Shown here: piece by piece, positions 1-64,000 of the stretch
Layout: every line of letters starts with the position of its first letter
Position numbering within the stretch: the first letter of the stretch is position 1
DNA from: an uncultured Gammaproteobacteria bacterium
GTDB taxonomy: Bacteria; Patescibacteriota; Microgenomatia; Woykebacterales; RBG-16-39-9b
Reading direction: 5' to 3'
NCBI GenBank assembly: GCA_964360785.1
Contig: CAYHXX010000001.1
Location: 346,907-410,906, forward strand
DNA: 64,000 nucleotides
Program-made: the position numbers and the translations under genes
The notes under the pieces: generated by a model
Database searches by the model: none
Told to the model about the DNA's origin: nothing
Seen by the model: the letters and a program-made list of their open reading frames with translations, nothing else

Positions 1-22
1 TTTCTCCTCTGTCCTCAAAACG

Positions 23-1201
23 ATGAAATATTTCTTGCTGCGACTTACCATTTTCGTCTCTATAGCAACCAGTTTTTTCCTCAATCCACTGGCAGTTAAT
101 GTTGTCGAGGCCGACTACCTGAAGGTCACTTCACCTGCAGAAGTTACTCAAGATACGCAATTCGAAGTGGGTCTCCAAATAGCCGCCAAACCCGACACCA
201 AATACTATCTAAAAGGCAGACTTGGTCAAGCTTTAAACTCGCTAACAAAAGCCCAAACTTTTGATGAAAAAACGGGTGTCTGGCTCTCCGACACCGTCTC
301 TTGGGACCGCTTTCCAGAGTTTCAGACAGATTCTGATGGCCATTGGACAGGAAGACTAAAGATTCGTCCAAACCAGACGACTGCACTAGGAAAAAATTTA
401 TTGGTAATCAGAATTCGAAATAGTAGTGACAATTCAAACAAAGATTCCGAACCCTACCAAATCTCGGTTGTGGAAGCACCAAAAATCCCAGAACCACCAA
501 AAGTTGAAGCCAAAGGTGAACCGATTTTGAATGAGTTTATGTCTACACCCTCCGATGGTCAGGAGTGGGTCGAGATCAAAAACAAAGGCACCGGAAATAT
601 CGAACTTTCAGGCTGGCTCATTGACGATGAGGAAGGAAAATCCTCTCCCTTTGAAGTTCCCCAAGGAACAGTTGTCGCCCCAAACAGTTTTTACGTTGCT
701 TATTTCTCCTCGGCCAAACTCAATGATCTCACTGATTCTGTCCGTCTATTGAGAGCTGACAACTCGCTGGTCGAGGAATACCGTTACAATTCTCCAGAAA
801 AAGGCAAGAGTTTTGCAAAGAATAGTAGTGGTGCTTGGTTTCTAACAGACACACCAACACCTGGGACAGTCAACCCCAACCCTCTAGAGGCTGGTCCAAC
901 TCAAAGTACCCCAAACAAAACAAAGGTTCTGGCCGAACAAACCGAAGTTGTAGCTGAGGAGTCTTTATCCACATCGTTACCAAAACTAACAAACTCGACC
1001 GAGTCCGCCAAAGTTGCAACTGTGTCTGCAAGCTTTGGTAACAAAAAAACCAATGAAAACTTCTTGAACAAACTTCCGTTTGTCTTTGGCGGCTTATTAA
1101 TATTTGTGGCTTTGGGAATCTTGGGGAAAAACACTTATCTAAAACTCAAAGTTAAGAGTCCTCAGCTTGCCACAGATACTGAAGAGAAAACGTTAGAATA
1201 A
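23..1201 (+). CDS. Cell-surface protein with lamin-tail domain (LTD); N-terminal signal peptide and C-terminal TM anchor
   Basis: Hydrophobic N-terminus. Central segment EPILNEFMSTPSDGQEWVEIKN...LSGWLIDDEEG...FYVAYF matches the LTD consensus. C-terminal hydrophobic helix FVFGGLLIFVALGILG. Confidence 0.55.
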   Translation: MKYFLLRLTIFVSIATSFFLNPLAVNVVEADYLKVTSPAEVTQDTQFEVGLQIAAKPDTKYYLKGRLGQALNSLTKAQTFDEKTGVWLSDTVSWDRFPEFQTDSDGHWTGRLKIRPNQTTALGKNLLVIRIRNSSDNSNKDSEPYQISVVEAPKIPEPPKVEAKGEPILNEFMSTPSDGQEWVEIKNKGTGNIELSGWLIDDEEGKSSPFEVPQGTVVAPNSFYVAYFSSAKLNDLTDSVRLLRADNSLVEEYRYNSPEKGKSFAKNSSGAWFLTDTPTPGTVNPNPLEAGPTQSTPNKTKVLAEQTEVVAEESLSTSLPKLTNSTESAKVATVSASFGNKKTNENFLNKLPFVFGGLLIFVALGILGKNTYLKLKVKSPQLATDTEEKTLE

Positions 1202-1239
1202 AAAAAGCGGCCGCTCCGAAGAAACAACCGCCGTAGTCG

Positions 1240-2094
1240 TCACTGAGTGATGTAAACCCAATCACCTCTGACATTTTCTCCGCTTTCGTTAGAACCCAGT
1301 CGATAAGCTTTGATTGTCACAGGTGCACCGTTCCATCGATAGATTTGGCGTTCTAATCGATATAAACCATCTGGTCCTGGCAACTGACTGAAGCATATCT
1401 CAGATCCGTATGAATTTGGATTCCTACTGTACTCCATATCTGTTTGACCGTTGGGAAGGTCTACTAAGAGTTCCGGCCAAACTCTACCTGGAGGTTGCTC
1501 GATCAGTACCGTGGTACAAAACGCGCCTTCGTCCAGCTCTGGCCTCAAGTTTGGTATACGGACAGTGATTTTATTCACTTGTGCATATGCCAGTTGGTTC
1601 TCGACACTTTGTCTCTCACTACTTTCCTCGAACCCGGTAAACAAATCGCTCTTCACCTCCCAATCACCGTCTCCGCTAAGGAAAAGGTCGTAACTGATCT
1701 GTATTTCTCCTGGGCAAATAGAGGCACACGATTCCGAGTAACCCACAACCCTACCTTTAGCAGTTCTTCCCGTGTTATCGCTGATTTCAACTCTTAATGG
1801 CTGAAAATCGATTTCCTTGATATCCTCAGCATATTCACAGGCCTCAACTACCGCCGCCTCTTCTGGTGTCTCCCGTATGTAATTTGTCACGTAATCTCTT
1901 GGAGTGAGACAGCGCAACGCGCCCTCTACTTGACCGTTTTCTTCAGCATTCTGTTGGTTACTTACAGTAGCTGTGTTGCTTGACTCGGTACCAGCGTTGT
2001 CCTTCGTTGAACTATCTTCAGAACACGCCACGGCCGCTGCTCCTGCGAGTAGTAGGACCAGAAGTAGCCTACTCATGAGTCTCCTCCTTTTCAA
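1240..2094 (-). CDS. Putative secreted lipoprotein (GC-rich gene)
   Basis: Signal peptide MKRRRLMSRLLLVLLLAGAAAVAC with lipobox Cys. Local GC is clearly above the flanks. Confidence 0.5.
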   Translation of the reverse strand: MKRRRLMSRLLLVLLLAGAAAVACSEDSSTKDNAGTESSNTATVSNQQNAEENGQVEGALRCLTPRDYVTNYIRETPEEAAVVEACEYAEDIKEIDFQPLRVEISDNTGRTAKGRVVGYSESCASICPGEIQISYDLFLSGDGDWEVKSDLFTGFEESSERQSVENQLAYAQVNKITVRIPNLRPELDEGAFCTTVLIEQPPGRVWPELLVDLPNGQTDMEYSRNPNSYGSEICFSQLPGPDGLYRLERQIYRWNGAPVTIKAYRLGSNESGENVRGDWVYITQ

Positions 2095-2137
2095 GAGACC
2101 TCAAACCTAATTTGAAGTATAGCATAGCAGCAAAAAT

Positions 2138-2572
2138 TTGCTAGAATTAGTTCATATGTTAAGCAAAAGTGATAGTGAAACCAAAGAATATGCTAGAAAT
2201 CTAGTCAGGGATCTGAAAGGACCAACTGTCCTTGCGTTGGATGGAGAGCTTGGAGCCGGCAAGACTACTTTTGTTCAGGGGTTAGCCGAAGAGTTGGGAA
2301 TTGAAAAAAGAGTACTGTCGCCAACTTTCGTTTTTCTCCGCAGTTACAATTTGGAAAATCCGAAGTTCAAGAAATTTCATCACTTTGACCTTTACCGGTG
2401 CAGGAGTTTGGCAGATGTCAAAAGTATTGGCTTTGAGGAAGTGCTTGGAGAAGAAGGTTCTTTGGTTGTGATCGAATGGCCAGAAGTAGCCCGAGTTTTA
2501 CTTCCAAAAAACACAAGATGGATCAAGATTAGAAAAGTAGGGGAAAACGAACGGGAAATTGAGGTTAGTTAA
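2138..2572 (+). CDS. tsaE: tRNA threonylcarbamoyladenosine biosynthesis ATPase TsaE (YjeE)
   Basis: P-loop GELGAGKTT, SPTFVF motif and about 145 aa length typical of TsaE. Confidence 0.75.
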   Translation: MLELVHMLSKSDSETKEYARNLVRDLKGPTVLALDGELGAGKTTFVQGLAEELGIEKRVLSPTFVFLRSYNLENPKFKKFHHFDLYRCRSLADVKSIGFEEVLGEEGSLVVIEWPEVARVLLPKNTRWIKIRKVGENEREIEVS

Positions 2573-3701
2573 ATCTTCTTTCCAGATAATCGACCGCTGC
2601 CAGCAAATAATCTGATCCTTCGGATGAGAGTTTGACCCCCGAAAGTGCCTGGCGAGACTGTTCTAGAAGCCTCATACTCAGTTTAATACAGTAATCATAT
2701 GCCCCTGTAGCTTTCATTATTTTTCCTACTTGGTCAATTTCTTCTTTCGAGGACTGCTTGTTGCCGACAACTTTTGTTAGCAACTTTTTTTGACGAGTAT
2801 TTGCTCTCTCCAAAGCCTTTGCTAGCAGGAGAGTCTTTTTCCCTTCTTTGATATCACTATCGTTTGGCTTACCAATTTCATCTTCGCTTCCAAAAGTTCC
2901 GACAATATCATCTTGCATCTGGAAAGCTTGGCCGAAAGGAATACCGTAAGCTGTAAAGGTCTCGAGAACTTTATAATCAGCACCGGCGAGCATCGCGCCA
3001 ATGTGCAGTGGGCGCTCCACCGTATATTTTGCAGTTTTGTACTCGAGAATCTGCAAAACTTCATCCTCCGTCAAGGATTTTTTATAGCCTCCCAAAACAT
3101 CCAAATACTCACCATAGATAACTTGGGTTTTCATCTGGTCAAAAAAATACCGCGCTCGACGCAGTCTTTCCTGGGGAAAGGGAGCAGAGGTGAGCACTTC
3201 CTCGGCAAAACTTAGGGCCAGGTCCCCTGCTAGTATCGCAGACGACAAACCGTATTCTTTTGGATTTCCCTGTAATTTTCTTTGTTGGTGGGTTTTCTCA
3301 AATTGTTTGTGAGTCGTGAGTTGGTTTCTCCGCAGGTCAGAATTGTCAATAATATCATCATGCATCAAGGCAAAGACATGGAGTAGCTCCACTGCCATGC
3401 AGGCGTAGAGAATACTGTCATGGGCCCGACCACCAGAAGCTACATAACCAGAGTAAACAAAGGCTGGCCGGACTCTTTTTCCACCGTTGAGAGAAAAGCG
3501 AATGATTTCATCGACCAAAGCTGCAGCCTCTGGATTTATTTCAGTGGCTTCTTTCTTTTTTTCTTCGAGAAAGAGGAGCAGTTGTTGGTCAAACTCTTGT
3601 CGGAACCACTCAAGATAGTTTTCAGCATCTAGTCGTTCTTTGTTTTGAAATTCGCTGCCGAAACCAGAAACAAAAGGCTGTAAATTTGGAATTTCTTTCA
3701 T
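2565..3701 (-). CDS. Polyprenyl (geranylgeranyl/farnesyl) diphosphate synthase
   Basis: Two aspartate-rich motifs: LMHDDIIDNSDLRR (FARM) and FQMQDDIVGTFG (SARM). Confidence 0.8.
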   Translation of the reverse strand: MKEIPNLQPFVSGFGSEFQNKERLDAENYLEWFRQEFDQQLLLFLEEKKKEATEINPEAAALVDEIIRFSLNGGKRVRPAFVYSGYVASGGRAHDSILYACMAVELLHVFALMHDDIIDNSDLRRNQLTTHKQFEKTHQQRKLQGNPKEYGLSSAILAGDLALSFAEEVLTSAPFPQERLRRARYFFDQMKTQVIYGEYLDVLGGYKKSLTEDEVLQILEYKTAKYTVERPLHIGAMLAGADYKVLETFTAYGIPFGQAFQMQDDIVGTFGSEDEIGKPNDSDIKEGKKTLLLAKALERANTRQKKLLTKVVGNKQSSKEEIDQVGKIMKATGAYDYCIKLSMRLLEQSRQALSGVKLSSEGSDYLLAAVDYLERRFN

Positions 3702-3757
3702 ATTACTAAGGAGAAACTATAGTCTTTTTTACTCCTATTTTCAAGAAATCGGTTTGT

Positions 3758-4126
3758 CTAGAAACGATAAATACCCCACTTACCCGTAATTTCTTCCTCA
3801 GCAAGTATTTCAACTTCCAAACCAAGATTCCTTAATATTTCGACAATTGTCTCTGTAGAACAATTCGTTTTACAGAGAACTACGAGCTGGTTCAAGTACA
3901 ATTCCTGAATTCCAATACAAGAAAAATTACGTCCAAACTCTTTTGTTAAGGCTCCCCAAACTGGGCCAAATAGATACTCTTCTAAAGTTTGTGGGTTCTT
4001 TTTCTTTACCCTAGCCGCATCTTGCTCGGAGTTGACAATGCCCCGAGGATAAGAATCGATCTTTAACTGAATTCTCTTTAATTTTTGGTTTTTGAAGACC
4101 AAACTATAGTCAAAAAAAGTTTCCAT
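3758..4126 (-). CDS. Hypothetical protein
   Basis: ORF with host-like composition and no recognisable motif. Confidence 0.35.
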   Translation of the reverse strand: METFFDYSLVFKNQKLKRIQLKIDSYPRGIVNSEQDAARVKKKNPQTLEEYLFGPVWGALTKEFGRNFSCIGIQELYLNQLVVLCKTNCSTETIVEILRNLGLEVEILAEEEITGKWGIYRF

Positions 4127-4165
4127 TGTTTTGATCCATAAAATAATGAGGTCAACGACAAAACC

Positions 4166-4525
4166 CTATGGTCCGGTCACAAAACCGAACAAAGTAGTTC
4201 TCAATTCTCCTAATAATTGGTTTGCACGCACAGAAAAGCCAGCTTTTTCAACTGCCTTCACTACTTGCTCAATTGTGTGAGGTGCTTCACCGTCTCGAGA
4301 GTCTTTCGTCGACGCATTTCTTTCAACTATTCCAACTGTAAAAAAATCTTTATCCCAAGAATAAACATGGTAGGCGATGCGAAAGGTGCAAAGCAAGTCC
4401 TCAAGCGCCATGTTTTTCTCGCGGTTCGCAAGTGGAACTTTCTCAATCGTTACTTGATAAACCCTAATCCCTGTTTTTCTGGAAAAAAGAAATTCTTTTA
4501 TTTTCTGAAGAATTTTACTTTTCAT
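4166..4525 (-). CDS. Hypothetical protein
   Basis: ORF co-oriented with 3758..4126 and no recognisable motif. Confidence 0.35.
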   Translation of the reverse strand: MKSKILQKIKEFLFSRKTGIRVYQVTIEKVPLANREKNMALEDLLCTFRIAYHVYSWDKDFFTVGIVERNASTKDSRDGEAPHTIEQVVKAVEKAGFSVRANQLLGELRTTLFGFVTGP

Positions 4526-4544
4526 GTTTCTTGTTTAGCACACT

Positions 4545-4592
4545 ATTAATAATATTGGAAGGCCGCTGCGCTCTTTAAAGCAAACAGCGGCC
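4545..4592 (-). terminator. Putative intrinsic terminator after the 4628..5437 gene
   Basis: 8-bp stem GGCCGCTG/CAGCGGCC with a 16-nt loop, followed on the minus strand by TTCCAATATTATT. Confidence 0.35.
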
Positions 4593-4627
4593 TAAGGCAG
4601 ACAGAACCTCTCAACCTCCTTTCTAAA

Positions 4628-5437
4628 TCAGGGTGGTGGCGGAACGGCGGGTATTGCGGTCAGAGCAGCGATCACCAAGACAACCGCGGTGGCCGTGATG
4701 GGCCAAGAAAGGCCATCAAGGTACCATGGCAACCCTGCTTGAACACCCGAATTGACCGCATGCGCCATTGACCAGAAATCGATCTTTGGCACGCACACAC
4801 AGTAGTTCCAGTTTGTTCTGGACTCCCAAATGCCGAAGCATTGGCGTCCCGGTTCGTACCAGCTGGCAATGTGTATGCCAACGTAGACCACGTTCTTTCC
4901 GTATTCGGTGACACGGAAGTCAGCGTGGTTTACATCTCGATTGATACAACCACGAACAGTCCCGTAGTGGGTGCCACCACTCACTGACAATGGCCAAACG
5001 CCAAACTGCCAGGCTTCACTTTCGGAAGTACCTCCTGGCAGAAAATCACTCTTTGGCTGCGCACCAAGGAAGATTTTGGCATCATAGCCCGGGTTGTCAG
5101 TGAAGATCTTGGTGTACCGCTCGATTGAGTCGGTAATCCAAGATGGCTGATCGCTCTCCTGGTGATGAGGCTGTTCGAAACCTATAGCTGGTGGTCGATT
5201 AAGACCACTAAGATCCACTTCCTCCTTCAGGCCACCCACTTCACTCGGCTGAGACCTTGTGTACAATCCGGTGTCGCGGTTCAGCACATAGGCCTCATCG
5301 AAACCCGAAAAATCCACTCCCTCATCAAGGAAATGGTTGAGGACATCTGGTACATGGCTGCTTGCCAAGGCAAACGTACCTGCACCAAATCCCGCTGCGG
5401 ACAGTTGGAGCATTCTTCTCCGTGATATCCTGTCCAA
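4628..5437 (-). CDS. Tat-signal secreted protein with C-terminal TM anchor (GC-rich gene)
   Basis: N-terminal twin-arginine motif SRRRMLQLSAAGFGAG. C-terminal hydrophobic segment ending PPPP. GC above flanks. Confidence 0.45.
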   Translation of the reverse strand: MDRISRRRMLQLSAAGFGAGTFALASSHVPDVLNHFLDEGVDFSGFDEAYVLNRDTGLYTRSQPSEVGGLKEEVDLSGLNRPPAIGFEQPHHQESDQPSWITDSIERYTKIFTDNPGYDAKIFLGAQPKSDFLPGGTSESEAWQFGVWPLSVSGGTHYGTVRGCINRDVNHADFRVTEYGKNVVYVGIHIASWYEPGRQCFGIWESRTNWNYCVCVPKIDFWSMAHAVNSGVQAGLPWYLDGLSWPITATAVVLVIAALTAIPAVPPPP

Positions 5438-5527
5438 GAGATAACCTCCGTTACTGACTAGACACCAACCGACAGAGCGCCCTTTCCTCTCCTTTCTTCT
5501 ACTAACCCGCTTTAAAGAAGATAATAA

Positions 5528-5767
5528 TCAAATGTTAAGTACTCTCTCGTTATCAACTCTCAAAATTTTCACTCTTACCAACTGCTTGCTTGAATTCAAA
5601 AATTCCACATCTTCACCTTGATTTCTCCCTAATATTGCCTTACCGACTGGAGAGCTAACAGAAATTTCATTTAACTGCTTATTCGGAGAAGATGATGATA
5701 GAAAGTAAAACCCGTCACCGTCTTCAAACTGAAGATGAACTTTACAACTAAGCTCAACTGTTTTCAT
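5528..5767 (-). CDS. GreA/GreB C-terminal (FKBP-like) domain-only protein
   Basis: SPVGKAILGRNQGEDVEF resembles the GreA C-terminal domain motif SPVGKALLGKKVGDEV. It lacks the coiled-coil N-domain. Confidence 0.4.
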   Translation of the reverse strand: MKTVELSCKVHLQFEDGDGFYFLSSSSPNKQLNEISVSSPVGKAILGRNQGEDVEFLNSSKQLVRVKILRVDNERVLNI

Positions 5768-5874
5768 TGTGGGAATTTTATAGGTAGAAGTTGCCCTAGA
5801 TCAGTCCTAGAAGAGTATCTAGGAGGTTCTTTTTAATAAATAATTATTTGTAGTGTTTTCGAGATAGGAAAATT

Positions 5875-6102
5875 TTATGTTTTAAGTAACTGATTATATT
5901 CATCAATGGAGATTTCCGCCTGGCGGAGGATTGCACGTTGGGTACCAGATGGTAAATCACGTGGATGTATTGGTACTGAAATCGGCCGTCGAATACCTTT
6001 TTTGAATAAGATTAGGTGGGAGCCGGTTTGTTTCCGAACTATAAAATCCTTTTTCTCAAGGATTTTAACTAATTCTTTTGGTTTAATCGGAATTAATCTC
6101 AT
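5875..6102 (-). CDS. hicA: Type II toxin HicA
   Basis: About 75 aa, YcfA/HicA-like with GSH motif (RKQTGSHLIL). Directly downstream of the HicB gene. Confidence 0.7.
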   Translation of the reverse strand: MRLIPIKPKELVKILEKKDFIVRKQTGSHLILFKKGIRRPISVPIHPRDLPSGTQRAILRQAEISIDEYNQLLKT

Positions 6103-6356
6103 TAGTGGAGGACAAGAACCGCTGTTTCAACTTCCTTTGGAACGTCAATTCCCTCTTCACGGGCAACTTCTACCCAACCCGTCATCGCATCCATAACATT
6201 CTTCAATGATTCATCGATAGTTTTTCCAAAGGAAACACAGCCAGGAAGTGTCGGTACCGTTATAGTAAAACCACCTTCTTCTTCTGGCTCAAGTTCGAAA
6301 ACTATTCCATTCTTAATAACTTGAAACTTTTCCATTTGCAATGATTCTAGCACCAT
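6102..6356 (-). CDS. hicB: Type II antitoxin HicB (UPF0150)
   Basis: FTITVPTLPGCVSFGKTIDESL is the classic HicB N-terminal fold motif. Overlaps hicA by 1 nt. Confidence 0.7.
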   Translation of the reverse strand: MVLESLQMEKFQVIKNGIVFELEPEEEGGFTITVPTLPGCVSFGKTIDESLKNVMDAMTGWVEVAREEGIDVPKEVETAVLVLH

Positions 6357-6389
6357 GATTTGTTGGAGTAAAGTTTGGATATACCCAAA

Positions 6390-7787
6390 TTAACTTTTGT
6401 AATGCTTTTCGAGGTAGGAAATCCTCCATGCGAGATCGTGAATCGCTTCTTTCTTTAGGGAAATAAAGGCGCTACGAGACGTGGCTTGATAGTCAGTCGG
6501 AAATTGGATGGCAAAACGTGGCTTCTGACCATCCCCATTTTCAGCAATTCCCAGTGGGTACTCCTCAAAACCCAAATCCCAAAGAATCTGCCCTTCTTCT
6601 GTTTGGTTAGCAATCATTTTCAGAATATTGTACTTTAATGTTGCTTTAGTCCGAATATTTTCGTCTGGTTTAAAATACTCAATTGAGTCTTTAATTAAGT
6701 CGCGAAGTTTATCAAGGCTTGGTTTTGGATTGGAAATGGTAACCGATTTTAGCCGCATTAATGTACTTGTCTCCAACCTTTCCGGCCGCTGTAGGTTTCG
6801 TAAAGCAATATTCACTTCTTCATCGGTAACCCGAGGGAAACTAATCTCCCCTTGGAAGATATTTCTGACAAAACTCATTATCCAATCGTATGTTGTATGT
6901 GTTAATAAAACTAAAATAATGAAAACTGACAAGAGAATTAAATTCTTTACGCCAAAGTTTACTTGGAATGAAAGTAAGGATCCCAGATAAACTAAGACGA
7001 TAATCGCTACCGTAAAAGTCGAGTAAAGAAATTCTTTTCCTAGACTAGTTTTTGCCCCGTCCAAGAAAAGCCGGTTGAAAAATACACTGGCCGCAAGCGA
7101 TACTATTGCCAAAGAAATAATCACTTCTCCTGCTTCTTTAATTAACTTAATCGGACCAACAACAAAGGTAGAAACGATGAGTATGACTCCAAGGGAAAAG
7201 ACCAGCGAAGTCACTAGTGGGAAAAGGTATTTTAATTTTCCTTCATCTCCACTCCTTGCTTTTTTGTAAAGCTCAAAAAGATTGCGGCTGGTTAAAAAGA
7301 AGTAACTTAGGACAAAACCAATAGCGGGAAAGAATAGCGGCCCTTTGGCGTAAATATATTTGAAGCGACTAACCGGATAAATCACTTTATCGTAATTGAG
7401 CACAAGATCTGTCTTGAGCTCCAAAAAACTAAAGAACAAGGCGAGCAAATAGCCAAGGAGGACAAGCAATTTCCATTTCTTCTGGTCATTTTTCTTTAAC
7501 ATTAGAACCGACACCTGCAACCATATCGCAGCAGGTAGGTAAATTGTAAAAGCGTTAAGCCGAAAAATAGTTCTGAATTCCTCTAGAGAATTGCTACTAA
7601 ATAAAAAGGCACCGGAAAGTAGGTAAATTGACAAACAAAAAAGTAGACTCGCGCCTACTCTGGAAAGTGTGTTAAAGGGGTTGGAAGTTAGAACAAAAAT
7701 TCCAACCCAAAAAAGGGCTGCAAAGGCAACTATGAAAATTAAAACCGCGGGATCTAACATTGCTCCTATTTTACACCCAAAAATCAA
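6390..7787 (-). CDS. Polytopic membrane protein with cytoplasmic C-terminal domain, hypothetical
   Basis: About 9 hydrophobic helices in the first 300 aa and a soluble C-terminal 160 aa. Confidence 0.5.
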   Translation of the reverse strand: MIFGCKIGAMLDPAVLIFIVAFAALFWVGIFVLTSNPFNTLSRVGASLLFCLSIYLLSGAFLFSSNSLEEFRTIFRLNAFTIYLPAAIWLQVSVLMLKKNDQKKWKLLVLLGYLLALFFSFLELKTDLVLNYDKVIYPVSRFKYIYAKGPLFFPAIGFVLSYFFLTSRNLFELYKKARSGDEGKLKYLFPLVTSLVFSLGVILIVSTFVVGPIKLIKEAGEVIISLAIVSLAASVFFNRLFLDGAKTSLGKEFLYSTFTVAIIVLVYLGSLLSFQVNFGVKNLILLSVFIILVLLTHTTYDWIMSFVRNIFQGEISFPRVTDEEVNIALRNLQRPERLETSTLMRLKSVTISNPKPSLDKLRDLIKDSIEYFKPDENIRTKATLKYNILKMIANQTEEGQILWDLGFEEYPLGIAENGDGQKPRFAIQFPTDYQATSRSAFISLKKEAIHDLAWRISYLEKHYKS

Positions 7788-7861
7788 TAAATTAGAACTA
7801 TTTTGGTAAATCTCTTATAATATAGGTAATAATTTGTTTCGCGTGATGTAAACCAGGATTT

Positions 7862-8359
7862 ATGAAAATTGTTGTTTGCTCTGGTAGCGGCACGGGTGAT
7901 ACCAAACTTTCTGCATTTGATAATGCCCTTAAAACTGCGGGGGTCTACAATTATAATCTGATCAAACTCTCTTCGGTTATCCCACCAAAAAGCGAGATAG
8001 TTATTGAAAAATATAAATCTCCTGAAAACGAATTTGGAGACCGCCTCTATGTTGTCTGTGCAGAAGAACGTACAGATCTCGTTGGCCGCAGCATCGCAGC
8101 TGGAATAGGTTGGTACCAATGGGAAGATGGTCGCGGAGTTTTTGCTGAACATCATGATATTATCGAAGCGCTTGATGAGAAGGAAGCTGAAAAAAATGTT
8201 TCAAAGAAGCTCGAAACAACTGTACGCAATCTGTGCGAGCATCGAAACATTCCTTTCAAACGCAGCAAAATGGGAATGCTTGTCTCCTCAAAAGAAGTCC
8301 GAACCAAACCCACGTGTACTCTTGTTATTGCAGTTTATAAGTCTGTCCCCTGGTCCTAG
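7862..8359 (+). CDS. pdaD: Pyruvoyl-dependent arginine decarboxylase PdaD
   Basis: LSAFDNALKTAGVYNYNLIKLSSVIPPKSEIV aligns with archaeal PdaD ([32 protein letters not shown]), including the Ser-Ser self-cleavage site. Confidence 0.85.
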   Translation: MKIVVCSGSGTGDTKLSAFDNALKTAGVYNYNLIKLSSVIPPKSEIVIEKYKSPENEFGDRLYVVCAEERTDLVGRSIAAGIGWYQWEDGRGVFAEHHDIIEALDEKEAEKNVSKKLETTVRNLCEHRNIPFKRSKMGMLVSSKEVRTKPTCTLVIAVYKSVPWS

Positions 8360-8389
8360 CTCACCCACAAGAACCCGTTATACTATAGG

Positions 8390-8418
8390 TTGATATATAC
8401 CTATTGTTATGGTAGAAT
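8390..8418 (+). promoter_or_regulatory. Sigma70-like promoter TTGATA-17-TAGAAT upstream of the GC-rich gene pair
   Basis: TTGATA at 8390-8395 and TAGAAT at 8413-8418. An AAGGAG RBS lies 6 nt before the GTG start at 8460. Confidence 0.45.
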
Positions 8419-8459
8419 GTAATAAACAACCAGTGGCATGAATTGCTAAGGAGTGTGCT

Positions 8460-8993
8460 GTGGCAACAGTAACGACGCAACGACGGGGTGGCTTGAGCCG
8501 AATACTCTTGGCCACCATCCTGGCAATTCCGGCCTTTGCTGGCGTTGTTTGGGATGAGGTTCTCCTCGCCGGGCCAATCATTTTCCTTGTGGAATGGCTT
8601 GGATTCTGGCTGGGATATTTCGTGTTCTGCACTTTCTGGGCAGGACTTGGTCTTCTCTTGCTCTTGGTTTGGCTTCGTGTCGAGCCCTGGGTGAGAAACC
8701 ACATCTTCGGTTCGAAGAAAAAGGAAGAGATAGTCACACAAGATGTACTTGAAAAACCAAAAAACTGGAGGGAACGAATCGCTCTTCGGCTGGCCAGAAT
8801 TGCCCAGATCTTGGGCGCGCTAGCGGCTGCAGTCCTTCTCGGACCTGTGTTCGGCTGGCCCGTCTTCAAGCTGCTGGGCTACAACCAGAAGCAGGTCTTG
8901 GGACTTACGATCGGTGCCTCGTACATTTTCGGGGCGATCTGGGTTCCGTTCTACGCAGGTATCTGGAGCTTTGGCTTCAGTAGACTCACCTAA
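8460..8993 (+). CDS. Membrane protein, hypothetical (GC-rich insert)
   Basis: GTG start with AAGGAG RBS. Multiple TM helices. GC about 55% against a host of about 40%. Confidence 0.45.
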   Translation: MATVTTQRRGGLSRILLATILAIPAFAGVVWDEVLLAGPIIFLVEWLGFWLGYFVFCTFWAGLGLLLLLVWLRVEPWVRNHIFGSKKKEEIVTQDVLEKPKNWRERIALRLARIAQILGALAAAVLLGPVFGWPVFKLLGYNQKQVLGLTIGASYIFGAIWVPFYAGIWSFGFSRLT

Positions 8994-9008
8994 GGAGGTG
9001 CACGGATC

Positions 9009-9560
9009 ATGGAAAATGTATCTTTGGTAGCACGGGTTGAGGTGAACCCAATCCTGAGTTGTGAAGACATCAAAGCCTTCTGGCAAACTTACGATGAATC
9101 CTTCACACCTATAAGGGATCGGAATCCCTGTCGACAGCACTTCCATCGAGAAGAGTTCGTCACAGCAATGAAGGACCCCGAGTTCATCAAATTGATCGGA
9201 TACGAGGAAAACCGTATGGTCTTCTTCGCTATGGGTACAGAAAATCTCGACAAGATCCCTTGGATCTACAGAGAATTCTACGACAAGACGCTACCCATGT
9301 ACGTCAACAGCAGGTTCTATGTCCCTGCAATTTACATCCCGCTGACCCAACAGGGACTCGGGTACTCCGATCAACTCTGCCGTTCGATACAGTCATACAT
9401 GCGGAGCAAGGGTCTGCAGTTGGTTCTATTTGACCACGGTTCAGCACCGCCAAACTCCGAGCTCGTTCGAATTATTCTGCGGGTTTCGGGAACTGAATTA
9501 GTCGATGGAAAACCAATCGGATCCCAGCTCTACAACGCTGTTCTAACGACTTTGGAATAG
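9009..9560 (+). CDS. Hypothetical protein (GC-rich insert)
   Basis: ORF co-directional with 8460..8993 and equally GC-rich. Confidence 0.4.
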   Translation: MENVSLVARVEVNPILSCEDIKAFWQTYDESFTPIRDRNPCRQHFHREEFVTAMKDPEFIKLIGYEENRMVFFAMGTENLDKIPWIYREFYDKTLPMYVNSRFYVPAIYIPLTQQGLGYSDQLCRSIQSYMRSKGLQLVLFDHGSAPPNSELVRIILRVSGTELVDGKPIGSQLYNAVLTTLE

Positions 9561-9671
9561 GGGTGTAATCAAAGGAGAAGTTAGTCAAAACCAAGAACTA
9601 AGGAGTGAGACGCCCCCTCACTCCTTCTTCAACCTTGTTTGCCTAAGAAAATGGTGGTAATCTAAATTAAA

Positions 9672-11930
9672 ATGCCTATAAGCACTCTAGCGTCGATAAC
9701 CACCTTTATTGTTTCCATCTTCCTTGGACTATTCATAATTTATAGAGATCCAAAAAAGTTAACTAATGTAACATTTGGAGCTTTCACAATTTGTGTGGCA
9801 TTTTGGGTGATTACTAATTTCTTTACAGACATAGCCAAAACAACAGATGTAGCCACTTTCTGGGCAAGAATGACATTAGCTGCTCCAGCCCTCATGCCCT
9901 TTCTTTTGTTAATGTTCTCTAAGGTTTTCCCTAGGCAAGAGGCTACCCTAAATAAAGGTTTCTGGTTTTTACTCCTTACCCCAGGTCTTATCACTTTAGT
10001 ACTCACCCCAACAGTATTAAACATTGAAAAAGTAAGCTTTACAGCCACTGGACAAGAACTTGTTGTTGGCCCCTTATATACACCCTTTTTCATTTATTTT
10101 GCCATATATTTAATTGGTACATTCATTAATCTATTTAAAAAGTTTAAAAGATCAACTTCTTTGGAAAAACTGCAAATCCAATATCTTATTTTCGGGTTGG
10201 TAACAGCTTCAATCTTCGCCTTGCTATTAAACGTAATTCTACCTATATTTGGATTATCCAACCTGGTAAGTTTGGGTGCTTTTTCCTCTGTCTTCATTGT
10301 TGGATCAACAGCTTATGCAATAGTGAAGCATAGATTACTTGATATCAGACTAGTTGTCGCTAGAACGGTAGCTTATTCATTATTGCTAGTTATACTTTCT
10401 GTTTTCTACATAGGTTCTACAGTTCTTCTTACAAACTTTCTGTTCAAAACAACTACATCTAGTGCCCAACTATTGCTCTACTCTGCCCTCACATTAGTTG
10501 TTGCCTTTACTTTTCAACCTTTGCGCTCATTCCTTGAAAAATCTACTGACAAAGTATTTTTTAAAGGTGATTATGATTTTAATAATTTACTTTCCCAACT
10601 CACAAAAATCATTGCTGAAACAATATTGATTGATGATATCGCCAATAGACTACTGACAAAACTTCTAGCAGACATGCGTATTACTCGAGGAGCATTTGTT
10701 CTAACAGATCAAGGTAAGATTTTCGTTTCCGAGACTCAAGGTTACAAAGAAGAACCGAAGTTTTCCGAAAAAGATGTTTTTAGCTTACAAGCTCTCGATA
10801 AGAATCTGATCTTCGAGGAGCTAGAAGAGGGTTCTGGTAAAGAGTTGATGCGGAAGCTGAATGTTACCGCAGTAATCCCTTTGAAAACCCAAGTTGACCA
10901 TGTTGGGCTTTTGTTGCTTGGAGAAAAAGCTTCGGGAGAGATTTACTCCGCCAAAGACATCAAGGTCCTGGAAATTTTCTCGCCTGAGGCAGCTATTTCT
11001 TTTGAAAATGCCAAAAGTGTTGAAAAAATCCGCCGCTTCAACATTACTCTTAAAGAACAGGTCGATCGAGCCACTCGCGAGCTGCGGAGCGCCAATGAAC
11101 AGCTCAAAGACCTGGATCGGCTCAAGGATGAGTTCCTTTCGATTGCCAGCCATGACCTGCGTACCCCAATGACCGCGATCAAGGGCTATCTCTGGATGGC
11201 AATCAATGGTCGAGCTGGAAAAATCGAGAACCAAGCCCTCAAGCGCTATCTCGATATCTCTTACTCCAGTGCTGAGCGTATGATCCAACTGATCAATGAT
11301 CTGCTCAATGTCTCGCGTATCAAAGCCGGGCGAGTCCAGATGATCTTTGAAGAGATCGATATCAAGACAATAATAGACCAGGTTTTTGCCGAGATTATGT
11401 CCAAAGTTACTGAGAAAAATATCTTGCTAAAATATGAAGGTTCTGCCAACCTTCCCAAACTTATCCTCGACAAGCAACGGTTCCCAGAAATATTGCAAAA
11501 CTTGATCGGCAACGCGCTTAAGTTTACCCCTGAGAAAGGCAAAATCACGGTCACTGCCAAAAGGTCAAAGGAAGAAGGTTTCATCGAGGTTGCAGTAACT
11601 GATACTGGAGTTGGGCTCTCCAAGGAAGATGCCGGTAAGCTTTTTGAAAAATACGGCCGTATTGAAACTTCCTACACCAAAGCCAAGGAAAGTGGTGGTA
11701 CTGGTCTAGGATTGTACATCACCAAAACCTATGTGGAACTTCATGGTGGCAAGATCTGGGTTGAGAGTGAAGAAGGCAAAGGTACGAGCTTTATCTTCAC
11801 TCTTCATGTGGCAGACCCCGAAATGATCAAAAAAATGAATTCCGATACCCAGCCAAAACAAGTTGCTCCAAACGTACCACAAACAAACAACAGCACTGTC
11901 AAAGAAATGGTTACCTCTTCCACCACATGA
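9672..11930 (+). CDS. Sensor histidine kinase with polytopic membrane N-domain
   Basis: HisKA H-box FLSIASHDLRTPMTAIKGY. HATPase_c motifs (NLIGNALKFT, DTGVGL, GGTGLGL). Confidence 0.8.
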   Translation: MPISTLASITTFIVSIFLGLFIIYRDPKKLTNVTFGAFTICVAFWVITNFFTDIAKTTDVATFWARMTLAAPALMPFLLLMFSKVFPRQEATLNKGFWFLLLTPGLITLVLTPTVLNIEKVSFTATGQELVVGPLYTPFFIYFAIYLIGTFINLFKKFKRSTSLEKLQIQYLIFGLVTASIFALLLNVILPIFGLSNLVSLGAFSSVFIVGSTAYAIVKHRLLDIRLVVARTVAYSLLLVILSVFYIGSTVLLTNFLFKTTTSSAQLLLYSALTLVVAFTFQPLRSFLEKSTDKVFFKGDYDFNNLLSQLTKIIAETILIDDIANRLLTKLLADMRITRGAFVLTDQGKIFVSETQGYKEEPKFSEKDVFSLQALDKNLIFEELEEGSGKELMRKLNVTAVIPLKTQVDHVGLLLLGEKASGEIYSAKDIKVLEIFSPEAAISFENAKSVEKIRRFNITLKEQVDRATRELRSANEQLKDLDRLKDEFLSIASHDLRTPMTAIKGYLWMAINGRAGKIENQALKRYLDISYSSAERMIQLINDLLNVSRIKAGRVQMIFEEIDIKTIIDQVFAEIMSKVTEKNILLKYEGSANLPKLILDKQRFPEILQNLIGNALKFTPEKGKITVTAKRSKEEGFIEVAVTDTGVGLSKEDAGKLFEKYGRIETSYTKAKESGGTGLGLYITKTYVELHGGKIWVESEEGKGTSFIFTLHVADPEMIKKMNSDTQPKQVAPNVPQTNNSTVKEMVTSSTT

Positions 11931-12211
11931 AAATCGCTTCAATAGACACAACTGTCGCCAAAATTGCCAAAGTCTCAATACTTGAAAACGCTATTTTGCT
12001 AACTTCCGCTGAGAAAGATTCCCCCTTAGTCGCTCTAAGAGAAGCACTGGGAAAATCAGGTCTAAAGCTCTCTGATATTGATAAATTTGAGTCCAACCCC
12101 GGCCCAGGGTCTTACACTGGTATCCGGGTCGGAGCAGCGGTCTGCAACAGCTTGAATTGGGTATTGGGAAAAGAGGCACAGTTGATCGAACCTATTTACG
12201 AAGGATCTTAA
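11927..12211 (+). CDS. tsaB: TsaB (YeaZ)-like N-terminal domain protein, truncated (94 aa)
   Basis: GPGSYTGIRVGAAV matches the TsaB GPGSFTGLRIG motif. Only about 94 aa. Confidence 0.5.
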   Translation: MKIASIDTTVAKIAKVSILENAILLTSAEKDSPLVALREALGKSGLKLSDIDKFESNPGPGSYTGIRVGAAVCNSLNWVLGKEAQLIEPIYEGS

Positions 12212-13047
12212 CCTCTTGCTAAAAGTAGCAGGATAACAACTCCCAACACTATTCTATAGATCACAAAGACATTGAAATTATTACTTCTTACGTAGGTGAG
12301 CAATACTTTGATTGCAAACCAGCCAGAAACTGCAGCTGATAGGAACCCTACTATAAAAACGCTGCTATTGCCCCCAAAGTGAGCGGTAATATCATAAAGT
12401 TTCAGTAAGCTTGCTCCGAGTATTGCTGGAGTCGAGAGCAGAAACGAAAATCTGGTCGCCGTCTCTCGATCCAAATTTCGAAACAAACCAGCGCTGATAG
12501 TGATACCACTACGGGAAACTCCGGGAAAGAGAGCTGCTGCTTGCGCAATCCCGACCAGAATCGAATCAACGAGATTGATACTGGTCTCGGAACGAGCCTT
12601 CTTACTCTGTTTGTCAATCCAATAAAGAAAAAGTCCAAAAATTATTAAGTTCGCTGCCACCAGCAAATTGCTTCGAAACGCACTTTCAATTGTTTTTTCT
12701 AAAACCAAACCGGCAAAAGCCGCAGGCACCGATCCGATACCCAGAAGAATTAACATTCTCGAGTTGGACTCTTTCCAGAGTGCTTTCCAACCTTTTGGTA
12801 AAGTCTTAAAGAAACTATTAAAAAGTTTTAGCCAATCTTTCCAGAAAAAGCCAACAACTGCTACAGTTGTCCCAAGATGCAAGGCAACATCAAAAGTCAG
12901 GCTGTTTACTAGACCCTCCCAACCCAAGACATTGGGAATGATTATTAAGTGCCCGGAAGAGGAGATCGGCAGAAATTCGCTCGCCCCCTGAACTATCCCC
13001 AGAACCAAAGCCTGAAAAATTTCAACATTAAACATAGGCGTACACAA
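12208..13047 (-). CDS. uppP: Undecaprenyl-diphosphatase UppP (BacA)
   Basis: GASEFLPISSSGHL and FPGVSRSGITISAG signature motifs. About 8 TM helices. Confidence 0.85.
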   Translation of the reverse strand: MCTPMFNVEIFQALVLGIVQGASEFLPISSSGHLIIIPNVLGWEGLVNSLTFDVALHLGTTVAVVGFFWKDWLKLFNSFFKTLPKGWKALWKESNSRMLILLGIGSVPAAFAGLVLEKTIESAFRSNLLVAANLIIFGLFLYWIDKQSKKARSETSINLVDSILVGIAQAAALFPGVSRSGITISAGLFRNLDRETATRFSFLLSTPAILGASLLKLYDITAHFGGNSSVFIVGFLSAAVSGWFAIKVLLTYVRSNNFNVFVIYRIVLGVVILLLLARG

Positions 13048-13672
13048 TTACATTATCGGTACTAAAACCACCTCGAACTAGCAAAATATCAGTTTTGTTA
13101 AAAATACCACCGATAAAATCAACATATTTATTAAGATTTTCTTTGTCTTTGAAAATCTTGTTGATCACCACAACAGCGTCTTTGGACAAAACTTGTTTTA
13201 CTTTTTTAAAAAATTGTTCCGATTCTGCCACCTTCGCAACATCGCCGTGCGCAAACAAATCGACCGCAACAAAATCATATTTATACCTGGTTTCTTTGAG
13301 AAAATCTTGTGCATCTTGATTGATCACATTAACATTCTTTTCTTTAAAATCCAAAAACTCTCGTCCTAGTTCTACCATCAAAGGGTCGATTTCAACCCCA
13401 TCGATAGAAATCAATCCAAACTTCTTGGTCAGAAGTTTTGCAATCGTGCCGCCGCCCAAGCCAAGTATCAATACACGAGCATCTTTCCCTAGGTCTGGAA
13501 TATTTCTCACGAACCCATCCCAGTAGGAACCTGTCATACCGTGTTTATTTAAAGTTCGTGATTGGGTATAGCCAGCAGCAACTAGCCTTCTTTCACCAAA
13601 GCTTTCAAAGACTCTAATTTCGCCGTTGTGTGGGCTAGTCCCGGAATATAGTGTCTTTGTGAATAAAGTCAC
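13028..13672 (-). CDS. Spermidine synthase-like class I SAM-dependent methyltransferase fold protein
   Basis: VLILGLGGGT Rossmann motif and VEIDP/DLF pattern typical of spermidine synthase-like enzymes. Confidence 0.55.
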   Translation of the reverse strand: MTLFTKTLYSGTSPHNGEIRVFESFGERRLVAAGYTQSRTLNKHGMTGSYWDGFVRNIPDLGKDARVLILGLGGGTIAKLLTKKFGLISIDGVEIDPLMVELGREFLDFKEKNVNVINQDAQDFLKETRYKYDFVAVDLFAHGDVAKVAESEQFFKKVKQVLSKDAVVVINKIFKDKENLNKYVDFIGGIFNKTDILLVRGGFSTDNVIVYAYV

Positions 13673-14897
13673 GCAGCGCCTCTGGTACCTTCACAGTACC
13701 ATCCTCTTGTTGATAATTTTCAAGTATTGCTATCAAAATACGACCAATTGCAAAAGCTGTTCCGTTGAGAATATGGACATAGTCCTTGCTTCCGTCTGCT
13801 CTCGCATACTTAATATTTAGTCGTTTAGATTGAAAATTGGTTGTTGTTGAGATTGAGTGAGTTTCGCGATATTTTTCTTGGGTTGGGATCCAAGTTTCGA
13901 TATCGATTGTTTCAGCTGAGGGAAAACCAAGGTCCCCAGCAGCGAGTTTGACCACTTGGTAGGGGAGGGACAGATCTTTCATCATATCTTCAACTATTTG
14001 TAGCATTTCCGCCCTGGTTTTTTCATCATCTTCTGGTTTGACGAAAGCAACCATTTCGAGCTTGTCAAACTGGTGTACTCGCAATACCCCTCGCGTATCT
14101 TTGCCGTAGGAGCCTGACTCGCGACGAAAACAGGGCGAGAAAGCAAGATATTTCTTTGGTAAATCTTTTTCCGCAAATACTTCACCTGAGTGCATTGGTA
14201 CAACGCTGTGCTCACCTGTCCCAACCAAATATAAATCTGTTTCTTGGTCACCACCATCGACTGAAGTATTTTTGACTGAGTAATAGTTCTCGTTGGCTCC
14301 AACTTGCCAATAACCCAAACCTTTAGTTATCTCTTGTTTGATCAGAGCCGGCGGAAAAATTGGCGTAAAACCGTTCTTTACCAGTTTGTTCACCGTAAAT
14401 TGAATTAAGGCTAGTTCCAGTAAAGCTCCATCTCCTTTGAGGTAGGCAAAACGCGCTCCCGAGACTTTGGCGGCTCGGGGAATATCAATAATATCAAGTT
14501 TATCACCGAGTTCTACATGAGAGAGCTGTTTGAAATTCTTCTTTGCAATGTCCCCTACTTTTCTCAACACAGCATTGTTACTTTCATCGCCTTCGGGAAC
14601 ACCAGGCAATGGTGGGTTTGGAATTTTGAAATACTCAGTTGCAAACTCCTCCTCGACTGCTTTCAGAGAATGCTCCAATTTTTCGAGTTTTTCTTTGATT
14701 TGCCTACCTGCTTCAATGTCACGCTTGTCTGCAGCGGCATTTTTCTGTGTACGAAACTCGTCGACTTCTTTAATCAACTTGTGGCGTTCGTCATCAACTT
14801 TGAGCAAATGGTCAAGGTTGTAGCCGGCAAAAGCTTTCCTTTTCAGCAGCTTTTCCACTTCTTCACGATTTTCACGGATTTGTTTAATGTCTATCAT
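13635..14897 (-). CDS. serS: Seryl-tRNA synthetase
   Basis: N-terminal coiled-coil MIDIKQIREN. Class II motifs (FRRESGSYGKDTRG, GTAFAIGR). Confidence 0.9.
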   Translation of the reverse strand: MIDIKQIRENREEVEKLLKRKAFAGYNLDHLLKVDDERHKLIKEVDEFRTQKNAAADKRDIEAGRQIKEKLEKLEHSLKAVEEEFATEYFKIPNPPLPGVPEGDESNNAVLRKVGDIAKKNFKQLSHVELGDKLDIIDIPRAAKVSGARFAYLKGDGALLELALIQFTVNKLVKNGFTPIFPPALIKQEITKGLGYWQVGANENYYSVKNTSVDGGDQETDLYLVGTGEHSVVPMHSGEVFAEKDLPKKYLAFSPCFRRESGSYGKDTRGVLRVHQFDKLEMVAFVKPEDDEKTRAEMLQIVEDMMKDLSLPYQVVKLAAGDLGFPSAETIDIETWIPTQEKYRETHSISTTTNFQSKRLNIKYARADGSKDYVHILNGTAFAIGRILIAILENYQQEDGTVKVPEALRDFIHKDTIFRD

Positions 14898-16408
14898 TGG
14901 TTAAGTTTCTTTTTTACCTCGTCAATTCCAACAGATTGCACTAAGGCTCCTGCTTTTGGTCCTTGATTCTTACCAAGCAGTGTTTGGTAAACCGCTTGGA
15001 AGGTTTCTGCTGGTTTTAACCCCAAGTCTTTGCCTTTATTATAGATAAAATTCTGTAGTTCGTCTTCTGACATTTGCTCATTTAGTTCCTGGGCGAGAAC
15101 TTTTAGCAACTCCTTTTGTTTTTCGTTCAATTCGACTTTTTCGTTTGCTTCTTCCTGACCAAACTTTTCGAGCCAAATCTTTACGTATTTAATTCTTAAT
15201 TTGACCGCGTCTTCATCAATCTTTAACAAGGCCCGTCCTTGCATTTTTTCAGCTTCTTTCAGAATATCGGCTTCGGATTTTAGATTTTTGACCAACTCCT
15301 TGATTAAATTAAAACGTAAGTTAAACTCTTCTTTGATCTCACCAATTTGTGCAGCTTCCCAAGTTTTGGCTAAATCCTCGTTATCTTTTGAAAAATATGC
15401 TTTCTGCCCTCGGTCAAACTCATCAAAAAGGTCGGGAATCGTATTACTTTGACTCGGGTCAAAATCAATTGCTCGCTGAAACGGTACCCGAGCAAAAAGG
15501 AAACGAAGAACCTCAGGCGGTAAAAGTTCGGCAACAGCTGCGGCCGAGGACCCAAGACCTTTGGATGAGCTCATTTTCTTGCCACCCAAAAGAATATGTT
15601 CGTAGGCAATGTCCTCCGGCGGCTCAATTTTGAAGATTTCCCGAGCAATATGATTGGCAACATCGCGCGTTCCACCTTTGGAGGCGTGATCTTTACCCTC
15701 ACCTTCAATAGTTACACCCAGGCTAAACCATTTGGCTGGCCACTCGACTTTGTACGGCATTTTTCCTGTCCCACCGAAAGGTGAGATTTTGCCTTCGTGA
15801 CCACAACCTTTTGCCCACTCGACCAAGTCTTCTTCGCAACTGTATTGGACTTCTTTACCATCCCAGTCAGTTGCGGTGGTGGTACCAATTTTTCCGCAAT
15901 TTTCACAAACTGGTTGAAAAGGCAACCAGCCTTTTTTCTTCTCCGACCCAGAAATTTCATGGTAAACTTTTTGGATTGCTTCCGCATTGTCCAATACTAT
16001 TTTTATAGCTTTATCTAATTTCCCACTTGTATAGAGTTGTGAACTCCAAATGATCTCTGGATGTGCACCCAAACTATTGAACACTTTGAGAAAATCACTA
16101 GCATAATACTCTGCATAAGAACCTTCTCCTTCGGGTGCTGGAAGATCCTTCAAAGGGAAGCCCATAAATTTTGAATATTTTTCTTGATCCAGGTAAACTG
16201 GCAACCCATCCATCGGATCAAAGTCGTCAAAATGGTAAGTGTAATTGGATTTAGTCCCTATGGACAAAAGAGATTTGTGGACAAAATCATGAATCAAAAC
16301 TCCGCGTAGAGACCCAACATGAACTTTTCCAGAAGGAGTTTTCGCGTCATTTACTAAATGAGAGGTTTTAGCCTTTAAATTTTTGGCAATGATATCAGCC
16401 CAAAACAT
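14894..16408 (-). CDS. Class I lysyl-tRNA synthetase (LysRS-I)
   Basis: HIGH-like HVGSLRG. KMSSSKG, the class I LysRS variant of KMSKS. Zinc-binding CENCGK. Confidence 0.55.
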   Translation of the reverse strand: MFWADIIAKNLKAKTSHLVNDAKTPSGKVHVGSLRGVLIHDFVHKSLLSIGTKSNYTYHFDDFDPMDGLPVYLDQEKYSKFMGFPLKDLPAPEGEGSYAEYYASDFLKVFNSLGAHPEIIWSSQLYTSGKLDKAIKIVLDNAEAIQKVYHEISGSEKKKGWLPFQPVCENCGKIGTTTATDWDGKEVQYSCEEDLVEWAKGCGHEGKISPFGGTGKMPYKVEWPAKWFSLGVTIEGEGKDHASKGGTRDVANHIAREIFKIEPPEDIAYEHILLGGKKMSSSKGLGSSAAAVAELLPPEVLRFLFARVPFQRAIDFDPSQSNTIPDLFDEFDRGQKAYFSKDNEDLAKTWEAAQIGEIKEEFNLRFNLIKELVKNLKSEADILKEAEKMQGRALLKIDEDAVKLRIKYVKIWLEKFGQEEANEKVELNEKQKELLKVLAQELNEQMSEDELQNFIYNKGKDLGLKPAETFQAVYQTLLGKNQGPKAGALVQSVGIDEVKKKLNQ

Positions 16409-16541
16409 GCTACCAGTATATATTGAAGTTCGTGGTTAGACAAGGGAAAAATAAGAGCGAGGTTTAATCCAGCAAACGAAAGTATTGAGAGTTATTTAAC
16501 TTAAAGGACTTTACTTTTGCGGAGCAAATGAAAGTATTGGA

Positions 16542-17033
16542 TTATTGAACTTCCAATACTTTATAAGTTGCTTGGATCTTGGAAGAAATTTGTACTTCGT
16601 CACCAACTTTTGAACCCAACAAGGCTTTCCCAACTGGGGAGTCTATCGAAATCTTACCTTCCATTGGATTGGCCTCGACGGAAGAAACAATAATGTATTC
16701 ATCAACGTCACTTCCTGATTGAACCTTAACCTTCGAGCCGATACCAACCTGGTTTTCACTTGATTTCTCGATCAATTTTGCATGGGTGAGGATTTCCTCA
16801 AGCTCCATGATGCGACCTTCGGTGAAACTCTGCTCGTCCCGTGCTGAGTCGTATTCTGAGTTTTCAGACAGATCACCAAACTCCCGAGCTTTGGCAATTT
16901 TTTCCGTCACCTCGTGGCGTTTTACACTAACCAAATCGTTATACTCTTCTTTTAGTCTTTTTAAACCCTCTTCTGTCAAAAGAACTTTTGGTTCTCTTTT
17001 TTCAATCGTTTCACTTTTGGCGGCTTTTTTCAC
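16542..17033 (-). CDS. greA: Transcription elongation factor GreA
   Basis: Full-length 163 aa with coiled-coil N-domain (LTEEGLKRLKEE, DLSENSEYD) and FKBP C-domain. Confidence 0.85.
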   Translation of the reverse strand: MKKAAKSETIEKREPKVLLTEEGLKRLKEEYNDLVSVKRHEVTEKIAKAREFGDLSENSEYDSARDEQSFTEGRIMELEEILTHAKLIEKSSENQVGIGSKVKVQSGSDVDEYIIVSSVEANPMEGKISIDSPVGKALLGSKVGDEVQISSKIQATYKVLEVQ

Positions 17034-17244
17034 CTTATTTTTCCTTCTCGAGCAGAATCAATTCTAAAGACTGTCCATAAAACGCAAAATCCCCTTGTCG
17101 GGGACTTCATTTGGGCTCAGACGGAGCTTCGATACTCAAACCCGAGCGTTACTGCTTTGTAACGACAAAATATAGCAGAAAGATAAAAATATGTCAACGG
17201 TATATGTGACGAAAATCACAAAAATATGGGTACTGAATTCACTC

Positions 17245-17964
17245 TTAAACAACTGGGTTCAGCGAGTAAATCATGTAGAAACCAAGTAGAAGTAAGAACA
17301 GCCCGATCCCGAGTCTCATCAACCCACGGTGTTCTTTTCGCCAGCCCTCCAGGGTCTCAGACGAAGCTCCAAAGTAAGCAATACCGATGATGATAAAGAG
17401 CGGGATTATGAAAATGAAGTTGTAAAGCAGTAACAACGGTACCGCTGTTGCAAAAGCGCCCTTTGATAGGAGTCCTAGGATCGCTAGATAGGGAGCACCG
17501 GTGCAAGGAAGTTCTACCAAAACCACAAAGACACCGAGAGCAGCGGTCATCAAGACTAGCAACGCCGGATGACTTTGCTCCATCTTTTCGATTTTACTGG
17601 TGTAAAGTTTTATTCTCTCACTCCCACCAGGAATTATCTGCAAGGAAGGGCCTTTTCCGTACCAAAAGTAATCTTTTATTTCAAGTAGCCCAGCAAGAAT
17701 TGCTACCAATGCTGCTACCCAGTAAAAAGCGGTTGCAATGTTTGCATTAAGAGCTAATTTCAGAATTCCAAAACCCAATAGTAGATAAGTTGCATAAACT
17801 ACTGCTGAATAGAGCAAACCACCAAGAAGCATCTTGTTTGGGCTTTTGAAAACCTTGGTCATGAAGGCGATCAAGAAAATTAAAACTCCAAAAACACAAG
17901 GGTTGATACTATCAACCACAGCCGCAACGATAACCAAAGGTAGTGTAAGTTCTTGACCACCCAT
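17245..17964 (-). CDS. ccdA: Cytochrome c-type biogenesis/disulfide reductant transfer protein CcdA (DsbD TM domain)
   Basis: INPCVFGVL and LPCTGAP conserved Cys motifs. 6 TM helices. Confidence 0.75.
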   Translation of the reverse strand: MGGQELTLPLVIVAAVVDSINPCVFGVLIFLIAFMTKVFKSPNKMLLGGLLYSAVVYATYLLLGFGILKLALNANIATAFYWVAALVAILAGLLEIKDYFWYGKGPSLQIIPGGSERIKLYTSKIEKMEQSHPALLVLMTAALGVFVVLVELPCTGAPYLAILGLLSKGAFATAVPLLLLYNFIFIIPLFIIIGIAYFGASSETLEGWRKEHRGLMRLGIGLFLLLLGFYMIYSLNPVV

Positions 17965-17965
17965 A

Positions 17966-18808
17966 TTATTCCTCCAATTTTTCGACTGGGACTCCAGCCC
18001 ACTTTGCTAAATCCGGAAGTTTTTGAACACCTTCAATCTTCTTTATTACTTCACCATCCTTTTCGATCAAAAAAGTTGGTGTGTGTTCAATCCCACGGTC
18101 CAGACACAACTGTGGATTGCCGTTTGGACCTTTAGGGTGGCATTCCACACTATTGAGTTTTTTGTACGCTGGACCAATCATTTGCTCTTGCTTCTTGCAG
18201 TTACTACAAGTGTAGGACTTGTAATAAACTAGTCCTTTTTCGTTGAGTGCTTCTACAAAGGGTGTGTAGTCTTTCTTGGCTACAATACTAGTCTGAGCAA
18301 AGTAAGTCACTCCAGCAACCACTACCCCAGCGATGATAACAGGCATGGCCATCCGGAAAACAACAGTGAACTTCTCCTTCATCGCAAAAAACGAAGTCAC
18401 AGCAATAAGAATCATCAAGATCTTGCTAGTCTCACACAGGATACAGAAAGCTTTGATAACAAAAGCTTCAAGAGCCGTAAAATAATACGATGGGATCAAA
18501 ACAAAGACAGTCAGATAAAAGATCGTCTGATAAAAAGCTTTGGTTCTTTGGAAAATAGCTAGCAAGAAAGTTAAACCAAAATACCCCAAACCCATTATCG
18601 ATATTGGAATTCCGAAAATTTCAGAATATATGCTAGTAGTGACTGCATCGCAGGAAAGTTTTTCGTTGATGTCACACACTGAAGATGCTTCGGCGAAATG
18701 GATATATGTGAGATACACCATTATCCCAAAACCAACCAGAGAAAGTATTGAAATTAGAAGTCTTGGAAATTTTGTGAGAGATTCTTTTTTTGTCTCGTCC
18801 GAACTCAT
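17966..18808 (-). CDS. Vitamin K epoxide reductase (VKOR) fused to thioredoxin-like domain
   Basis: VKOR TM core with CDINEKLSCD and CILCE Cys pairs. C-terminal Trx-like CSNC motif. Confidence 0.7.
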   Translation of the reverse strand: MSSDETKKESLTKFPRLLISILSLVGFGIMVYLTYIHFAEASSVCDINEKLSCDAVTTSIYSEIFGIPISIMGLGYFGLTFLLAIFQRTKAFYQTIFYLTVFVLIPSYYFTALEAFVIKAFCILCETSKILMILIAVTSFFAMKEKFTVVFRMAMPVIIAGVVVAGVTYFAQTSIVAKKDYTPFVEALNEKGLVYYKSYTCSNCKKQEQMIGPAYKKLNSVECHPKGPNGNPQLCLDRGIEHTPTFLIEKDGEVIKKIEGVQKLPDLAKWAGVPVEKLEE

Positions 18809-18913
18809 TTTGGCAAGGTGATTTGATAATTTACTCTAGTTTAATTATAGGTTTCCAATAAACTTTCTGTCAACTGTTCTTTAGTCGAAACCCTTGTAGG
18901 AGCCTACTAACAT

Positions 18914-20068
18914 TTGGTATTGTTTACCAGATTATTGAAGTTTATGAAAATACTTTCCTCAAAATTTGAAATATCTGTTATCGCTTTTTTGTTCTTTCTT
19001 TTTCTTGTCCCTACCGTAATTGCAGCTCAAGAAAATCAACAAACTCCCCCAAAGGAGGAGAGACTTGAAGCAGTTGTTACAAAAATACAAGAAGAGAAAG
19101 AAGTTGAAGCAGAAGGCACTGACAAGAAAACCCTTTATCAGAAGCTAGAAGTGCTAGTAGTAAGTGAGGAACGAAAAGGGGAAACCCTTGTGATCGAAAA
19201 CAATATGCCAGTTGTAAATGCTCAAAGGTATAAGGTTGGTGATAAAGTAGTCATCGCTGCCAACCAAACTGTGGATGGGAAAGAGTTGTTGTATATAAAT
19301 GATTATGTTAGAAGAACACCACTCTACTTTCTGTTTGCAATCTTCGCTGGGCTAACAGTTTTGATTGGTAGAAAAAGAGGACTTGCTTCGCTGATTGGAA
19401 TGGGACTGTCTTTCTTTGTCATTTTTACCTTTGTTCTCCCGCAAATTCTCTCTGGAAAAGACCCGATTTTTATCGCCATAGTTGCCTCTTTATTTATCAT
19501 TCCAACCAATTTTTACCTTGCTCACGGAGCAAATAGAAAAACAACCGCGGCAGTTATTGGAACGATAATAGCGCTGGTAATTACCGGAATACTAGCCAAT
19601 GTATTTGTTGACGCCGCCAGACTTACCGGTTTTGCTTCTGAAGAGGCGGCATTTCTTCAACAAGCCAAGCCTGATCTGATCAATATACGAGGACTTCTCC
19701 TCGCGGGTATTATCATTGGCGTTCTCGGAATCCTTGATGATATTACGATTTCTCAAGCTGCAATAGTCGCTCAGCTTAAGAAAGCTTCACCTAAAATTCC
19801 TTTTTGGGAACTGTTTAATCGCTCGATGGATATCGGCCGAGACCACATTGCTTCAATGGTAAATACGCTTATCCTTGTCTATACTGGAGCAGCGATGCCA
19901 CTGCTTCTGCTATTTTCCAACAACCCTCACCCTTTTTCTGAACTGATTAACTATGAGATCGTCGCCGAGGAGTTTGTCAGAACTTTAGTTGCAAGTATTG
20001 GTCTGATACTAGCAGTACCAATCACAACTTTTATCACAACAGTTTTGTTTGATAAAAAGGCAGGCTGA
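18914..20068 (+). CDS. YibE/F-family membrane protein
   Basis: N-terminal signal/TM, soluble segment, then about 7 TM helices with YibE/F-like organisation. Confidence 0.5.
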   Translation: MVLFTRLLKFMKILSSKFEISVIAFLFFLFLVPTVIAAQENQQTPPKEERLEAVVTKIQEEKEVEAEGTDKKTLYQKLEVLVVSEERKGETLVIENNMPVVNAQRYKVGDKVVIAANQTVDGKELLYINDYVRRTPLYFLFAIFAGLTVLIGRKRGLASLIGMGLSFFVIFTFVLPQILSGKDPIFIAIVASLFIIPTNFYLAHGANRKTTAAVIGTIIALVITGILANVFVDAARLTGFASEEAAFLQQAKPDLINIRGLLLAGIIIGVLGILDDITISQAAIVAQLKKASPKIPFWELFNRSMDIGRDHIASMVNTLILVYTGAAMPLLLLFSNNPHPFSELINYEIVAEEFVRTLVASIGLILAVPITTFITTVLFDKKAG

Positions 20069-20091
20069 TCCCTAAAGGCAGGAGTTGGCTA

Positions 20092-21216
20092 ATGATAATA
20101 AAGACATCTCGAGGAAAAAAGGTCCTAATAATCCTTTCAGTAAGCATAACCTTACTTTTGGTTATGGTCGCTCTCTTTAAGTTTTTTCTATTGCTGCCAA
20201 AAACTAAACTAACCACTCTTACACCCACTGCAAGTACTTCCTCGAAACTTATTCCAAAACAAGAACCAGTTGTACCAAAACTAAGTCTAGAAAGCATCTT
20301 CGCAACAGAGTCAGCAGATTTAACTGGGCTATCTGAGGGAAAGATACTCAAACTGATTGCTACCGGTGACGTCATACCTGCCCGCGGGGCCAATTGGCCA
20401 GGGGTCAAATCAGGTAATTTCAAAATCAACTGGGAGAAAACCGCCGACTATTTAAAAAGTGGGGATTTGACCCTCATTAACCTAGAAACCTCACTTTTCG
20501 CTGGTTGTCCCCTGCAAACCTCAGGATTTTCTTTCTGTGGAGATGCCCGACAAATCGAGGGAATAGTTTGGTCTGGAGTGGACGTGGCAAGCCTCGCCAA
20601 CAACCACATTGGTAATTACGGCTCTGCTGGAATCAATAAGACTATCAAATTACTGACTGACAATGCTGTTGAGTACTCCGGTTTTGACCACCTCGGGATC
20701 AAGGAAGTAAAGGGGGTCAAATTCGGATTTCTTGCTTACAATGGGGTAGGAACAAGTTTCAACCGGTCCGCAGTGGCAACCGAAGTCGCCCAAGCCAAAA
20801 AGAAAGTCGATATTCTCGTTGTTTCGATCCACTGGGGAGCGGAATACGAAGCTTTGCCAAAATCTGCTAGCAATGTTGCGCCTGATGATCCTAAGGAGAT
20901 TGCAAAAATCGTGATTGATGCGGGTGCAGATTTGATAATTGGCAATCACCCACATTGGGTGCAGGGCGTCCAGTTATTGGATGAGGGTTTTGTAACCTAT
21001 GCTCACGGGAACTTCATCTTTGACCAAACTTGGTCTGAGGAAACGAAAGAGGGTGTGGTTGGAGAATATACGTTTTATGACAAAAAACTAATAATGGTTC
21101 GCCTCAAACCAACCAAGTACGACAACCAATACCAACCAAGATTTTTAGATCCTTCTGGAGAAGGCGCACCAATCCTCAAACGCATGCAGGAATCTTCAGA
21201 AGAGCTTGCAAAGTAA
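20092..21216 (+). CDS. CapA/PgsA-family metallophosphatase (poly-gamma-glutamate capsule synthesis-like)
   Basis: N-terminal TM. ATGDVIPARG and GNHPHWVQG motifs of the CapA family. Confidence 0.7.
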   Translation: MIIKTSRGKKVLIILSVSITLLLVMVALFKFFLLLPKTKLTTLTPTASTSSKLIPKQEPVVPKLSLESIFATESADLTGLSEGKILKLIATGDVIPARGANWPGVKSGNFKINWEKTADYLKSGDLTLINLETSLFAGCPLQTSGFSFCGDARQIEGIVWSGVDVASLANNHIGNYGSAGINKTIKLLTDNAVEYSGFDHLGIKEVKGVKFGFLAYNGVGTSFNRSAVATEVAQAKKKVDILVVSIHWGAEYEALPKSASNVAPDDPKEIAKIVIDAGADLIIGNHPHWVQGVQLLDEGFVTYAHGNFIFDQTWSEETKEGVVGEYTFYDKKLIMVRLKPTKYDNQYQPRFLDPSGEGAPILKRMQESSEELAK

Positions 21217-21236
21217 CCATATATATTAAGGAAGAA

Positions 21237-22136
21237 TTATTTACAGTAGTCGCTGGTTTTACCGGCAGTACCATCTGCCGCCGGTAAACTTTTGACCTTA
21301 GCGGCATCGACACTTGGCAGAAGGTCAAACCAACACAAGGCGCGCTGAGCCAAAAGTGGATCATGGGCAGGATTGGCGGACCATGTAGCATCTTGTGAAG
21401 CCTGATTTTTGGTTTTGAGGTCGTAAACACCAAAGTCAAAGAATACATTCAATCCGCCTTTTGTTACACCAACAGCAATGGCGATTGTTTCTCCCGCAGT
21501 AACAGAAACCTGGGGATTAATATTTGTTGTCTTGGAATCGCCTTCCATCGCGGCCGGGAAGGTGTCGGCAATTTTCTGGTACTTGGGGTCAAGAACAAGC
21601 AGATGGCCAAGCCGGTACATGATTCCACAAGGTGCGATGAAATCAAATGTATATTGAATCTCCCCACCGACTAAATAACGGCTTCCGTTCACTATGACTG
21701 CGTCCATTGGAGCAGTGACAGTCACGGTGCTACTCTTGGCATTGTCAAAGCGAAAACCACCGTGCGGTTTATAATTCCCTCCCCTCTCTTGCCCAGGATA
21801 GAGGATTGAGGTGACATTGGTAAGATCAGTTGGAGTCTTCAACACTGGGCTTGGACAGGCTGGCAACGTACCACTGGCTTGCCAACCGTTTTCTATCGGC
21901 ATCCAAGTTACTTGTTCTGTCTGAGAAGAGGTTTTAGCCGAAGAAGAGGCTGTCGGCGAAGTTGTTGTTTTGTTTGTCAAACCGTTTTTTGTTGCCTCCT
22001 GACCATTAACAAAATACCAGATTCCCGCGACGGCAATAATAGTACCAATCAAGATCAAACCAACTGCTGCAAAAACTTTGTGTGTGTAAATATTTGGGTT
22101 TTTGGCCAAAGGATTAGGAACAGGTTTATCGAGCAT
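21237..22136 (-). CDS. N-terminally anchored secreted protein, paralog A of MLDxPVPNPLAKNPN family
   Basis: First about 45 aa are near-identical to 23788..24510 (MLD[KQ]PVPNPLAKNPN..THKV.AAVGL.LIGTI..VAGIWYFV). Divergent C-terminal globular domain. Confidence 0.5.
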   Translation of the reverse strand: MLDKPVPNPLAKNPNIYTHKVFAAVGLILIGTIIAVAGIWYFVNGQEATKNGLTNKTTTSPTASSSAKTSSQTEQVTWMPIENGWQASGTLPACPSPVLKTPTDLTNVTSILYPGQERGGNYKPHGGFRFDNAKSSTVTVTAPMDAVIVNGSRYLVGGEIQYTFDFIAPCGIMYRLGHLLVLDPKYQKIADTFPAAMEGDSKTTNINPQVSVTAGETIAIAVGVTKGGLNVFFDFGVYDLKTKNQASQDATWSANPAHDPLLAQRALCWFDLLPSVDAAKVKSLPAADGTAGKTSDYCK

Positions 22137-22143
22137 TGAATTA

Positions 22144-22172
22144 ATTATGAAGGTTTACTGAAATCTTGTCAA
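22144..22172 (-). promoter_or_regulatory. Promoter TTGACA-17-CATAAT placed 7 nt before ATG (leaderless) for paralog A
   Basis: Minus-strand TTGACA (22167-22172) and CATAAT (22144-22149). Identical architecture to the 24518..24546 promoter. Confidence 0.45.
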
Positions 22173-22177
22173 AATAG

Positions 22178-23266
22178 CTAATTTTTACTTCCAACCGCTT
22201 GACTGATACTCACAAAACCATCCTTCTTTAACAGTTCCACCAACCCGCTGTTAATATTCTTTATCGTCATTGGTCCACCATAAATTAAACCAGTTGCCAG
22301 CTCAATCAAAGAAGCACCCAAACAGATTTTTTCGTAAGCATCTGTGGCGGTAAAAACGCCACCCAAGCCGATGATTGGATACTTACCCGCAGTCTTTTGG
22401 TAAACTTTTCTGATCATTTGATTCGAAAGTTCCTTCAACGGTCGCCCCGACAACCCGCCAGGAAGATGAGCAAGTTCCGAAGTTTTAATATGTTTCAGTC
22501 CACTTCGATTTTTAGTTAAATTAGAAATGATAAACCCTTTAATAAAGTGGTACTTCATTACTGTTTCTAAAACTTGATATAAACTTTCATCACTCAAATC
22601 GGGCTTTAATTTTAAAACTACTGGTTTAGTGACTTTATTTTTGTTAATTATTTTTAGCAACTGATTGAGCATTTCTGGGTTTTCACAAAACATTTGTCCA
22701 TCGCCGGTATTCGGACAGCTGATGTTGATGTTGACAATGTCTGCCAAAGGTTGAAGCTTAACAAATGACTTCTTGTAGTCTTTAACAGAATCTTCCCCCT
22801 TAATAGTTGGATCATTTGTTTTTGCGATGTTTATAACTAACGGTACAAAGCGTTTTTGAGAAGCGATTCGTTTTTTGAGAACAGTCGCACCCTCGTTTTT
22901 TAAACCGTAATTGACTATCAAGGCCCCCTCTTTTATCAAACGGGTGTTCCAAGGCCGTCTATTACCCTGATAAGGTTTAGCAGTTATTGAACCCACTTCT
23001 GTAAACCCAAATCCAACTGAGGGAAGTATTTGAATCAATCTACAACCTTTATCAAAACCGCCGGCAATGCCAATGGGGTTTTTAAATTTTACGCCAAAAA
23101 CTTCAGTTTCTAGGGAGGGGTGTTCAAAATGACAAAACTTATCAACTAGAGTTCTTCCCAATTCGCTCTTACCAAGTGTCATCCCAATACTACTGACCAG
23201 TTCGTGAGCAATATCAGGATGCATTTTAAACAAAACTGGCTTTGCAAACCTTTGATAATAGTCCAT
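22178..23266 (-). CDS. pyrD: Dihydroorotate dehydrogenase (quinone-type, class 2)
   Basis: GFDKG and NISCPNT active-site region. N-terminal membrane-association segment. Confidence 0.8.
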   Translation of the reverse strand: MDYYQRFAKPVLFKMHPDIAHELVSSIGMTLGKSELGRTLVDKFCHFEHPSLETEVFGVKFKNPIGIAGGFDKGCRLIQILPSVGFGFTEVGSITAKPYQGNRRPWNTRLIKEGALIVNYGLKNEGATVLKKRIASQKRFVPLVINIAKTNDPTIKGEDSVKDYKKSFVKLQPLADIVNINISCPNTGDGQMFCENPEMLNQLLKIINKNKVTKPVVLKLKPDLSDESLYQVLETVMKYHFIKGFIISNLTKNRSGLKHIKTSELAHLPGGLSGRPLKELSNQMIRKVYQKTAGKYPIIGLGGVFTATDAYEKICLGASLIELATGLIYGGPMTIKNINSGLVELLKKDGFVSISQAVGSKN

Positions 23267-23323
23267 TAGCCCTAATTCCCGCCTACTTTAGATTGGTAAA
23301 GTTTATTTTCGTAATAAAGAAGA

Positions 23324-23614
23324 TTAATCATTGATAAATAAACCATGAAGCAAGATAAAAAGAACAGTACATACACCTATAAATATGGAAAGATAAACCA
23401 AAACGGAGCGATCTTTGTTTTTGCTTACTGCTATTATTCCAGTGATTAAAGCGATAATGCTTGCCGGAAATGAGATAGCTACTGTCACATCCCACCAGGA
23501 ATCGTCAAATTTAAGTATTTTAAGTATCAAAACAAGTACACAAGAAGTGGTAACTGCAAGCAGGAAAAAAGCGCTCAACCCTACAGACCATTTACCTAAG
23601 GTAGTTTTTGGCAT
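23324..23614 (-). CDS. Small membrane protein (3 TM), hypothetical
   Basis: 96 aa, almost entirely hydrophobic helices. Confidence 0.4.
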   Translation of the reverse strand: MPKTTLGKWSVGLSAFFLLAVTTSCVLVLILKILKFDDSWWDVTVAISFPASIIALITGIIAVSKNKDRSVLVYLSIFIGVCTVLFILLHGLFIND

Positions 23615-23787
23615 CTAAAATCACCACCTTTCGAAGCTACTTTACGCCTGCAGGAGTCTTAAAGTCAATATCTAAGATAAATAAGAGAAGTTTGTAGAGT
23701 AAACTCACAAAGATAAACCAGACCAACAAAAAACTAGCCTATAAGCTAGCTGCTGTACCAAACAAAACAATTTACTGACAAAAAGAA

Positions 23788-24510
23788 TTAGTTATTACCC
23801 CCACTCCCAGAATTACTCTCGACTTCTGTCTCGGTTTTGCCGTCATTATCGTCGTCCTGGTCTTCTTTATCTGCTACCCCATCCTTATCCTTATCATCCT
23901 CAAAGGTTTGAACTGAGTTTGAATCCGCGCTGTCCTTATCGTCCTTGTCCTCAACCCCATCGTTATCTCTATCCTCGTCATCTTTGTCAGAATCATCCTT
24001 GATACTGTCGTTATCATCATCGTCATCTATTTTATCGGAAATATTGTCGTTGTCATGGTCAAGCTCGTGGCTATCAGCAGTATCCACAAGACCATCCTCA
24101 TCGTCATCCAGATCGTCCATGTCTCCCAAACCATCGTTGTCGTGATCAAACAAAGCTTGGTCCCCACTTTTATCCTCCAAACCATCCTCATCGTCATCAC
24201 TATCCTGGTCATCGTCTAGGCTGTCGTTATCGTGGTCCTTTGGTTTAGCGTCATTAACATCAAGTACTCCATCGTTGTCGTCATCTTTATCCACGGAATC
24301 TTTGATCCCGTCATTATCATTATCAAAAGCCGAAAGTACCTTTACTTGATTTGAAGTGCCCTCAGTTCCAGAATTATCCCCAACGAAATACCAGATACCA
24401 GCAACAATGGCGATTGTACCAATTAGAACTAATCCAACAGCGGCAACTACTTTGTGAGTAAAGAAATTAGGATTTTTAGCCAAAGGATTTGGAACAGGCT
24501 GATCGAGCAT
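23788..24510 (-). CDS. N-terminally anchored highly acidic Asp-rich repeat protein (TSP3/calcium-binding-like), paralog B
   Basis: Same N-terminus as 21237..22136. C-terminus is iterated DxDxDGxxDxxD-like repeats (DNDGIKDSVDKDDDNDGVLDVNDAK...). Confidence 0.55.
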   Translation of the reverse strand: MLDQPVPNPLAKNPNFFTHKVVAAVGLVLIGTIAIVAGIWYFVGDNSGTEGTSNQVKVLSAFDNDNDGIKDSVDKDDDNDGVLDVNDAKPKDHDNDSLDDDQDSDDDEDGLEDKSGDQALFDHDNDGLGDMDDLDDDEDGLVDTADSHELDHDNDNISDKIDDDDDNDSIKDDSDKDDEDRDNDGVEDKDDKDSADSNSVQTFEDDKDKDGVADKEDQDDDNDGKTETEVESNSGSGGNN

Positions 24511-24517
24511 TGAAGTA

Positions 24518-24546
24518 ATTATGAGGGTTTATTCTAGTTTTGTCAA
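24518..24546 (-). promoter_or_regulatory. Promoter TTGACA-17-CATAAT placed 7 nt before ATG (leaderless) for paralog B
   Basis: Minus-strand TTGACA (24541-24546) and CATAAT (24518-24523). The upstream 40 nt is conserved with the paralog A upstream region. Confidence 0.45.
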
Positions 24547-24715
24547 AACATGATGTTTCTTATTGATATATCAGTCAAAATGGTGACCATAACTTCTCTG
24601 CAACTAAACACTTTGGTTCAGGTTCTGAAGAAATGGAAATACTTAGATCTTCTACTTCCACTTGAAGCTAATAATCAGTTTGGTAATAACGACCTCCATT
24701 TATTAGAATCTTGAA

Positions 24716-25630
24716 TTGACCACGCTGAAAATATATTGGATAATAATTATAATGTCCGATACTTTACCAGATCAACCGACTCCTTTAGTAAATCCACAAA
24801 CCGTTCCAAATACGAACTCATCTGTTGTTGAAAACACATCAGGAACAGATACTAACGCACCCCTCCCTCTTGGCGTAGCTGGGTGGGGCTGGGGACCCTT
24901 CTTTTTAACTGTCTGGTGGGGAATATTCAATAATGTATGGATCAGCCTAATCACATTTATACCCTTGATTGGAAGTATTATGCCTGTTGTTCTTGGTATA
25001 AAGGGTCGAGAATTGGCTTGGAAAGCGAAGAGGTGGAAAGATGTTGACGATTTTAACAGAGTACAGCGTATTTGGAGTGTAACAGGACTTGCCTTTTTCA
25101 TTGTTGGGATAATAATAAACATCGTGCTTGCAATTATTTTCCTACCAATGGCTTTTAATTTTTATTTTGGTTACACAACAAATATTAATGCCGCTAGTAA
25201 AGCTTACTCAAATAAGCAGTATGATTTGCAGTTGGAAAAAGCAACATTGTCATTAGAGTTTGCCAGAAACAATCAGACTAAGTCCGTCAGTTATTATTGG
25301 AAAGGCCTTGCAGAATACAAACTTGGAGATATTGAATCTGCAGAAAAAGACGAGAAATTAGCCTTAAGTTTAAATCCATATTCCTCCGGACCTTATGTTA
25401 CTCTTTCGGCAATAGAAGGAGACAAGGGTAATCACCAACAAGCTTTGAATCTGGGTAAAAAATGTGTAGAAATAGATCCTAATTGGGGTTGGTGTCACAA
25501 TGCAGTGGGGGTATCATTGATTCAATTGGGCAGTAAAGAAGAAGGTATACAAGAATTAGAAAAGGCAGTTTCGCTAGATCCTAATAACCCTGTCTTTGCG
25601 GAAAATCTGACGTTGGCAAAATCCAACTAA
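24716..25630 (+). CDS. Membrane-anchored TPR-repeat protein
   Basis: Two TM segments then TPR-like repeats (YYWKGLAEYKLGDIESAEKD..., ALNLGKKCVEIDPNWGW...). Confidence 0.55.
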   Translation: MTTLKIYWIIIIMSDTLPDQPTPLVNPQTVPNTNSSVVENTSGTDTNAPLPLGVAGWGWGPFFLTVWWGIFNNVWISLITFIPLIGSIMPVVLGIKGRELAWKAKRWKDVDDFNRVQRIWSVTGLAFFIVGIIINIVLAIIFLPMAFNFYFGYTTNINAASKAYSNKQYDLQLEKATLSLEFARNNQTKSVSYYWKGLAEYKLGDIESAEKDEKLALSLNPYSSGPYVTLSAIEGDKGNHQQALNLGKKCVEIDPNWGWCHNAVGVSLIQLGSKEEGIQELEKAVSLDPNNPVFAENLTLAKSN

Positions 25631-25707
25631 TAAGTTTGGAAACAACTACCTCAGCTTATTAAAGCATAATATTGACACGATTTTCTCCCTAAAGGATAAT
25701 TAACTTA

Positions 25708-26241
25708 ATGCCTGAAGAAAATATTCAACAACCGATTCCCCAACAAATACCTCAACCAATAATGCAACCCCAACCAGTCGCCACTTCACACTCTAAAGTC
25801 GGTTATATTTTTGGTGGTTTGTCTTTCATACCGCTTTTTGGAGTTTTATTCGGAATAATCGCAATTATTATTGGTATATTCACAAAATCAAAACTCTCCA
25901 TTTTCTTGGGAGTAGGAGGCATATTATTTTCAGTAATTCTATATGGAAGCCTTTTCTATTTTGGCTTTGTGGCAAAATCTGGCCCTTTTGCTGATATTAA
26001 AGTACAACTAACACAACAAATCATTAATCAGGATAAAGCGCAAATACTTGCCTATAAAACTAATAACGGAAAGTTGCCAGATAGCTTAAGTAATTTACCA
26101 AGAGAATATATGATTAATCCAAGCGATGCTTGGTTAAAACCAATTAATTACAAAGTTAATGGGGATGGAACTTTTGAATTGAGAAGTGATGGACCAGATG
26201 GAATACCAAATAATAGTGACGATATTCTTCCTAATAACTAG
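25708..26241 (+). CDS. Membrane protein with C-terminal type II secretion GspG/pseudopilin-like domain
   Basis: Gln/Pro-rich N-terminus, two TM helices, then ILAYKTNNGKLPDSLSNL...YKVNGDGTFELRSDGPDGIPNNSDDI resembling the T2SS_G domain. No prepilin leader. Confidence 0.4.
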   Translation: MPEENIQQPIPQQIPQPIMQPQPVATSHSKVGYIFGGLSFIPLFGVLFGIIAIIIGIFTKSKLSIFLGVGGILFSVILYGSLFYFGFVAKSGPFADIKVQLTQQIINQDKAQILAYKTNNGKLPDSLSNLPREYMINPSDAWLKPINYKVNGDGTFELRSDGPDGIPNNSDDILPNN

Positions 26242-26384
26242 ATAATATTTCCTGTTACAACAACCTAATATAGGAACTGGTGACCCCGGCGGGAGACAGT
26301 CCGATCCGATCGGACTAATCATTAAGAAATGAGCGAACCCAAGTGGGTTCAAACCAATGGCCAGAGATCATAAAAACAAAAAGA

Positions 26385-26414
26385 CAGGCAAAGATTGCCT
26401 GCTTTCTGTTTTGG
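26385..26414. terminator. Bidirectional intrinsic terminator
   Basis: Stem CAGGCAA/TTGCCTG with loop AGA, flanked by an A-run upstream and CTTTCTGTTTT downstream. Downstream of the XRE gene on the minus strand. Confidence 0.5.
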
Positions 26415-26499
26415 TGACCCGAACAGTACACAGTTCGAACCGGTCGTGGCTTTCTGGGACAGGATTATACAGTCTTACTGTGAAACTTCAGATCAGGAA

Positions 26500-26727
26500 C
26501 TATAAAAGTTTTGTCTTTAACACCTCTGCAATTTTGCGCAGTTTATCGTACGATGTATTTATTTCCCCACGCTCAATTCTGGCATAGTATGTGACATCCA
26601 TTCCGGATTTTTCGGCTACCTCCGCCTGAGTTAAACCAGACTTTTCTCTGGCGTCTTTTAGTTTATTGCTTAAATCTTTAGTTATTTTGTCGTTTTGATC
26701 GCTATTCATATGTGTATAGTATAACAC
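26500..26727 (-). CDS. XRE-family helix-turn-helix transcriptional regulator
   Basis: GLTQAEVAEKSGMDVTYYARIERGE is a canonical HTH_XRE. 75 aa. Confidence 0.75.
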   Translation of the reverse strand: MLYYTHMNSDQNDKITKDLSNKLKDAREKSGLTQAEVAEKSGMDVTYYARIERGEINTSYDKLRKIAEVLKTKLL

Positions 26728-26812
26728 TTAAGGAAAAAAGTGACTTATTCTTATTTTTATTTTTATAACTCATTTCACTAAAATTCGTAAACCGTTTTGA
26801 ATTAAATAGCCC

Positions 26813-26842
26813 TTGACTTTTGACTATAGGTTTATGTATACT
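26813..26842 (+). promoter_or_regulatory. Promoter TTGACT-18-TATACT with tandem TTGAC motif upstream of the 230-aa cargo gene
   Basis: TTGACT 26813-26818 and TATACT 26837-26842. RBS AAGGAG 26874-26879. Divergent from the XRE gene. Confidence 0.45.
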
Positions 26843-26884
26843 TTGCCTCAATAAATACTGACCCATCAAGCCAAAGGAGCTGCC

Positions 26885-27577
26885 ATGCAAAGGATTCGCT
26901 TGTACTGCGAAGGTATCAAGCCCGTAATGTTCGACCCAGCGTCTGAAGCATTCTTGGACAAACTGGGTACTCGTGTTCGACAACAACCAAGAACTGATAT
27001 CAATGTCGAAGAAGAGGCCAGAAGCAGAGTTCTCGTTACTGAAAGAGATTACCTGTATTTCCCGCTGGGCTACCTCTTCTCGTGCTTGGTTGAAGCGGGA
27101 AGGTTCGTCAAATACGAAGGGAAGATGAGCCTGTCAACTGCCGATTCTACTCGTCTCACCATGATCCTCACTCTCGAAGGCGAACAGGTAATTCTGGGGT
27201 TACGGGATGGTAATGGCACTTTCCAGCCACTATCCCCCGATGAATGGACCGTGGATAAGCGACGTGGGGTGAACAAAGTCACCAAAGCCCCTGTTCGTAT
27301 CATTCGTCCCAAGATTGCTCGTTGGGGTTTCGAGGTGGAAGCGGTTTTCGATAACGATCGATTCGCTCTCAGTAAACTGATCGAGCTCTTTCGGGTGGCA
27401 GGTTTGGGGATTGGAATCGGAAGCTTCCGGGCAGAAAATAAAGGCGAGTTCGGAATGTTCGAACTCAAGGAAGTAAAGATCCTCGAGGAATGGAAGCCAG
27501 AGGAGACGGTGAAGGTCGTCAGCTTGGTCGAGACCAAACCGACTACGAAACGATCAAGGTCAAAGGCTAAGCAATGA
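26885..27577 (+). CDS. Hypothetical 230-aa protein with C-terminal glycine-rich loop (RAMP-like?), GC-rich cargo gene
   Basis: Strong RBS and promoter. GC-rich with coherent codon usage. GLGIGIGSFRAENKGEFG glycine-rich loop. No catalytic motif recognised. Confidence 0.5.
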   Translation: MQRIRLYCEGIKPVMFDPASEAFLDKLGTRVRQQPRTDINVEEEARSRVLVTERDYLYFPLGYLFSCLVEAGRFVKYEGKMSLSTADSTRLTMILTLEGEQVILGLRDGNGTFQPLSPDEWTVDKRRGVNKVTKAPVRIIRPKIARWGFEVEAVFDNDRFALSKLIELFRVAGLGIGIGSFRAENKGEFGMFELKEVKILEEWKPEETVKVVSLVETKPTTKRSRSKAKQ

Positions 27578-27707
27578 CGACAACATGAGCAAGGATGCTC
27601 ATACTGAAGGCAGACCCAGATTGGGAGCTGTGACTCTGCACTGCACTCCTGTGCTTTGCTTTGTTCTCTCTAGCTATCCATTCTGTTGCAGTCTGTAGCA
27701 CAGGGCT

Positions 27708-27760
27708 GGGGGTTCTTCGACTTCGGTTGTCGAACCCCTGCCATCTTTTTTATACTTTTT
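27708..27760 (+). terminator. Intrinsic terminator after the 230-aa gene
   Basis: GGGGGTTCTTCGAC / GTCGAACCCC stem with loop TTCGGTT, then TGCCATCTTTTTT. Confidence 0.4.
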
Positions 27761-27819
27761 CCTACTGTTCAATTTTGTAATCAGCACTTTTCAGCTGAAA
27801 TAGTTCAAGGAGAAGGATC

Positions 27820-29628
27820 GTGAACCAAGGGGAACATCTTGGACCGCTCACCTTCGAGGAGCTGTCCTCTGCCTTTCCAAGGCAGTATCGGCAAATGCAC
27901 CCCAACCAGAGGGAGGCATTCAGACGAATTGCCCAAGCAAGGGGTTCGGTTACCATTGAAGCCCCAACCGGGAGTGGCAAAACCGCAATTGGCTACACTG
28001 TTCTGCGGGCGCTTGCCGCCAGAGGTGAAGGGCCTCTGTTCTATGTCGTGCCCAATAGGGCATTGGTCGGGCAGGTGCACACTTTGCACCGCGACCTCGT
28101 TGAGGTGTACGGACGGCACGAGTATGAGTGTCTCTACTTCCCGGAGCAAAATTACCGGGCGGATGAGATACCGTGCTCTCTGCTAACCGACTGTGCTCAC
28201 CGGGTTGACCAGGAAACTGGGCAAACCTTTGGACGGGGTCGACGCTGCCCGTATTACTGGGCAAAGTATCAGGCGAAGCAGAGTCAGATCGTTGTCTGCA
28301 CCATGGCTTTTTACCTCTTTACCCAACTGTTCAGTCGGGAATGGGGGGAACCTGCTGGCCTGGTGATCGATGAGACCCACCAAATTGCCAAGGTGTTCCG
28401 CAATGCCCTGAGTTTCGAGATCTCGGACTACCACCTTGAAAGTGCGATTCGGCTTCTCGAGCCGTTTGCCCCAGAAGGTGCGGCTGGTCTCGAGGTGTTT
28501 CTTGAGACGATGAACCGGATCGTGAGAATCAAACGGTCCAACACGCCAAGTTTGCTTGAAGACACCGAGATTGAAGAACTGCTGATGACGCTGATGCTTA
28601 TCGACCACAACAGGTTGCGGCAAGGGTTGTCAACGGCAGTTACGTCGGGTTCCATTGATGTCAGTCAGCACGTGGAGGTGCTCACCCGAGTCGACCGGAT
28701 CGTGCGAGATCTTGTACGTTACCTGCGTGCGTTTGAGTTCTCGCTACCGACTGAAGATCGTCACCCTCTTAACTACACCTTCGCCTATTACGACAGGGAG
28801 CAGGTAGTGGGTAGGCGAGTCAACAACCGGCTTGTGGTCAAAGCCTATCACGTTGCTCCGCTGGTAAGGAGCCTGTTGTCTTCGAGGATGACACTTGCCT
28901 ACTCGGCGACAATTGGGGATGAGAACATCTTTGCACTCGAGACAGGAATTCGTCAGCCGACCTACCACTTTGGCTCGGACTTCCCCAACGAGAATACCCG
29001 GGTGTTCATGCCAACCAATACACCGAACCTGGCAATGCAGGCTCGAGGTCGGAGGGATCTGGCTAACACCATCCGAAGGATAGCTCGGGCTTGCCGACGT
29101 TTCAATGACGCTGGGCATCGTTGCCTGGTCGTGGTGGTTTCTGATGCGGAGAGACAGAGGTTCCTGCGAATGGCGGCCGAAGAAGGTGTTGACGTCGTTT
29201 CTTATGGCGACGGTGTTAGCGCACGTGCTGCTGCTGAAAGGTTCCGTGATCGTGGCGAGGGTGGTGTGTTGTGTGGGACAGTGGCCAACTACGGGGAAGG
29301 GATTGACCTACCCGATGGTAAGGCCCCGGTGATTTTCTTCCTCCGCCCGGCGTACCCCTCTCCGAATGATCCGGCAACTCAGTTCGAGGAGCGCCGTTTT
29401 GGAAGCAGGCGCTGGTCGGTTTGGAACTGGCGTGTGATGATGGAGGCTCTCCAGGTCCGTGGTCGCAACGTGAGAAGCACAACGGATTTGGGTGTGACCT
29501 TCTTCATGTCGCAGCAGTTCCGCAGATTCCTCTACGGATCCCTGCCAAACTGGCTGCAGCCTGCCTATAGGGGAGATCTCACCTTTGACGAAGGAGTTGA
29601 GGAGGCGTTGGAGGTGTTGGAAAGATAG
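27820..29628 (+). CDS. XPD/DinG/Rad3-family Fe-S ATP-dependent DNA helicase (GC-rich cargo gene)
   Basis: Walker A EAPTGSGKT. Four Cys between motifs I and II (ECLYF, PCSLL, TDCAH, RRCPYY with the CPY signature). DExH box VIDETHQ. C-terminal helicase_C_2-like VANYGEGIDLPDG. GTG start with AAGGAG RBS. Confidence 0.7.
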   Translation: MNQGEHLGPLTFEELSSAFPRQYRQMHPNQREAFRRIAQARGSVTIEAPTGSGKTAIGYTVLRALAARGEGPLFYVVPNRALVGQVHTLHRDLVEVYGRHEYECLYFPEQNYRADEIPCSLLTDCAHRVDQETGQTFGRGRRCPYYWAKYQAKQSQIVVCTMAFYLFTQLFSREWGEPAGLVIDETHQIAKVFRNALSFEISDYHLESAIRLLEPFAPEGAAGLEVFLETMNRIVRIKRSNTPSLLEDTEIEELLMTLMLIDHNRLRQGLSTAVTSGSIDVSQHVEVLTRVDRIVRDLVRYLRAFEFSLPTEDRHPLNYTFAYYDREQVVGRRVNNRLVVKAYHVAPLVRSLLSSRMTLAYSATIGDENIFALETGIRQPTYHFGSDFPNENTRVFMPTNTPNLAMQARGRRDLANTIRRIARACRRFNDAGHRCLVVVVSDAERQRFLRMAAEEGVDVVSYGDGVSARAAAERFRDRGEGGVLCGTVANYGEGIDLPDGKAPVIFFLRPAYPSPNDPATQFEERRFGSRRWSVWNWRVMMEALQVRGRNVRSTTDLGVTFFMSQQFRRFLYGSLPNWLQPAYRGDLTFDEGVEEALEVLER

Positions 29629-29757
29629 GGCGATCGTGAACCCAGGGTTATAGCTACTCTCTTGAGTACGCCGTAACGACCCTGGGTTTTTCATTTCTAG
29701 ATTTACCAGCTGAAAGGCTGGTTTTTTGTTGATTAAATCCTAAAGCGCAGGGTAATA

Positions 29758-30639
29758 TTACTCTTTTCTGACTATTGTCCAGATATTATCACTACCCAAC
29801 CCTTCTTCGGTTGCTTGCTTTAAAGTTGTTAGTAAAAACGTTATTTCTTCGAGGTCGTAAGAACTGTCAAGTTGTTTTTTAATGTATTTGCCAATCTGGT
29901 TTAATTTTTGTTGGTTGGGAAAAATTAGCAGAAGAATAGGGAATTTTCTGTCCAAGCCGCTAAATCTATGTTTCCCCCCTTCACTTTGATTAAATTTAAT
30001 ATATTGGTCTACTTTATACCTGAGAGCATATCTTGGAACACCTGGGTCAAAGAGTTGCAGAAAGTAAGTTTGAGAGCTATTGTCTTCTTGATCAGGATTA
30101 ATTAATTTTTCAAAGTAAATATCTGGAATAATTTCCTTGATCTTTTCAAAATCGTCTTCTTTGTATAAATCCATCTTTTCAGTTATCCAAAGTTCTGTTT
30201 TTGTAGCGAACTGATACTCTATGTTAGTACTTTTCTTTTGTTTTTCCTTGAGCTGGATATAGAAGTCAAAGAGGCTGATGCAGTGATCAATAAAAGTTTG
30301 GGAGGCGTGTTTATCCTCATAGAACTTTTTAATAAGCTTAAAGTCCAGTTTTTCATTATCTGCCTGGTAAGCTTCACCCTTTTCAAAACGTGCCCATAAG
30401 ATGCCGTTATTCGCCAGGTAATAGATGGCAGGTTTGGTATTTTCGAGTAGCTTGTGGGAATATATCCTGCCTAAATAACCTTTTTCCACTAAATCTTTAA
30501 GCCAGACGTTAATTCTTTTTGGATCCTTGTGGTCAAGAATCCTTTGTATTTGTTTCCGGTTAATAAACCGAAACCTGTAAACAAGATCAACTATCTCTTT
30601 TTGTTTTTCAGTTATCTCGGGACGTTCTTTGTAGTTCAT
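29758..30639 (-). CDS. Replication-relaxation family protein (winged-helix N-domain)
   Basis: N-terminus ITEKQKEIVDLVYRFRFINRKQIQRIL matches the replication-relaxation (PF13814-like) pattern. Sits beside the palindromic ori-like site. Confidence 0.45.
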   Translation of the reverse strand: MNYKERPEITEKQKEIVDLVYRFRFINRKQIQRILDHKDPKRINVWLKDLVEKGYLGRIYSHKLLENTKPAIYYLANNGILWARFEKGEAYQADNEKLDFKLIKKFYEDKHASQTFIDHCISLFDFYIQLKEKQKKSTNIEYQFATKTELWITEKMDLYKEDDFEKIKEIIPDIYFEKLINPDQEDNSSQTYFLQLFDPGVPRYALRYKVDQYIKFNQSEGGKHRFSGLDRKFPILLLIFPNQQKLNQIGKYIKKQLDSSYDLEEITFLLTTLKQATEEGLGSDNIWTIVRKE

Positions 30640-30849
30640 AAGATCATTCCAGTTTATTAATAGTTATTTAATTGGCAGATTTCTAGATTTAGGACAGGAG
30701 GTTTATTAGTTGGGCAGGGAAACTTAAAGGAGCAGAGGTTTAGGGGATTATACACATTTACTCAGCAACATTACTACTTCTCTTCCTTTTACCTTGTAAA
30801 AGGGTAAAGACCGGAAATTAAAATTCCTTTAATAAACCTAATATAAGCT

Positions 30850-30904
30850 CGTACGTAGCCACGACCCGTGTCCTAGACAGTTAGGACACAGCCCATGCGT
30901 ACGT
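30850..30904. promoter_or_regulatory. 55-bp imperfect palindrome; putative recombination/oriT/operator site
   Basis: CGTACGT-(11)-GTGTCCTA-(6)-TAGGACAC-(8)-CGTACGT. Followed by AT-rich iterons, with ATATGTATAT at 30938 and 30961. Confidence 0.45.
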
Positions 30905-30986
30905 GCGAACTATTTTTACTAATTGACAACTATACACATATGTATATATAATATATACAGATATGTATATGTAACTTGCCTAACTC

Positions 30987-31316
30987 TTGGATATGAAAGT
31001 ACTAGATTCGGAACAATTGGAAATTAGACCTAAACAACGAGAATTTAAACTCCTAGAACAACAAGATGTCTACGAAAACCTCAATCAACATCTTTCCGAA
31101 CAAGAAAAGGAACAAAGAATCATTCTCGAAGCTCGAGATATCTTAGGAGAAGCTGCGGAAAACCTAACTGATGAGCAAATTTGCAATTTAGTAAGTGAGA
31201 TTCAATATCTGGTTGATACTTGGTTAGAGGAATTTGAAACAAAGGTTTATGGGGGTAAGACCTTAAGTGAGTTACTACACCTAAATTATCATGAACACAC
31301 CGTTTCCAGCAAATAA
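30987..31316 (+). CDS. Hypothetical acidic protein upstream of and overlapping the recombinase (possible directionality/accessory factor)
   Basis: TTG start. Overlaps the recombinase start by 26 nt. No motif recognised. Confidence 0.35.
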   Translation: MDMKVLDSEQLEIRPKQREFKLLEQQDVYENLNQHLSEQEKEQRIILEARDILGEAAENLTDEQICNLVSEIQYLVDTWLEEFETKVYGGKTLSELLHLNYHEHTVSSK

Positions 31317-32838
31317 TATTTCAGAACCAAGAAAAGCTGTTATCTATATCCGAGTTTCTTCTGAGGAACAAGTAGAAAACTTTTCTTTGGGAACACAGGA
31401 GGAAATATGCCGCAGAGATGCGAAATATAAAGGTTATGAAATAGCGGAAGTATTTAAGGAAGAGGGTCGCTCAGCAAAAACTATTATTGGAAGGCCAGTG
31501 CTACTTGAAATGCTCGACTTTTGCAGAAAAAACAAGAAAGATCTTCAAGCGGTTTATGTTTACCGACTTGATAGATTATCCAGGCAAACTTCCGATTACC
31601 TAGCAATAAGAAAAAGGCTTGCCGACTATAATATCGCTATTCTTTCCGCAACTGAACCAACAGGAAATTCACCAACAGAAAAATTACTTGAAACTGTTCT
31701 GGCAAGTTTTGCTCAACACGATAATGACGTGCGAAGTGAAAGAACGAAAAACGGTATGCGAGCAAGGTTTTTATCAGGCCTGATTACAAACAAGTTAACC
31801 GCTGGGTATGTTAATCAAGGTGGCTATGCTATTAAAGATTCGGAAAAGTTTGAAACTATTAAAAAAGCTTGGGACTTAATGGCAACGGGAACAAAGAGTT
31901 TAAGAGAAATAAGAACTATTTTAAGTTGCTGGGGAGTTGAGATAAAACCGCACGCGATTCACGCAATGTTCCACAATAAGTTCTACATGGGCATATTAAG
32001 CTCTCCAAAATACCCAGAGGAGGTTCGTGGTCAGCACTCTCCTATGGTTACTGAAGAGCAGTTCTATAAAGTACAAGCAATTTTGGACGGTCGCGATACA
32101 AACAGGTTGGTTATGCCACGGAAAAGCAGAGATAACAAAGACTTTCCTCTGAGAAGGATCGTTAGATGCGGTAGATGTGGCACTCCGTTTACTGGAGCCA
32201 AAACCAAAGGGAGAAGTGAATACTATTCATATTATTTTTGTCGAAAAAGATGTGTTAATACTTCGGTGCCAGTTGAAACTTTAGACAAGTCATTAGGAAA
32301 CCTGCTCCAAATTCTTAACCCTACTGAAAACGGAATAAAACTTTACTGCAACGCCCTTATCAAAACCTACAACAAGAAAATGTTTCGACTTGAGAAAACT
32401 AAGAATGGAGCTGACGAGGAGATCAAGAAGCTTTTTGGACTCCGACAGACTTTAGTTGAAAAAAACCTAGCTGGAACTTTTTCAGATGAGATCTTTAAAG
32501 AACAGAACGCCGTTATTGAAGAAAAACTAATAGCTGCTCAAGCCTCAAAAAATGACGCTCTCATTGATAAGTACGATATCGCCGCAATTGTAGCCTTTAT
32601 CGAAACTAAACTAGCCGATATTGCCCAAACCTATTTTAGCTCGACTCTTAGCCAAGCTCGCTGCCTTCTCGGTTCGATATTTCTCTCGGGATTGAGTTGG
32701 GACTATCCTGGTTGTTCGAACCGCGGTATTAGCCCGATATATCAAGGTATTATTGATGTTGAAAGTAAGGGTGTTCCCTTTGGTGACCCCGGCGGGATTC
32801 GAACCCGCGATCTCTTGGATGAAAACCAAGTATCCTAA
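31291..32838 (+). CDS. Large serine recombinase (integrase)
   Basis: Resolvase catalytic domain AVIYIRVSSEEQ, recombinase domain and zinc ribbon CGRCGTPF...CRKRC. The ORF reads through into the tRNA-Glu gene, so the last about 19 aa are tRNA-encoded. Confidence 0.8.
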   Translation: MNTPFPANNISEPRKAVIYIRVSSEEQVENFSLGTQEEICRRDAKYKGYEIAEVFKEEGRSAKTIIGRPVLLEMLDFCRKNKKDLQAVYVYRLDRLSRQTSDYLAIRKRLADYNIAILSATEPTGNSPTEKLLETVLASFAQHDNDVRSERTKNGMRARFLSGLITNKLTAGYVNQGGYAIKDSEKFETIKKAWDLMATGTKSLREIRTILSCWGVEIKPHAIHAMFHNKFYMGILSSPKYPEEVRGQHSPMVTEEQFYKVQAILDGRDTNRLVMPRKSRDNKDFPLRRIVRCGRCGTPFTGAKTKGRSEYYSYYFCRKRCVNTSVPVETLDKSLGNLLQILNPTENGIKLYCNALIKTYNKKMFRLEKTKNGADEEIKKLFGLRQTLVEKNLAGTFSDEIFKEQNAVIEEKLIAAQASKNDALIDKYDIAAIVAFIETKLADIAQTYFSSTLSQARCLLGSIFLSGLSWDYPGCSNRGISPIYQGIIDVESKGVPFGDPGGIRTRDLLDENQVS

Positions 32839-32856
32839 CCACTAGACGACGGGGCC
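32781..32856 (-). tRNA. tRNA-Glu (anticodon UUC), CCA encoded
   Basis: Folds as a cloverleaf: acceptor GGCCCCG/CGGGGTC, anticodon stem CTTGG/CCAAG, loop TTTTCAT giving anticodon TTC, T-loop TTCGAAT. Similar to E. coli tRNA-Glu. Confidence 0.85.
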
Positions 32857-32884
32857 ACAAGTTATTTTATTTTTAAACCGGCGG

Positions 32885-32925
32885 ACCGGACCCGGGATCT
32901 CTTGGATGAAAACCAAGTATCCAGT
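32885..32925 (-). pseudogene. tRNA-Glu fragment (D-arm to anticodon arm copy), remnant
   Basis: GATCTCTTGGATGAAAACCAAGTATCC is identical to the internal part of the adjacent tRNA-Glu. It lacks a proper T-arm and acceptor stem. Confidence 0.4.
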
Positions 32926-33104
32926 CCTTCTTCAGGAATGAATGCGAAGCATTTGCCTCACTAGCCAACGGGTCCAAGAACCAAGAGATTATACACAAAA
33001 ACTGAACCTAATTCAAACCCAAGAAATTCTTGACAATACTTGACAGACTGGTGTAATCTTTCTCTAAGGAGTGCTGCTCAAAATTTGCAGTTCAAAAATC
33101 TTAA

Positions 33105-34055
33105 ATGCCCGAAGAAACAAACACTTCAAACCCAACTAGTCCTACATCACCGATAGGTTCTGCACCTTCAGGTTCAGTAACCGAAAGTCCGGCGCCAACT
33201 TCTCCTACAACACCAATTGACACTAGCGTAAGCCCCATACCAAACCCAATGGCTTCTCCGGCTTCAGAACCTACTGTCACCGCAGCACCAATGCCGACAA
33301 CACCAGACCCAACACTTATACCTTCCACTCCAATGGAAGCTTCGCCGGTGATGCCAACGGTTTCAACACCCGTAACTGATACCCCTGTTGGGGTATCTGC
33401 GCCAGTAACAGAAACGCCAACACCTGTTGTACCTGAACCAACATCAGCGGAAACTACCCCTGTACCAAGGGTAGATAAACCAGTCTGGGCCAATGAACAA
33501 CCAACACCACCTATGGTAACTACCCCAGAATCAGTAACACAGCCTGTTTCTGTCCCAACACCTGAACCAACAAACTCAGTACCCACCGAAACCATACCAA
33601 TCACTACACCAATCGAACCAACTCCAAACCCAATTGAGACTGTGACAACTCCAGAGCCGCCAAAAATGCCTGAAGTCCCAGCTGTAGAAACACCAGCTCC
33701 GACGCCAGCACCTGCTATGGAACCACCAACACCACCCGCTGACAGTGACAACAATGGCCCTGCCTGGCTCCGAACTGATTCTCAAGCTCCTGCAACGCCA
33801 GAACCGGCTCCGGCAACTGCAGAATCAAGACCTGATCTTTCAAACGCACCGCTGCCATGGCAAGTCCCAAGCGAACAACCTGCAGCTGGAAACACACCGG
33901 CAGCAAATGCAGGGGGAGCAGTTGCAGCAACCGCAGCTCCAGGAGTGGAAGAGCATCACGGCTTCCCAATTATGATCTTTGTTGTACTGGTAATTGCGAT
34001 TATTGTCGCGATTGGAATATTTCTCTTTGCCAACGGCTCACTACCTGGAACGTAA
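33105..34055 (+). CDS. Pro/Thr/Glu-rich low-complexity protein with C-terminal TM anchor
   Basis: Long PT-rich sequence and a terminal hydrophobic helix IMIFVVLVIAIIVAIGIFLF. The antisense Gly-rich ORF is an artefact. Confidence 0.4.
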   Translation: MPEETNTSNPTSPTSPIGSAPSGSVTESPAPTSPTTPIDTSVSPIPNPMASPASEPTVTAAPMPTTPDPTLIPSTPMEASPVMPTVSTPVTDTPVGVSAPVTETPTPVVPEPTSAETTPVPRVDKPVWANEQPTPPMVTTPESVTQPVSVPTPEPTNSVPTETIPITTPIEPTPNPIETVTTPEPPKMPEVPAVETPAPTPAPAMEPPTPPADSDNNGPAWLRTDSQAPATPEPAPATAESRPDLSNAPLPWQVPSEQPAAGNTPAANAGGAVAATAAPGVEEHHGFPIMIFVVLVIAIIVAIGIFLFANGSLPGT

Positions 34056-34060
34056 AAATT

Positions 34061-34738
34061 CTACGCCCCAAAATTTCTCTTTCGATTTTTATATTCCTCA
34101 ACTGCCTTTTTTAGCTCTTTTTCGTCAAAATCCGGCCAAAGCACATCGGTAAAATATAGTTCTGAATAAGCAGCTTGCCAAAGCAAAAAATTTGATAAGC
34201 GTTTTTCCCCACCGGTTCTAATTATCAATTCAGGATCCGGAAGACCTGCACTATAGAGAAGGTCTGAAAATTCTTCTTCGGAAAGCTTCTTCTCTTTCCC
34301 AGTTTTTTCAATTGCCGCTAAAATTTCAGCTCGAGATCCATAACTAATGGCTATATTCAGTTGCAAGTTATTACCAGCGCTCAAACGTTTCTGGGTTTCA
34401 CCCAGAGTCACTCGTACCGCCAAAGGAAGTTTCTCAAATTGGCCAAAGAAAGTTACTTTGACACCTTCTTTTTTTAGCATTGGCAACTTGTCGACAAAGC
34501 CTTTCTGCAACAAAGAAAATAGATCTTTGAGCTCTGTCTTTGCACGGTTTCTGAGGTTTTCAGTGGAAAGTGCGTAAACTGTGAGATATGTAACGCCCAA
34601 TTTCGCAGCCGCCCGCACTACTTTTTCCAAAGCCTCCACACCCTCTCTGTGGCCATCTGCAATTTTCAAGCCTTTTTGTTTGGCCCAACGGCGGTTACCG
34701 TCCATTATGATTGCTACATGTTTAGGAATAGTGCTCAT
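34061..34738 (-). CDS. uppS: Isoprenyl transferase / undecaprenyl diphosphate synthase
   Basis: HVAIIMDGNRRWA and the rest of the UPP synthase signature. About 225 aa. Confidence 0.85.
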   Translation of the reverse strand: MSTIPKHVAIIMDGNRRWAKQKGLKIADGHREGVEALEKVVRAAAKLGVTYLTVYALSTENLRNRAKTELKDLFSLLQKGFVDKLPMLKKEGVKVTFFGQFEKLPLAVRVTLGETQKRLSAGNNLQLNIAISYGSRAEILAAIEKTGKEKKLSEEEFSDLLYSAGLPDPELIIRTGGEKRLSNFLLWQAAYSELYFTDVLWPDFDEKELKKAVEEYKNRKRNFGA

Positions 34739-34805
34739 GAAGATACATTATCGCAGACCCAGGCAAATATAGACAAACAACTCCAACTTCCATAGAATTA
34801 AGTAG

Positions 34806-35882
34806 ATGGAATCTGCTCAAGCCTCAAATAGCGGTGAAAAGACTCTTCTGGAGATTGCTTCTCAGTTGGAAAAAGTCGAAAAAACCAGTCTCCCTCCAGA
34901 ACTAAAAGAGAATATCAAGGAAGCTCTCACCAGACTCAATCGTGCTATGCAACACGGCGTCTATCAACAAGAGTACGAACAAACCGCTCGTTATGTTGAA
35001 TGGCTGCTGGGAATTCCTTGGACAAAATCTTCCGAAGACAACCTCGACATCAAGAAAGCTAAAGAAATTCTTGATCAGAGCCACTACGGGTTAGGATCGA
35101 TAAAGAATAGAATTCTTGAATATTTATCCGTTCTAAAACTCCAACAAGACCAGGGTGAAAAAAGGATCAAGCCACACGCTAGCGTACTTTGTTTTGTTGG
35201 TCTCCCTGGTACTGGTAAAACCTCATTTGCGTCTTCAATTGCAGAAAGCTTGGGCCGGAAATTTATTCGTATTGCTATGGGAGGTGTTAGTAGCCCAATG
35301 GTCCTGCGTGGACAACCACGAGCCTTCCCCCAAGCCGAGCCTGGCGCCGTTGTCCGAAACTTGGTCCGCGCGGGGACAAAAAATCCGGTAATTTTACTCG
35401 ATGAGATCGACTCGATCGTTGGTGGTTCGGAAAGCGATGTTATGGGTGTGCTGTTGGAGCTGCTTGACCCGGAGCAAAACCAAGCATTCACGGATTATTA
35501 TGTAAATTATCCCATCGATCTCTCTGAAGCCCTCTTTGTCTGTTCTGCCAACCGTATGGGCAATATCACCTCCGCAGTTATGGATCGACTTGAGATGATC
35601 TTGATGCCGCGCTATACCGATGATGACAAAGTCCATATTGCCCGCGACTACCTATTTCCCCGCGAACTTACAAATACTGGCATCGACCAGAGCAAGATAC
35701 GGTTCACTGACGATATGTGGCCACTGATAATCAAACCGTTTGGCTATGACATCGATATTCGTAATATCCAAAGAACGCTGAATGGAATCTTGCGAAAAGT
35801 CGCCCGGAAAATTGTCGAAGATAATGTTACCCTCGTAGAAATCAACCCCACAAACTACCGCGAATATTTGCCTGAGTGGTAA
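34806..35882 (+). CDS. Lon-family AAA+ ATPase module only (no N-domain, no protease domain)
   Basis: VLCFVGLPGTGKTSFASSIAESLGRKFIRIAMGGV...ILLDEIDSI...LLELLDPEQNQAFTDYY...DRLEMI is collinear with the Lon AAA+ core. The ORF ends before any protease domain. Confidence 0.6.
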   Translation: MESAQASNSGEKTLLEIASQLEKVEKTSLPPELKENIKEALTRLNRAMQHGVYQQEYEQTARYVEWLLGIPWTKSSEDNLDIKKAKEILDQSHYGLGSIKNRILEYLSVLKLQQDQGEKRIKPHASVLCFVGLPGTGKTSFASSIAESLGRKFIRIAMGGVSSPMVLRGQPRAFPQAEPGAVVRNLVRAGTKNPVILLDEIDSIVGGSESDVMGVLLELLDPEQNQAFTDYYVNYPIDLSEALFVCSANRMGNITSAVMDRLEMILMPRYTDDDKVHIARDYLFPRELTNTGIDQSKIRFTDDMWPLIIKPFGYDIDIRNIQRTLNGILRKVARKIVEDNVTLVEINPTNYREYLPEW

Positions 35883-35906
35883 AAAAAGAGTTTTTGAGGA
35901 TAAGTC

Positions 35907-36048
35907 CAGGTTTTTCCATAAAAACCAGTTAGAATTGACATGTCAGTGCAATTTGATATAACCGTCAATTAGGTATACAGGTTTTTCCATAAAAACCAGT
36001 TAGAATTGACACATCGGTGCTATTGATATAACCATCAAGATTGAGATC
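35907..36048. repeat. Tandem direct repeat, 2 x about 71 bp (diverged)
   Basis: CAGGTTTTTCCATAAAAACCAGTTAGAATTGACA... at 35907 and 35978. The second copy encodes the C-terminus of the 35965..37074 gene. Confidence 0.6.
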
Positions 36049-37074
36049 ATATCTCTTGGTGTAATATTTCCCAGACGAATTTAACGAAGTGTTGTAAGCA
36101 GTTCCGACATACTTTGACAAAATCAATTGATCCACAGAGTCAATCTTGTTATCATTGTTGAGATCTGGTGGTCGAGAACTGGTCCCCACCCAAGATGAAC
36201 AAGATGCATATGTACCCGTCCCCATATGTATCTCAGCCGCATCACCAAAAGTGTCCCCATCAGAATCAATTTTCAGTGTTCTAGTGCTATAAGAAGTTTC
36301 TTTTTTATTGTTAGCGGTATCATAAGCAGTCACAACAATATTATACAATGTATCATCTTTTAGATTTGTTAAAAATAGTACTTCTGTTGCTGACATTGGA
36401 CTACAAGAAGTTGAAGAAGAACCTCCACCACCCCCACCGCTAGTTACATCCTTATAATATTTCGGATCGACTGAATCTGTATAACAATACGAATATCCCG
36501 AAACTCCACCAACATCGGTCGCTGACCAAATCCAAGTAATCTCGTTGGGGCCAACCTTAGCCGCTTTAATAGTGAGAATTGGTGGTGTCTTATCAACAAC
36601 AGTAAAGGCTTGGGTATTTGAAGTAGTACACCCACCAGTTAGACATGAGACTGTCCAGTAGTATGTTTTTCCTTCAGGCAATGCAGGGGGACTTGGTTTG
36701 TAATTGTTGTTGAGAAAACCGCTGTAGCCAGTGGAAGAGATATTTGAACTACCTTTAGTTACGTCTTTGTACCAAGAGCCAGCGTAGAAATTCCCATCGC
36801 CTTCTCTCAAGAAAACCCGGTATTTGGTTGTATAGCAATAACAATCCCAACGAAACGTTGGTGTGGTTGAAGTGGCACTGTAGGCTGGGGTTAGTGAAGT
36901 CGGTTTTCCAGTCGCCGCCTGAGGACTCACTTGCCTCAAGGCAATTGCGCCAAAAACTGTTACCGGAATCGCTCCAAAGATTGCGACCACTAGAATCAGG
37001 GAAAATTTGTTGAGGTGATGCCAATCATCAAGTCCTTTAAACCTTTGGCTGATTTTGTCTAGGGCAGAGTCCAT
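35965..37074 (-). CDS. Membrane-anchored surface protein with Ig/FN3-like region and C-terminal dockerin-like repeats
   Basis: N-terminal TM. Thr/Ser/Tyr-rich beta-rich middle. C-terminal repeats DLNNDNKIDSVD and DLNLDGYINSTD (dockerin/EF-hand-like). Confidence 0.5.
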   Translation of the reverse strand: MDSALDKISQRFKGLDDWHHLNKFSLILVVAIFGAIPVTVFGAIALRQVSPQAATGKPTSLTPAYSATSTTPTFRWDCYCYTTKYRVFLREGDGNFYAGSWYKDVTKGSSNISSTGYSGFLNNNYKPSPPALPEGKTYYWTVSCLTGGCTTSNTQAFTVVDKTPPILTIKAAKVGPNEITWIWSATDVGGVSGYSYCYTDSVDPKYYKDVTSGGGGGGSSSTSCSPMSATEVLFLTNLKDDTLYNIVVTAYDTANNKKETSYSTRTLKIDSDGDTFGDAAEIHMGTGTYASCSSWVGTSSRPPDLNNDNKIDSVDQLILSKYVGTAYNTSLNSSGKYYTKRYDLNLDGYINSTDVSILTGFYGKTCIPN

Positions 37075-37123
37075 TGATAAGTTAATTATCTTTCATTAAT
37101 AATTTACTTGTCAAGTTTAACCA

Positions 37124-37969
37124 TTAATAGTAACTAGTCGGAATATGGTTCTTTTCGATATATTCTCTCTTGCAAGCCTCTGAACAGAAATAATATTTCT
37201 TACCTCGAAAATCCAATCTTGTAGTTTCAGATCTAACCTCAACACTGGTACCACAATTGGGATCCACCACCAGATCTTCAGAATTCTTAAACCTACCATC
37301 CTCCATCCACATTACCCGATCGGCAATCTCCATCACTCTCTGATCATGACTCACTACCACAACTGTCTTTCCCATATTCTTCGCCACTGCCTGCAGCAAC
37401 CGCATCACTTCACGCCCGCGTTGGGAGTCGAGATTGGCTGTCGGCTCGTCTGCCAAAATAAGTTTTGGGTCATTTGCCAGGGAACGTGCAATCGAAATTC
37501 TTTGCTTCTCCCCTCCAGAAAGACGTTCTGGGGTAAAATCTTCTCTTTGGGAAAGGCCAAACGCCTTAAGCAGACCCTGAGCTTTCTTTCTGGCAATATC
37601 TTTCTTGACTCCAGCTAGCCCCAACGGAATCAAAACATTCTCCAGTGCAGTTAGATTGCTCAATAGATTGAAGGCTTGGAAAACAAAACCGATCTTATGC
37701 AAACGTAGGAACCGTCTGTTTCTCTCTGGCATGGAGCCAACATCTTCCCCATCGATAAAGATCGAACCGGAACTCGGCCGCAAAAGTAAACCGGCCATGG
37801 TTATCAAAGTAGTCTTACCACTGCCTGAAGGACCCATGATCAAAAGAATTTCTCCGCCGCGTACAACCAAGTCGGTGTTATCGACAGCCCGAACTTCAAC
37901 TGCTCCAACACCATAAACTTTTGATACATTTTCAAGTTTTAGTACTTCTGAGTTCTCTTGATTCATCAT
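37124..37969 (-). CDS. ABC transporter ATP-binding protein (MacB/LolD-type) with C-terminal Cys-rich metal-binding tail
   Basis: GPSGSGKTT, LSGGEKQRISIAR and ILADEPT motifs. The C-terminal about 50 aa carry PNCGTS...YYFCSEACK (TRASH/YHS-like). Confidence 0.75.
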   Translation of the reverse strand: MMNQENSEVLKLENVSKVYGVGAVEVRAVDNTDLVVRGGEILLIMGPSGSGKTTLITMAGLLLRPSSGSIFIDGEDVGSMPERNRRFLRLHKIGFVFQAFNLLSNLTALENVLIPLGLAGVKKDIARKKAQGLLKAFGLSQREDFTPERLSGGEKQRISIARSLANDPKLILADEPTANLDSQRGREVMRLLQAVAKNMGKTVVVVSHDQRVMEIADRVMWMEDGRFKNSEDLVVDPNCGTSVEVRSETTRLDFRGKKYYFCSEACKREYIEKNHIPTSYY

Positions 37970-39072
37970 TATGATTTAAACACTAATGCTGGATCTATTT
38001 TTACAATTCGCCGTACTGGCGTATAACTAGCTACAACACTCATCAGAATCGAGATTACAAAAACCATTGCAACGTCTTTCACCAAAACCACGGTTACAAA
38101 AGCTGGGGCAAAGATTGGTATCAACCAAAGTAAGACAAATGTAAGCCCAACGCCGATAACATAACCAATTCCACCAGATACCAGGGATTGCTCAAAAACG
38201 ATCCTGTACACCTGCATATTTGAGGCTCCAAGTGCTTTTACAACTCCAAACTCTCGGGATTTCTCGACTGTTGCTGTATAAATTGTCAGACCAATAACAG
38301 CTGTTCCGACAAGAATACTAATAATCACAAGCACCGAGATAATCGGGAGAAATACTTCATCGATAAAACGTTTATTTTTTTCGACAAATTTCTCTCTGGA
38401 AAGAGCTTCTATTCCTTTAATCCCATTTACAGAATCTATAACTTGGTCTACTTTACCCGGCTCAGCCTTAAGTAAGTAAAAGGTAAACAGCTCTCCCGTG
38501 TTGAATATTTCTTTTGCATCCTCCATAGTTACGAAAGAAAACTGGAAGACAAACATATTTGCGCCTTCGGCAATTCCGGCAACTTTGAATGTTTTGTCGA
38601 AGATCTCAATAAAGTCCCCAATAACAAGTTTGTTGTTCTTGGCTAGAACTTTATCGACAACTATCTCACCCTTATGGATTTTGTCGGTCCCTTCGATAAT
38701 ATTTTTTGGGCCGGTAATTGGATCTTTGATGTCAAAACCAACAATATAGGCATTTACATCCCGATCCTTAATGGAAAGCTGATTTGGTCGGCCAAGAAAT
38801 TTGTGCACCACAGCAATACCGTCAATATTTTCGATTTCCTCGGCGATATCAGGGTAAATAATCGAGGCACTACTTGAGATATCTGAGGCCCCATCTTGGG
38901 AAACCCAGATATCAGTATCAACCTCGCGGATATATTCTGTCGATTTGATCTGCCAGCCACGGTAGAGTGAAAGGATTATCAGAATCAGCATGACAGAGAA
39001 GGCCACACCACCGATCGAGATCAGCAGTCGGGTCTTTTCACCAAAAAGATTTCTTAGGGCAATGGAAATCAT
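37969..39072 (-). CDS. ABC transporter permease, FtsX/MacB-type
   Basis: N-terminal TM, large periplasmic domain and 3 C-terminal TM helices (FtsX fold). Overlaps the ATPase gene by 1 nt. Confidence 0.7.
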   Translation of the reverse strand: MISIALRNLFGEKTRLLISIGGVAFSVMLILIILSLYRGWQIKSTEYIREVDTDIWVSQDGASDISSSASIIYPDIAEEIENIDGIAVVHKFLGRPNQLSIKDRDVNAYIVGFDIKDPITGPKNIIEGTDKIHKGEIVVDKVLAKNNKLVIGDFIEIFDKTFKVAGIAEGANMFVFQFSFVTMEDAKEIFNTGELFTFYLLKAEPGKVDQVIDSVNGIKGIEALSREKFVEKNKRFIDEVFLPIISVLVIISILVGTAVIGLTIYTATVEKSREFGVVKALGASNMQVYRIVFEQSLVSGGIGYVIGVGLTFVLLWLIPIFAPAFVTVVLVKDVAMVFVISILMSVVASYTPVRRIVKIDPALVFKS

Positions 39073-39120
39073 CTACTATTTAAGTATGCCTGAATTGGGG
39101 TTTTAGATCAATTACGCTGA

Positions 39121-40920
39121 CTACCAATGGCTTCTAATTATTAATCCCCGTTCTTTTTTACCCAAAATTCGGTCTTGGATTACGTACATATCATCTTCTA
39201 TTTTTTGAGCTAAAGCATCAACCTCTTTCTTGGTCTCTTCTAAAGAGACATCGACTTTTCCGAAAGTTTGTAGGTAGTATTTGAACTGGGGTTGAGTCCC
39301 TGACGGTCTAGTGAGCAAACGAATTCTTTCATCTTCGGAAAGAATAAAGGTAATTTCATCGCCGGTTACTCCAGCTTTATAGTTTTCTGGTTTCCGCTGT
39401 TCTTCGGGCAATTTATCAATTACTTTTACAACCTTCAGACCAGCGATTTCTTTCGGGGGGTCAGCTCGCAAGGCTTTATAAAGTTTAACAATGTCTTCAA
39501 AACCTTCTTTACCAAAGGATTCAACCTGATAAAGCACATTGCGGTAATAACCATATTTAAGATAAATTTCGTTCAAATAATCGGTTACGGTTTTTCCTTG
39601 GTCCTTAAGACACGAAACCATCTCTGCCGCAGTAATGGCACCAATTGCGCCATCCTTATCTCTGATAAAATCCCCACGACAGTAGCCACAAGTATCCTCG
39701 AAGGAAAAGATAAAATCCTTAGTATTTTTCATGTGCTCAACTGTTTGGCCAATCCACTTGTAACCAACCAGCAAGTCGTCAATAACACTTATCCCAAAAC
39801 TTTTGGCTATGTCAGTCGCCAAAGTGGTACTGGCAAAAATTTTAACGAGAAGCAATTCTGGCTTGATCTTTCCTTCCTCTTTTATTTTGTTGAGAATTAA
39901 GTAAAGCATGGCCGAGGCAATTTCGTTGGCGGTGAGATAAGTTAACTTATTCGAATTAATGTTTGTTTTAAAACTAGCAGCAAAACGGCACCCGTCCGGA
40001 TCAGTACAAATAGCAATATCAGCGCCAATTTTTTCACCAAATTCTGTGGTTGGTTGAAGAACTTGCTCAAATTCTGGGTTAATGTAGTCTCGATAAGCCC
40101 CGGGAAAGTTCTCATCTGGGTTCGCCTGGCTCTCTAAAACAGTCACATCAAAGCCTTCTTGTTTAAGAATCGGTAGGGCATTTGTAATACCTGAACTATT
40201 CAAAGGACTAAAGGCAACTTTGGCCGACCGACTTTTTGTTAATGAAAGCTCCAGAAGTCTTTGTAAATAGGCCTCGTCAACTTCTTTACCAATTATTTTT
40301 ACAAAACCTTGTTTCTCTGCATCCTCAAAACCAGTTCTTTTAATTTCTTGGACATCAAGTACCAACTGCATGAACTTCTCGTCGAGTGGTGGAACCACCT
40401 GCCCACCATCGGTCCAGAAAAATTTAAAACCATTATCCGTTCTTGGGTTGTGAGAGGCTGTTAATTGAACACCCGCAATTGTCTGCAAATGGCGCACTGC
40501 GAAGGAAACTTCTGGAGTCGCACGGATTCCGTCAAAGAGAAAGGTTTTGATTCCGTTGGCAGCTAGAATACTGCAAGTAAGTTTTGCAAAATCTCGGGAG
40601 TATTTTCGAACTTCATGGCTAACAATAACACCTTTATCTTTTGCTTCTTGACCAAAATCTTCAATGAAATTGGCTAGACCTTGGGCCGCTTCGCCAATTG
40701 TGCGCAAGTTAATTCTGTTTGGTCCAGCACCAATTTTTCCTCGAATCCCACCAGTTCCAATACGAATGCGGGTATAAAAAGCATCTTCAAGTTCGATGAT
40801 ATTGTTATCGGAAATTAATTTATTAAGTTCGTCTTTATAAATAGTAAATTCTGAATCAGTTAACCACTTGTTTAGGTTTGAATAAGCTTCTTCTGAAAGT
40901 TTGTTTTTTAATTCTTCCAT
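39121..40920 (-). CDS. Phosphoglucomutase/phosphomannomutase-family enzyme
   Basis: Active-site loop GVQLTASHNP and metal-binding DPDGCRFA (DxDxDR-like). About 600 aa. Confidence 0.8.
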   Translation of the reverse strand: MEELKNKLSEEAYSNLNKWLTDSEFTIYKDELNKLISDNNIIELEDAFYTRIRIGTGGIRGKIGAGPNRINLRTIGEAAQGLANFIEDFGQEAKDKGVIVSHEVRKYSRDFAKLTCSILAANGIKTFLFDGIRATPEVSFAVRHLQTIAGVQLTASHNPRTDNGFKFFWTDGGQVVPPLDEKFMQLVLDVQEIKRTGFEDAEKQGFVKIIGKEVDEAYLQRLLELSLTKSRSAKVAFSPLNSSGITNALPILKQEGFDVTVLESQANPDENFPGAYRDYINPEFEQVLQPTTEFGEKIGADIAICTDPDGCRFAASFKTNINSNKLTYLTANEIASAMLYLILNKIKEEGKIKPELLLVKIFASTTLATDIAKSFGISVIDDLLVGYKWIGQTVEHMKNTKDFIFSFEDTCGYCRGDFIRDKDGAIGAITAAEMVSCLKDQGKTVTDYLNEIYLKYGYYRNVLYQVESFGKEGFEDIVKLYKALRADPPKEIAGLKVVKVIDKLPEEQRKPENYKAGVTGDEITFILSEDERIRLLTRPSGTQPQFKYYLQTFGKVDVSLEETKKEVDALAQKIEDDMYVIQDRILGKKERGLIIRSHW

Positions 40921-41014
40921 AGGGAAAATTATATCAGAAATTTTGCTGGAAAAGAAAAGGCCACCCCGGAAGAGTGTGGGGTGGCCATATGGACAAGCGA
41001 CTTCCTCAGGTTGG

Positions 41015-41158
41015 TTACCGCTCGATCCCAGTTGGATGGTAACTGTGGTTGCGAACCGAAGCGTACACCCAGGTGCCGTATACGAAATGTACCAGCATCA
41101 ACGGGCCGATCAATAGCGACGTCACCACAACTGCGACGTATGCATCTACCGGATTCAT
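41015..41158 (-). CDS. Candidate 47-aa hydrophobic small protein (GC-rich)
   Basis: MNPVDAYVAVVVTSLLIGPLMLVHFVYGTWVYASVRNHSYHPTGIER. GAAGGGAG RBS about 5 nt upstream. Hairpin plus T-tract downstream at 40941-40986. Confidence 0.3.
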   Translation of the reverse strand: MNPVDAYVAVVVTSLLIGPLMLVHFVYGTWVYASVRNHSYHPTGIER

Positions 41159-41202
41159 CTGACTCCCTTCAGTCGCTACATTCTACCACTTCTTACCCAA
41201 AC

Positions 41203-41228
41203 AAAAAGCGGCCTTGCGGTCGTTTTTT
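41203..41228 (-). terminator. Intrinsic terminator (A5-hairpin-T6) downstream of the DUF4342 gene
   Basis: AAAAAGCGGCCTTGCGGTCGTTTTTT with stem GCGGCC/GGTCGT including G-U pairs. Confidence 0.45.
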
Positions 41229-41268
41229 GAAATAGCAGTATAGCAGATTTGCAAACCTACGGTCAAGC

Positions 41269-41526
41269 CTACTTACGCTCAACCGAAATCGTGCATTCTG
41301 TTACCAATGCTGTGATTGCACCAATGGCGGCCAGCACAGGAGCGAGAACCACACCAACCACACCAACGGTGAGTGGAAATTCGGCGATAGTTTTGCCTTC
41401 TTTTGAAGTAATAGTTATCTTGCGAACATTACCTTCTTTGATAAGCTCTTTAATTTTTTCAGTAACATCTTCCCCTTTGACTTCGAACTTTTCCTGCCTG
41501 CCGGCAGGCTGGTCAGTTTTTGCCAT
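41269..41526 (-). CDS. DUF4342-family protein
   Basis: ITITSKEGKTIAEFPLTVGVVGVVLAPVLAAIGAI pattern characteristic of DUF4342. Confidence 0.55.
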   Translation of the reverse strand: MAKTDQPAGRQEKFEVKGEDVTEKIKELIKEGNVRKITITSKEGKTIAEFPLTVGVVGVVLAPVLAAIGAITALVTECTISVERK

Positions 41527-41527
41527 G

Positions 41528-42073
41528 TTATTTTTTGTCTCCTATTTTTACAAAAGCCAGTTTCTTCTGGCTCACTATTGCTTTTACAAGTTCAAAACTT
41601 CCAAAGAATACCCCTGTATAAAACAAATCGCCTGCCATCGTATTGCGGAAGAAAGGAATTGCCGCACTGTAGCAAGCCACCAAACCTGCAAAGGTTTTTG
41701 GGTAAAGTGAACCCGCGAGCCAAATGGCAAGATTCGTAATAATAAAGAAAAGTACTGAAGCAGTGATTGAAGCCAAGACTATATTTCCAATACTTTTGCG
41801 ATTTCGCAACCAAAATCCGATCAAAACAATCAGAGCAAAACTACCATACACAGTCAGTCTTGAAGTAATTGAATCAAAGCCAATGAAAAAATCTGACAGG
41901 ACCATTGCCGCTAGTGGCAAGACAAGTGCGGTTTTCTTGTTTAGATAAGAACCACCAAAAAGGGCCATAGCCCCGATCGGTGCGAAATTCGGGGCGTGTG
42001 GGACAAGCCGAATAAACGCTGCTGCGATCACAAAGATTAAGGGGTTTGAAATTTTCTCGAAGTATTTTTGCAT
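41528..42073 (-). CDS. Small polytopic membrane protein, ECF-transporter S-component-like (possible cobalamin CbrT-like)
   Basis: About 180 aa with 5-6 TM helices. Sits between the DUF4430 and DUF4342 genes, as in B12 ECF loci. Confidence 0.4.
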   Translation of the reverse strand: MQKYFEKISNPLIFVIAAAFIRLVPHAPNFAPIGAMALFGGSYLNKKTALVLPLAAMVLSDFFIGFDSITSRLTVYGSFALIVLIGFWLRNRKSIGNIVLASITASVLFFIITNLAIWLAGSLYPKTFAGLVACYSAAIPFFRNTMAGDLFYTGVFFGSFELVKAIVSQKKLAFVKIGDKK

Positions 42074-42138
42074 AACTTACTGGGAAGATATAGGCTGGAA
42101 CTTAGTATAACAAGTCCAGCCCATACCAACAACCCTCC

Positions 42139-42558
42139 TTAGTAGGTAGCTATCTCCCAACCAATAGTGTCACCTGTGACAATAGTGTAAGAGCCAGCTC
42201 CAACCTTGGCCTCCTGACTATTTACCAAGAATTTCCAATACTCTTTCTTAGAGTCGCTAGCCAATCTTCCATTGATACTAGTAATAAAGGCCATTTCGCC
42301 TTCACCAGATTTCTCTATTGTGACTACCGCTTCTGTAGCTTCCAATGCTGTTTTTCCAACTACATTTTTTGCCTGGTATTCCTTTTCTGCTCCATCAGCT
42401 TTAACAGTGAAAGTTACTGCTTCAGTTGCTTCTTGTGTAGTACTAGATGAAGATTTCGTTGCTTCTTTGTTGTTTTGATTTACAAAATAGTAACCGCCAC
42501 CAAGAAGTACTACCAAGGCAGCTATAACTAGAATAATATTGCTTCGAATTTTGTTCAT
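42139..42558 (-). CDS. Secreted DUF4430-like (transcobalamin-like) protein
   Basis: Likely true start is MNKIRSNIIL at 42558 (AGGAAG RBS, signal peptide). C-terminus AFITSINGRL...WKFLVN...GDTIGWE resembles DUF4430. Confidence 0.5.
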   Translation of the reverse strand: MNKIRSNIILVIAALVVLLGGGYYFVNQNNKEATKSSSSTTQEATEAVTFTVKADGAEKEYQAKNVVGKTALEATEAVVTIEKSGEGEMAFITSINGRLASDSKKEYWKFLVNSQEAKVGAGSYTIVTGDTIGWEIATY

Positions 42559-42625
42559 GAGATAACTTCCTAAAAAATTAACTATTAATAAGGCAGAAAC
42601 CAAAAAACCAACCTGCTAAAGGTTG

Positions 42626-42760
42626 GTCGATTACATACTCATCGGCACCTCCTTTGCTCGAAGGAATTCAAAGGCTGGGTTCTGGGTTTACAGTAGCGGC
42701 ACTCCCCTGGAATCGCACCAGGCTTCACCAAAAATCCTTTGATCTAAATTTTAAAAGTAG
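42626..42760 (-). ncRNA. Candidate cobalamin (B12) riboswitch in the 5' leader of the DUF4430 operon
   Basis: Minus-strand GGTGAAGCCTGGTGCGATTCCAGG resembles the GGGAAGCCGGTGAAAATCCGG core. GTGCCGCTACTGTAAACC resembles the CCCGCCACTGTAACC B12 box. Preceded by promoter TTGACA-18-TAAAGT at 42765-42794. Confidence 0.45.
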
Positions 42761-42857
42761 TAAGACTTTAGCCCAAAGCGGGAAAATTTGTCAACAGTTT
42801 TTTGTAAATTTGCACTCTAGTGAGATAATTTGATCAGAATCGAGAGCGCTAAGGAGG

Positions 42858-43241
42858 TTGGTCGTGGCTAACGATATGCCCATGGTACGTGTACCTGCCG
42901 GTATATGGACTCTAGGTGTGAGCTCGAAACGAACTCCCTACCCCATTTTCTCTTGGGGAATAGGAGAATTTCAGAATGGCGACAGCCCACTCTGGGCTTC
43001 GGCAATACGCCGCGTTTACTGTTGGGAATGGCCTGGGCAAGAACCGCTTTCCTTCGCAGATCCCGACGGAGTACTTGCCCAGATCGCAGATCACGGGTTT
43101 TCCACACCACCCCTGATTTACGAGGTTGGAGACGTCCTGAGCGAGTTCAGCCCAAAGATGCAAGGCAAGGAGTTTGAAGAGATGGGAGAACTGTTCGCGG
43201 AGATCGAGCAACGCTGGCGAGAACTAATCCGACAGCTCTGA
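42858..43241 (+). CDS. Hypothetical protein (GC-rich orphan)
   Basis: AAGGAGG RBS. The real start is probably GTG at 42864. GC above the flanks. Confidence 0.35.
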   Translation: MVVANDMPMVRVPAGIWTLGVSSKRTPYPIFSWGIGEFQNGDSPLWASAIRRVYCWEWPGQEPLSFADPDGVLAQIADHGFSTPPLIYEVGDVLSEFSPKMQGKEFEEMGELFAEIEQRWRELIRQL

Positions 43242-43303
43242 GAAAAAGCTGATCGAGACACCAGCTGGGCTCCGAACAACCGTTCCGAGCTCAGCCACAT
43301 TTA

Positions 43304-44269
43304 TTAATAGTAAACGGTTTTGGTAAGGTGATAGGGTTTATCGATCTTTGTTTTATCTTGACTTTCTAGCCACAAAATTCCCAGAAAATCCACATAGTTC
43401 AGCTTTGGGTATTTGGGCCTAAGTTTCTCAACAGTTAGATAACTGGCCATTAGCATATTGGCACGGATTTCAATCTCTTCTCCACTGGCTTCAGCCAACT
43501 CAACCCGATTGTCCACTTTTTCCGCTAAAGGCTTGCTGTATTTCAAAAATCCCAAAGTGCGCATAATTGCTGGTATTTTGTAGTCTGCAAAGCCCAAAAT
43601 TTCATCTGTTTTCGGCAGAGGTTTGTCAAAATAAGCAACATCTGTCAAAAAAACTTGGGTCTTTTTGTAGAAAAGTACACTATTACCTTTGTATTTTGGA
43701 ACATCGTAAAAACCAGCAAACTCAGTTGATAAACCTTCCATCATTCTAAAAGCGTCTGTACGATACTCTTCAAAAAAATTGTGAAAATGGCCTTGATACT
43801 TCGCCACAAGAACTTCACCAATCTTTTTCATCATTTCGTAGCGCTCTTTCAAAAGCGGAATTTCCGGCTCGCCTGCATAGATTTCACGCGTCTTTTCTAG
43901 AGTCAAATTAGCAAGAAAATTGCCGTCAAGAATGTTGTTTCCCTGCTCTATTGCCCGCTCAAAGGCAGCAATATTTGCCCACCAACCATCTAGATTTTGG
44001 CCTCGAAATGAAATTGTCCATTTCTGGGGATAGCCCCAGTAACAAAAGGCTTGATTTGCCAGTAAAAACAAAAAATCTATTTCGTCTTCCTTGTTAGGTT
44101 GAGGTTTGTAGCCCAGTGGATAGGCATTGCTACCTTTGGTCCAATGGATAATTTCTTGGGAAGCAAAACCTTTGACATAGCGATCAATCGCTTCCTCGTC
44201 AATGGAAACGAAACTACTCTGCTCAACAACAGATTTTATTGAGTCGAGGATTTTTTGTTTAGAAAGCAT
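43304..44269 (-). CDS. Queuosine salvage family protein (DUF2419/Qng1-like)
   Basis: About 320 aa. FLFLLANQAFCYWG and other blocks typical of DUF2419. Confidence 0.5.
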   Translation of the reverse strand: MLSKQKILDSIKSVVEQSSFVSIDEEAIDRYVKGFASQEIIHWTKGSNAYPLGYKPQPNKEDEIDFLFLLANQAFCYWGYPQKWTISFRGQNLDGWWANIAAFERAIEQGNNILDGNFLANLTLEKTREIYAGEPEIPLLKERYEMMKKIGEVLVAKYQGHFHNFFEEYRTDAFRMMEGLSTEFAGFYDVPKYKGNSVLFYKKTQVFLTDVAYFDKPLPKTDEILGFADYKIPAIMRTLGFLKYSKPLAEKVDNRVELAEASGEEIEIRANMLMASYLTVEKLRPKYPKLNYVDFLGILWLESQDKTKIDKPYHLTKTVYY

Positions 44270-44539
44270 CTAATGTTTGCTAGTTATCTTTAATTTATTT
44301 ATTCTAACATCCTCGATCAACAGGTCTCTATTCTCTGGAATAAAGGGGATGGAAGGATTTACATAATCAGCTTTCCTTAGGTTACAGCTTAAACAGGAAA
44401 TAACCCAAGTCCAAGGTACATCAGCATACGCCCTAAATTTTCCTTTGGGTATTAAATGGTCTGTTGTTCCAATGTTTGAAGATGTGAAAGTTTGACCACA
44501 ATATTCACAACTCTTATTATCATTTATTGTCCAAAACAA
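44270..44539 (-). CDS. Free-standing HNH endonuclease
   Basis: CEYCG...DHLIPKG...CLSCNLRKAD HNH/zinc-finger pattern. Immediately downstream of nrdJ. Confidence 0.65.
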   Translation of the reverse strand: MFWTINDNKSCEYCGQTFTSSNIGTTDHLIPKGKFRAYADVPWTWVISCLSCNLRKADYVNPSIPFIPENRDLLIEDVRINKLKITSKH

Positions 44540-44547
44540 TAATTACC

Positions 44548-47139
44548 TCAACATTCAGAATGGCCGCACGAGTAGCACTTCTTACAACCTTCTTCATAAA
44601 CAAAGCTGGCGACACCACATTTTGGGCAGATGTCCCGGCGACTTGGTATTTTTCCAATTGTCGGAATTGCCGAAAGTTGCATTGTCACACCCGTTGACTC
44701 ATCTTTAGTTTCCTCGGTTGATTCACTAGCTTCCTTGGCAGTAGCAATTACTGCGTGACCATTGCCGTTGCCATTACCGTTTAGTTGTGCGTGTCCATTG
44801 CCATTTTGGAGCGAATGACCGTTGCCGTTTGTAAGTACCGCAGCATTACCATTGGCTAGTTTTGCTTCGGTTACTGCTGGATAGGTGCTTTCCTTTCCAG
44901 AATATTCGGACAGTACTTTGCTGACGGCATCAGCAAGTGAATGGATACGATCTGCTCCAAAGCCTCGGGCCGAACTACCACCGATTCCGGAAAGCTGGTT
45001 TACTACCTGCTGGATGACCTCAGTTGGAGCGTAGTTTGACGGGATTCTTAGTGCCAGTGATATCAGACGACCGATTGCTTCGGCGTCGGCATAAATATCA
45101 GTCCCCGCTTTTCCAACGTTGATGAAGACCTCGAAAGGATTGCCTTGCTCGTCTTCGTTTATCGTCACAAAAGCGTGCCCGACTGGAGTCGCAATTCGAC
45201 GAGTGATACCTCGCAGGTTGTCTGGTCGTTTGCGCAGATGTGCTGGAACTGCGGCTGCAACTGCTTCTTCTGCCTTTGCCTCTTTTTTATCATCTTTGTG
45301 GGAGAGTACTCCTTCACGAGAACCATCCCGCATGTAGGTCACCCCTTTACAACCAAGATCATAGGCGTCCATATACAAACGGCGAACTTCCTCAACCGTA
45401 TGAGCGTTTGGCGCGTTCACAGTTTTGGAAATGCTGCTGTCGGTGTAGTCTTGGACCAAAGCTTGAACCTTGACGTGTTCTTCTGGGGTCAGATCGTTGG
45501 CTGAGACAAAATATGCTGGTGCTTTCTCAGTATCTGGATTTTGTTCCTTCCAAGCCTGATAGAGTGGGTGATACATTGTCGATTCGCCAGTGCGGTCGCG
45601 ACGCACCATTGCAAAGTCATAGACTGGTTCGATCCCTGAAGAAACTCCGGATACCAGAGAAGTAGTCCCAGTTGGAGCTTGGGTCAAAAGCACAGCGTTG
45701 CGAATACCGTTTTTGGCAATCAAATCACGAACTTTTTGAGGGAGTTTCTTGATAAACCACCCTTGCAAATATTTTTCTTTATCAAAGTTTGGAAACGCAC
45801 CTCTTTCCGCTGCCAATTCAGCTGAAACTTCGTAGGCACTGTCTCGGATCGTTTTGTAGATTTTTTCAATCACTGGTTGGGCCTGGTCAGAACCATAAGC
45901 AAGTTTCATCTTGATCATAGCGTCTCCAAGACCCATGGTTCCAAGTCCGGTTCGACGAATACCCATCTGCTGCTTCCGATTTTCAGGGAAATAGTAACCA
46001 GTCGACTCGATGACATTGTCCATCATTCGAATCGCAATTTTTACTTTCTCTTCAAGATCAGCAAAGTCAAACTCCCCGTTTTCATTGACAAAAGCAGAAA
46101 GATTAACTGCACCAAGATTACAAACTGCCCAAGCTCCAAGCGGTTGTTCACCACAGGGGTTGGTGGCAATCAGTTTTTCAAAATACCAAGTGTTGCTTCT
46201 TTTGTTTGAGCGTTCGATAAAATGTAGCCCTGGCTCGGCGGATCGCCATGCAGACTGACAGATTTTCTCCCAGACAGCAGCTGCTTTTACAGTTTTGTAC
46301 AGGACAACCTTCTTGCCCGCAGCCTTCCACTTATCCATATCACCATCCCAAAGCTTGTCATAATCCGGTTCAGCTAAGTCAGGGTAATAGAGATCCCAAT
46401 CTTTGTTGTTTTTCACTGCGTCCATGAAACCATCAGAAACACAGACTGAGAGATTAGCCCCATTTATTCTAGTTAAATCTTCTTTGACTGTAATGAATTC
46501 TTCAACGTCGGGGTGCCAATCGTTGAGCATGAGCATCAAAGCCCCGCGTCTGGTCCCTCCTTGCTGGATAACGTCATGGGTGGCCGTAGAATAAAGCTCG
46601 GCCCAGTTAGTTGGCCCAGAGCTAGTACCGTTGACTTTCTTGACTCTGGCCCCACGTGGACGCAAAGAAGAGAGGTTGATGCCCACACCGCCGGAGCGCG
46701 ACATGATATCAACCATGAGTTTTAAATTATCGATTATTCCGTTGCGTGAGTCGTGTGGGGAAGGAATGACAAAACAATTATAGAAAGTTACTTCATAGGG
46801 AGTCCCGGCTCCAGAAAGCACCCGACCACCGGGAACATATTTAAAATCTTTCAAAGCAGAGTAAAACTTCTGGGTCCACTCTTTCTGAAGTTCTGGAGTT
46901 TTTTCGACCTGGGCTAGACCAGCGGCAACTCGAGTCCACATCTGCTCTGGGTGAGCCTCGATTGACTTACCTTCATCATCTTTCAAACTGTAGCGATCTC
47001 GGAAAACTTTGGCGCGAACACCTTCAAGTTGGGTTTGCTCAGAATCTGTGATCAAGCTCTCGAGCTTTCTTTGCAAAACAATTGAAAAGCGGAACTCCTT
47101 TCCTTGGGATTTCTTTGATTTAGAATTTCCGCTACTCAT
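44548..47139 (-). CDS. nrdJ: Class II (adenosylcobalamin-dependent) ribonucleotide reductase NrdJ
   Basis: ATNPCGEQPL catalytic Cys loop. Overall collinearity with NrdJ. C-terminal Zn ribbon CPKCG...CYSCGH. Confidence 0.85.
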   Translation of the reverse strand: MSSGNSKSKKSQGKEFRFSIVLQRKLESLITDSEQTQLEGVRAKVFRDRYSLKDDEGKSIEAHPEQMWTRVAAGLAQVEKTPELQKEWTQKFYSALKDFKYVPGGRVLSGAGTPYEVTFYNCFVIPSPHDSRNGIIDNLKLMVDIMSRSGGVGINLSSLRPRGARVKKVNGTSSGPTNWAELYSTATHDVIQQGGTRRGALMLMLNDWHPDVEEFITVKEDLTRINGANLSVCVSDGFMDAVKNNKDWDLYYPDLAEPDYDKLWDGDMDKWKAAGKKVVLYKTVKAAAVWEKICQSAWRSAEPGLHFIERSNKRSNTWYFEKLIATNPCGEQPLGAWAVCNLGAVNLSAFVNENGEFDFADLEEKVKIAIRMMDNVIESTGYYFPENRKQQMGIRRTGLGTMGLGDAMIKMKLAYGSDQAQPVIEKIYKTIRDSAYEVSAELAAERGAFPNFDKEKYLQGWFIKKLPQKVRDLIAKNGIRNAVLLTQAPTGTTSLVSGVSSGIEPVYDFAMVRRDRTGESTMYHPLYQAWKEQNPDTEKAPAYFVSANDLTPEEHVKVQALVQDYTDSSISKTVNAPNAHTVEEVRRLYMDAYDLGCKGVTYMRDGSREGVLSHKDDKKEAKAEEAVAAAVPAHLRKRPDNLRGITRRIATPVGHAFVTINEDEQGNPFEVFINVGKAGTDIYADAEAIGRLISLALRIPSNYAPTEVIQQVVNQLSGIGGSSARGFGADRIHSLADAVSKVLSEYSGKESTYPAVTEAKLANGNAAVLTNGNGHSLQNGNGHAQLNGNGNGNGHAVIATAKEASESTEETKDESTGVTMQLSAIPTIGKIPSRRDICPKCGVASFVYEEGCKKCYSCGHSEC

Positions 47140-47181
47140 CGAGCAGTTCCTCCTTGAGTATAAATAATAATGTTAAACAAA

Positions 47182-47340
47182 TTACTTTTCCCTCCGCACA
47201 CCTTTGAAAGGTCTCTTATCCGCTTTTACATCCATAAACTTGCCTGTATCGGCGTTCCTTTTCTGCCAGTTTTGGGTAACTGGGTTCTCTAGCTGTGATC
47301 TTTTTCTGACTTCGCCAACTCGTCCGTTATTTTTACCCAT
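47182..47340 (-). CDS. Candidate 52-aa basic small protein between nrdR and nrdJ
   Basis: MGKNNGRVGEVRKRSQLENPVTQNWQKRNADTGKFMDVKADKRPFKGVRREK with a GAGGGTGGTG RBS-like sequence upstream. Confidence 0.3.
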   Translation of the reverse strand: MGKNNGRVGEVRKRSQLENPVTQNWQKRNADTGKFMDVKADKRPFKGVRREK

Positions 47341-47357
47341 TTTTCATTCACCACCCT

Positions 47358-47825
47358 CTAGCTAACTTGTCCTTTATCTTTAATCAAACTTTTGACTTCT
47401 TTTTCAAATGTTTCCAAATCGTCGAACGAACGGTAAACCGATGCAAAACGAATATAAGCAAGCTCATCAAGTTTCTTCAAACGCTTGAGCACTATATCAC
47501 CCATGTCAGCTGATGGTATCTCGATCGAATCTCTTTTGCGAAGCTCCATTTCAATCTCATCAACTGCTTTCTCGATCTGGTCCAGAGTTACTGGCCTTTT
47601 CTCGGTGGCCTTGAGCATCCCAGTCATCAGTTTCTTGCGATCAAACTGTTCTCGACGCCCATCCTTTTTCAAAACGATCAAATCAACCATATCCGTACGT
47701 TCGTAGGTGGTGAATCTCTTTTCACACTTGAGACACTCTCGGCGGCGGCGGATAGAGCCAAGATCCTCACTGTCACGTGAGTCAAGAACTGAGGTGTCGT
47801 AATAACTACAATACGGACATTTCAC
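47358..47825 (-). CDS. nrdR: Transcriptional repressor NrdR
   Basis: MKCPYCSYYDTSVLDSR zinc ribbon and ATP-cone domain. Confidence 0.85.
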   Translation of the reverse strand: MKCPYCSYYDTSVLDSRDSEDLGSIRRRRECLKCEKRFTTYERTDMVDLIVLKKDGRREQFDRKKLMTGMLKATEKRPVTLDQIEKAVDEIEMELRKRDSIEIPSADMGDIVLKRLKKLDELAYIRFASVYRSFDDLETFEKEVKSLIKDKGQVS

Positions 47826-48137
47826 GGTACACTCCCCACAATTTCAAGGGCGCAAAAAAGTACGCCATGATAAACACTTACTATCTAGCTTTCTGTCCTT
47901 AAGCTGATTGTTTAGAAGTTAAAAAAGAACTTTTGGCCCAGTATCTTGTGCTATGTGGTTTGATGGGTCTTTGGGTCCCTCCACCGGCTGGCGGATTTAG
48001 GGAGTACGTTTCTCTGAAAAGAAACTCGAAAGCACAATATATTGGGTACTAAGTAAATGCTAACACCAAGATCTTGACACTGTCAATACCTGTATTATGT
48101 CCATTTTTCCTGACAATTGGACTGTCCACCTATAGCC

Positions 48138-49073
48138 TCAGGCGTTCTTTGCCTTTTCCTCTTCTAGGAACTCTTCTACCTCAAGTGCTGCAATACAACC
48201 CGCTCCGGCAGCGGTAACTGCTTGCTGATATTTGTAGTCGTGGACATCTCCGGCAGCAAAAACTCCTTTGACACTAGTTCGGCTACCTTCTTTCAACTTT
48301 ATATACCCGGTTTGATCAGTCTCGACCTGGCCTTTGAGAAAGTCAGTATTTGGTTTGTGGCCAATAGCAACAAAAACCCCTTCGACAGGTAGAGTCTGTT
48401 CTTTGCTTGTTTTCTTATTTTTTATCTTTAACCCTTCAACTTTGGTCTCACCAAGAACTTCCACTACTTCACTATCCCAAACAAATTCTATCTGATCGTT
48501 TGCTTTGGCTCGATCTTGCAAAGCTTTAAATCCGCGTAGTTCGTCGCGCCTATGAACAAGGAAAACTTTAGGAGCAAATTTTGTCAAAAACAAAGCCTCA
48601 CGCAGAGCAGTGTCTCCACCACCAATCACCGCTAAGTTCTTGCCTTTGAAAAAAGCACCATCACAAACTGCACAGGCAGAGACGCCACGCCCACGGAGTT
48701 TTTGTTCTGACTCTAGTCCAAGCCATTTAGCCGACGCTCCTGTAGCAATGATCAATGATTTCCCCTGAAAAGTCTTTGAACCAACTTTCACGGTAAATGG
48801 TCTCTTAGTCAAATCTACTTCGGTAATATCGCCATCCGCAAAACTAGACCCAAGACGCTCTGCTTGTTTACGAAAAAGCTGCATCAGCTCTGGTCCCAGA
48901 ATCCCCTCTGGAAACCCCGGGTAATCCTCAACTTCCGTGGTCCAAATAAGCTGTCCGCCGGCTTCGACTCCGGAAACAACCAAAGCTTTGAGGTTTGAAC
49001 GGGCAATATAAATAGCTGCCGTCAGCCCAGCTGGTCCAGAACCAGCAATAATCACATCATAAATTTCATCCAT
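48138..49073 (-). CDS. trxB: Thioredoxin-disulfide reductase
   Basis: GSGPAGLTAAIY FAD motif, redox CAVCDG and GGGDTA NADPH motif. Confidence 0.85.
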   Translation of the reverse strand: MDEIYDVIIAGSGPAGLTAAIYIARSNLKALVVSGVEAGGQLIWTTEVEDYPGFPEGILGPELMQLFRKQAERLGSSFADGDITEVDLTKRPFTVKVGSKTFQGKSLIIATGASAKWLGLESEQKLRGRGVSACAVCDGAFFKGKNLAVIGGGDTALREALFLTKFAPKVFLVHRRDELRGFKALQDRAKANDQIEFVWDSEVVEVLGETKVEGLKIKNKKTSKEQTLPVEGVFVAIGHKPNTDFLKGQVETDQTGYIKLKEGSRTSVKGVFAAGDVHDYKYQQAVTAAGAGCIAALEVEEFLEEEKAKNA

Positions 49074-49127
49074 AATATATTTTGATATAGTTTGTTCTTA
49101 CTTCTGCAAGGACGGGCCTTGTAATAA

Positions 49128-49568
49128 TTAGGAGTTCCACCCACGGTTTGGTTGAGATCGAACTTCTTCTGTTTCGTCGGTTCGCGAATAATCATCCTCG
49201 AGTCGATAGGTTGTACCTGTTTCTGGTGTAGAAACCTCCCAGATATCGCAATCCGTGATGCCAAAGAGACGATGTTTTTGCCCAATCTTTGTGGTATAAC
49301 CTTTACCCTGTTCAAACTCTATTGTTTGCATTTGACCACTAGAATCTTCGATTATCACCCCACCCTTACCAAAACCCAAAAAGTACGTCTCTTCTTTTTG
49401 GTCATGAATCTGCAAACTTTGTCTTTTACCCGCCTCAATGTGCATAATTTTACCCGTGTAAGGCTGCCCTTCTGGTGTAAAAATCAGTTCATAACCCCAG
49501 GGTTTGTCCACCTTTTGAGAATAACCTTGTGTCAAAAATTTTGATTTATCAAACTGATTTTTTTCCAT
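49128..49568 (-). CDS. Cupin-domain protein (mannose-6-phosphate isomerase-like)
   Basis: Cupin motifs around KPWGYE...QSLQIHDQKEE. Confidence 0.45.
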   Translation of the reverse strand: MEKNQFDKSKFLTQGYSQKVDKPWGYELIFTPEGQPYTGKIMHIEAGKRQSLQIHDQKEETYFLGFGKGGVIIEDSSGQMQTIEFEQGKGYTTKIGQKHRLFGITDCDIWEVSTPETGTTYRLEDDYSRTDETEEVRSQPNRGWNS

Positions 49569-49591
49569 TTATTAACCTTTCTTGGGTAGCA

Positions 49592-49840
49592 TTAGGAAAT
49601 ATTTAGAATCCGATTGATTCTTTCTCTATCATAACCTAATAGTGTTTCTTTCGAACCGTCGTCCTTGATAAAAACTGTGAAGGGAATTCCGGCCTGGCCT
49701 TCCATCTGCATTAGCTCTTGTGCTGCTTTTTCATTATGATCGATGGAAATATCTTCATATTCGATACCCTTGGCGTCAAGGTATTCCTTTTCCATTTTGC
49801 AGTAAGGGCACGTAGTAGTTGTGTAGATTTTAATTTTCAT
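49592..49840 (-). CDS. Glutaredoxin-like protein (NrdH/Grx family)
   Basis: 82 aa with CPYC active site. Confidence 0.7.
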   Translation of the reverse strand: MKIKIYTTTTCPYCKMEKEYLDAKGIEYEDISIDHNEKAAQELMQMEGQAGIPFTVFIKDDGSKETLLGYDRERINRILNIS

Positions 49841-49852
49841 TATTTAAACTCA

Positions 49853-50872
49853 CTATATTTTCTGGGCAGAAAATTCAGGTTTGCCACCCCGACGGTTTTT
49901 TATCTCATCTAGAGTCAGCAACCCTGCTTGGGGACCTACTTGACCAACAACGGAAGCAGCATTAATACTACCCCAAATCATGGCTTCGGGTAAAGATTCT
50001 CCATGAAAAAGTCCTGCGCAGACGGCCGTGGCATAAGAATCTCCGGCACCAGTTGCTTCAACTCGCCCCCCTGGAAACTCGGGCAGTTTCCAAAAGTCAT
50101 TACCATCATAGCTGTAGGAACCCTCCCTGCCATCGGTTATTACTACTATTTTTAACCCCAGATCATCTCGAGTTTTCTTCAACAGCTCTTTGATATCCGT
50201 GTGGTTTTCTTCGGGCAAACCCAGAATTCTTTTTGCCTCTTCGACATTTACAAAAAATACTTCGGTGGCAGATAAGATTTCTGGATAGTTCTTAACACCC
50301 GCTTTCATTTGGTATGTTCCAGGATTGTAGCCCATTTTGGCGCCAGTTGATTTCACGTACTCGGCTAGATCTTTTGAAAAAGTTCCATTGGCAAAGCTTG
50401 CCGAAGCGCTGGTGTAATAAACCCATTTCGCACTCTCCATTTTTGGAAGTTCATAAACCCATTGTTGGTGATAAACAAAAATACTCCGTTCACCTTGAAA
50501 ACGAAGTACCACAGAGTAGTTTGATTCCATTCCTTCGTTGACTTTTATATAGACTGGATCGACCTTTTCCTCAACCATTTTCTTTTTGATACGAAATCCT
50601 GCATCATCTGCCCCCACATTCATATACATGGCAGTCTTCAAACCCAAGCGCGAGGAACCCACCGCATTGTTGGCAGCATTTCCAGCCACCAAATTTTGCA
50701 TTTCCTCGACTGCAATTTTGTCTCCATACTTGAGGCAAAGCTCGCAAATCTCTTTGTTGATTGTGCATTGTACATGGGCATCGTTGATCTTGATGAAGAC
50801 ATCGATTGTGGCATCACCAACACTGATCAGGTCAAACATGTTTTTTTCCTTTTGACAATAACCTCTCATCAA
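49853..50872 (-). CDS. PfkB-family carbohydrate kinase
   Basis: Ribokinase-like fold with the ATGAGDSYATA (GAGD) motif near the C-terminus. Confidence 0.7.
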   Translation of the reverse strand: MMRGYCQKEKNMFDLISVGDATIDVFIKINDAHVQCTINKEICELCLKYGDKIAVEEMQNLVAGNAANNAVGSSRLGLKTAMYMNVGADDAGFRIKKKMVEEKVDPVYIKVNEGMESNYSVVLRFQGERSIFVYHQQWVYELPKMESAKWVYYTSASASFANGTFSKDLAEYVKSTGAKMGYNPGTYQMKAGVKNYPEILSATEVFFVNVEEAKRILGLPEENHTDIKELLKKTRDDLGLKIVVITDGREGSYSYDGNDFWKLPEFPGGRVEATGAGDSYATAVCAGLFHGESLPEAMIWGSINAASVVGQVGPQAGLLTLDEIKNRRGGKPEFSAQKI

Positions 50873-51308
50873 CCTGGATATTCAACAAGTCTACGATAAC
50901 TAAAAATGTCGAGAAAGCTATATACAAGGAAGCGGTATCGCGCAAAGTGTGGTCTACAAGTAAGAAATTGTACGAAAAGAAAAATATTGCTAGAACTAGC
51001 ACCGCCAACCCAACCACAGTACTTACTTCTGAAAGCTTCAAGAGGAATTTGGAACGATAGTTGGTCAAACACAGAGCATCTACCAACACGGCAAATAAGG
51101 CTGACACCAAACTGATTTGGTAAATTTTGAATGTCGAAAAGTAATCCAAACCATTAAACTGCGAGGTTATCCCGATAAATGTGGGGACTCGAAAAATATC
51201 CAGTGCCGGTCTGTCAAAAGTATGCATTAGGATCACAAGCAAGACGCCAACAATAAACGCTCCAAAGTATAAATTTCTCAACCAAACTAGTTCTTTGGAA
51301 AGTTTCAT
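50832..51308 (-). CDS. Membrane protein, hypothetical
   Basis: 4 TM helices. Confidence 0.4.
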   Translation of the reverse strand: MKLSKELVWLRNLYFGAFIVGVLLVILMHTFDRPALDIFRVPTFIGITSQFNGLDYFSTFKIYQISLVSALFAVLVDALCLTNYRSKFLLKLSEVSTVVGLAVLVLAIFFFSYNFLLVDHTLRDTASLYIAFSTFLVIVDLLNIQVDERLLSKGKKHV

Positions 51309-52171
51309 ATCTTACCTCCACTTCCACAAAGATTAATCCACCGCAAGGCTTCTTTTTTTACTTCTTCTACAACTCCAGGAAAAACTTTATACATCGCAAT
51401 TTCTTTGTGTTCAACAAGTGCCTTTTCCAAAGACTCTCTGTAAGCTAAGCGAATTTCCGTGTTGACATTAACTTTAACAACATCAGCAGCGACCGCTGCC
51501 CGAACTTGATCATCCGGTGTTCCAGATGATCCGTGCATCGAAAGAAAGGTATTGGGAATTGCTTGTCCGACTGCCTTTAGTAAATCAATATCGAGTTGGG
51601 GAGTGTAGCCTGGGTAAATTCCGTGAACATTACCGAAAAACGAAGCGAAAATATCGACTCCGGTTTCAGCAACAAACTTCGCAGCCGTTTCCGGATGACT
51701 TTTTCCTGATTCGATCACTGCCGGATCAACGGTCTCGCCAGTGTGGACTTCGGAACCACTACCTAAGATCTTGTCAATTTCCCCTTCCACCATTTGACCC
51801 TTACCATGTGCTTCAGGAACAATTCTTTTACAAACCTCAATGTTTTCTTCGTAAGGAAGTTTCGAACCGTCGAAATGAATTAGATCATAACCAGCTTCAA
51901 AACCTGGCCGAGTATCTTCGTAAGTATAAGCGTGGTCAAGGTTTACAATAATTGGAATCTTGTATTTATCACTAAAGTTACGGCAGATGCAAAGTACGTT
52001 TTCCGCTTCCATCCATTTGGTTTCGCCAGTTGAAGTTTCAATGATAACGGGACTTTTTGCCTCAACCGCCGCCGCAACAATTCCCTTAATCGTTTCTAGA
52101 TTACCAGCGTTAAGAGCGGGGATAGCAAAATTTTCTTTTTTAGCTTTTTCTAACCAGTCGTGGGCAGTCAT
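51305..52171 (-). CDS. fba: Class II fructose-bisphosphate aldolase
   Basis: ALNAGNLETIKG start, HLDHAYTYED and HGSSGTPDD metal/phosphate motifs. Confidence 0.8.
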   Translation of the reverse strand: MTAHDWLEKAKKENFAIPALNAGNLETIKGIVAAAVEAKSPVIIETSTGETKWMEAENVLCICRNFSDKYKIPIIVNLDHAYTYEDTRPGFEAGYDLIHFDGSKLPYEENIEVCKRIVPEAHGKGQMVEGEIDKILGSGSEVHTGETVDPAVIESGKSHPETAAKFVAETGVDIFASFFGNVHGIYPGYTPQLDIDLLKAVGQAIPNTFLSMHGSSGTPDDQVRAAVAADVVKVNVNTEIRLAYRESLEKALVEHKEIAMYKVFPGVVEEVKKEALRWINLCGSGGKI

Positions 52172-52180
52172 ATCTCAATT

Positions 52181-52615
52181 CTAACTGAAAGGGTTGATAA
52201 CTTCTATCCCTTTAAAAATACGGAAGTGTTTTTCATTGTCTGTATAAATCGTCTCTACTTCATTATCCAGCATAGTAGCTGCTAAATAGGCATCAAAAAT
52301 ATTTGCCTTATTAATTTGATGTTTTTTAGCTAGCTCGATTGCTCTAGCTAGAGTTGAATTATGGGGATAAATAAAAGTGAAATCTTCACTATTCAAAAAT
52401 TCGTTTATAACCCATTGGATATCTGTGGTATTTAGAACCTTCTCAACTTGCCTCGGGTTTGTAATAACAGAGTAGAATTCCAAAATATTCTGTTGAGCCA
52501 AAGCAACATCAATTTGACCACTAGTCGCTGATAATATTAATTCTTTGGCTTTTTCATGTTTGGGGGAAAGAGAATTGTGAGCAAATAACAAGATATTACT
52601 GTCGAATAATATCAT
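52181..52615 (-). CDS. vapC: PIN-domain toxin VapC
   Basis: MILFDSNILL with conserved acidic residues. Overlaps the upstream small antitoxin-like gene. Confidence 0.65.
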   Translation of the reverse strand: MILFDSNILLFAHNSLSPKHEKAKELILSATSGQIDVALAQQNILEFYSVITNPRQVEKVLNTTDIQWVINEFLNSEDFTFIYPHNSTLARAIELAKKHQINKANIFDAYLAATMLDNEVETIYTDNEKHFRIFKGIEVINPFS

Positions 52616-52847
52616 TTAAGTGTTCTTCATAAATATCTTCACGTGTAAGTGGGGTTTTTATCTGACCCATATCGAAAGTTCTCAACCTAAATTTTCTTTT
52701 TTTCTTAATCTGCTTAGTAACATCCAATTTTTCCTTGAGGGCTTGGTTTAGAAGCTCTTTTAAACTAATATCTGCTTCGACAGCTTTGTTTTTGGCGGCT
52801 TTTAATAGGTTTTCTTCAATTGCAACTGTGGTTCTTTTTTCTTTCAT
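52596..52847 (-). CDS. Putative antitoxin of the VapBC pair
   Basis: 83 aa charged protein overlapping vapC by 20 nt. Confidence 0.45.
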   Translation of the reverse strand: MKEKRTTVAIEENLLKAAKNKAVEADISLKELLNQALKEKLDVTKQIKKKRKFRLRTFDMGQIKTPLTREDIYEEHLNDIIRQ

Positions 52848-53005
52848 ATTTACACCCTAGCATAAAAGCATATTAGCATCAAGATGTCTTGGTATTGAAA
52901 AGGCTGCGATTAACTTAGGTTCATGGGCCTGACCCTCAACCACAAGGTTATTAGCTCTTCCTGCCTAGCGACTGGCAAGTCTAAACCCATTCTCGAGAAA
53001 GTCAT

Positions 53006-53401
53006 TTATGTAACCACTTTTCTTTTTGTTATTAAAAGAGCACCAACTACCAAAATATAGATTAAAGCGTAAATAAGAATTGGTCCTAAGTTGGTGAGGA
53101 AATATCTCATGTTAAATAATACTAAATACCCCTGAAACCCTTGAACTAACATTAAAATTGCAAGGACTAATAAACCGCCTGAAAATTTATTTTGTTTTGC
53201 TCGTATCATAAATAAAATTGGAAAAATTAAAGTAACGGCTAGATGGTAAAAGCTCCAGAAAAGGAAAACAACCATCTCCCCAATGCCCCGCAACTTATTC
53301 GAGTAATCGATCAACCCATCCTGAAAAACCCAAGCAAAGAAAAGGATGTCTAAAATCCCCAAGATTATAAATGTTTTTGTTAACCAATTGTGGGTATTCA
53401 T
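53006..53401 (-). CDS. Membrane protein, hypothetical
   Basis: 4 TM helices. Confidence 0.4.
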   Translation of the reverse strand: MNTHNWLTKTFIILGILDILFFAWVFQDGLIDYSNKLRGIGEMVVFLFWSFYHLAVTLIFPILFMIRAKQNKFSGGLLVLAILMLVQGFQGYLVLFNMRYFLTNLGPILIYALIYILVVGALLITKRKVVT

Positions 53402-54400
53402 TTATTTAACCTTTCTCTTCAAAACATTCTCCACTGCTTTAAAAATAGCGTCAGGGCTCATTCCGTATTTTTCGTATAACTCATTGGTATTGCCGCTTTC
53501 TCCAAAAGTATCTTGCATACCAATAAATTCTATTGGTACTGGGTAATTTTTTGCCAAACTTTCCGCAACCGCCGCTCCCATTCCTGCCATCACCTGGTGT
53601 TCTTCAACTGTTACAATCGCGCCGGTTTCTTTGGCAGCCTTTGCTAGGGTCAAAGCATCGATCGGTTTGATTGTGTGGTTATTGATAACCCTGACATTTA
53701 TTCCTTTATTTTCTAGCTGTTTGGCAGCAAGAAGTGACTGGTACACCAACGGTCCGCAAGCAACGATCGTGGCATCATCGCCATCTTTGAGAACTTCCGC
53801 TTTTCCAACCTCAAAAGAGGATTCCTCAGTGGTGATGATTGGCGTTTTTTCCCGTCCAAAACGGAAATAAAACGGGCCTTTGTGGGCCGCTGCTGCCAAA
53901 GTAGTTTTCTTCGCCTCGATTGCGTCGGAGGGAACCTCAACTACTATATTAGGTAGTACTCGCACAATGGCAATGTCTTCAAGCGCCTGGTGCGTTGCCC
54001 CATCTGGACCAACTGAGATACCCGTCTGCGCTCCGGCAACTTTAACATTGGCTTCTGTATAGCAAACACTCACTCGCAACTGATCCCAACTCCGACCAGG
54101 TGAAAAAACGGCGTAAGAACTAACGAATGGAATCTTTCCAGAAAGAGCAAGTCCAGCCGCAATTCCCATCATGTTTTGTTCGGCAACTCCACACTCGATA
54201 AATCTTTCAGGAAATTTCTTGCCAAACTCTTCAACTCTGGTAGATTCGGCCAAATCAGCAGTTAAAACTACAACGTCTTTATTGGAATCACCAAGTTCCA
54301 GCAATGCTTGACCATAACCATCTCTAGTCCCGGCCTGCTGCACACCTGCCTTGCCGTCAGGCAGGTCTTTATCAAAAAGTTTTGGATTCAGGTATTGCAT
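53402..54400 (-). CDS. Transketolase C-terminal subunit (pyrimidine-binding plus C-terminal domains)
   Basis: Collinear with the transketolase C-half (ECGVAEQNMMGIAAGLA...). Confidence 0.85.
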   Translation of the reverse strand: MQYLNPKLFDKDLPDGKAGVQQAGTRDGYGQALLELGDSNKDVVVLTADLAESTRVEEFGKKFPERFIECGVAEQNMMGIAAGLALSGKIPFVSSYAVFSPGRSWDQLRVSVCYTEANVKVAGAQTGISVGPDGATHQALEDIAIVRVLPNIVVEVPSDAIEAKKTTLAAAAHKGPFYFRFGREKTPIITTEESSFEVGKAEVLKDGDDATIVACGPLVYQSLLAAKQLENKGINVRVINNHTIKPIDALTLAKAAKETGAIVTVEEHQVMAGMGAAVAESLAKNYPVPIEFIGMQDTFGESGNTNELYEKYGMSPDAIFKAVENVLKRKVK

Positions 54401-54433
54401 AAATTAAATTAGTAATAATTTCAAACCAGCTTT

Positions 54434-55159
54434 CTAACTTGCTGGACAGTAGGCTTCATTACTAAAATCTGTACTTGCCGACACTGAAGAACCCTGATAA
54501 ATAGCAACTAAAATCATACCTTTACAGTAGTAATCGATTGATTCTGATACGGAATGTTCAAAGCCTTTTCCGGTTAATTTTGTGCGTAAATTCTCAGCTA
54601 CTCCCTCACTTTTTATGTTATATCCAATTGTCCCACTTTTCCCCCCTTCCCACGAACTACCTGTAGAAATTCTAACAGAATAGCTAGCTACATTTTTGTC
54701 CTTTACTAAGGAAAACATTTCCTTCCAGACTGGTTTTCTTTCAGACAATATTTTAACTACACCCAAACTATTGGTGATCTGAGCAATTAGGAAAATACTT
54801 AGAGGTAAACCTAAAATTACTAATTTTTTCTGGTGTCTCGATTTTGAAGAGATCAGAAAAATAACCCAACCGATCAGAAGTGTTGGGACGATTACCCAGA
54901 CCACAATCTCAAAAAAATTCATAAACTGAGTATCTCTATGATACTTCTCAACAAATTTTAATAGCTCTCCTTCAGCCGAAATAATGGTTGCCCTGTCATA
55001 GTCATTGTTTGTCGGGTCTGTCAGATTATAGATACTATGAGCTAGGATCATTCCCACGGGTATTGGCAAGCAAATAACTGATATTAGAACTTTTACCACT
55101 GCTTTTATGGGGATAAGGTTACTTGGCTCTTCGTTGTTTATTGTTCCAGGCTCACTCAT
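54434..55159 (-). CDS. Membrane protein inserted between the transketolase subunit genes, hypothetical
   Basis: 2-3 TM helices and a soluble C-terminal domain. Confidence 0.45.
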   Translation of the reverse strand: MSEPGTINNEEPSNLIPIKAVVKVLISVICLPIPVGMILAHSIYNLTDPTNNDYDRATIISAEGELLKFVEKYHRDTQFMNFFEIVVWVIVPTLLIGWVIFLISSKSRHQKKLVILGLPLSIFLIAQITNSLGVVKILSERKPVWKEMFSLVKDKNVASYSVRISTGSSWEGGKSGTIGYNIKSEGVAENLRTKLTGKGFEHSVSESIDYYCKGMILVAIYQGSSVSASTDFSNEAYCPAS

Positions 55160-56024
55160 GTTCCCCTCTGATCCTTCCTTTGAGAGTTCTTAGCTCCTTC
55201 AATGCTAGTTTGGCCTCATCTGGTTTTGGTGGTTTGCCGTGCCAACTGTATTCAAACTCCATAAAGTCCACACCTTTTCCAGGAATAGTGTGGGCGATGA
55301 TCATGACTGGTTTTTCGTAAATTGTCTTGGCCATATTGCAGGCATCAATGATAGATTCAATATTGTGGCCATCGACTTCGAGCACGTGCCAGTTGAAAGC
55401 TTCATACTTTTCCTTGATCGGCTCAAGCGGCATGATATCCTCGGTCATACCATCAATCTGAATATTATTTCGATCCATGATCGCCGTGATATTGTTTATC
55501 TTGTTTTTGCCAGCAAAAAGTACTGCCTCCCAGACTTGCCCCTCGTCGTGCTCCCCATCACTCATCAGACAATAAATTTGATGTTTCTCATCATTCATTT
55601 TGGCAGAAAGTGCCATTCCAATTGCTTGTGAGAGACCCTGTCCCAAAGGACCACCAGTATTTTCTATCCCCGGAAGGGAACCAAAATGGGGGTGTCCCTG
55701 CAAACGAGAATTAAGTTTTCTAAGTGTGAAAATTTCTTCTTTAGGAAAATATCCAGCATGCGCCAATGTAACATACCAAACCGGAGCGATATGACCATTG
55801 GAAAGTAGGACTCGGTCACGGTCTTTCCACTTTGGATTTTCAGGATCGTGGTTGAGAACGTAAAAGTAAAGCGCGGTGAAGACATCAGCCATTCCCAATG
55901 GCCCAGCCGAATGCCCACTACCGGCCTCCACCAAGGCTTTGATGATGTCCTGCCGAATATCATCAGCTATTTGGTTGAGTTTTTGCAGCGTTTCTTGATT
56001 AAAAAACTCTTTTTGTCTTTCCAT
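55152..56024 (-). CDS. Transketolase N-terminal subunit (TPP-binding)
   Basis: GHSAGPLGMAD and GDGEHDEGQVWEA TPP-binding motifs. Confidence 0.85.
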   Translation of the reverse strand: MERQKEFFNQETLQKLNQIADDIRQDIIKALVEAGSGHSAGPLGMADVFTALYFYVLNHDPENPKWKDRDRVLLSNGHIAPVWYVTLAHAGYFPKEEIFTLRKLNSRLQGHPHFGSLPGIENTGGPLGQGLSQAIGMALSAKMNDEKHQIYCLMSDGEHDEGQVWEAVLFAGKNKINNITAIMDRNNIQIDGMTEDIMPLEPIKEKYEAFNWHVLEVDGHNIESIIDACNMAKTIYEKPVMIIAHTIPGKGVDFMEFEYSWHGKPPKPDEAKLALKELRTLKGRIRGEHE

Positions 56025-56054
56025 AGGGCAGTCCGCCAGTTGGCGGATTGAATT

Positions 56055-56489
56055 TTACTCTACAACTATTGTACCTCCTGCTGAAGCATTAAGGTGATCA
56101 TGATATTCCCAGGTACCTTTTTTTGTCACTGTGAATGACTTTGACTCACCAGCTCCAACTAATCCTAGATTCAGCTCCGTATTGTCCGTGTGAGCTGGAT
56201 GAGGATTACTGTCAAACTGGATCGTTCTACTAGAGTTGTTCTTAACAGTAACACTACCTCCAGAGATAACTTTGACACTAGACGGTGAAAAGCCACTGTC
56301 AGTATAGATAATTGTCACACTACTAGTTGCTGTTGTGGTATCTGTGGTTGTACTAGTTGAACTATTTGTTGAGTTCTCAGTATTTTGTTTTGAGGTTGTG
56401 TTGTTGTCCTTTTTGGAATTGTTTACAAATAAAAACGCTGCGCCTGCAACTACTGCAACAATAACAACACCAATTATTAAAGTCCGCAT
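56055..56489 (-). CDS. Secreted cupredoxin-fold-like protein (no Cys ligand), hypothetical
   Basis: N-terminal TM/signal, Ser/Thr-rich linker and a beta-sandwich-like C-domain (FSPSSVKVISGGSVTVKN...WEYHDHLN). Confidence 0.3.
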   Translation of the reverse strand: MRTLIIGVVIVAVVAGAAFLFVNNSKKDNNTTSKQNTENSTNSSTSTTTDTTTATSSVTIIYTDSGFSPSSVKVISGGSVTVKNNSSRTIQFDSNPHPAHTDNTELNLGLVGAGESKSFTVTKKGTWEYHDHLNASAGGTIVVE

Positions 56490-56504
56490 TCTTTTACCTC
56501 CTTT

Positions 56505-57180
56505 TTAGGCATTATTTTCTGGTATGACGTCTGCGACTGATTCCCTCAGGGTTTCGATCGCATTTCGAACCTTTTCGTTATAACTTGATCCTTCCATTTT
56601 ATCATTGTTAAAAACATAACTCCCTGATGCAAGAATTGTCGCTCCTGCTTCGGCGCATTTTCGCGCAGTGTCTGGCTCAATACCACCATCGATTTCAATC
56701 GGCAAATCAGGGCGCATGCTCCGCAATTGTCGGATCTTGTCGATAACAACATGGGCAAAATGCTGTCCAGAAAAACCTGGGTTCACAGCTAAAAGCAGGG
56801 CGATATCGATCTTGTCTACCAAATGCTGCAAACGCTCGGTACTAGTGTGCGGATCAAGGGAGAATCCAAATGCTATCTGGTGGGCTCTCATGTGATTGAC
56901 CAAACCAATCGGATCACGAGCAGATTCTATTGGGAAGATGATTCTTTCTGGCTTTAGCTCTACAAAACTATCAAGCCAGTTTTCAATGTGCTCAACCATT
57001 AATTGAATCTCGAGTTTGAGGTTAGTTCGTATCGAACCAACAACCTTGGCATCAATTGTCTGATTTCGTGCATAAATATTGTCAACAATATCAATTTGGA
57101 CCCACTCAGTATAGGGTTCGACTGCTTTTAGCTTGCGGTGATAGTCTGAAGGTGTTTTCGCTAGTATTGCCGGTAGAATC

Positions 57181-57206
<26 letters not shown>
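56505..57206 (-). CDS. rpe: Ribulose-phosphate 3-epimerase
   Basis: QIDIVDNIY, QLMVEH, VNPGFSGQ and IDGGI align with the Rpe motifs. Confidence 0.7.
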
Positions 57207-58754
<1,548 letters not shown>

Positions 58755-58783
58755 TCAGTCTCTGACCGTCTTCAAAAATTATA

Positions 58784-59164
58784 TCAGCTTTGGGAATTCA
58801 TTGCTGAACCAAGTATTACCTCAACTAGCTTTGGTAACCTTGGATTGAGGCCATAATAGACTACTTTGCCTTTTCTCTTGAAGACAACCAGATTTTCTTT
58901 TCGTAAAATTTGAAGTTGGTGGGATATGGCCGAAATATCAAGCCTGAGCACATCGGCGATATCGCCTACACAAATACTACTTTTTAGCGCTAACAGAGCT
59001 AATATTTGCATTCTTGTATCTTTAGACAGTAACTCAACCAAATGCTGCTCTTTTCGAATTCCTGGATTTTGAAAGATTTGTTTTTGCAACTCCCGCAGCA
59101 TGGTAGGAGAGTAACTATGTTTTTTCGTCCAGAAAACATTTTCTGGCTTTGAAATTCTTCGCAT
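58784..59164 (-). CDS. ArsR/SmtB-family transcriptional regulator
   Basis: HTH CVGDIADVLRLDISAISHQLQILR. Confidence 0.65.
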   Translation of the reverse strand: MRRISKPENVFWTKKHSYSPTMLRELQKQIFQNPGIRKEQHLVELLSKDTRMQILALLALKSSICVGDIADVLRLDISAISHQLQILRKENLVVFKRKGKVVYYGLNPRLPKLVEVILGSAMNSQS

Positions 59165-59239
59165 GTTCTTTAGTTACTTGAATATCTATTCAAATGATAG
59201 CAGGTGAGTGTAGGGGATTCAATATGAAGTTTGGTTTTT

Positions 59240-60277
59240 CTAAAAAGCTTTTGGTAGTAGGAGCATTACTTTGGTCAAACGCTCAATTGTGAGTAGGGAG
59301 GTGTCAACTTCCTTGACCTCTCCCCCAAGAGCGTTTAGAAGGTCTTGGGTAGATGGTTTTTCACCCGAAGTAAGCAACAGATATAATTCGACTGGATTGT
59401 TTATCTTTTTTGCTCCTTTTGGTTCGGAAAGTTCAAACTTCTGATTTTGTGAATTTATTTTGTAATCAAGACTAAGCTTTGTTTGAGATTTATCCACCGC
59501 TTCTAGCTTCAATTCTGAGAGAAAGTAGCTATCCTTTTCAATCAAAAGTGTTACTTCTGAATCTTTGTCTTTCAAATTTGGAAAGAAAATCTTCGTCAGG
59601 TAATCCCCTTTTAATTTTGTTTCGATTTCAAAATAGGTTTTCTTGTCCCTTGATATTTCTTTCCGTTTCAAATCCTGGCTTAGGGATTGATCAAAATAAG
59701 CTTGAAGCTCTTTACTGATGTCTTTTGTGATCTCACTCTCCCCTCTCAGATCCACTTTGAGATCCTTTTCCATTTCAACAGAATCAAGCTGATACCACCC
59801 CTTTAAATTGCTTGTAGTAAAGCCTTGGAGATTTACACCTTTGCTGACCTTGAAAAAAATATTTTTGCCAGAGGCAGCCGTCTCAAAGTCAAAGGTAGCA
59901 GAAATTGGAAAAAGTATCTGACCTTTTGTTGTCAGTTGACTCTGTGACTGCTCTGTACCTGGATTCAGAACCGAACCAACCATCTTTATATCCACAAATT
60001 TTAACTTTTCGGTTCCAACTTTTAATTCCGAATCTATTTTATAGGAAGTCAGGTTTTTATTAACAGCTGTGGCACGAACCAAGATTTGTCTTGAAGTTTT
60101 CGGTGTAAATGGAACCTGAGCAAAGAGGTTGTCCAGGAAGTAAACTACTCTTTTATCCAGGTACTTTGTAGAAATATCGGAATAGGAAATTGAGCAAAGA
60201 AGCAGCCCCAATACCAAAATTACAAGTAGTCCTAGTACAGTTTTGTTCTTATATTTATTTATTTCTCTTTTCGCCAT
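59240..60277 (-). CDS. N-terminally anchored extracytoplasmic protein, hypothetical
   Basis: Signal/TM anchor then a beta-rich soluble domain. Confidence 0.4.
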   Translation of the reverse strand: MAKREINKYKNKTVLGLLVILVLGLLLCSISYSDISTKYLDKRVVYFLDNLFAQVPFTPKTSRQILVRATAVNKNLTSYKIDSELKVGTEKLKFVDIKMVGSVLNPGTEQSQSQLTTKGQILFPISATFDFETAASGKNIFFKVSKGVNLQGFTTSNLKGWYQLDSVEMEKDLKVDLRGESEITKDISKELQAYFDQSLSQDLKRKEISRDKKTYFEIETKLKGDYLTKIFFPNLKDKDSEVTLLIEKDSYFLSELKLEAVDKSQTKLSLDYKINSQNQKFELSEPKGAKKINNPVELYLLLTSGEKPSTQDLLNALGGEVKEVDTSLLTIERLTKVMLLLPKAF

Positions 60278-60336
60278 TGTGATTTGTTACTGTAATCTAA
60301 AGCTTAGGTTGATATAATGATGGTACACCTGCTCGA

Positions 60337-61746
60337 ATGGATAAAATAAGTTTGCTTCTAAAATTTGCCTTTGCTTCTTTCTTTGTTGGTACAGTTTCCA
60401 TCTGGATTTCAATTTTTGTCTTTGGCAGTGATCTTTCCACCCTAGCAAAACTAATTCTAGTATTAACCAATCTAATATTTATAATCTTAGTTCTTTACTT
60501 AGCTGCCAAGACACGCGAAGGCTTACATTATTTTATATCTGTTTCAAATCTTATTGCTAGTGGTGATCTCGACCGGGAAATTGATCGAAAACTTACCTCC
60601 GAGTTTGGTCAAACTGTACAAGCGCTTGAGAAAATGCGCACTTCATTGCGTGAGCGGATCAATGACCTTGAGCAACGTAAAGATCGAGCGGAAGCAGTTG
60701 TCTTTAATGTCGGAGAAGGGGTATTTGCTGTCAATCTCAAGGGCGAAGTTATCATCTTCAACCAAGTCGCTGAGAAAATAGTTGGGCTAAAGAAAGAGCT
60801 GGTGGTTGGTCAAAAATACGAACAATTACTTCAGTTTTTCAATTCCAAAACAAAAGAGAGTTATGGATCGTTTATCAACAAAGTCTTGCTCGAAGGAAAA
60901 TCTGTGAGTTTGCCAGCGGACACTGTGCTAATAACCTCCAGCAAAGCAGAAATACCAGTAGCTGTAAACTCTTCGCCGATTAAAAATCAAAAAGGAATAA
61001 TTGTCGGCGGGATAGTTGTCTTTCGAGATATTACACATGAACGAGAGATTGAAGAGATCCGTACTGACCTTATTTCTATTGCCTCTCATCAACTACGCAC
61101 ACCACTCTCTGAAATCAAAGGCTTAGTCTCTCTACTTGATGATAATATCGCCGGTCCCCTAAATCCCAAACAAAAAGAGTACATCGAATTACTTAGTGTT
61201 GCTAACGAACGCATGATCAACCTTGTTAATGACCTTCTTAATATTTCGCGAATTGAGCAAGGTAGGCTACAATTAAACTTTCAGAAAGTAAGTTTAGGGA
61301 CACTGACCGCTGAAATCTGCAAAGGACTTATGGTAAATACCAAGCAGAGAAAACAAAACCTAGAAATTTTTATTGATCAAAATCTTCCTTATGTTGTCGC
61401 CGACCCAGAAAAGACTAAAGAAATTATTAGTAATTTAGTTGATAACGCCTTGAAATACACCCCCAATGGCGGTACAATTCAAGTTAGAGCTAGCGCAAAC
61501 TCTTCTGGCTGTTGGGTACTTGTCAAAGATAGCGGGGTTGGTATTCCAAAAGCAAAACAAAAAGAGCTGTTTCAGAAATTTTCTCGGATCGAAAACCCGC
61601 TCAGCCAAAAAACAACCGGTAGCGGTCTGGGACTATACGCGGTAAAACAATTAGTTGAGAAACAGAACGGTCATGTCTGGGTGGAATCAGAAGAAGGAAA
61701 GGGTAGTACTTTTGGGTTCGTGCTTCCAATAGCGAAGGATAAATAA
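60337..61746 (+). CDS. Sensor histidine kinase (TM-HAMP-like-PAS-HisKA-HATPase)
   Basis: H-box ISIASHQLRTPLSEIKG and HATPase_c motifs. Confidence 0.8.
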   Translation: MDKISLLLKFAFASFFVGTVSIWISIFVFGSDLSTLAKLILVLTNLIFIILVLYLAAKTREGLHYFISVSNLIASGDLDREIDRKLTSEFGQTVQALEKMRTSLRERINDLEQRKDRAEAVVFNVGEGVFAVNLKGEVIIFNQVAEKIVGLKKELVVGQKYEQLLQFFNSKTKESYGSFINKVLLEGKSVSLPADTVLITSSKAEIPVAVNSSPIKNQKGIIVGGIVVFRDITHEREIEEIRTDLISIASHQLRTPLSEIKGLVSLLDDNIAGPLNPKQKEYIELLSVANERMINLVNDLLNISRIEQGRLQLNFQKVSLGTLTAEICKGLMVNTKQRKQNLEIFIDQNLPYVVADPEKTKEIISNLVDNALKYTPNGGTIQVRASANSSGCWVLVKDSGVGIPKAKQKELFQKFSRIENPLSQKTTGSGLGLYAVKQLVEKQNGHVWVESEEGKGSTFGFVLPIAKDK

Positions 61747-62316
61747 ATGAAAAAAATACTTATTGTCGATGACGAAGAAATCTTAAGAAAAATCTATTCC
61801 GACCGATTAACTTTTGAGGGTTTTACTGTCGAAACAGCCGCAGATGGTGAAGAAGCAATAGCTAAAATACGTACCTCACCTCCAAACCTAATACTTCTTG
61901 ATATATTGATGCCAAAGCTCAACGGATTGCAAGTTCTTGAGCAGCTCAATACAGACTCCACCCTAAAAGCAATTCCAGTCATCGTTCTCTCAAATGTTGC
62001 CAATGATGACAATATCAAGAAGGCCCTTGTTCTCGGTGCCAAAGACTACTTACTTAAAACCAACTTCTCACCGAACGAGATCATCAACAAAATAAAAACT
62101 CTGATCGATACCACGCTTGAGAAAAGCTACCGAATCTCCCCTCGGGATGGTTATGGAGATGTCATCAAAATCTCACAAGACTTCCCGTTTATCAATTTGT
62201 ACAAGTGCCCTAGTTGTGGTGGAATTCTGGTTTTTGAACTGAAGCCAACCAAGAATCCTGATGATCATCAATTTATCACCAGCGTAGTTTGCGATACCTG
62301 TAAAAAACGGGTTTAA
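61747..62316 (+). CDS. Response regulator receiver protein with C-terminal zinc-ribbon
   Basis: Receiver motifs (DDEE, LLDILMP, ...K). C-terminal CPSCGG...CDTCKK. Confidence 0.7.
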   Translation: MKKILIVDDEEILRKIYSDRLTFEGFTVETAADGEEAIAKIRTSPPNLILLDILMPKLNGLQVLEQLNTDSTLKAIPVIVLSNVANDDNIKKALVLGAKDYLLKTNFSPNEIINKIKTLIDTTLEKSYRISPRDGYGDVIKISQDFPFINLYKCPSCGGILVFELKPTKNPDDHQFITSVVCDTCKKRV

Positions 62317-62522
62317 TTTTTCCTACCCCATCTAACCTTATCCCAAATCCGTTCATGACTGTAGTATAGGAAAAACGATACAACAACCTTAATCAAGGCT
62401 AATTTTGTTGCTAAAGTATAACTTCCAAGAATTAGATAAGCAATGGAAAAGTCGGCAACAAAAACAATTAAACGCCAAAAAAGTGCTTTAACAACTGATC
62501 TAGTTCTTGTTTCTTTAAACAT
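62313..62522 (-). CDS. DUF2061-like small membrane protein
   Basis: 69 aa with 2 TM helices. TRSVVKALFWR pattern. Confidence 0.4.
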   Translation of the reverse strand: MFKETRTRSVVKALFWRLIVFVADFSIAYLILGSYTLATKLALIKVVVSFFLYYSHERIWDKVRWGRKN

Positions 62523-62526
62523 AAAA

Positions 62527-63810
62527 TTATTTGGGGTACCCTGTCAAAACCAGCATCAAATCTGCAACATTTGACTCAAGCAATCCGGTATCTATCCCTT
62601 CCCCGACCTGTTTAAAAAAGAAATAGGAGTTGTTATTTTCCAAATAATCTTTTGGATCCAATTTCATCTCTTTTGCTTTTTTTAATGTATAGGTATCACA
62701 AATAGCCCCAGCAAAATCTGAATGGTCATGACCATCACTACCCACCGCAACCAAAATCTGGTCTTCTTTTACATTTTTGAGATTTGCCAAAACCATTTCC
62801 TGGTTTCTCCCACCAATACCACTACCAACCACTTCGACGGTAGTTTCTCCGGCAGCAATTAAGGCTTCACCTTTTTTGCCTTCTTTGAGAAGTTTCTTGC
62901 CAACTTCCCGCGCGTCGCCTTTCAGATTGTTGGCATAAACCCTTATCGAATACCCTAGTGCTCGGGCTGCCTCTTCCATTGCTGTTGTAGCAACCTGGTT
63001 ATCCATAATCAAGAAATTTTCTACTTTCTGAAAATACTTCTGGTCTTTTGGCGATTCGGTCAGCTCCAAGCCAGAGAAAACTACTTGATCTAAAACATGG
63101 AATTTTCGAAGTACCGCTTTTGCCTCCTCAACCGTTGTGTGATCCAAAACCGTCGGTCCTGAAGCAATTGTACTAAAGTCATTTCCGATCACATCTGAAA
63201 AAACCAAAGTTGCGACGGTGGATGGATAAGCCAGCTCTGCAAGCCTACCACCTTTGATTTCAGAGAGGTGTTTCCTCACTATATTTAGTTCTTGAATATT
63301 GGCACCATTGTTCATCAAGGTATCGGCAATTAGTGCTTTGTCTTGGTAGGTTATCTTGTATGGGGAGGTTAGCATTGCCGATCCTCCTCCGGAGATGACT
63401 ACAATTATCAGATCATCTTCTTGTGCCTTCTTTACTAGATCGCTGACTTTTTTTGTTGCTTCCACGTTGTTTAGAGAGGGTTGTGGGTGGGTACATTGAT
63501 AGGTCTCTAATCCTGGGATCTTTTCTGATTTTAGGGAGAGAACAACCCCACCATCCAATCTGTCCTTAAGCACTTCTTTGATTTCTCCCGAGGCAGCGAA
63601 AGAATCTTTTCCAAAAGCCACCAAGAAAATCTTCCGATATTTTGAGAGGTCGTACGGTTTCTCTTTGATAAACAAGAAGTTATCTCTTAGTTTGAAGTTT
63701 CGTTTGATTGTTTGACGTGTGTCAATCGCCTCAAGGCCTCTTTCTATTATCTTTAGAGCACTGTCACGGAGTGGGTTTATAGCTAGTAAGTCACAGTTTC
63801 GAATAATCAT
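62527..63810 (-). CDS. Glycerate kinase, MOFRL family (DUF4147)
   Basis: About 430 aa. VISGGGSAMLTSP loop typical of MOFRL glycerate 2-kinases. Confidence 0.6.
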   Translation of the reverse strand: MIIRNCDLLAINPLRDSALKIIERGLEAIDTRQTIKRNFKLRDNFLFIKEKPYDLSKYRKIFLVAFGKDSFAASGEIKEVLKDRLDGGVVLSLKSEKIPGLETYQCTHPQPSLNNVEATKKVSDLVKKAQEDDLIIVVISGGGSAMLTSPYKITYQDKALIADTLMNNGANIQELNIVRKHLSEIKGGRLAELAYPSTVATLVFSDVIGNDFSTIASGPTVLDHTTVEEAKAVLRKFHVLDQVVFSGLELTESPKDQKYFQKVENFLIMDNQVATTAMEEAARALGYSIRVYANNLKGDAREVGKKLLKEGKKGEALIAAGETTVEVVGSGIGGRNQEMVLANLKNVKEDQILVAVGSDGHDHSDFAGAICDTYTLKKAKEMKLDPKDYLENNNSYFFFKQVGEGIDTGLLESNVADLMLVLTGYPK

Positions 63811-64000
63811 AAGGAAAATTTACTTTTTTTGATAACTTTTGGTAAAAGTATTCTAGCTACTGCCACTTAAAAGTTCTAGCTGCTAAGAAATAAGCGATCA
63901 CACCCCAAACTAAAAGAGCAAGGATTTGTGTACGTATATCAACAAAACTTGCTCCTTCAGTAGCTACTTTTCTGATTGCGTCGTTGAGAAATGTCAGTGG

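What the first reader, a model, noticed from the sequence alone, without database searches (positions are those of the whole stretch)
34806..35882. Lon AAA+ module encoded without N-terminal substrate domain or protease domain
The 358-aa protein is collinear with the Lon ATPase core (Walker A/B, sensor and the LDPEQN region) but ends before any Ser-Lys protease domain and starts without the Lon N-domain. It is followed by a tandem repeat and an opposite-strand gene, so it is not simply split. It may be a Lon-derived unfoldase or a decayed Lon.
Basis: seen in the sequence. Interest (0 to 1): 0.5.

Follow-up and report, generated by a model that had tools for sequence, protein, structure and literature searches.

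The report
Protease-less Lon ATPase of CPR bacteria
This gene is an intact member of a large, conserved family in ultra-small (CPR/Patescibacteria) bacteria that kept only the ATP-burning motor of the Lon protease, lost the protease and the substrate-binding domain, and altered the loops that normally grip proteins, so it probably does some other ATP-driven job.

Summary
ORF 34806..35882 (+) encodes 358 aa collinear with E. coli LonA residues ~235-585: a helical bundle, the AAA+ alpha/beta domain and the lid. It has no Lon N-domain and no S16 protease, and no downstream frame or other part of the window supplies one. It is not a decayed or locally split Lon. Over 587 relatives in CPR/Patescibacteria genomes have the same short architecture. 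Close relatives have the same short gene at the syntenic (uppS) position, and selection is purifying (pN 0.105, pS saturated). All six ATP-hydrolysis residues are invariant in 121/121 close homologs and in the 87 species representatives (one alignment gap). In contrast, the pore-loop-1 Tyr-hydrophobic-Gly (Tyr 73/73 in full-length LonA) and the bulky pore-loop-2 residue are lost or relaxed and replaced by a conserved acidic motif. No Lon protease or N-domain lies within 10 kb in 89 loci (1.43 Mb). In most of the family, but not in this window's clade, the gene sits tightly between pnp (PNPase) and rnj (RNase J). Best reading: a ring-forming, Lon-derived, non-proteolytic ATPase, with the "unfoldase" label doubtful. 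A genome-wide search for a trans partner could not be run. It is a new variant of a known kind and of moderate interest.

The parts
34806..35882 (+). Complete CDS (358 aa plus stop) of a stand-alone LonA-derived AAA+ ATPase
   Evidence: ORF; Pfam AAA + Lon_lid; TIGR00763 positions 257-569 only; same start and length in homologs of 84-94% identity; AF2 model pLDDT 85.4, pTM 0.79; Foldseek TM 0.75-0.85 to LonA ATPase modules
34770..34798 (+). Promoter-like site (TAGACA-17-TAGAAT, 10/12) ending 7 nt before the ATG, with no Shine-Dalgarno in between; a possible leaderless transcript (consensus match only)
   Evidence: sequence
34845..35150 (+). N-terminal helical bundle (residues ~14-115), homologous to the helical region that precedes the AAA+ module in LonA (E. 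coli Lon ~235-345); this is not the Lon N substrate domain
   Evidence: Helices H15-26, H31-50, H54-69, H82-92, H97-115; alignments to LonA
35199..35222 (+). Walker A, G132-T139 (GLPGTGKT); the Lys (E. coli K362) is invariant in the family
   Evidence: 121/121 and 87/87
35307..35345 (+). Remodelled pore-loop 1, R168-G180 (RGQPRAFPQAEPG), in place of LonA RGHRRTY[IV]GA[ML]PG; the Tyr-hydrophobic-Gly is lost and a Glu (E. coli position 402) is newly near-invariant
35388..35411 (+). Walker B, V195-D202 (VILLDEID); D199 and E200 invariant
35412..35438 (+). Remodelled pore-loop 2 (SIVGGSESD): the bulky/aromatic residue of LonA (position 432) is a small residue, and the G-D-P of LonA is S-D-V
35550..35552 (+). 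Sensor-1 Asn (N249 = E. coli N473), invariant
35586..35588 (+). Arginine finger (R261 = E. coli R484), invariant; it acts in trans, which implies an oligomeric ring
   Evidence: numbering per PMC9569914
35619..35825 (+). Lon-type lid (alpha) domain, residues ~272-340, including sensor-2 R319 (nt 35760-35762 = E. coli R542)
   Evidence: Pfam Lon_lid 290-340
35868..35879 (+). Conserved extreme C-terminus L-P-E-W, corresponding to the LonA AAA-protease linker ('DYLG...'); 46 of 88 species representatives end in [LIV]-P-x-[WY]

Best explanation
The gene is an intact member of a single-origin, CPR/Patescibacteria-wide family of stand-alone ATPases derived from LonA. The family kept the pre-AAA helical bundle, the AAA+ alpha/beta domain and the Lon lid. 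It lost the N-terminal substrate domain and the S16 protease domain. SHOWN: the architecture, its conservation, purifying selection, invariance of every ATP-binding and ATP-hydrolysis residue including the trans-acting arginine finger, loss of the LonA pore-loop aromatic or bulky residues, absence of any Lon protease or N-domain within 10 kb in 89 loci, and a tight co-directional pnp-[gene]-rnj arrangement in most of the family (this window's clade instead has the gene divergent from uppS). INFERRED: the protein assembles into a ring, because an Arg finger only works between subunits, and hydrolyses ATP. Because its pore loops no longer carry the Tyr and bulky paddles that LonA uses to pull polypeptides, and there is no chamber to pull them into, it most likely acts as a non-proteolytic ATP-driven remodeller or chaperone-like switch rather than as a processive threading unfoldase. 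In most lineages its client or partner may belong to RNA turnover (PNPase, RNase J). That last step is the weakest one. My confidence is about 0.9 for identity and 'functional, not a pseudogene', about 0.45 for 'non-threading remodeller', and about 0.2 for an RNA-decay link.
For: Architecture. Family size and uniform short length: 120 best of 5152 hits are 291-408 aa, none with Lon_C; further AAA-only clusters at 39-47% identity; at least 587 genome loci; 86 of 88 complete ORFs are 316-472 aa. Synteny of the short gene. Purifying selection: (pN 0.105 against pS 0.84). ATPase residues K362, D423, E424, N473, R484 and R542 are invariant in 121/121 close homologs; in 87 species representatives five are 87/87 and R542 is 86/87 with one alignment gap. 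Pore loops: LonA control has Y398 73/73, [VILM]399 and G400 72/73; the family has F17/H17/L11/R10/Y8 and others, P399, D/E400 and E402 85/87. At PL2 position 432 LonA has F/Y/W/I/V/L and the family has A/G/S/T. PMC8503904 shows that PL1 Tyr397 and PL2 Trp431 contact the substrate and are required for degradation. No Lon_C or Lon N: 0 hits at E<=1 in 1.43 Mb, with exactly one AAA hit per locus as a positive control. Single clade: an NJ bipartition holds 98 short sequences and 0 LonA, and the E402 signature is shared. Context: pnp upstream in 42/58, rnj downstream in 54/64, at least one of them in 48/51. CPR retains only rnj, rnc and pnp as core RNases (PMC12641178).
Against: No genome-wide search for a trans-encoded protease was possible, so a distant partner is not excluded. 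The query itself keeps an aromatic residue (Phe174) at the pore-loop-1 position, as do 87 of 121 close homologs (Y67 + F20), so some threading ability may survive in this clade. The pnp/rnj association is absent from the window's own clade. It may also reflect inherited gene order rather than function: from memory, Bacillus subtilis also has rpsO-pnpA ... rnjB ... ftsK in one region. No ring assembly, ATPase activity or expression was tested. The NJ tree has no support values and no LonB/LonC outgroup.
Confidence: 0.6

Rival explanations
1. Stand-alone threading unfoldase or disaggregase. The ring still pulls polypeptides through its pore using the residual aromatic or hydrophobic pore-loop residue, and acts as a chaperone without proteolysis.
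For: The query has Phe at the pore-loop-1 position. In the close clade this position is Y/F in 87 of 121 and hydrophobic in 113 of 121. The ATPase machinery is fully intact. The fold is the LonA motor.
Against: Across 87 species representatives only 25 have F/Y at this position, and many have H, R, Q, S, N or K. The next two residues, hydrophobic-Gly in LonA (all 73 hydrophobic, Gly 72/73), are Pro and Asp/Glu. Pore-loop 2 has lost its bulky residue in about 92%. A function conserved family-wide therefore cannot depend on the aromatic paddle.
Confidence: 0.2
2. Split Lon (two-component protease). The ATPase docks, perhaps through its conserved [LIV]-P-x-[WY] C-terminus, onto a separately encoded Lon-type or other peptidase ring located elsewhere in the genome, as HslU does with HslV and ClpX with ClpP.
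For: The extreme C-terminus is conserved and ends exactly at the LonA ATPase-protease linker. Other AAA+ unfoldases use C-terminal tails or loops to dock onto peptidases (established knowledge of HslUV and proteasomal HbYX motifs, recalled and not tested here).
Against: No Lon protease-domain homolog lies within 10 kb in 89 loci, and no peptidase is among the recurrent neighbours. The pore loops needed to feed a chamber are degenerate. The nearest full-length LonAs are non-CPR and only about 43% identical. Only 46 of 88 representatives keep the terminal aromatic residue.
Confidence: 0.1
3. Decayed Lon, pseudogene or assembly artefact in this genome.
For: Only the domain truncation itself, and the sub-threshold score against the Lon equivalog model.
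Against: The same length and the same ends occur in hundreds of independent assemblies. The short gene is syntenic in relatives. Catalytic residues are invariant. pN 0.105 against saturated pS. There are no protease remnants in any frame.
Confidence: 0.02

Closest known systems
LonA protease (endopeptidase La; MEROPS S16; TIGR00763), e.g. E. coli Lon, Thermus and Meiothermus LonA, human LONP1
   Same: Collinear and ~35-44% identical over the pre-AAA helical bundle, the AAA+ alpha/beta domain and the Lon lid. Same Walker A/B, LDPEQN region, sensor-1, Arg finger and sensor-2. Predicted fold superposes with TM 0.75-0.85.
   Different: No N-terminal substrate-binding domain and no Ser-Lys protease domain. 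Pore-loop-1 Y-hydrophobic-G is replaced by x-P-[DE]-A-E. Pore-loop-2 has lost its bulky residue and the G-D-P. The genomic context is different: not tig-clpP-clpX-lon, but pnp/rnj or uppS.
LonC (e.g. Meiothermus taiwanensis LonC), the Lon-like protease with no ATP-powered unfolding
   Same: A Lon relative that has given up half of the coupled ATPase-protease machine (PMC3391209 and PMC13069640, listed).
   Different: The opposite outcome. LonC keeps the protease and has an inactive AAA-like domain. This family keeps a fully equipped ATPase and has no protease.
Partner-dependent HCLR-clade unfoldases (HslU, ClpX)
   Same: An AAA+ motor of the same clade encoded without a protease domain in the same chain, with a conserved C-terminal tail that could in principle be a docking element.
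   Different: HslU and ClpX keep aromatic pore-loop paddles and have known, usually adjacent, peptidase partners. Neither is true here.
Isolated Lon AAA+ or alpha-domain fragments studied in vitro (PDB 6N2I, 4GIT, 1X37)
   Same: Same boundaries as laboratory constructs of the Lon ATPase module. 6N2I (338 residues) matches with TM 0.82-0.86.
   Different: Those are engineered fragments of full-length proteases. This is a natural, conserved gene.

Membership tests
LonA protease (TIGR00763 / MEROPS S16) | N-terminal LON substrate-binding domain (PF02190) | tested here: not met
   No Pfam hit. The LonN profile HMM gives 0 hits in the window and in 88 related loci.
LonA protease (TIGR00763 / MEROPS S16) | C-terminal S16 proteolytic domain with a Ser-Lys dyad (PF05362) | tested here: not met
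   No Pfam hit. The ORF ends at the AAA-protease linker. Nothing in the downstream frames. The LonP HMM gives 0 hits at E<=1. PMC9569914 states that all Lon proteases have an A domain followed by a P domain.
LonA protease (TIGR00763 / MEROPS S16) | Whole-protein score above the curated equivalog cutoff | tested here: not met
   346.8 bits against a cutoff of 608.05 (TIGR00763), and 233.2 against 891 (NF008053).
LonA protease (TIGR00763 / MEROPS S16) | Lon-type AAA+ module with Lon lid | tested here: met
   Pfam AAA + Lon_lid; collinear alignments; fold match.
LonA protease (TIGR00763 / MEROPS S16) | Pore-loop-1 Tyr-hydrophobic-Gly and a bulky pore-loop-2 residue used for substrate translocation | tested here: not met
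   The query has F-P-Q and a small PL2 residue. Tyr is 73/73 in LonA against F/Y in 25 of 87 in the family. Functional role per PMC8503904.
Catalytically competent AAA+ ATPase (HCLR clade) | Walker A Lys, Walker B Asp-Glu, sensor-1 Asn, trans Arg finger, sensor-2 Arg | tested here: met
   All present in the query and invariant in 121/121 close homologs. In 87 species representatives five are 87/87 and sensor-2 is 86/87 with one alignment gap.
Catalytically competent AAA+ ATPase (HCLR clade) | Ring (hexamer) assembly and ATP hydrolysis | not testable with these tools
   Inferred only from the conserved trans-acting Arg finger. No multimer prediction or biochemistry was available.
LonB | Membrane-anchoring insertion within the AAA+ module, plus a protease domain | tested here: not met
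   The alignment to LonA is collinear with no insertion between Walker A and B. There is no protease domain.
LonC | Degenerate, ATPase-inactive AAA-like domain plus an active protease domain | tested here: not met
   The Walker and sensor residues are intact and there is no protease domain.
Two-component AAA+ protease (HslUV / ClpXP type) | A dedicated, co-occurring peptidase partner | tested here: inconclusive
   None within 10 kb in 89 loci, and none among the recurrent neighbours. Whole genomes could not be searched.
Known anti-phage defence ATPases (PADLOC) | Significant match to a defence-system model | tested here: not met
   Only weak generic P-loop matches, at best 9.9e-08 and 29.6 bits to DolB.

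The most novel reading that the evidence does not exclude
Many CPR/Patescibacteria lineages have replaced the Lon protease with a non-proteolytic Lon-derived AAA+ ring. That ring would be a dedicated component of a minimal RNA-decay machine, co-transcribed and working with PNPase and RNase J. It would take the ATP-dependent remodelling role that DEAD-box helicases play in other degradosomes, or regulate these RNases. The gene in this window would be a relocated copy of that component.
Probability: 0.12. Interest if true: 0.75.

Novelty: new variant of a known kind. Interest (0 to 1): 0.45.

Why it matters
Every recognised Lon subfamily (A, B, C, BA) is defined as an ATPase fused to a protease (PMC9569914). 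A large natural family that keeps only the motor, with all hydrolysis residues invariant but the polypeptide-gripping loops rewritten, shows the Lon AAA+ module being reused for something other than proteolysis. It also provides a natural test of what a Lon motor does on its own. There is a practical consequence for annotation: JGI labels these proteins 'ATP-dependent Lon protease', so surveys may score CPR bacteria as having Lon when, on this evidence, they have only the motor. That matters for models of protein quality control in these minimal, host-dependent cells. The tight pnp-[gene]-rnj arrangement gives a concrete, testable lead in organisms that retain only three core RNases.

Tried and rejected
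(1) Frameshift or adjacent split: three-frame translation downstream and upstream and Lon protease and N-domain HMMs over the window and 88 loci found nothing. (2) Full-length Lon elsewhere in the window: the 752-aa ORF is a histidine kinase and the 863-aa ORF a ribonucleotide reductase. (3) Longer relatives as intermediates: the P0156 C-terminal and P0154 N-terminal extensions are low-complexity S/N- or Q/P-rich tails, not degenerate protease or N domains. (4) Multi-AAA 'Lon' proteins at the top of the exhaustive search (P0121, P0124, P0125, P0129): at least P0125 is a Brassica napus gene model, so these are probably fused gene models, and I did not pursue them. (5) Defence-system role: only weak generic PADLOC hits. 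(6) In-place truncation of an ancestral lon at the pnp/rnj position: the three nearest full-length LonAs are non-CPR and lie in tig-clpP-clpX-lon or unrelated contexts. (7) Literature: five searches for a protease-less Lon or for Lon in CPR found nothing relevant. The library is partial, so this is weak evidence of novelty. (8) The downstream repeat as part of the feature: rejected, because it is a duplicated 3' end of the neighbouring dockerin gene. (9) dN/dS as a ratio could not be computed because synonymous sites are saturated, so I report pN and pS instead.

Full report
OBSERVATION. The ORF at 34806..35882 (+) is real and encodes 358 aa. Pfam finds an AAA domain (residues 128-266, 1.6e-20) and a Lon-specific lid (290-340), and nothing else Lon-related. 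The NCBIfam Lon equivalog TIGR00763 matches at 3e-103, but only over model positions 257-569 of 795, and the score of 346.8 bits is well under the 608 cutoff. PDB sequence searches align residues 8-339 to Thermus Lon 242-566 and residues 22-355 to human LONP1 and E. coli Lon. I took E. coli lon from NC_000913 as a numbered reference. Against it the protein spans roughly residues 235-585 and ends at the 'DYLG' linker that precedes the protease domain. An AlphaFold2 model built on a 40-sequence family alignment is confident (pLDDT 85.4, pTM 0.79). It superposes on LonA ATPase modules with TM 0.75-0.85. So the first ~115 residues are the helical bundle that precedes the AAA+ module in LonA, not the Lon N substrate domain.

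NO HIDDEN PROTEASE. The three forward frames downstream and upstream contain no protease-like sequence. The large ORFs in the window are a histidine kinase and a ribonucleotide reductase, not Lon. Profile HMMs built from the N and protease domains of 72 full-length LonAs plus E. coli Lon give no hit at E<=1 in the window. The 'tandem repeat' after the gene is a two-copy direct duplication (35907-35968 and 35978-36038). Its second copy encodes the last residues of the opposite-strand dockerin-domain gene 35965..37074. The closest relative with a long contig (86% identity) has uppS-[gene]-ABC transporter and no dockerin gene. The dockerin gene and its duplicated end are therefore a local insertion unrelated to the Lon-like gene.

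A CONSERVED FAMILY, NOT A PSEUDOGENE. The word-indexed search found 5152 homologs at E<=1e-10. The 120 best (52-94% identity) are 291-408 aa, carry AAA with or without Lon_lid, and never carry Lon_C. The names their sources give them are Saccharimonadales, Woykebacteria and 'Patescibacteria group'. The exhaustive representative search adds more divergent AAA-only clusters at 39-47% identity, for example from Dojkabacteria, and places full-length LonA at about 40% identity and 250-280 bits. Longer relatives merely carry low-complexity tails. The best 80 come from Gottesman-, Shapiro-, Levy-, Ames-, Woese-, Curtiss- and Daviesbacteria, WWE3, Dojkabacteria, Saccharibacteria and Nomurabacteria. 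Of 88 complete ORFs, 86 are 316-472 aa. In relatives of 86%, 71-73%, 63% and 61% identity the short gene occupies the same position as in the window, next to and divergent from uppS. Compared with the 86% relative, synonymous sites are saturated (pS 0.84) while pN is 0.105. A neighbour-joining tree of the AAA region puts all 98 short sequences on one side of a single split, with none of the 73 LonAs among them.

WHAT IS KEPT AND WHAT IS CHANGED. Walker A Lys362, Walker B Asp423 and Glu424, sensor-1 Asn473, Arg finger Arg484 and sensor-2 Arg542 (E. coli numbering, as in PMC9569914) are invariant in 121 of 121 close homologs. In 87 species representatives five of them are 87/87 and sensor-2 is 86/87 with one alignment gap. 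The substrate-gripping loops behave differently. In 73 full-length LonAs pore-loop 1 is Tyr (73/73), then V/I/L/M, then Gly (72/73). In the close clade the Tyr position is Y67, F20, L15, I7, V4, R4, Q2, followed by Pro (104 of 121). Across the 87 species representatives it is F17, H17, L11, R10, Y8 and assorted polar residues. It is followed by Pro, then Asp or Glu, then Ala or Ser, and then a newly near-invariant Glu (85 of 87), where LonA has Met or Leu. At pore-loop-2 position 432 LonA has F/Y/W/I/V/L followed by an invariant G-D-P. The family has A/G/S/T there, and the G-D-P has become x-D-I. In Meiothermus LonA these two residues (Tyr397 and Trp431) contact the translocating substrate and are required for degradation (PMC8503904). 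The query itself reads RGQPRAFPQAEPG, so it keeps an aromatic residue but has lost the rest of the motif.

NO PARTNER NEARBY, AND AN UNEXPECTED NEIGHBOURHOOD. In 89 loci (1.43 Mb) the AAA HMM finds exactly one strong hit per locus, and the Lon N-domain and protease HMMs find none. Clustering the neighbours gave no recurrent peptidase. It did reveal a recurring co-directional order: DHH phosphoesterase, rpsO, pnp (PNPase), [this gene], sometimes UDG, rnj (RNase J), ftsK. Among the 80 members at or below about 55% identity to the query, pnp lies upstream on the same strand in 42 of 58 evaluable loci (35 within 250 bp). rnj lies downstream in 54 of 64 (27 within 250 bp, several with overlapping stop and start codons). 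At least one of the two is present in 48 of 51. The window's own clade (59% identity and above) has none of this and mostly has the uppS context instead. The three nearest full-length LonAs are from non-CPR bacteria and lie in tig-clpP-clpX-lon or unrelated contexts. CPR bacteria are reported to retain only rnj, rnc and pnp as core RNases (PMC12641178).

INTERPRETATION. What is shown: a single-origin, Lon-derived, protease-less and N-domain-less ATPase family under purifying selection, with an intact hydrolysis site and rewritten pore loops. What is inferred: ring assembly, because the conserved Arg finger acts between subunits, and ATP-driven work that does not rely on aromatic paddles pulling a polypeptide into a chamber. 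That points to a remodeller or switch rather than a processive unfoldase. The pnp/rnj arrangement suggests co-transcription with RNA-decay enzymes in most lineages and offers a candidate functional link. I rate that link low, at about 0.2, for three reasons. The query's clade lacks the arrangement. Compact genomes co-transcribe unrelated genes. And, from memory, Bacillus subtilis also has rpsO-pnpA, rnjB and ftsK in one chromosomal region, so the order may simply be inherited. The conserved C-terminus (LPEW here; [LIV]-P-x-[WY] in 46 of 88) corresponds to the LonA linker. It could be a docking tail for a partner, but that is speculation.

RIVALS. A threading unfoldase remains possible for this clade, because Phe174 and mostly hydrophobic residues occupy the paddle position. 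It cannot, however, be the function conserved across the family. A split Lon with a distant protease gene is not excluded, because whole genomes could not be searched. Nothing supports it beyond the conserved C-terminus. A pseudogene is excluded.

COMPARISON AND NOVELTY. The closest known family is LonA. The protein fails four of its defining features (N domain, protease domain, curated score, pore-loop motif) and so should not be filed as a Lon protease, although JGI annotation does exactly that. NCBI calls it 'AAA family ATPase'. It mirrors LonC, which keeps the protease and has a dead ATPase. Five literature searches found no description of such a family. The library is incomplete, so the novelty claim is modest: a new variant of a known kind. 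The decisive step I could not take is a genome-wide domain census in complete CPR genomes.

Noticed in passing
window 35907-35968 and 35978-36038; gene 35965..37074 (-): A ~62-nt direct duplication (spacing 71 nt) of the 3' end of a dockerin-domain gene. The copy beyond the stop codon is out of frame or untranslated. The closest relative (L093) lacks the whole dockerin gene at this position, so this is a lineage-specific insertion with a duplicated end.
   Followed up: partly
window 29758-32856: A serine recombinase gene (31291..32838, +) whose 3' end overlaps a tRNA-Glu gene (32781..32856, -), next to a Replic_Relax-family gene (29758..30639, -) and a sharp GC change (0.525 at 28-30 kb, 0.363 at 30-32 kb). 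It looks like an integrated mobile element at a tRNA gene.
   Followed up: no
window 33105-34055 (+): A 316-aa Pro/Thr/Ser-rich low-complexity ORF with a C-terminal hydrophobic helix and no Pfam hit. A 314-aa Pfam-less ORF occupies the same position in L093 (8311..9255), and shorter Pfam-less ORFs occur there in L004, L005 and L007. Possibly a surface-anchored protein.
   Followed up: no
proteins P0121, P0124, P0125, P0129: Predicted 'Lon' proteins with two or three tandem Lon AAA+ modules before Lon_C topped the exhaustive search. P0125 is a Brassica napus gene model, so at least some are probably fused gene models rather than real multi-ring Lons.
   Followed up: partly
loci L010, L013, L016, L021, L022, L025, L074 and others: Many MAGs carrying this CPR-specific gene in a CPR-typical neighbourhood are titled 'uncultured Gammaproteobacteria' or 'Pseudomonadales' (one isolate is named HK-STAS-PATE-15), and two carry archaeal labels (L015 Bathyarchaeia; P0025 Nanoarchaeia). 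These look like wrong taxonomic labels on the records.
   Followed up: no
window 34770-34806: The promoter-like -10 hexamer ends 7 nt before the ATG and no Shine-Dalgarno sequence lies between them, so the mRNA may be leaderless. This is a consensus match only.
   Followed up: no
L008 149-4155: In one distant family member the hrcA-grpE-dnaK-dnaJ heat-shock operon lies about 6 kb upstream on the same strand, followed by nusA-infB-rpsO-pnp-[Lon-AAA]. I did not check whether this recurs.
   Followed up: no
L009 4995-9017: In a 63%-identity relative the gene follows an aspartate kinase-dapB-dapA-asd cluster. From memory, the same genes lie between pnpA and rnjB in Bacillus subtilis, which hints that the whole region is an old synteny block.
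   Followed up: no

Follow-up and report, generated by a model that had tools for sequence, protein, structure and literature searches.

A minus-strand operon in DNA of a CPR bacterium raises the question of what its leader senses and what its proteins carry. The 64-kb stretch that was analysed as a whole is called the window here. From the letters alone, an earlier sequence-only reading had proposed a cobalamin riboswitch over a B12-scavenging module linked to the ribonucleotide reductase (RNR) NrdJ, and this core claim was supported by our analysis. The leader of the DUF4430-DUF6580-DUF4342 transcript is probably a cobalamin riboswitch of class II (RF01689 type), working as an OFF switch on the transcription of a B12-uptake operon. 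The type of switch is ordinary; the transporter family that it guards is uncharacterised, and the leader carries an unusual 3-codon ORF as a possibly new regulatory feature.

The leader aptamer and its relatives

Both leader sequences singled out earlier were found on the minus strand, GGTGAAGCCTGGTGCGATTCCAGG at 42729-42706 and GTGCCGCTACTGTAAACC at 42702-42685. Judged by its sequence, the segment 42668-42743 of this strand is a cobalamin riboswitch of the short class-II family RF01689 and not of RF00174. The aptamer has a length of 76 nt without the class-I peripheral extension and is composed of a P1/P3 stack, a P4 hairpin (CCUGG/CCAGG), a P5 with a GCC loop, and P6, with GCCGCUACUG (42700-42691) as its B12-box-like segment. 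At the Rfam gathering threshold, neither RF01689 nor RF00174 matched in the whole window, and the RF00174 match proposed as a check of the sequence-only reading was therefore not obtained. During a permissive search of 401 nt, RF01689 was the best clan member instead, with a full-length match (model positions 1-81) of 33.3 bits (E 3.4e-6), which is approximately 3 bits short of the gathering threshold of 36.5 bits; overlapping matches to other cobalamin-clan families scored lower.

A leave-one-out covariance model (R2), built only from homologous leaders, assigned 78.3 bits to the window aptamer (E 8.6e-22 for the whole window). The second-best match reached 10.8 bits, and the aptamer was the sole significant match in 64 kb. 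All 22 model pairs can form in the window save one U-C at the base of P3, and the two motifs that are invariant in the seed alignment, U-G-C-C-G and A-C-U-G, are both present at 42702-42691 (L5/B12-box core, GCC...ACUG). Among 58 distinct sequences, 86.6% of the cells at aptamer pairs were paired compared with 61.6% in shuffles; double-sided changes numbered 305, versus approximately 100 in the shuffled sets. Such changes were found in 18 of the 22 pairs, and controls with slid partners fell to 29-53% paired. The four-way-junction structure (P1/P3, P4, P5, P6) is backed by strong covariation.

Only in combination with the missing RF00174 match would a leader that is not conserved upstream of homologous genes have refuted the sequence-only reading, and this second condition turned out to be clearly false. 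Above the curated Rfam thresholds, a cobalamin-clan riboswitch was located upstream and on the same strand in 8 of 18 homologous loci. Four orthologous leaders exceeded the RF01689 cutoff (L001, 40.4 bits; L002, 45.6 bits; L004, 41.5 bits; L007, 39.1 bits), RF00174 matched at the DUF6580 loci L014 and L019, and RF01482 was also among the families of the homologous loci. The homologous-leader model resulted in 59 aptamer matches in 48 of 80 DUF6580 genome loci (at least one each), 55 of them on the DUF6580 strand and the remaining four upstream of minus-strand DUF4430 genes. The order riboswitch, DUF4430, DUF6580 was found repeatedly in dozens of Patescibacteria loci, and DUF4430 and DUF6580 occurred together in 61 of 81 loci. 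Other neighbours under riboswitch control in related loci were a PduO adenosyltransferase and BtuB-like receptors, and in a high-GC group the DUF6580 gene adjoins a riboswitch-controlled btuB-like gene. Some other CPR loci have a second riboswitch; for the proteins behind it, neither Pfam nor PDB gave any relatives, and two of these proteins showed no relationship to one another.

The compact four-way-junction aptamer without the class-I P6 extension is shared with the env8 hydroxocobalamin riboswitch and with AdoCbl-variant class-II riboswitches (RF01689; PMC5028336), as is the L5/B12-box segment; a further likeness is a P13 stem-loop set apart from the aptamer, the loop L13 of which would be offered to L5. 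The P1-P13 linker measures approximately 1 nt in the window and 7 nt in env8, and the hosts differ as well, env8 being known from marine plankton. Class IIb is marked by the motifs GGAA/UCU in J3/4 and J6/3 (PMC11260477). The window has UGAAG in J3/4 and AAC in J6/3 without these motifs, which weakly suggests class IIa.

Expression platform and leader ORF

Transcription is predicted to start at approximately 42758, following a sigma-70-type promoter TTGACA-18-TAAAGT (42765..42794, minus strand). This promoter had been named before and was confirmed with 10 of 12 matches in a consensus scan; the relatives L001, L007, L165, and L092 have kept TTGACA together with a -10 box that resembles TAAAGT or TAGAGT. 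For the gap of 470 nt further upstream (42830-43300), two readings were considered, namely a known RNA or a pseudogene related to the 230-aa gene that lies upstream in L168. Both were dropped, as neither tblastn, blastn, Pfam nor Rfam gave a match in the gap.

Next to the aptamer, a P13/L13 hairpin (UUCCUU-CGAGCA-AAGGAG, 42649..42666, minus strand) was recognised by a conserved loop on covarying stems: of 79 distinct regions that follow an aptamer, 53 contained a helix-closed CGAGCA-type loop, and the stems carrying it had 28 different sequences. Class-II switches require a stem-loop to present L13 (PMC5028336), and L5 presumably forms its kissing loop with the P13 loop. As L5 and L13 are both nearly invariant, this kissing loop is beyond support by covariation. 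In some relatives, the P13 3' strand leads directly into the AUG of the gene, so that, as in env8, the 3' side of P13 contains the RBS, a known translational design of class II (PMC5028336). The automatic sorting of platform types misassigns several leaders, and such statements are meant qualitatively only.

Different from env8, P13 is followed in the window by an antiterminator and an intrinsic terminator, with a mini-ORF of 3 codons between P13 and the terminator. The predicted readout is therefore transcriptional and not a direct occlusion of the gene's RBS. The terminator, which had been overlooked before, has the form GACCAACCU-UUAGC-AGGUUGGUU plus U-tract (42602..42628, minus strand) and was listed in the terminator scan with 9 pairs and a 5-nt loop; its stem covers 42628-42606, and the U-tract extends to 42602. 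Compensatory variants of the stem were found in L007 (CCGACC/GGUCGG) and L013 (CCAGC/GCUGG). By complementarity and RNAduplex, the antiterminator 5' strand was placed at 42647..42657 (GCAAAGG-A-GGU, minus strand), where it has two alternative partners, namely the P13 5' strand or the terminator 5' arm and loop ACCAACCUUUAGC (42627-42615). The calculated duplex energy was -9.2 kcal/mol in the window and ranged from -6.1 to -12.4 kcal/mol across 12 leaders, and the complementarity was held in all 12 window-type leaders despite sequence changes (CGCAAA/UUUGCG in L013, GCAAGG/CUUUGC in L001).

From these elements, the following mechanism can be proposed. With cobalamin bound, L5 would dock onto the CGAGCA loop of the neighbouring P13 as a kissing loop and thereby lock the purine-rich strand GCAAAGGAGGU within P13. 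The GACCAACCU/AGGUUGGUU hairpin and its U-tract could then form, and transcription would end at approximately 42602, ahead of the genes. Under cobalamin scarcity, P13 would be unlocked, GCAAAGG-A-GGU would pair with the terminator 5' arm and loop, and RNA polymerase would read through into the operon.

It was also considered that the aptamer has decayed to a non-functional relic, the operon being constitutive or attenuated by the leader terminator regardless of B12. Besides the score below the Rfam gathering cutoff, such a relic would fit a leader that does not fold with unusual stability (z = 0.45 for the whole leader, not above shuffles) and a full-platform MFE that retains the terminator even with P1 open, so that the thermodynamics are not clearly in favour of the antiterminator. 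In the truncated transcript, the pairing of P1-3' with segment 3, P13, and the antiterminator are within approximately 1 kcal/mol of each other; since neither this nor the z-score discriminates, leader and platform thermodynamics were dropped as evidence. Against decay stand the model pairs, formable with the single U-C exception, the intact invariant B12-box and L5 positions, and the score in the leave-one-out model. Moreover, aptamer, P13, and terminator are all kept with compensatory changes in close relatives, which indicates purifying selection and not decay, and we regard a relic as very improbable.

The P13 3' strand doubles as the SD of the mini-ORF. In the window, a perfect SD GGAGG (42652-42648) is followed by a 5-nt spacer and the 3-codon mini-ORF AUG-AGU-AUG-UAA (42642-42631; whole element 42631..42652, minus strand). 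Eight distinct leaders including the window have kept the SD (AAGGAGG), a spacer of 5-6 nt, an AUG followed by A, and a total of 3-4 codons. Relative to the terminator stem, the stop in these leaders falls between -2 and +3 nt. Each of the three stop codons occurs among them, and the peptides are unconserved (MSM, MSN, MNL, MSVS, MNKI, MKH in two leaders, and MTN). When the spacers were shuffled, the chance of an in-frame stop was 0.19-0.36 per leader, and the product over seven leaders was approximately 1e-4, a value that overstates independence because the leaders are phylogenetically related.

Within the same riboswitch and operon, the ON state could thus depend on a ribosome, with the kissing loop gating the SD of the 3-4-codon leader ORF. 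At low B12, a ribosome would initiate at the AUG at 42642 and rest at the UAA (42633-42631), and its downstream footprint of approximately 12-13 nt would cover the terminator 5' arm (42628-42620) and block the terminator. The mini-ORF would in this way turn a translational class-II switch into transcriptional control, possibly in combination with the RNA antiterminator. This option draws on the conserved SD, spacer, AUG, and codon count, on a stop that stays at the terminator stem while stop codon and peptide are free to vary, on the shuffle control, and on an SD-AUG geometry like that of the relatives with P13 directly before the AUG of the real gene. Leaders with a mini-ORF also have weaker RNA antiterminators, with a mean of -9.0 versus -11.3 kcal/mol (approximately 0.04 in a one-sided rank test that was calculated by hand without regard to phylogeny). 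However, the AUG is missing in L007, L094, and L083, which have the same platform type and retain GGAGGUG, and the ORF of L013 has an AUG but no stop ahead of the terminator. In addition, GGAGGU is alternatively explained by its pairing with ACC of the terminator 5' arm, and the kinetics are demanding, as a ribosome has to load within approximately 45 nt before RNA polymerase reaches the U-tract. Overall, ribosome-assisted antitermination may operate in this class-II switch, and we put it forward as a tentative possibility beside the RNA antiterminator.

A general background for such a mechanism is classical ribosome-mediated attenuation, e.g. of pyrBI. A precedent for a B12 riboswitch that gates an upstream ORF is ppe2 of M. 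tuberculosis (PMC11260477), where, as proposed for the window, a class-II-like riboswitch is combined with an SD-masking platform that governs a short upstream ORF and not the main gene directly. In ppe2, the two ORFs share an AUGA overlap, through which the upstream ORF drives the main one by termination-reinitiation, whereas the window mini-ORF has 3 codons, abuts an intrinsic terminator, and ends approximately 70 nt before the main AUG. Any effect of the mini-ORF would therefore be exerted via masking of the terminator and not via reinitiation.

The operon proteins and their probable cargo

The gene order DUF4430, membrane protein, DUF4342 described by the sequence-only reading holds by Pfam. 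The first gene (CDS 42558-42139, 139 aa), preceded by an RBS AGGAAG at 42571-42566 (together 42139..42571, minus strand), matched PF14478 over residues 68-135 with 56.2 bits against a cutoff of 23.8 bits (E 4.9e-15). Its product begins with a hydrophobic anchor or signal and continues through a linker rich in Ser and Thr to the DUF4430 domain at the C-terminus. The likeness to transcobalamin noted earlier was borne out by this domain and by the best PDB sequence match, a weak one (E 0.02) to the C-terminal domain of Transcobalamin-1 (4kki); TCN proteins are known to carry DUF4430 as C-terminal domain (PMC4350170). The window protein hence ends in the same domain as the C-terminal beta-domain of transcobalamin, intrinsic factor, and haptocorrin (PDB 4KKI), but has the beta-domain only, on a membrane anchor and linker. 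Some relatives add an alpha/alpha-toroid protein or fuse both, which recalls the two-domain layout of transcobalamin. From its sequence, the DUF4430 protein is predicted to be an extracytoplasmic B12-capture protein. Bacteroides BtuH was dropped as a further DUF4430 carrier, since its paper describes a B12 domain without known homologues and does not mention DUF4430.

Between the DUF4430 and DUF6580 genes, RNAalifold on 8 relatives supported an intercistronic hairpin of approximately 17 bp (42087..42127, minus strand), with compensatory changes in 7 of the 17 pairs. Its loop resembles an extended -10 box, and DUF6580 could also be expressed independently of the riboswitch. A small ORF with strong SD and AUG in the same spacer of the window was rejected as it is not kept in relatives, where the hairpin is conserved instead.

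The second gene (41528..42073, minus strand) encodes a membrane protein of 181 aa with six helices. Where the sequence-only reading had seen a permease resembling an ECF S-component, Pfam assigned DUF6580 (PF20221) and no named ECF S-component, while the predicted structure agreed with that reading: in the model, DUF6580 is of the ECF S-component fold, with the B12 transporter BtuM as best structural match. The sole PDB sequence match of the DUF6580 profile was marginal (E 0.009) and fell on a 182-aa membrane chain of 6FNP, which was taken as CbrT from its size and its S-component Pfam matches; the alignment passes through an R...PN...P motif. We predict that DUF6580 is a cobalamin-translocating subunit.

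Two characterised B12 transporters allow a closer comparison. ECF-CbrT of L. delbrueckii (PDB 6FNP; PMC5997447) likewise comprises a small membrane protein of S-component fold near a class II RNR in a B12 auxotroph. CbrT belongs to Pfam PF12822, and the 6FNP fragment taken as CbrT matched PF12822 and PF07155, whereas the window protein matched PF20221 only. CbrT requires the EcfAA'T module, and solitary CbrT fails to complement (PMC5997447). Such a module was not found in the window, which covers 64 kb of a contig of at least approximately 497 kb. There, a Pfam scan of approximately 60 ORFs gave no CbiQ/EcfT, and the lone ABC ATPase (37124-37969) has a MacB/FtsX permease as its partner; while the L. 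delbrueckii cluster includes pduO, no adenosyltransferase (incl. pduO) was found in the 64 kb. BtuM of Thiobacillus denitrificans, in turn, is a solitary S-component-like B12 transporter (PDB 6FFV, 8OVV; PMC6072759) with an essential Cys80 in loop 3 that ligates cobalt (PMC6072759). It is mostly proteobacterial and shares 12% identity with DUF6580, with no match at the sequence level. Cys80 has no counterpart in DUF6580: the sole Cys column among 82 DUF6580 sequences is position 134, which is 52% conserved and located in the last predicted helix (residues 128-168), not in loop 3. Instead, a nearly invariant His26 (96% conserved in the 82 sequences) is found within an RxxPHxxNxxPI motif. By sequence comparison, DUF6580 is in neither the BtuM nor the CbrT family. 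DUF6580 may work ECF-free, fed by the membrane-tethered transcobalamin-type domain and possibly using the invariant His in place of Cys, or it might depend on an ECF module.

The placement outside both families also leaves room for a real riboswitch over an operon that does not import cobalamin. DUF6580 might then carry, e.g., cobinamide or another corrinoid precursor, or an unrelated vitamin, with another surface role for the DUF4430 protein; literature searches on DUF6580 returned nothing, and cobinamide is also carried by CbrT (PMC5997447). In many lineages, however, a cobalamin-clan riboswitch precedes or adjoins the DUF6580 gene; the partner of DUF6580 has a transcobalamin-type domain, and NrdJ is syntenic. 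Cobalamin riboswitches overwhelmingly govern B12 transport, B12 synthesis, or B12-independent isozymes, which speaks against another cargo as well. We consider such a cargo unlikely and retain cobalamin as the probable substrate.

The third gene, DUF4342 (41269..41526, minus strand, 85 aa, Pfam E 7e-28), starts 1 nt past the DUF6580 stop codon and encodes a small, highly conserved protein. It had been counted as part of the module. While it adjoins DUF6580 here, it is not a general module member and is a lineage-specific passenger, in the operon only in this lineage; it might nevertheless have some role in the operon. None of the three operon proteins is covered by an NCBIfam model. Past DUF4342, the fold of 41195-41268 gave a modest terminator-like hairpin at the operon end (41202..41229, minus strand), in which an interrupted, GCAA-looped GC stem stands between A6 and U5. 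With a z-score of 0.23 and no entry for 41202-41229 in the terminator scan, the strong terminator assumed by the sequence-only reading was not recovered.

The link to NrdJ and its meaning

The likely consumer of the imported B12 is NrdJ, a class II adenosylcobalamin-dependent RNR (44548..47139, minus strand; TIGR02504 with 566.8 bits against a cutoff of 399.95), with NrdR domains at 47358-47825. NrdJ was the only RNR among approximately 60 scanned ORFs, in agreement with the earlier statement that the window's only RNR is of class II. Its proximity to the operon recurred in two relatives: in L174, nrdJ is directly upstream of the same leader and operon, and in L178 one small SET-domain gene lies between. 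By analogy, this linkage parallels the nrdJ-cbrS-cbrT-pduO cluster of L. delbrueckii (PMC5997447) and the neighbourhood in L. rhamnosus, where a DUF4430 gene adjoins the class II RNR gene rtpR (PMC9963975). In the proposed scheme, read-through would yield a surface-tethered B12-capture protein with a transcobalamin-type DUF4430 domain, the S-component-fold protein DUF6580 would take B12 across the membrane, and the imported B12 would supply the AdoCbl-dependent NrdJ encoded 2.5 kb away. A more far-reaching version, in which a mini-ORF ribosome masks the terminator, DUF6580 is a third, cysteine-independent family of cobalamin S-components, and this family is the main B12 entry of CPR bacteria, is rather doubtful as a whole.

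For riboswitch annotation, this work highlights that the curated Rfam cutoff overlooks genuine class-II cobalamin switches in CPR/Patescibacteria genomes. If the mini-ORF mechanism is real, the leader would be a compact natural design that links a translational riboswitch to an intrinsic terminator. No description of the DUF4430 and DUF6580 pair behind cobalamin riboswitches in dozens of lineages was found in the searchable literature, and with this pair two uncharacterised Pfam families gain a testable function. CPR/Patescibacteria have minimal genomes and obtain cofactors from other organisms, and for them the locus would offer a concrete, regulated route to B12 for DNA-precursor synthesis via NrdJ.

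The aptamer of the operon leader

The operon comprises three closely packed minus-strand genes, encoding a DUF4430 protein (42558-42139), a 181-aa membrane protein with a predicted ECF S-component fold, DUF6580 (PF20221; 42073-41528), and DUF4342 (41526-41269). Both leader motifs quoted in the sequence-only reading (42729-42706 and 42702-42685, minus strand) and its TTGACA-18-TAAAGT promoter (42794-42765, minus strand) were confirmed. Its "strong terminator" 3' of DUF4342 is merely a modest interrupted hairpin, and a clear intrinsic terminator within the leader (42628-42606 plus U-tract) had been missed. The 470 nt separating the riboswitch promoter from a queuosine-salvage gene (42830-43300) contain no convincing ORF and have no Pfam or Rfam match and no similarity to relatives' loci.

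The leader had been proposed as an RF00174-type B12 riboswitch. No RF00174 match was found there, and a gathering-threshold Rfam scan of the window yielded tRNA only. In a permissive leader scan, RF01689 (the short class-II "AdoCbl-II" aptamer) was matched over its full length with 33.3 bits (E 3.4e-6), below the cutoff of 36.5 bits. Conservation of the leader near homologues was borne out in a comparison set of 80 genome loci encoding DUF6580 homologues (L-numbers): at Rfam curated thresholds, a cobalamin-clan riboswitch lay upstream on the same strand in 8 of 18 loci, including matches to RF01689 (L001, L002, L004, L007), RF00174 (L014, L019), and RF01482 (L016).

Seeding a covariance model with the window and four curated matches gave 59 matches in 48 of the 80 loci. 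Among 58 distinct aptamer sequences, 86.6% of cells were paired compared with 61.6% in shuffles, double-sided changes numbered 305 versus approximately 100, and sliding the partners made the signal collapse; the secondary structure is thus strongly supported by covariation. As this model included the window itself, a second one was rebuilt from 25 homologues only. Here, the window leader reached 78.3 bits (E 8.6e-22) and the runner-up in the window only 10.8 bits, which on sequence grounds identifies 42668-42743 as a genuine cobalamin riboswitch aptamer. The Rfam threshold simply misses this new, sub-threshold representative of an already known class.

Proposed termination control and the leader mini-ORF

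In 53 of 79 regions, the aptamer is followed by a hairpin whose loop is CGAGCA and whose stem covaries (28 different stems), as would be expected of the P13/L13 kissing-loop partner that class-II switches need (PMC5028336). In some relatives, the P13 3' strand continues straight into the AUG of the gene, which is a classical translational design. The window leader and 11 related ones instead have GGAGGUG after P13 (UUCCUU-CGAGCA-AAGGAG; 42666-42649, minus strand, in the window), then a variable spacer and the terminator. Complementarity exists between the strand GCAAAGG-A-GGU and the terminator 5' arm and loop (ACC-AA-CCUUU-A-GC), with a duplex energy of -9.2 kcal/mol in the window and -6.1 to -12.4 kcal/mol across the set, and this pairing is preserved through sequence changes. 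With regard to the retained P13/L13 hairpin and this complementarity, the best-supported model is an OFF switch: bound B12 would lock P13 through the kissing loop, the terminator would form, and the operon would be off, while at B12 scarcity the antiterminator would form and RNA polymerase would read through. Folding energetics alone did not discriminate between the two states. In L092 (518-700), two tandem terminators follow P13, and the 3' arm of the second contains the SD of the gene (AAGGAGG), so that this platform variant combines transcriptional and translational control.

In eight distinct leaders, including that of the window, a perfect SD is followed, after a spacer of 5-6 nt, by an AUG and two or three further codons, with the stop positioned -2 to +3 nt relative to the terminator stem. 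The peptides vary (MSM, MSN, MNL, MSVS, MNKI, MKH, MTN), and each of the three stop codons occurs; the joint shuffle probability for seven leaders is approximately 1e-4 if shared ancestry is ignored. A ribosome parked at the stop of this 3-4-codon mini-ORF would mask the terminator 5' arm, and in the leaders without the AUG (L007, L094, L083), the RNA antiterminators are slightly stronger. Ribosome-assisted antitermination is nevertheless a tentative reading, which we consider rather unlikely. It would differ from the B12 riboswitch with a uORF already known from M. tuberculosis ppe2, which acts by termination-reinitiation (PMC11260477).

Between the DUF4430 and DUF6580 genes lies a conserved hairpin of approximately 17 bp (42087-42127, minus strand), with compensatory changes at seven pairs across 8 relatives and a loop retaining TTGnTATA(C/A)T, similar to an extended -10 box. 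The hairpin could set the binder-to-transporter ratio by stabilising the mRNA or serving as a processing site, or could mark an internal promoter.

Operon proteins

Transcobalamins have DUF4430 as their C-terminal domain (PMC4350170), and the top PDB sequence match of the window protein was this domain of Transcobalamin-1 (E 0.02). Judged by sequence, the window protein has a hydrophobic N-terminal anchor and a Ser/Thr-rich linker, which suggest a surface-tethered binder. In close relatives, a gene for an alpha/alpha-toroid protein of approximately 400 aa (SQHop_cyclase_C/prenyltransferase-like) adjoins that of a longer DUF4430 protein, and others encode a single 660-690-aa protein matching both families (L165:667-2490, L163:118-1935, L164:503-1729, L175:1-944, L177:1-967), recalling the two-domain build of transcobalamin (alpha6/alpha6 barrel and beta-domain). 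The window has no toroid-protein gene.

DUF6580 has no conserved cysteine matching the essential Cys80 of BtuM (PMC6072759), and the fragment of the 182-aa PDB 6FNP chain taken as CbrT was assigned to PF12822, not PF20221; by these sequence criteria, DUF6580 falls outside both known families. His26, near-invariant within an RxxPHxxNxxPI motif, may serve as a ligand residue. No EcfA, EcfT, or pduO genes were visible among the window ORFs scanned.

DUF4342 (80 aa) is both very widespread and highly conserved, and has a predicted beta-alpha-beta-beta-alpha-beta fold with no informative structural match. Its gene lies 3' of DUF6580 in just 2 of 81 genome loci, but close relatives (62-87% DUF6580 identity) nearly all have it, overlapping or abutting the DUF6580 gene; it is treated as a lineage-specific passenger or accessory.

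Gene neighbourhood and a probable B12 regulon

NrdJ (44548-47139, minus strand) scored above the TIGR02504 cutoff and is, as first read, the sole RNR among approximately 60 window ORFs scanned; NrdR and thioredoxin reductase adjoin it. In the related locus L174, nrdJ lies directly 5' of the same leader and operon, and in L178 one small SET-domain gene intervenes, mirroring the nrdJ-cbrS-cbrT-pduO cluster of L. delbrueckii (PMC5997447) and the DUF4430 gene beside rtpR in L. rhamnosus (PMC9963975). In the window, an 89-aa HNH endonuclease gene (44270-44539, minus strand) lies 8 nt 3' of the nrdJ stop codon and is followed by the queuosine-salvage (Q_salvage) gene (43304-44269, minus strand); since L174 lacks both, they are insertions that separate nrdJ from the B12 operon. 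The C-terminal part of NrdJ contains a low-complexity Asn/Gly/His-rich insert, NGNGHSLQNGNGHAQLNGNGNGNGH, followed by a Cys-rich, zinc-ribbon-like C-terminal tail. Elsewhere, the window's single tRNA gene (32784-32856, minus strand) directly adjoins genes for a Replic_Relax relaxase-like protein and a large serine recombinase; 29758-32856 is probably an integrated mobile element.

In iterated HMM searches of the loci, DUF4430 adjoined DUF6580 in 61 of 81 sources, with riboswitch, DUF4430, and DUF6580 as the recurrent order. A class-II cobalamin riboswitch stands straight before a PduO-type cobalamin adenosyltransferase in L090 (1357-2111; PduO by Pfam) and L091 (1443-2117), which extends the B12 regulon of CPR genomes. 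In a high-GC metagenomic group (L112, L114, L121, L134, L153, and others; approximately 2260-2370, minus strand), DUF6580 is divergent from a riboswitch-controlled BtuB-like TonB-dependent receptor gene, the type of association by which BtuM was first suggested. Gene-order recurrence, nrdJ synteny, and these PduO and BtuB-like neighbours point to a B12 regulon. Microgenomates-type loci carry a second cobalamin riboswitch 500-700 nt 3' of DUF6580 (L041:5031-6231, L018:5140-6735, L032:5038-6650, L059:5052-6470, L028, L035, L045). It precedes genes for 360-500-aa proteins, predicted to be B12-regulated; those scanned had no Pfam match, and two searched against PDB had no relative there and were mutually unrelated.

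A B12 OFF switch acting on B12 uptake follows a standard regulatory logic. Its cargo, the DUF4430 and DUF6580 pair, is widespread in CPR genomes, and no description of it was found in the searchable literature; it is analogous to the CbrT and BtuM systems, but a member of neither. Experiments would be worthwhile on the mini-ORF platform and on the putative Cys-independent S-component.
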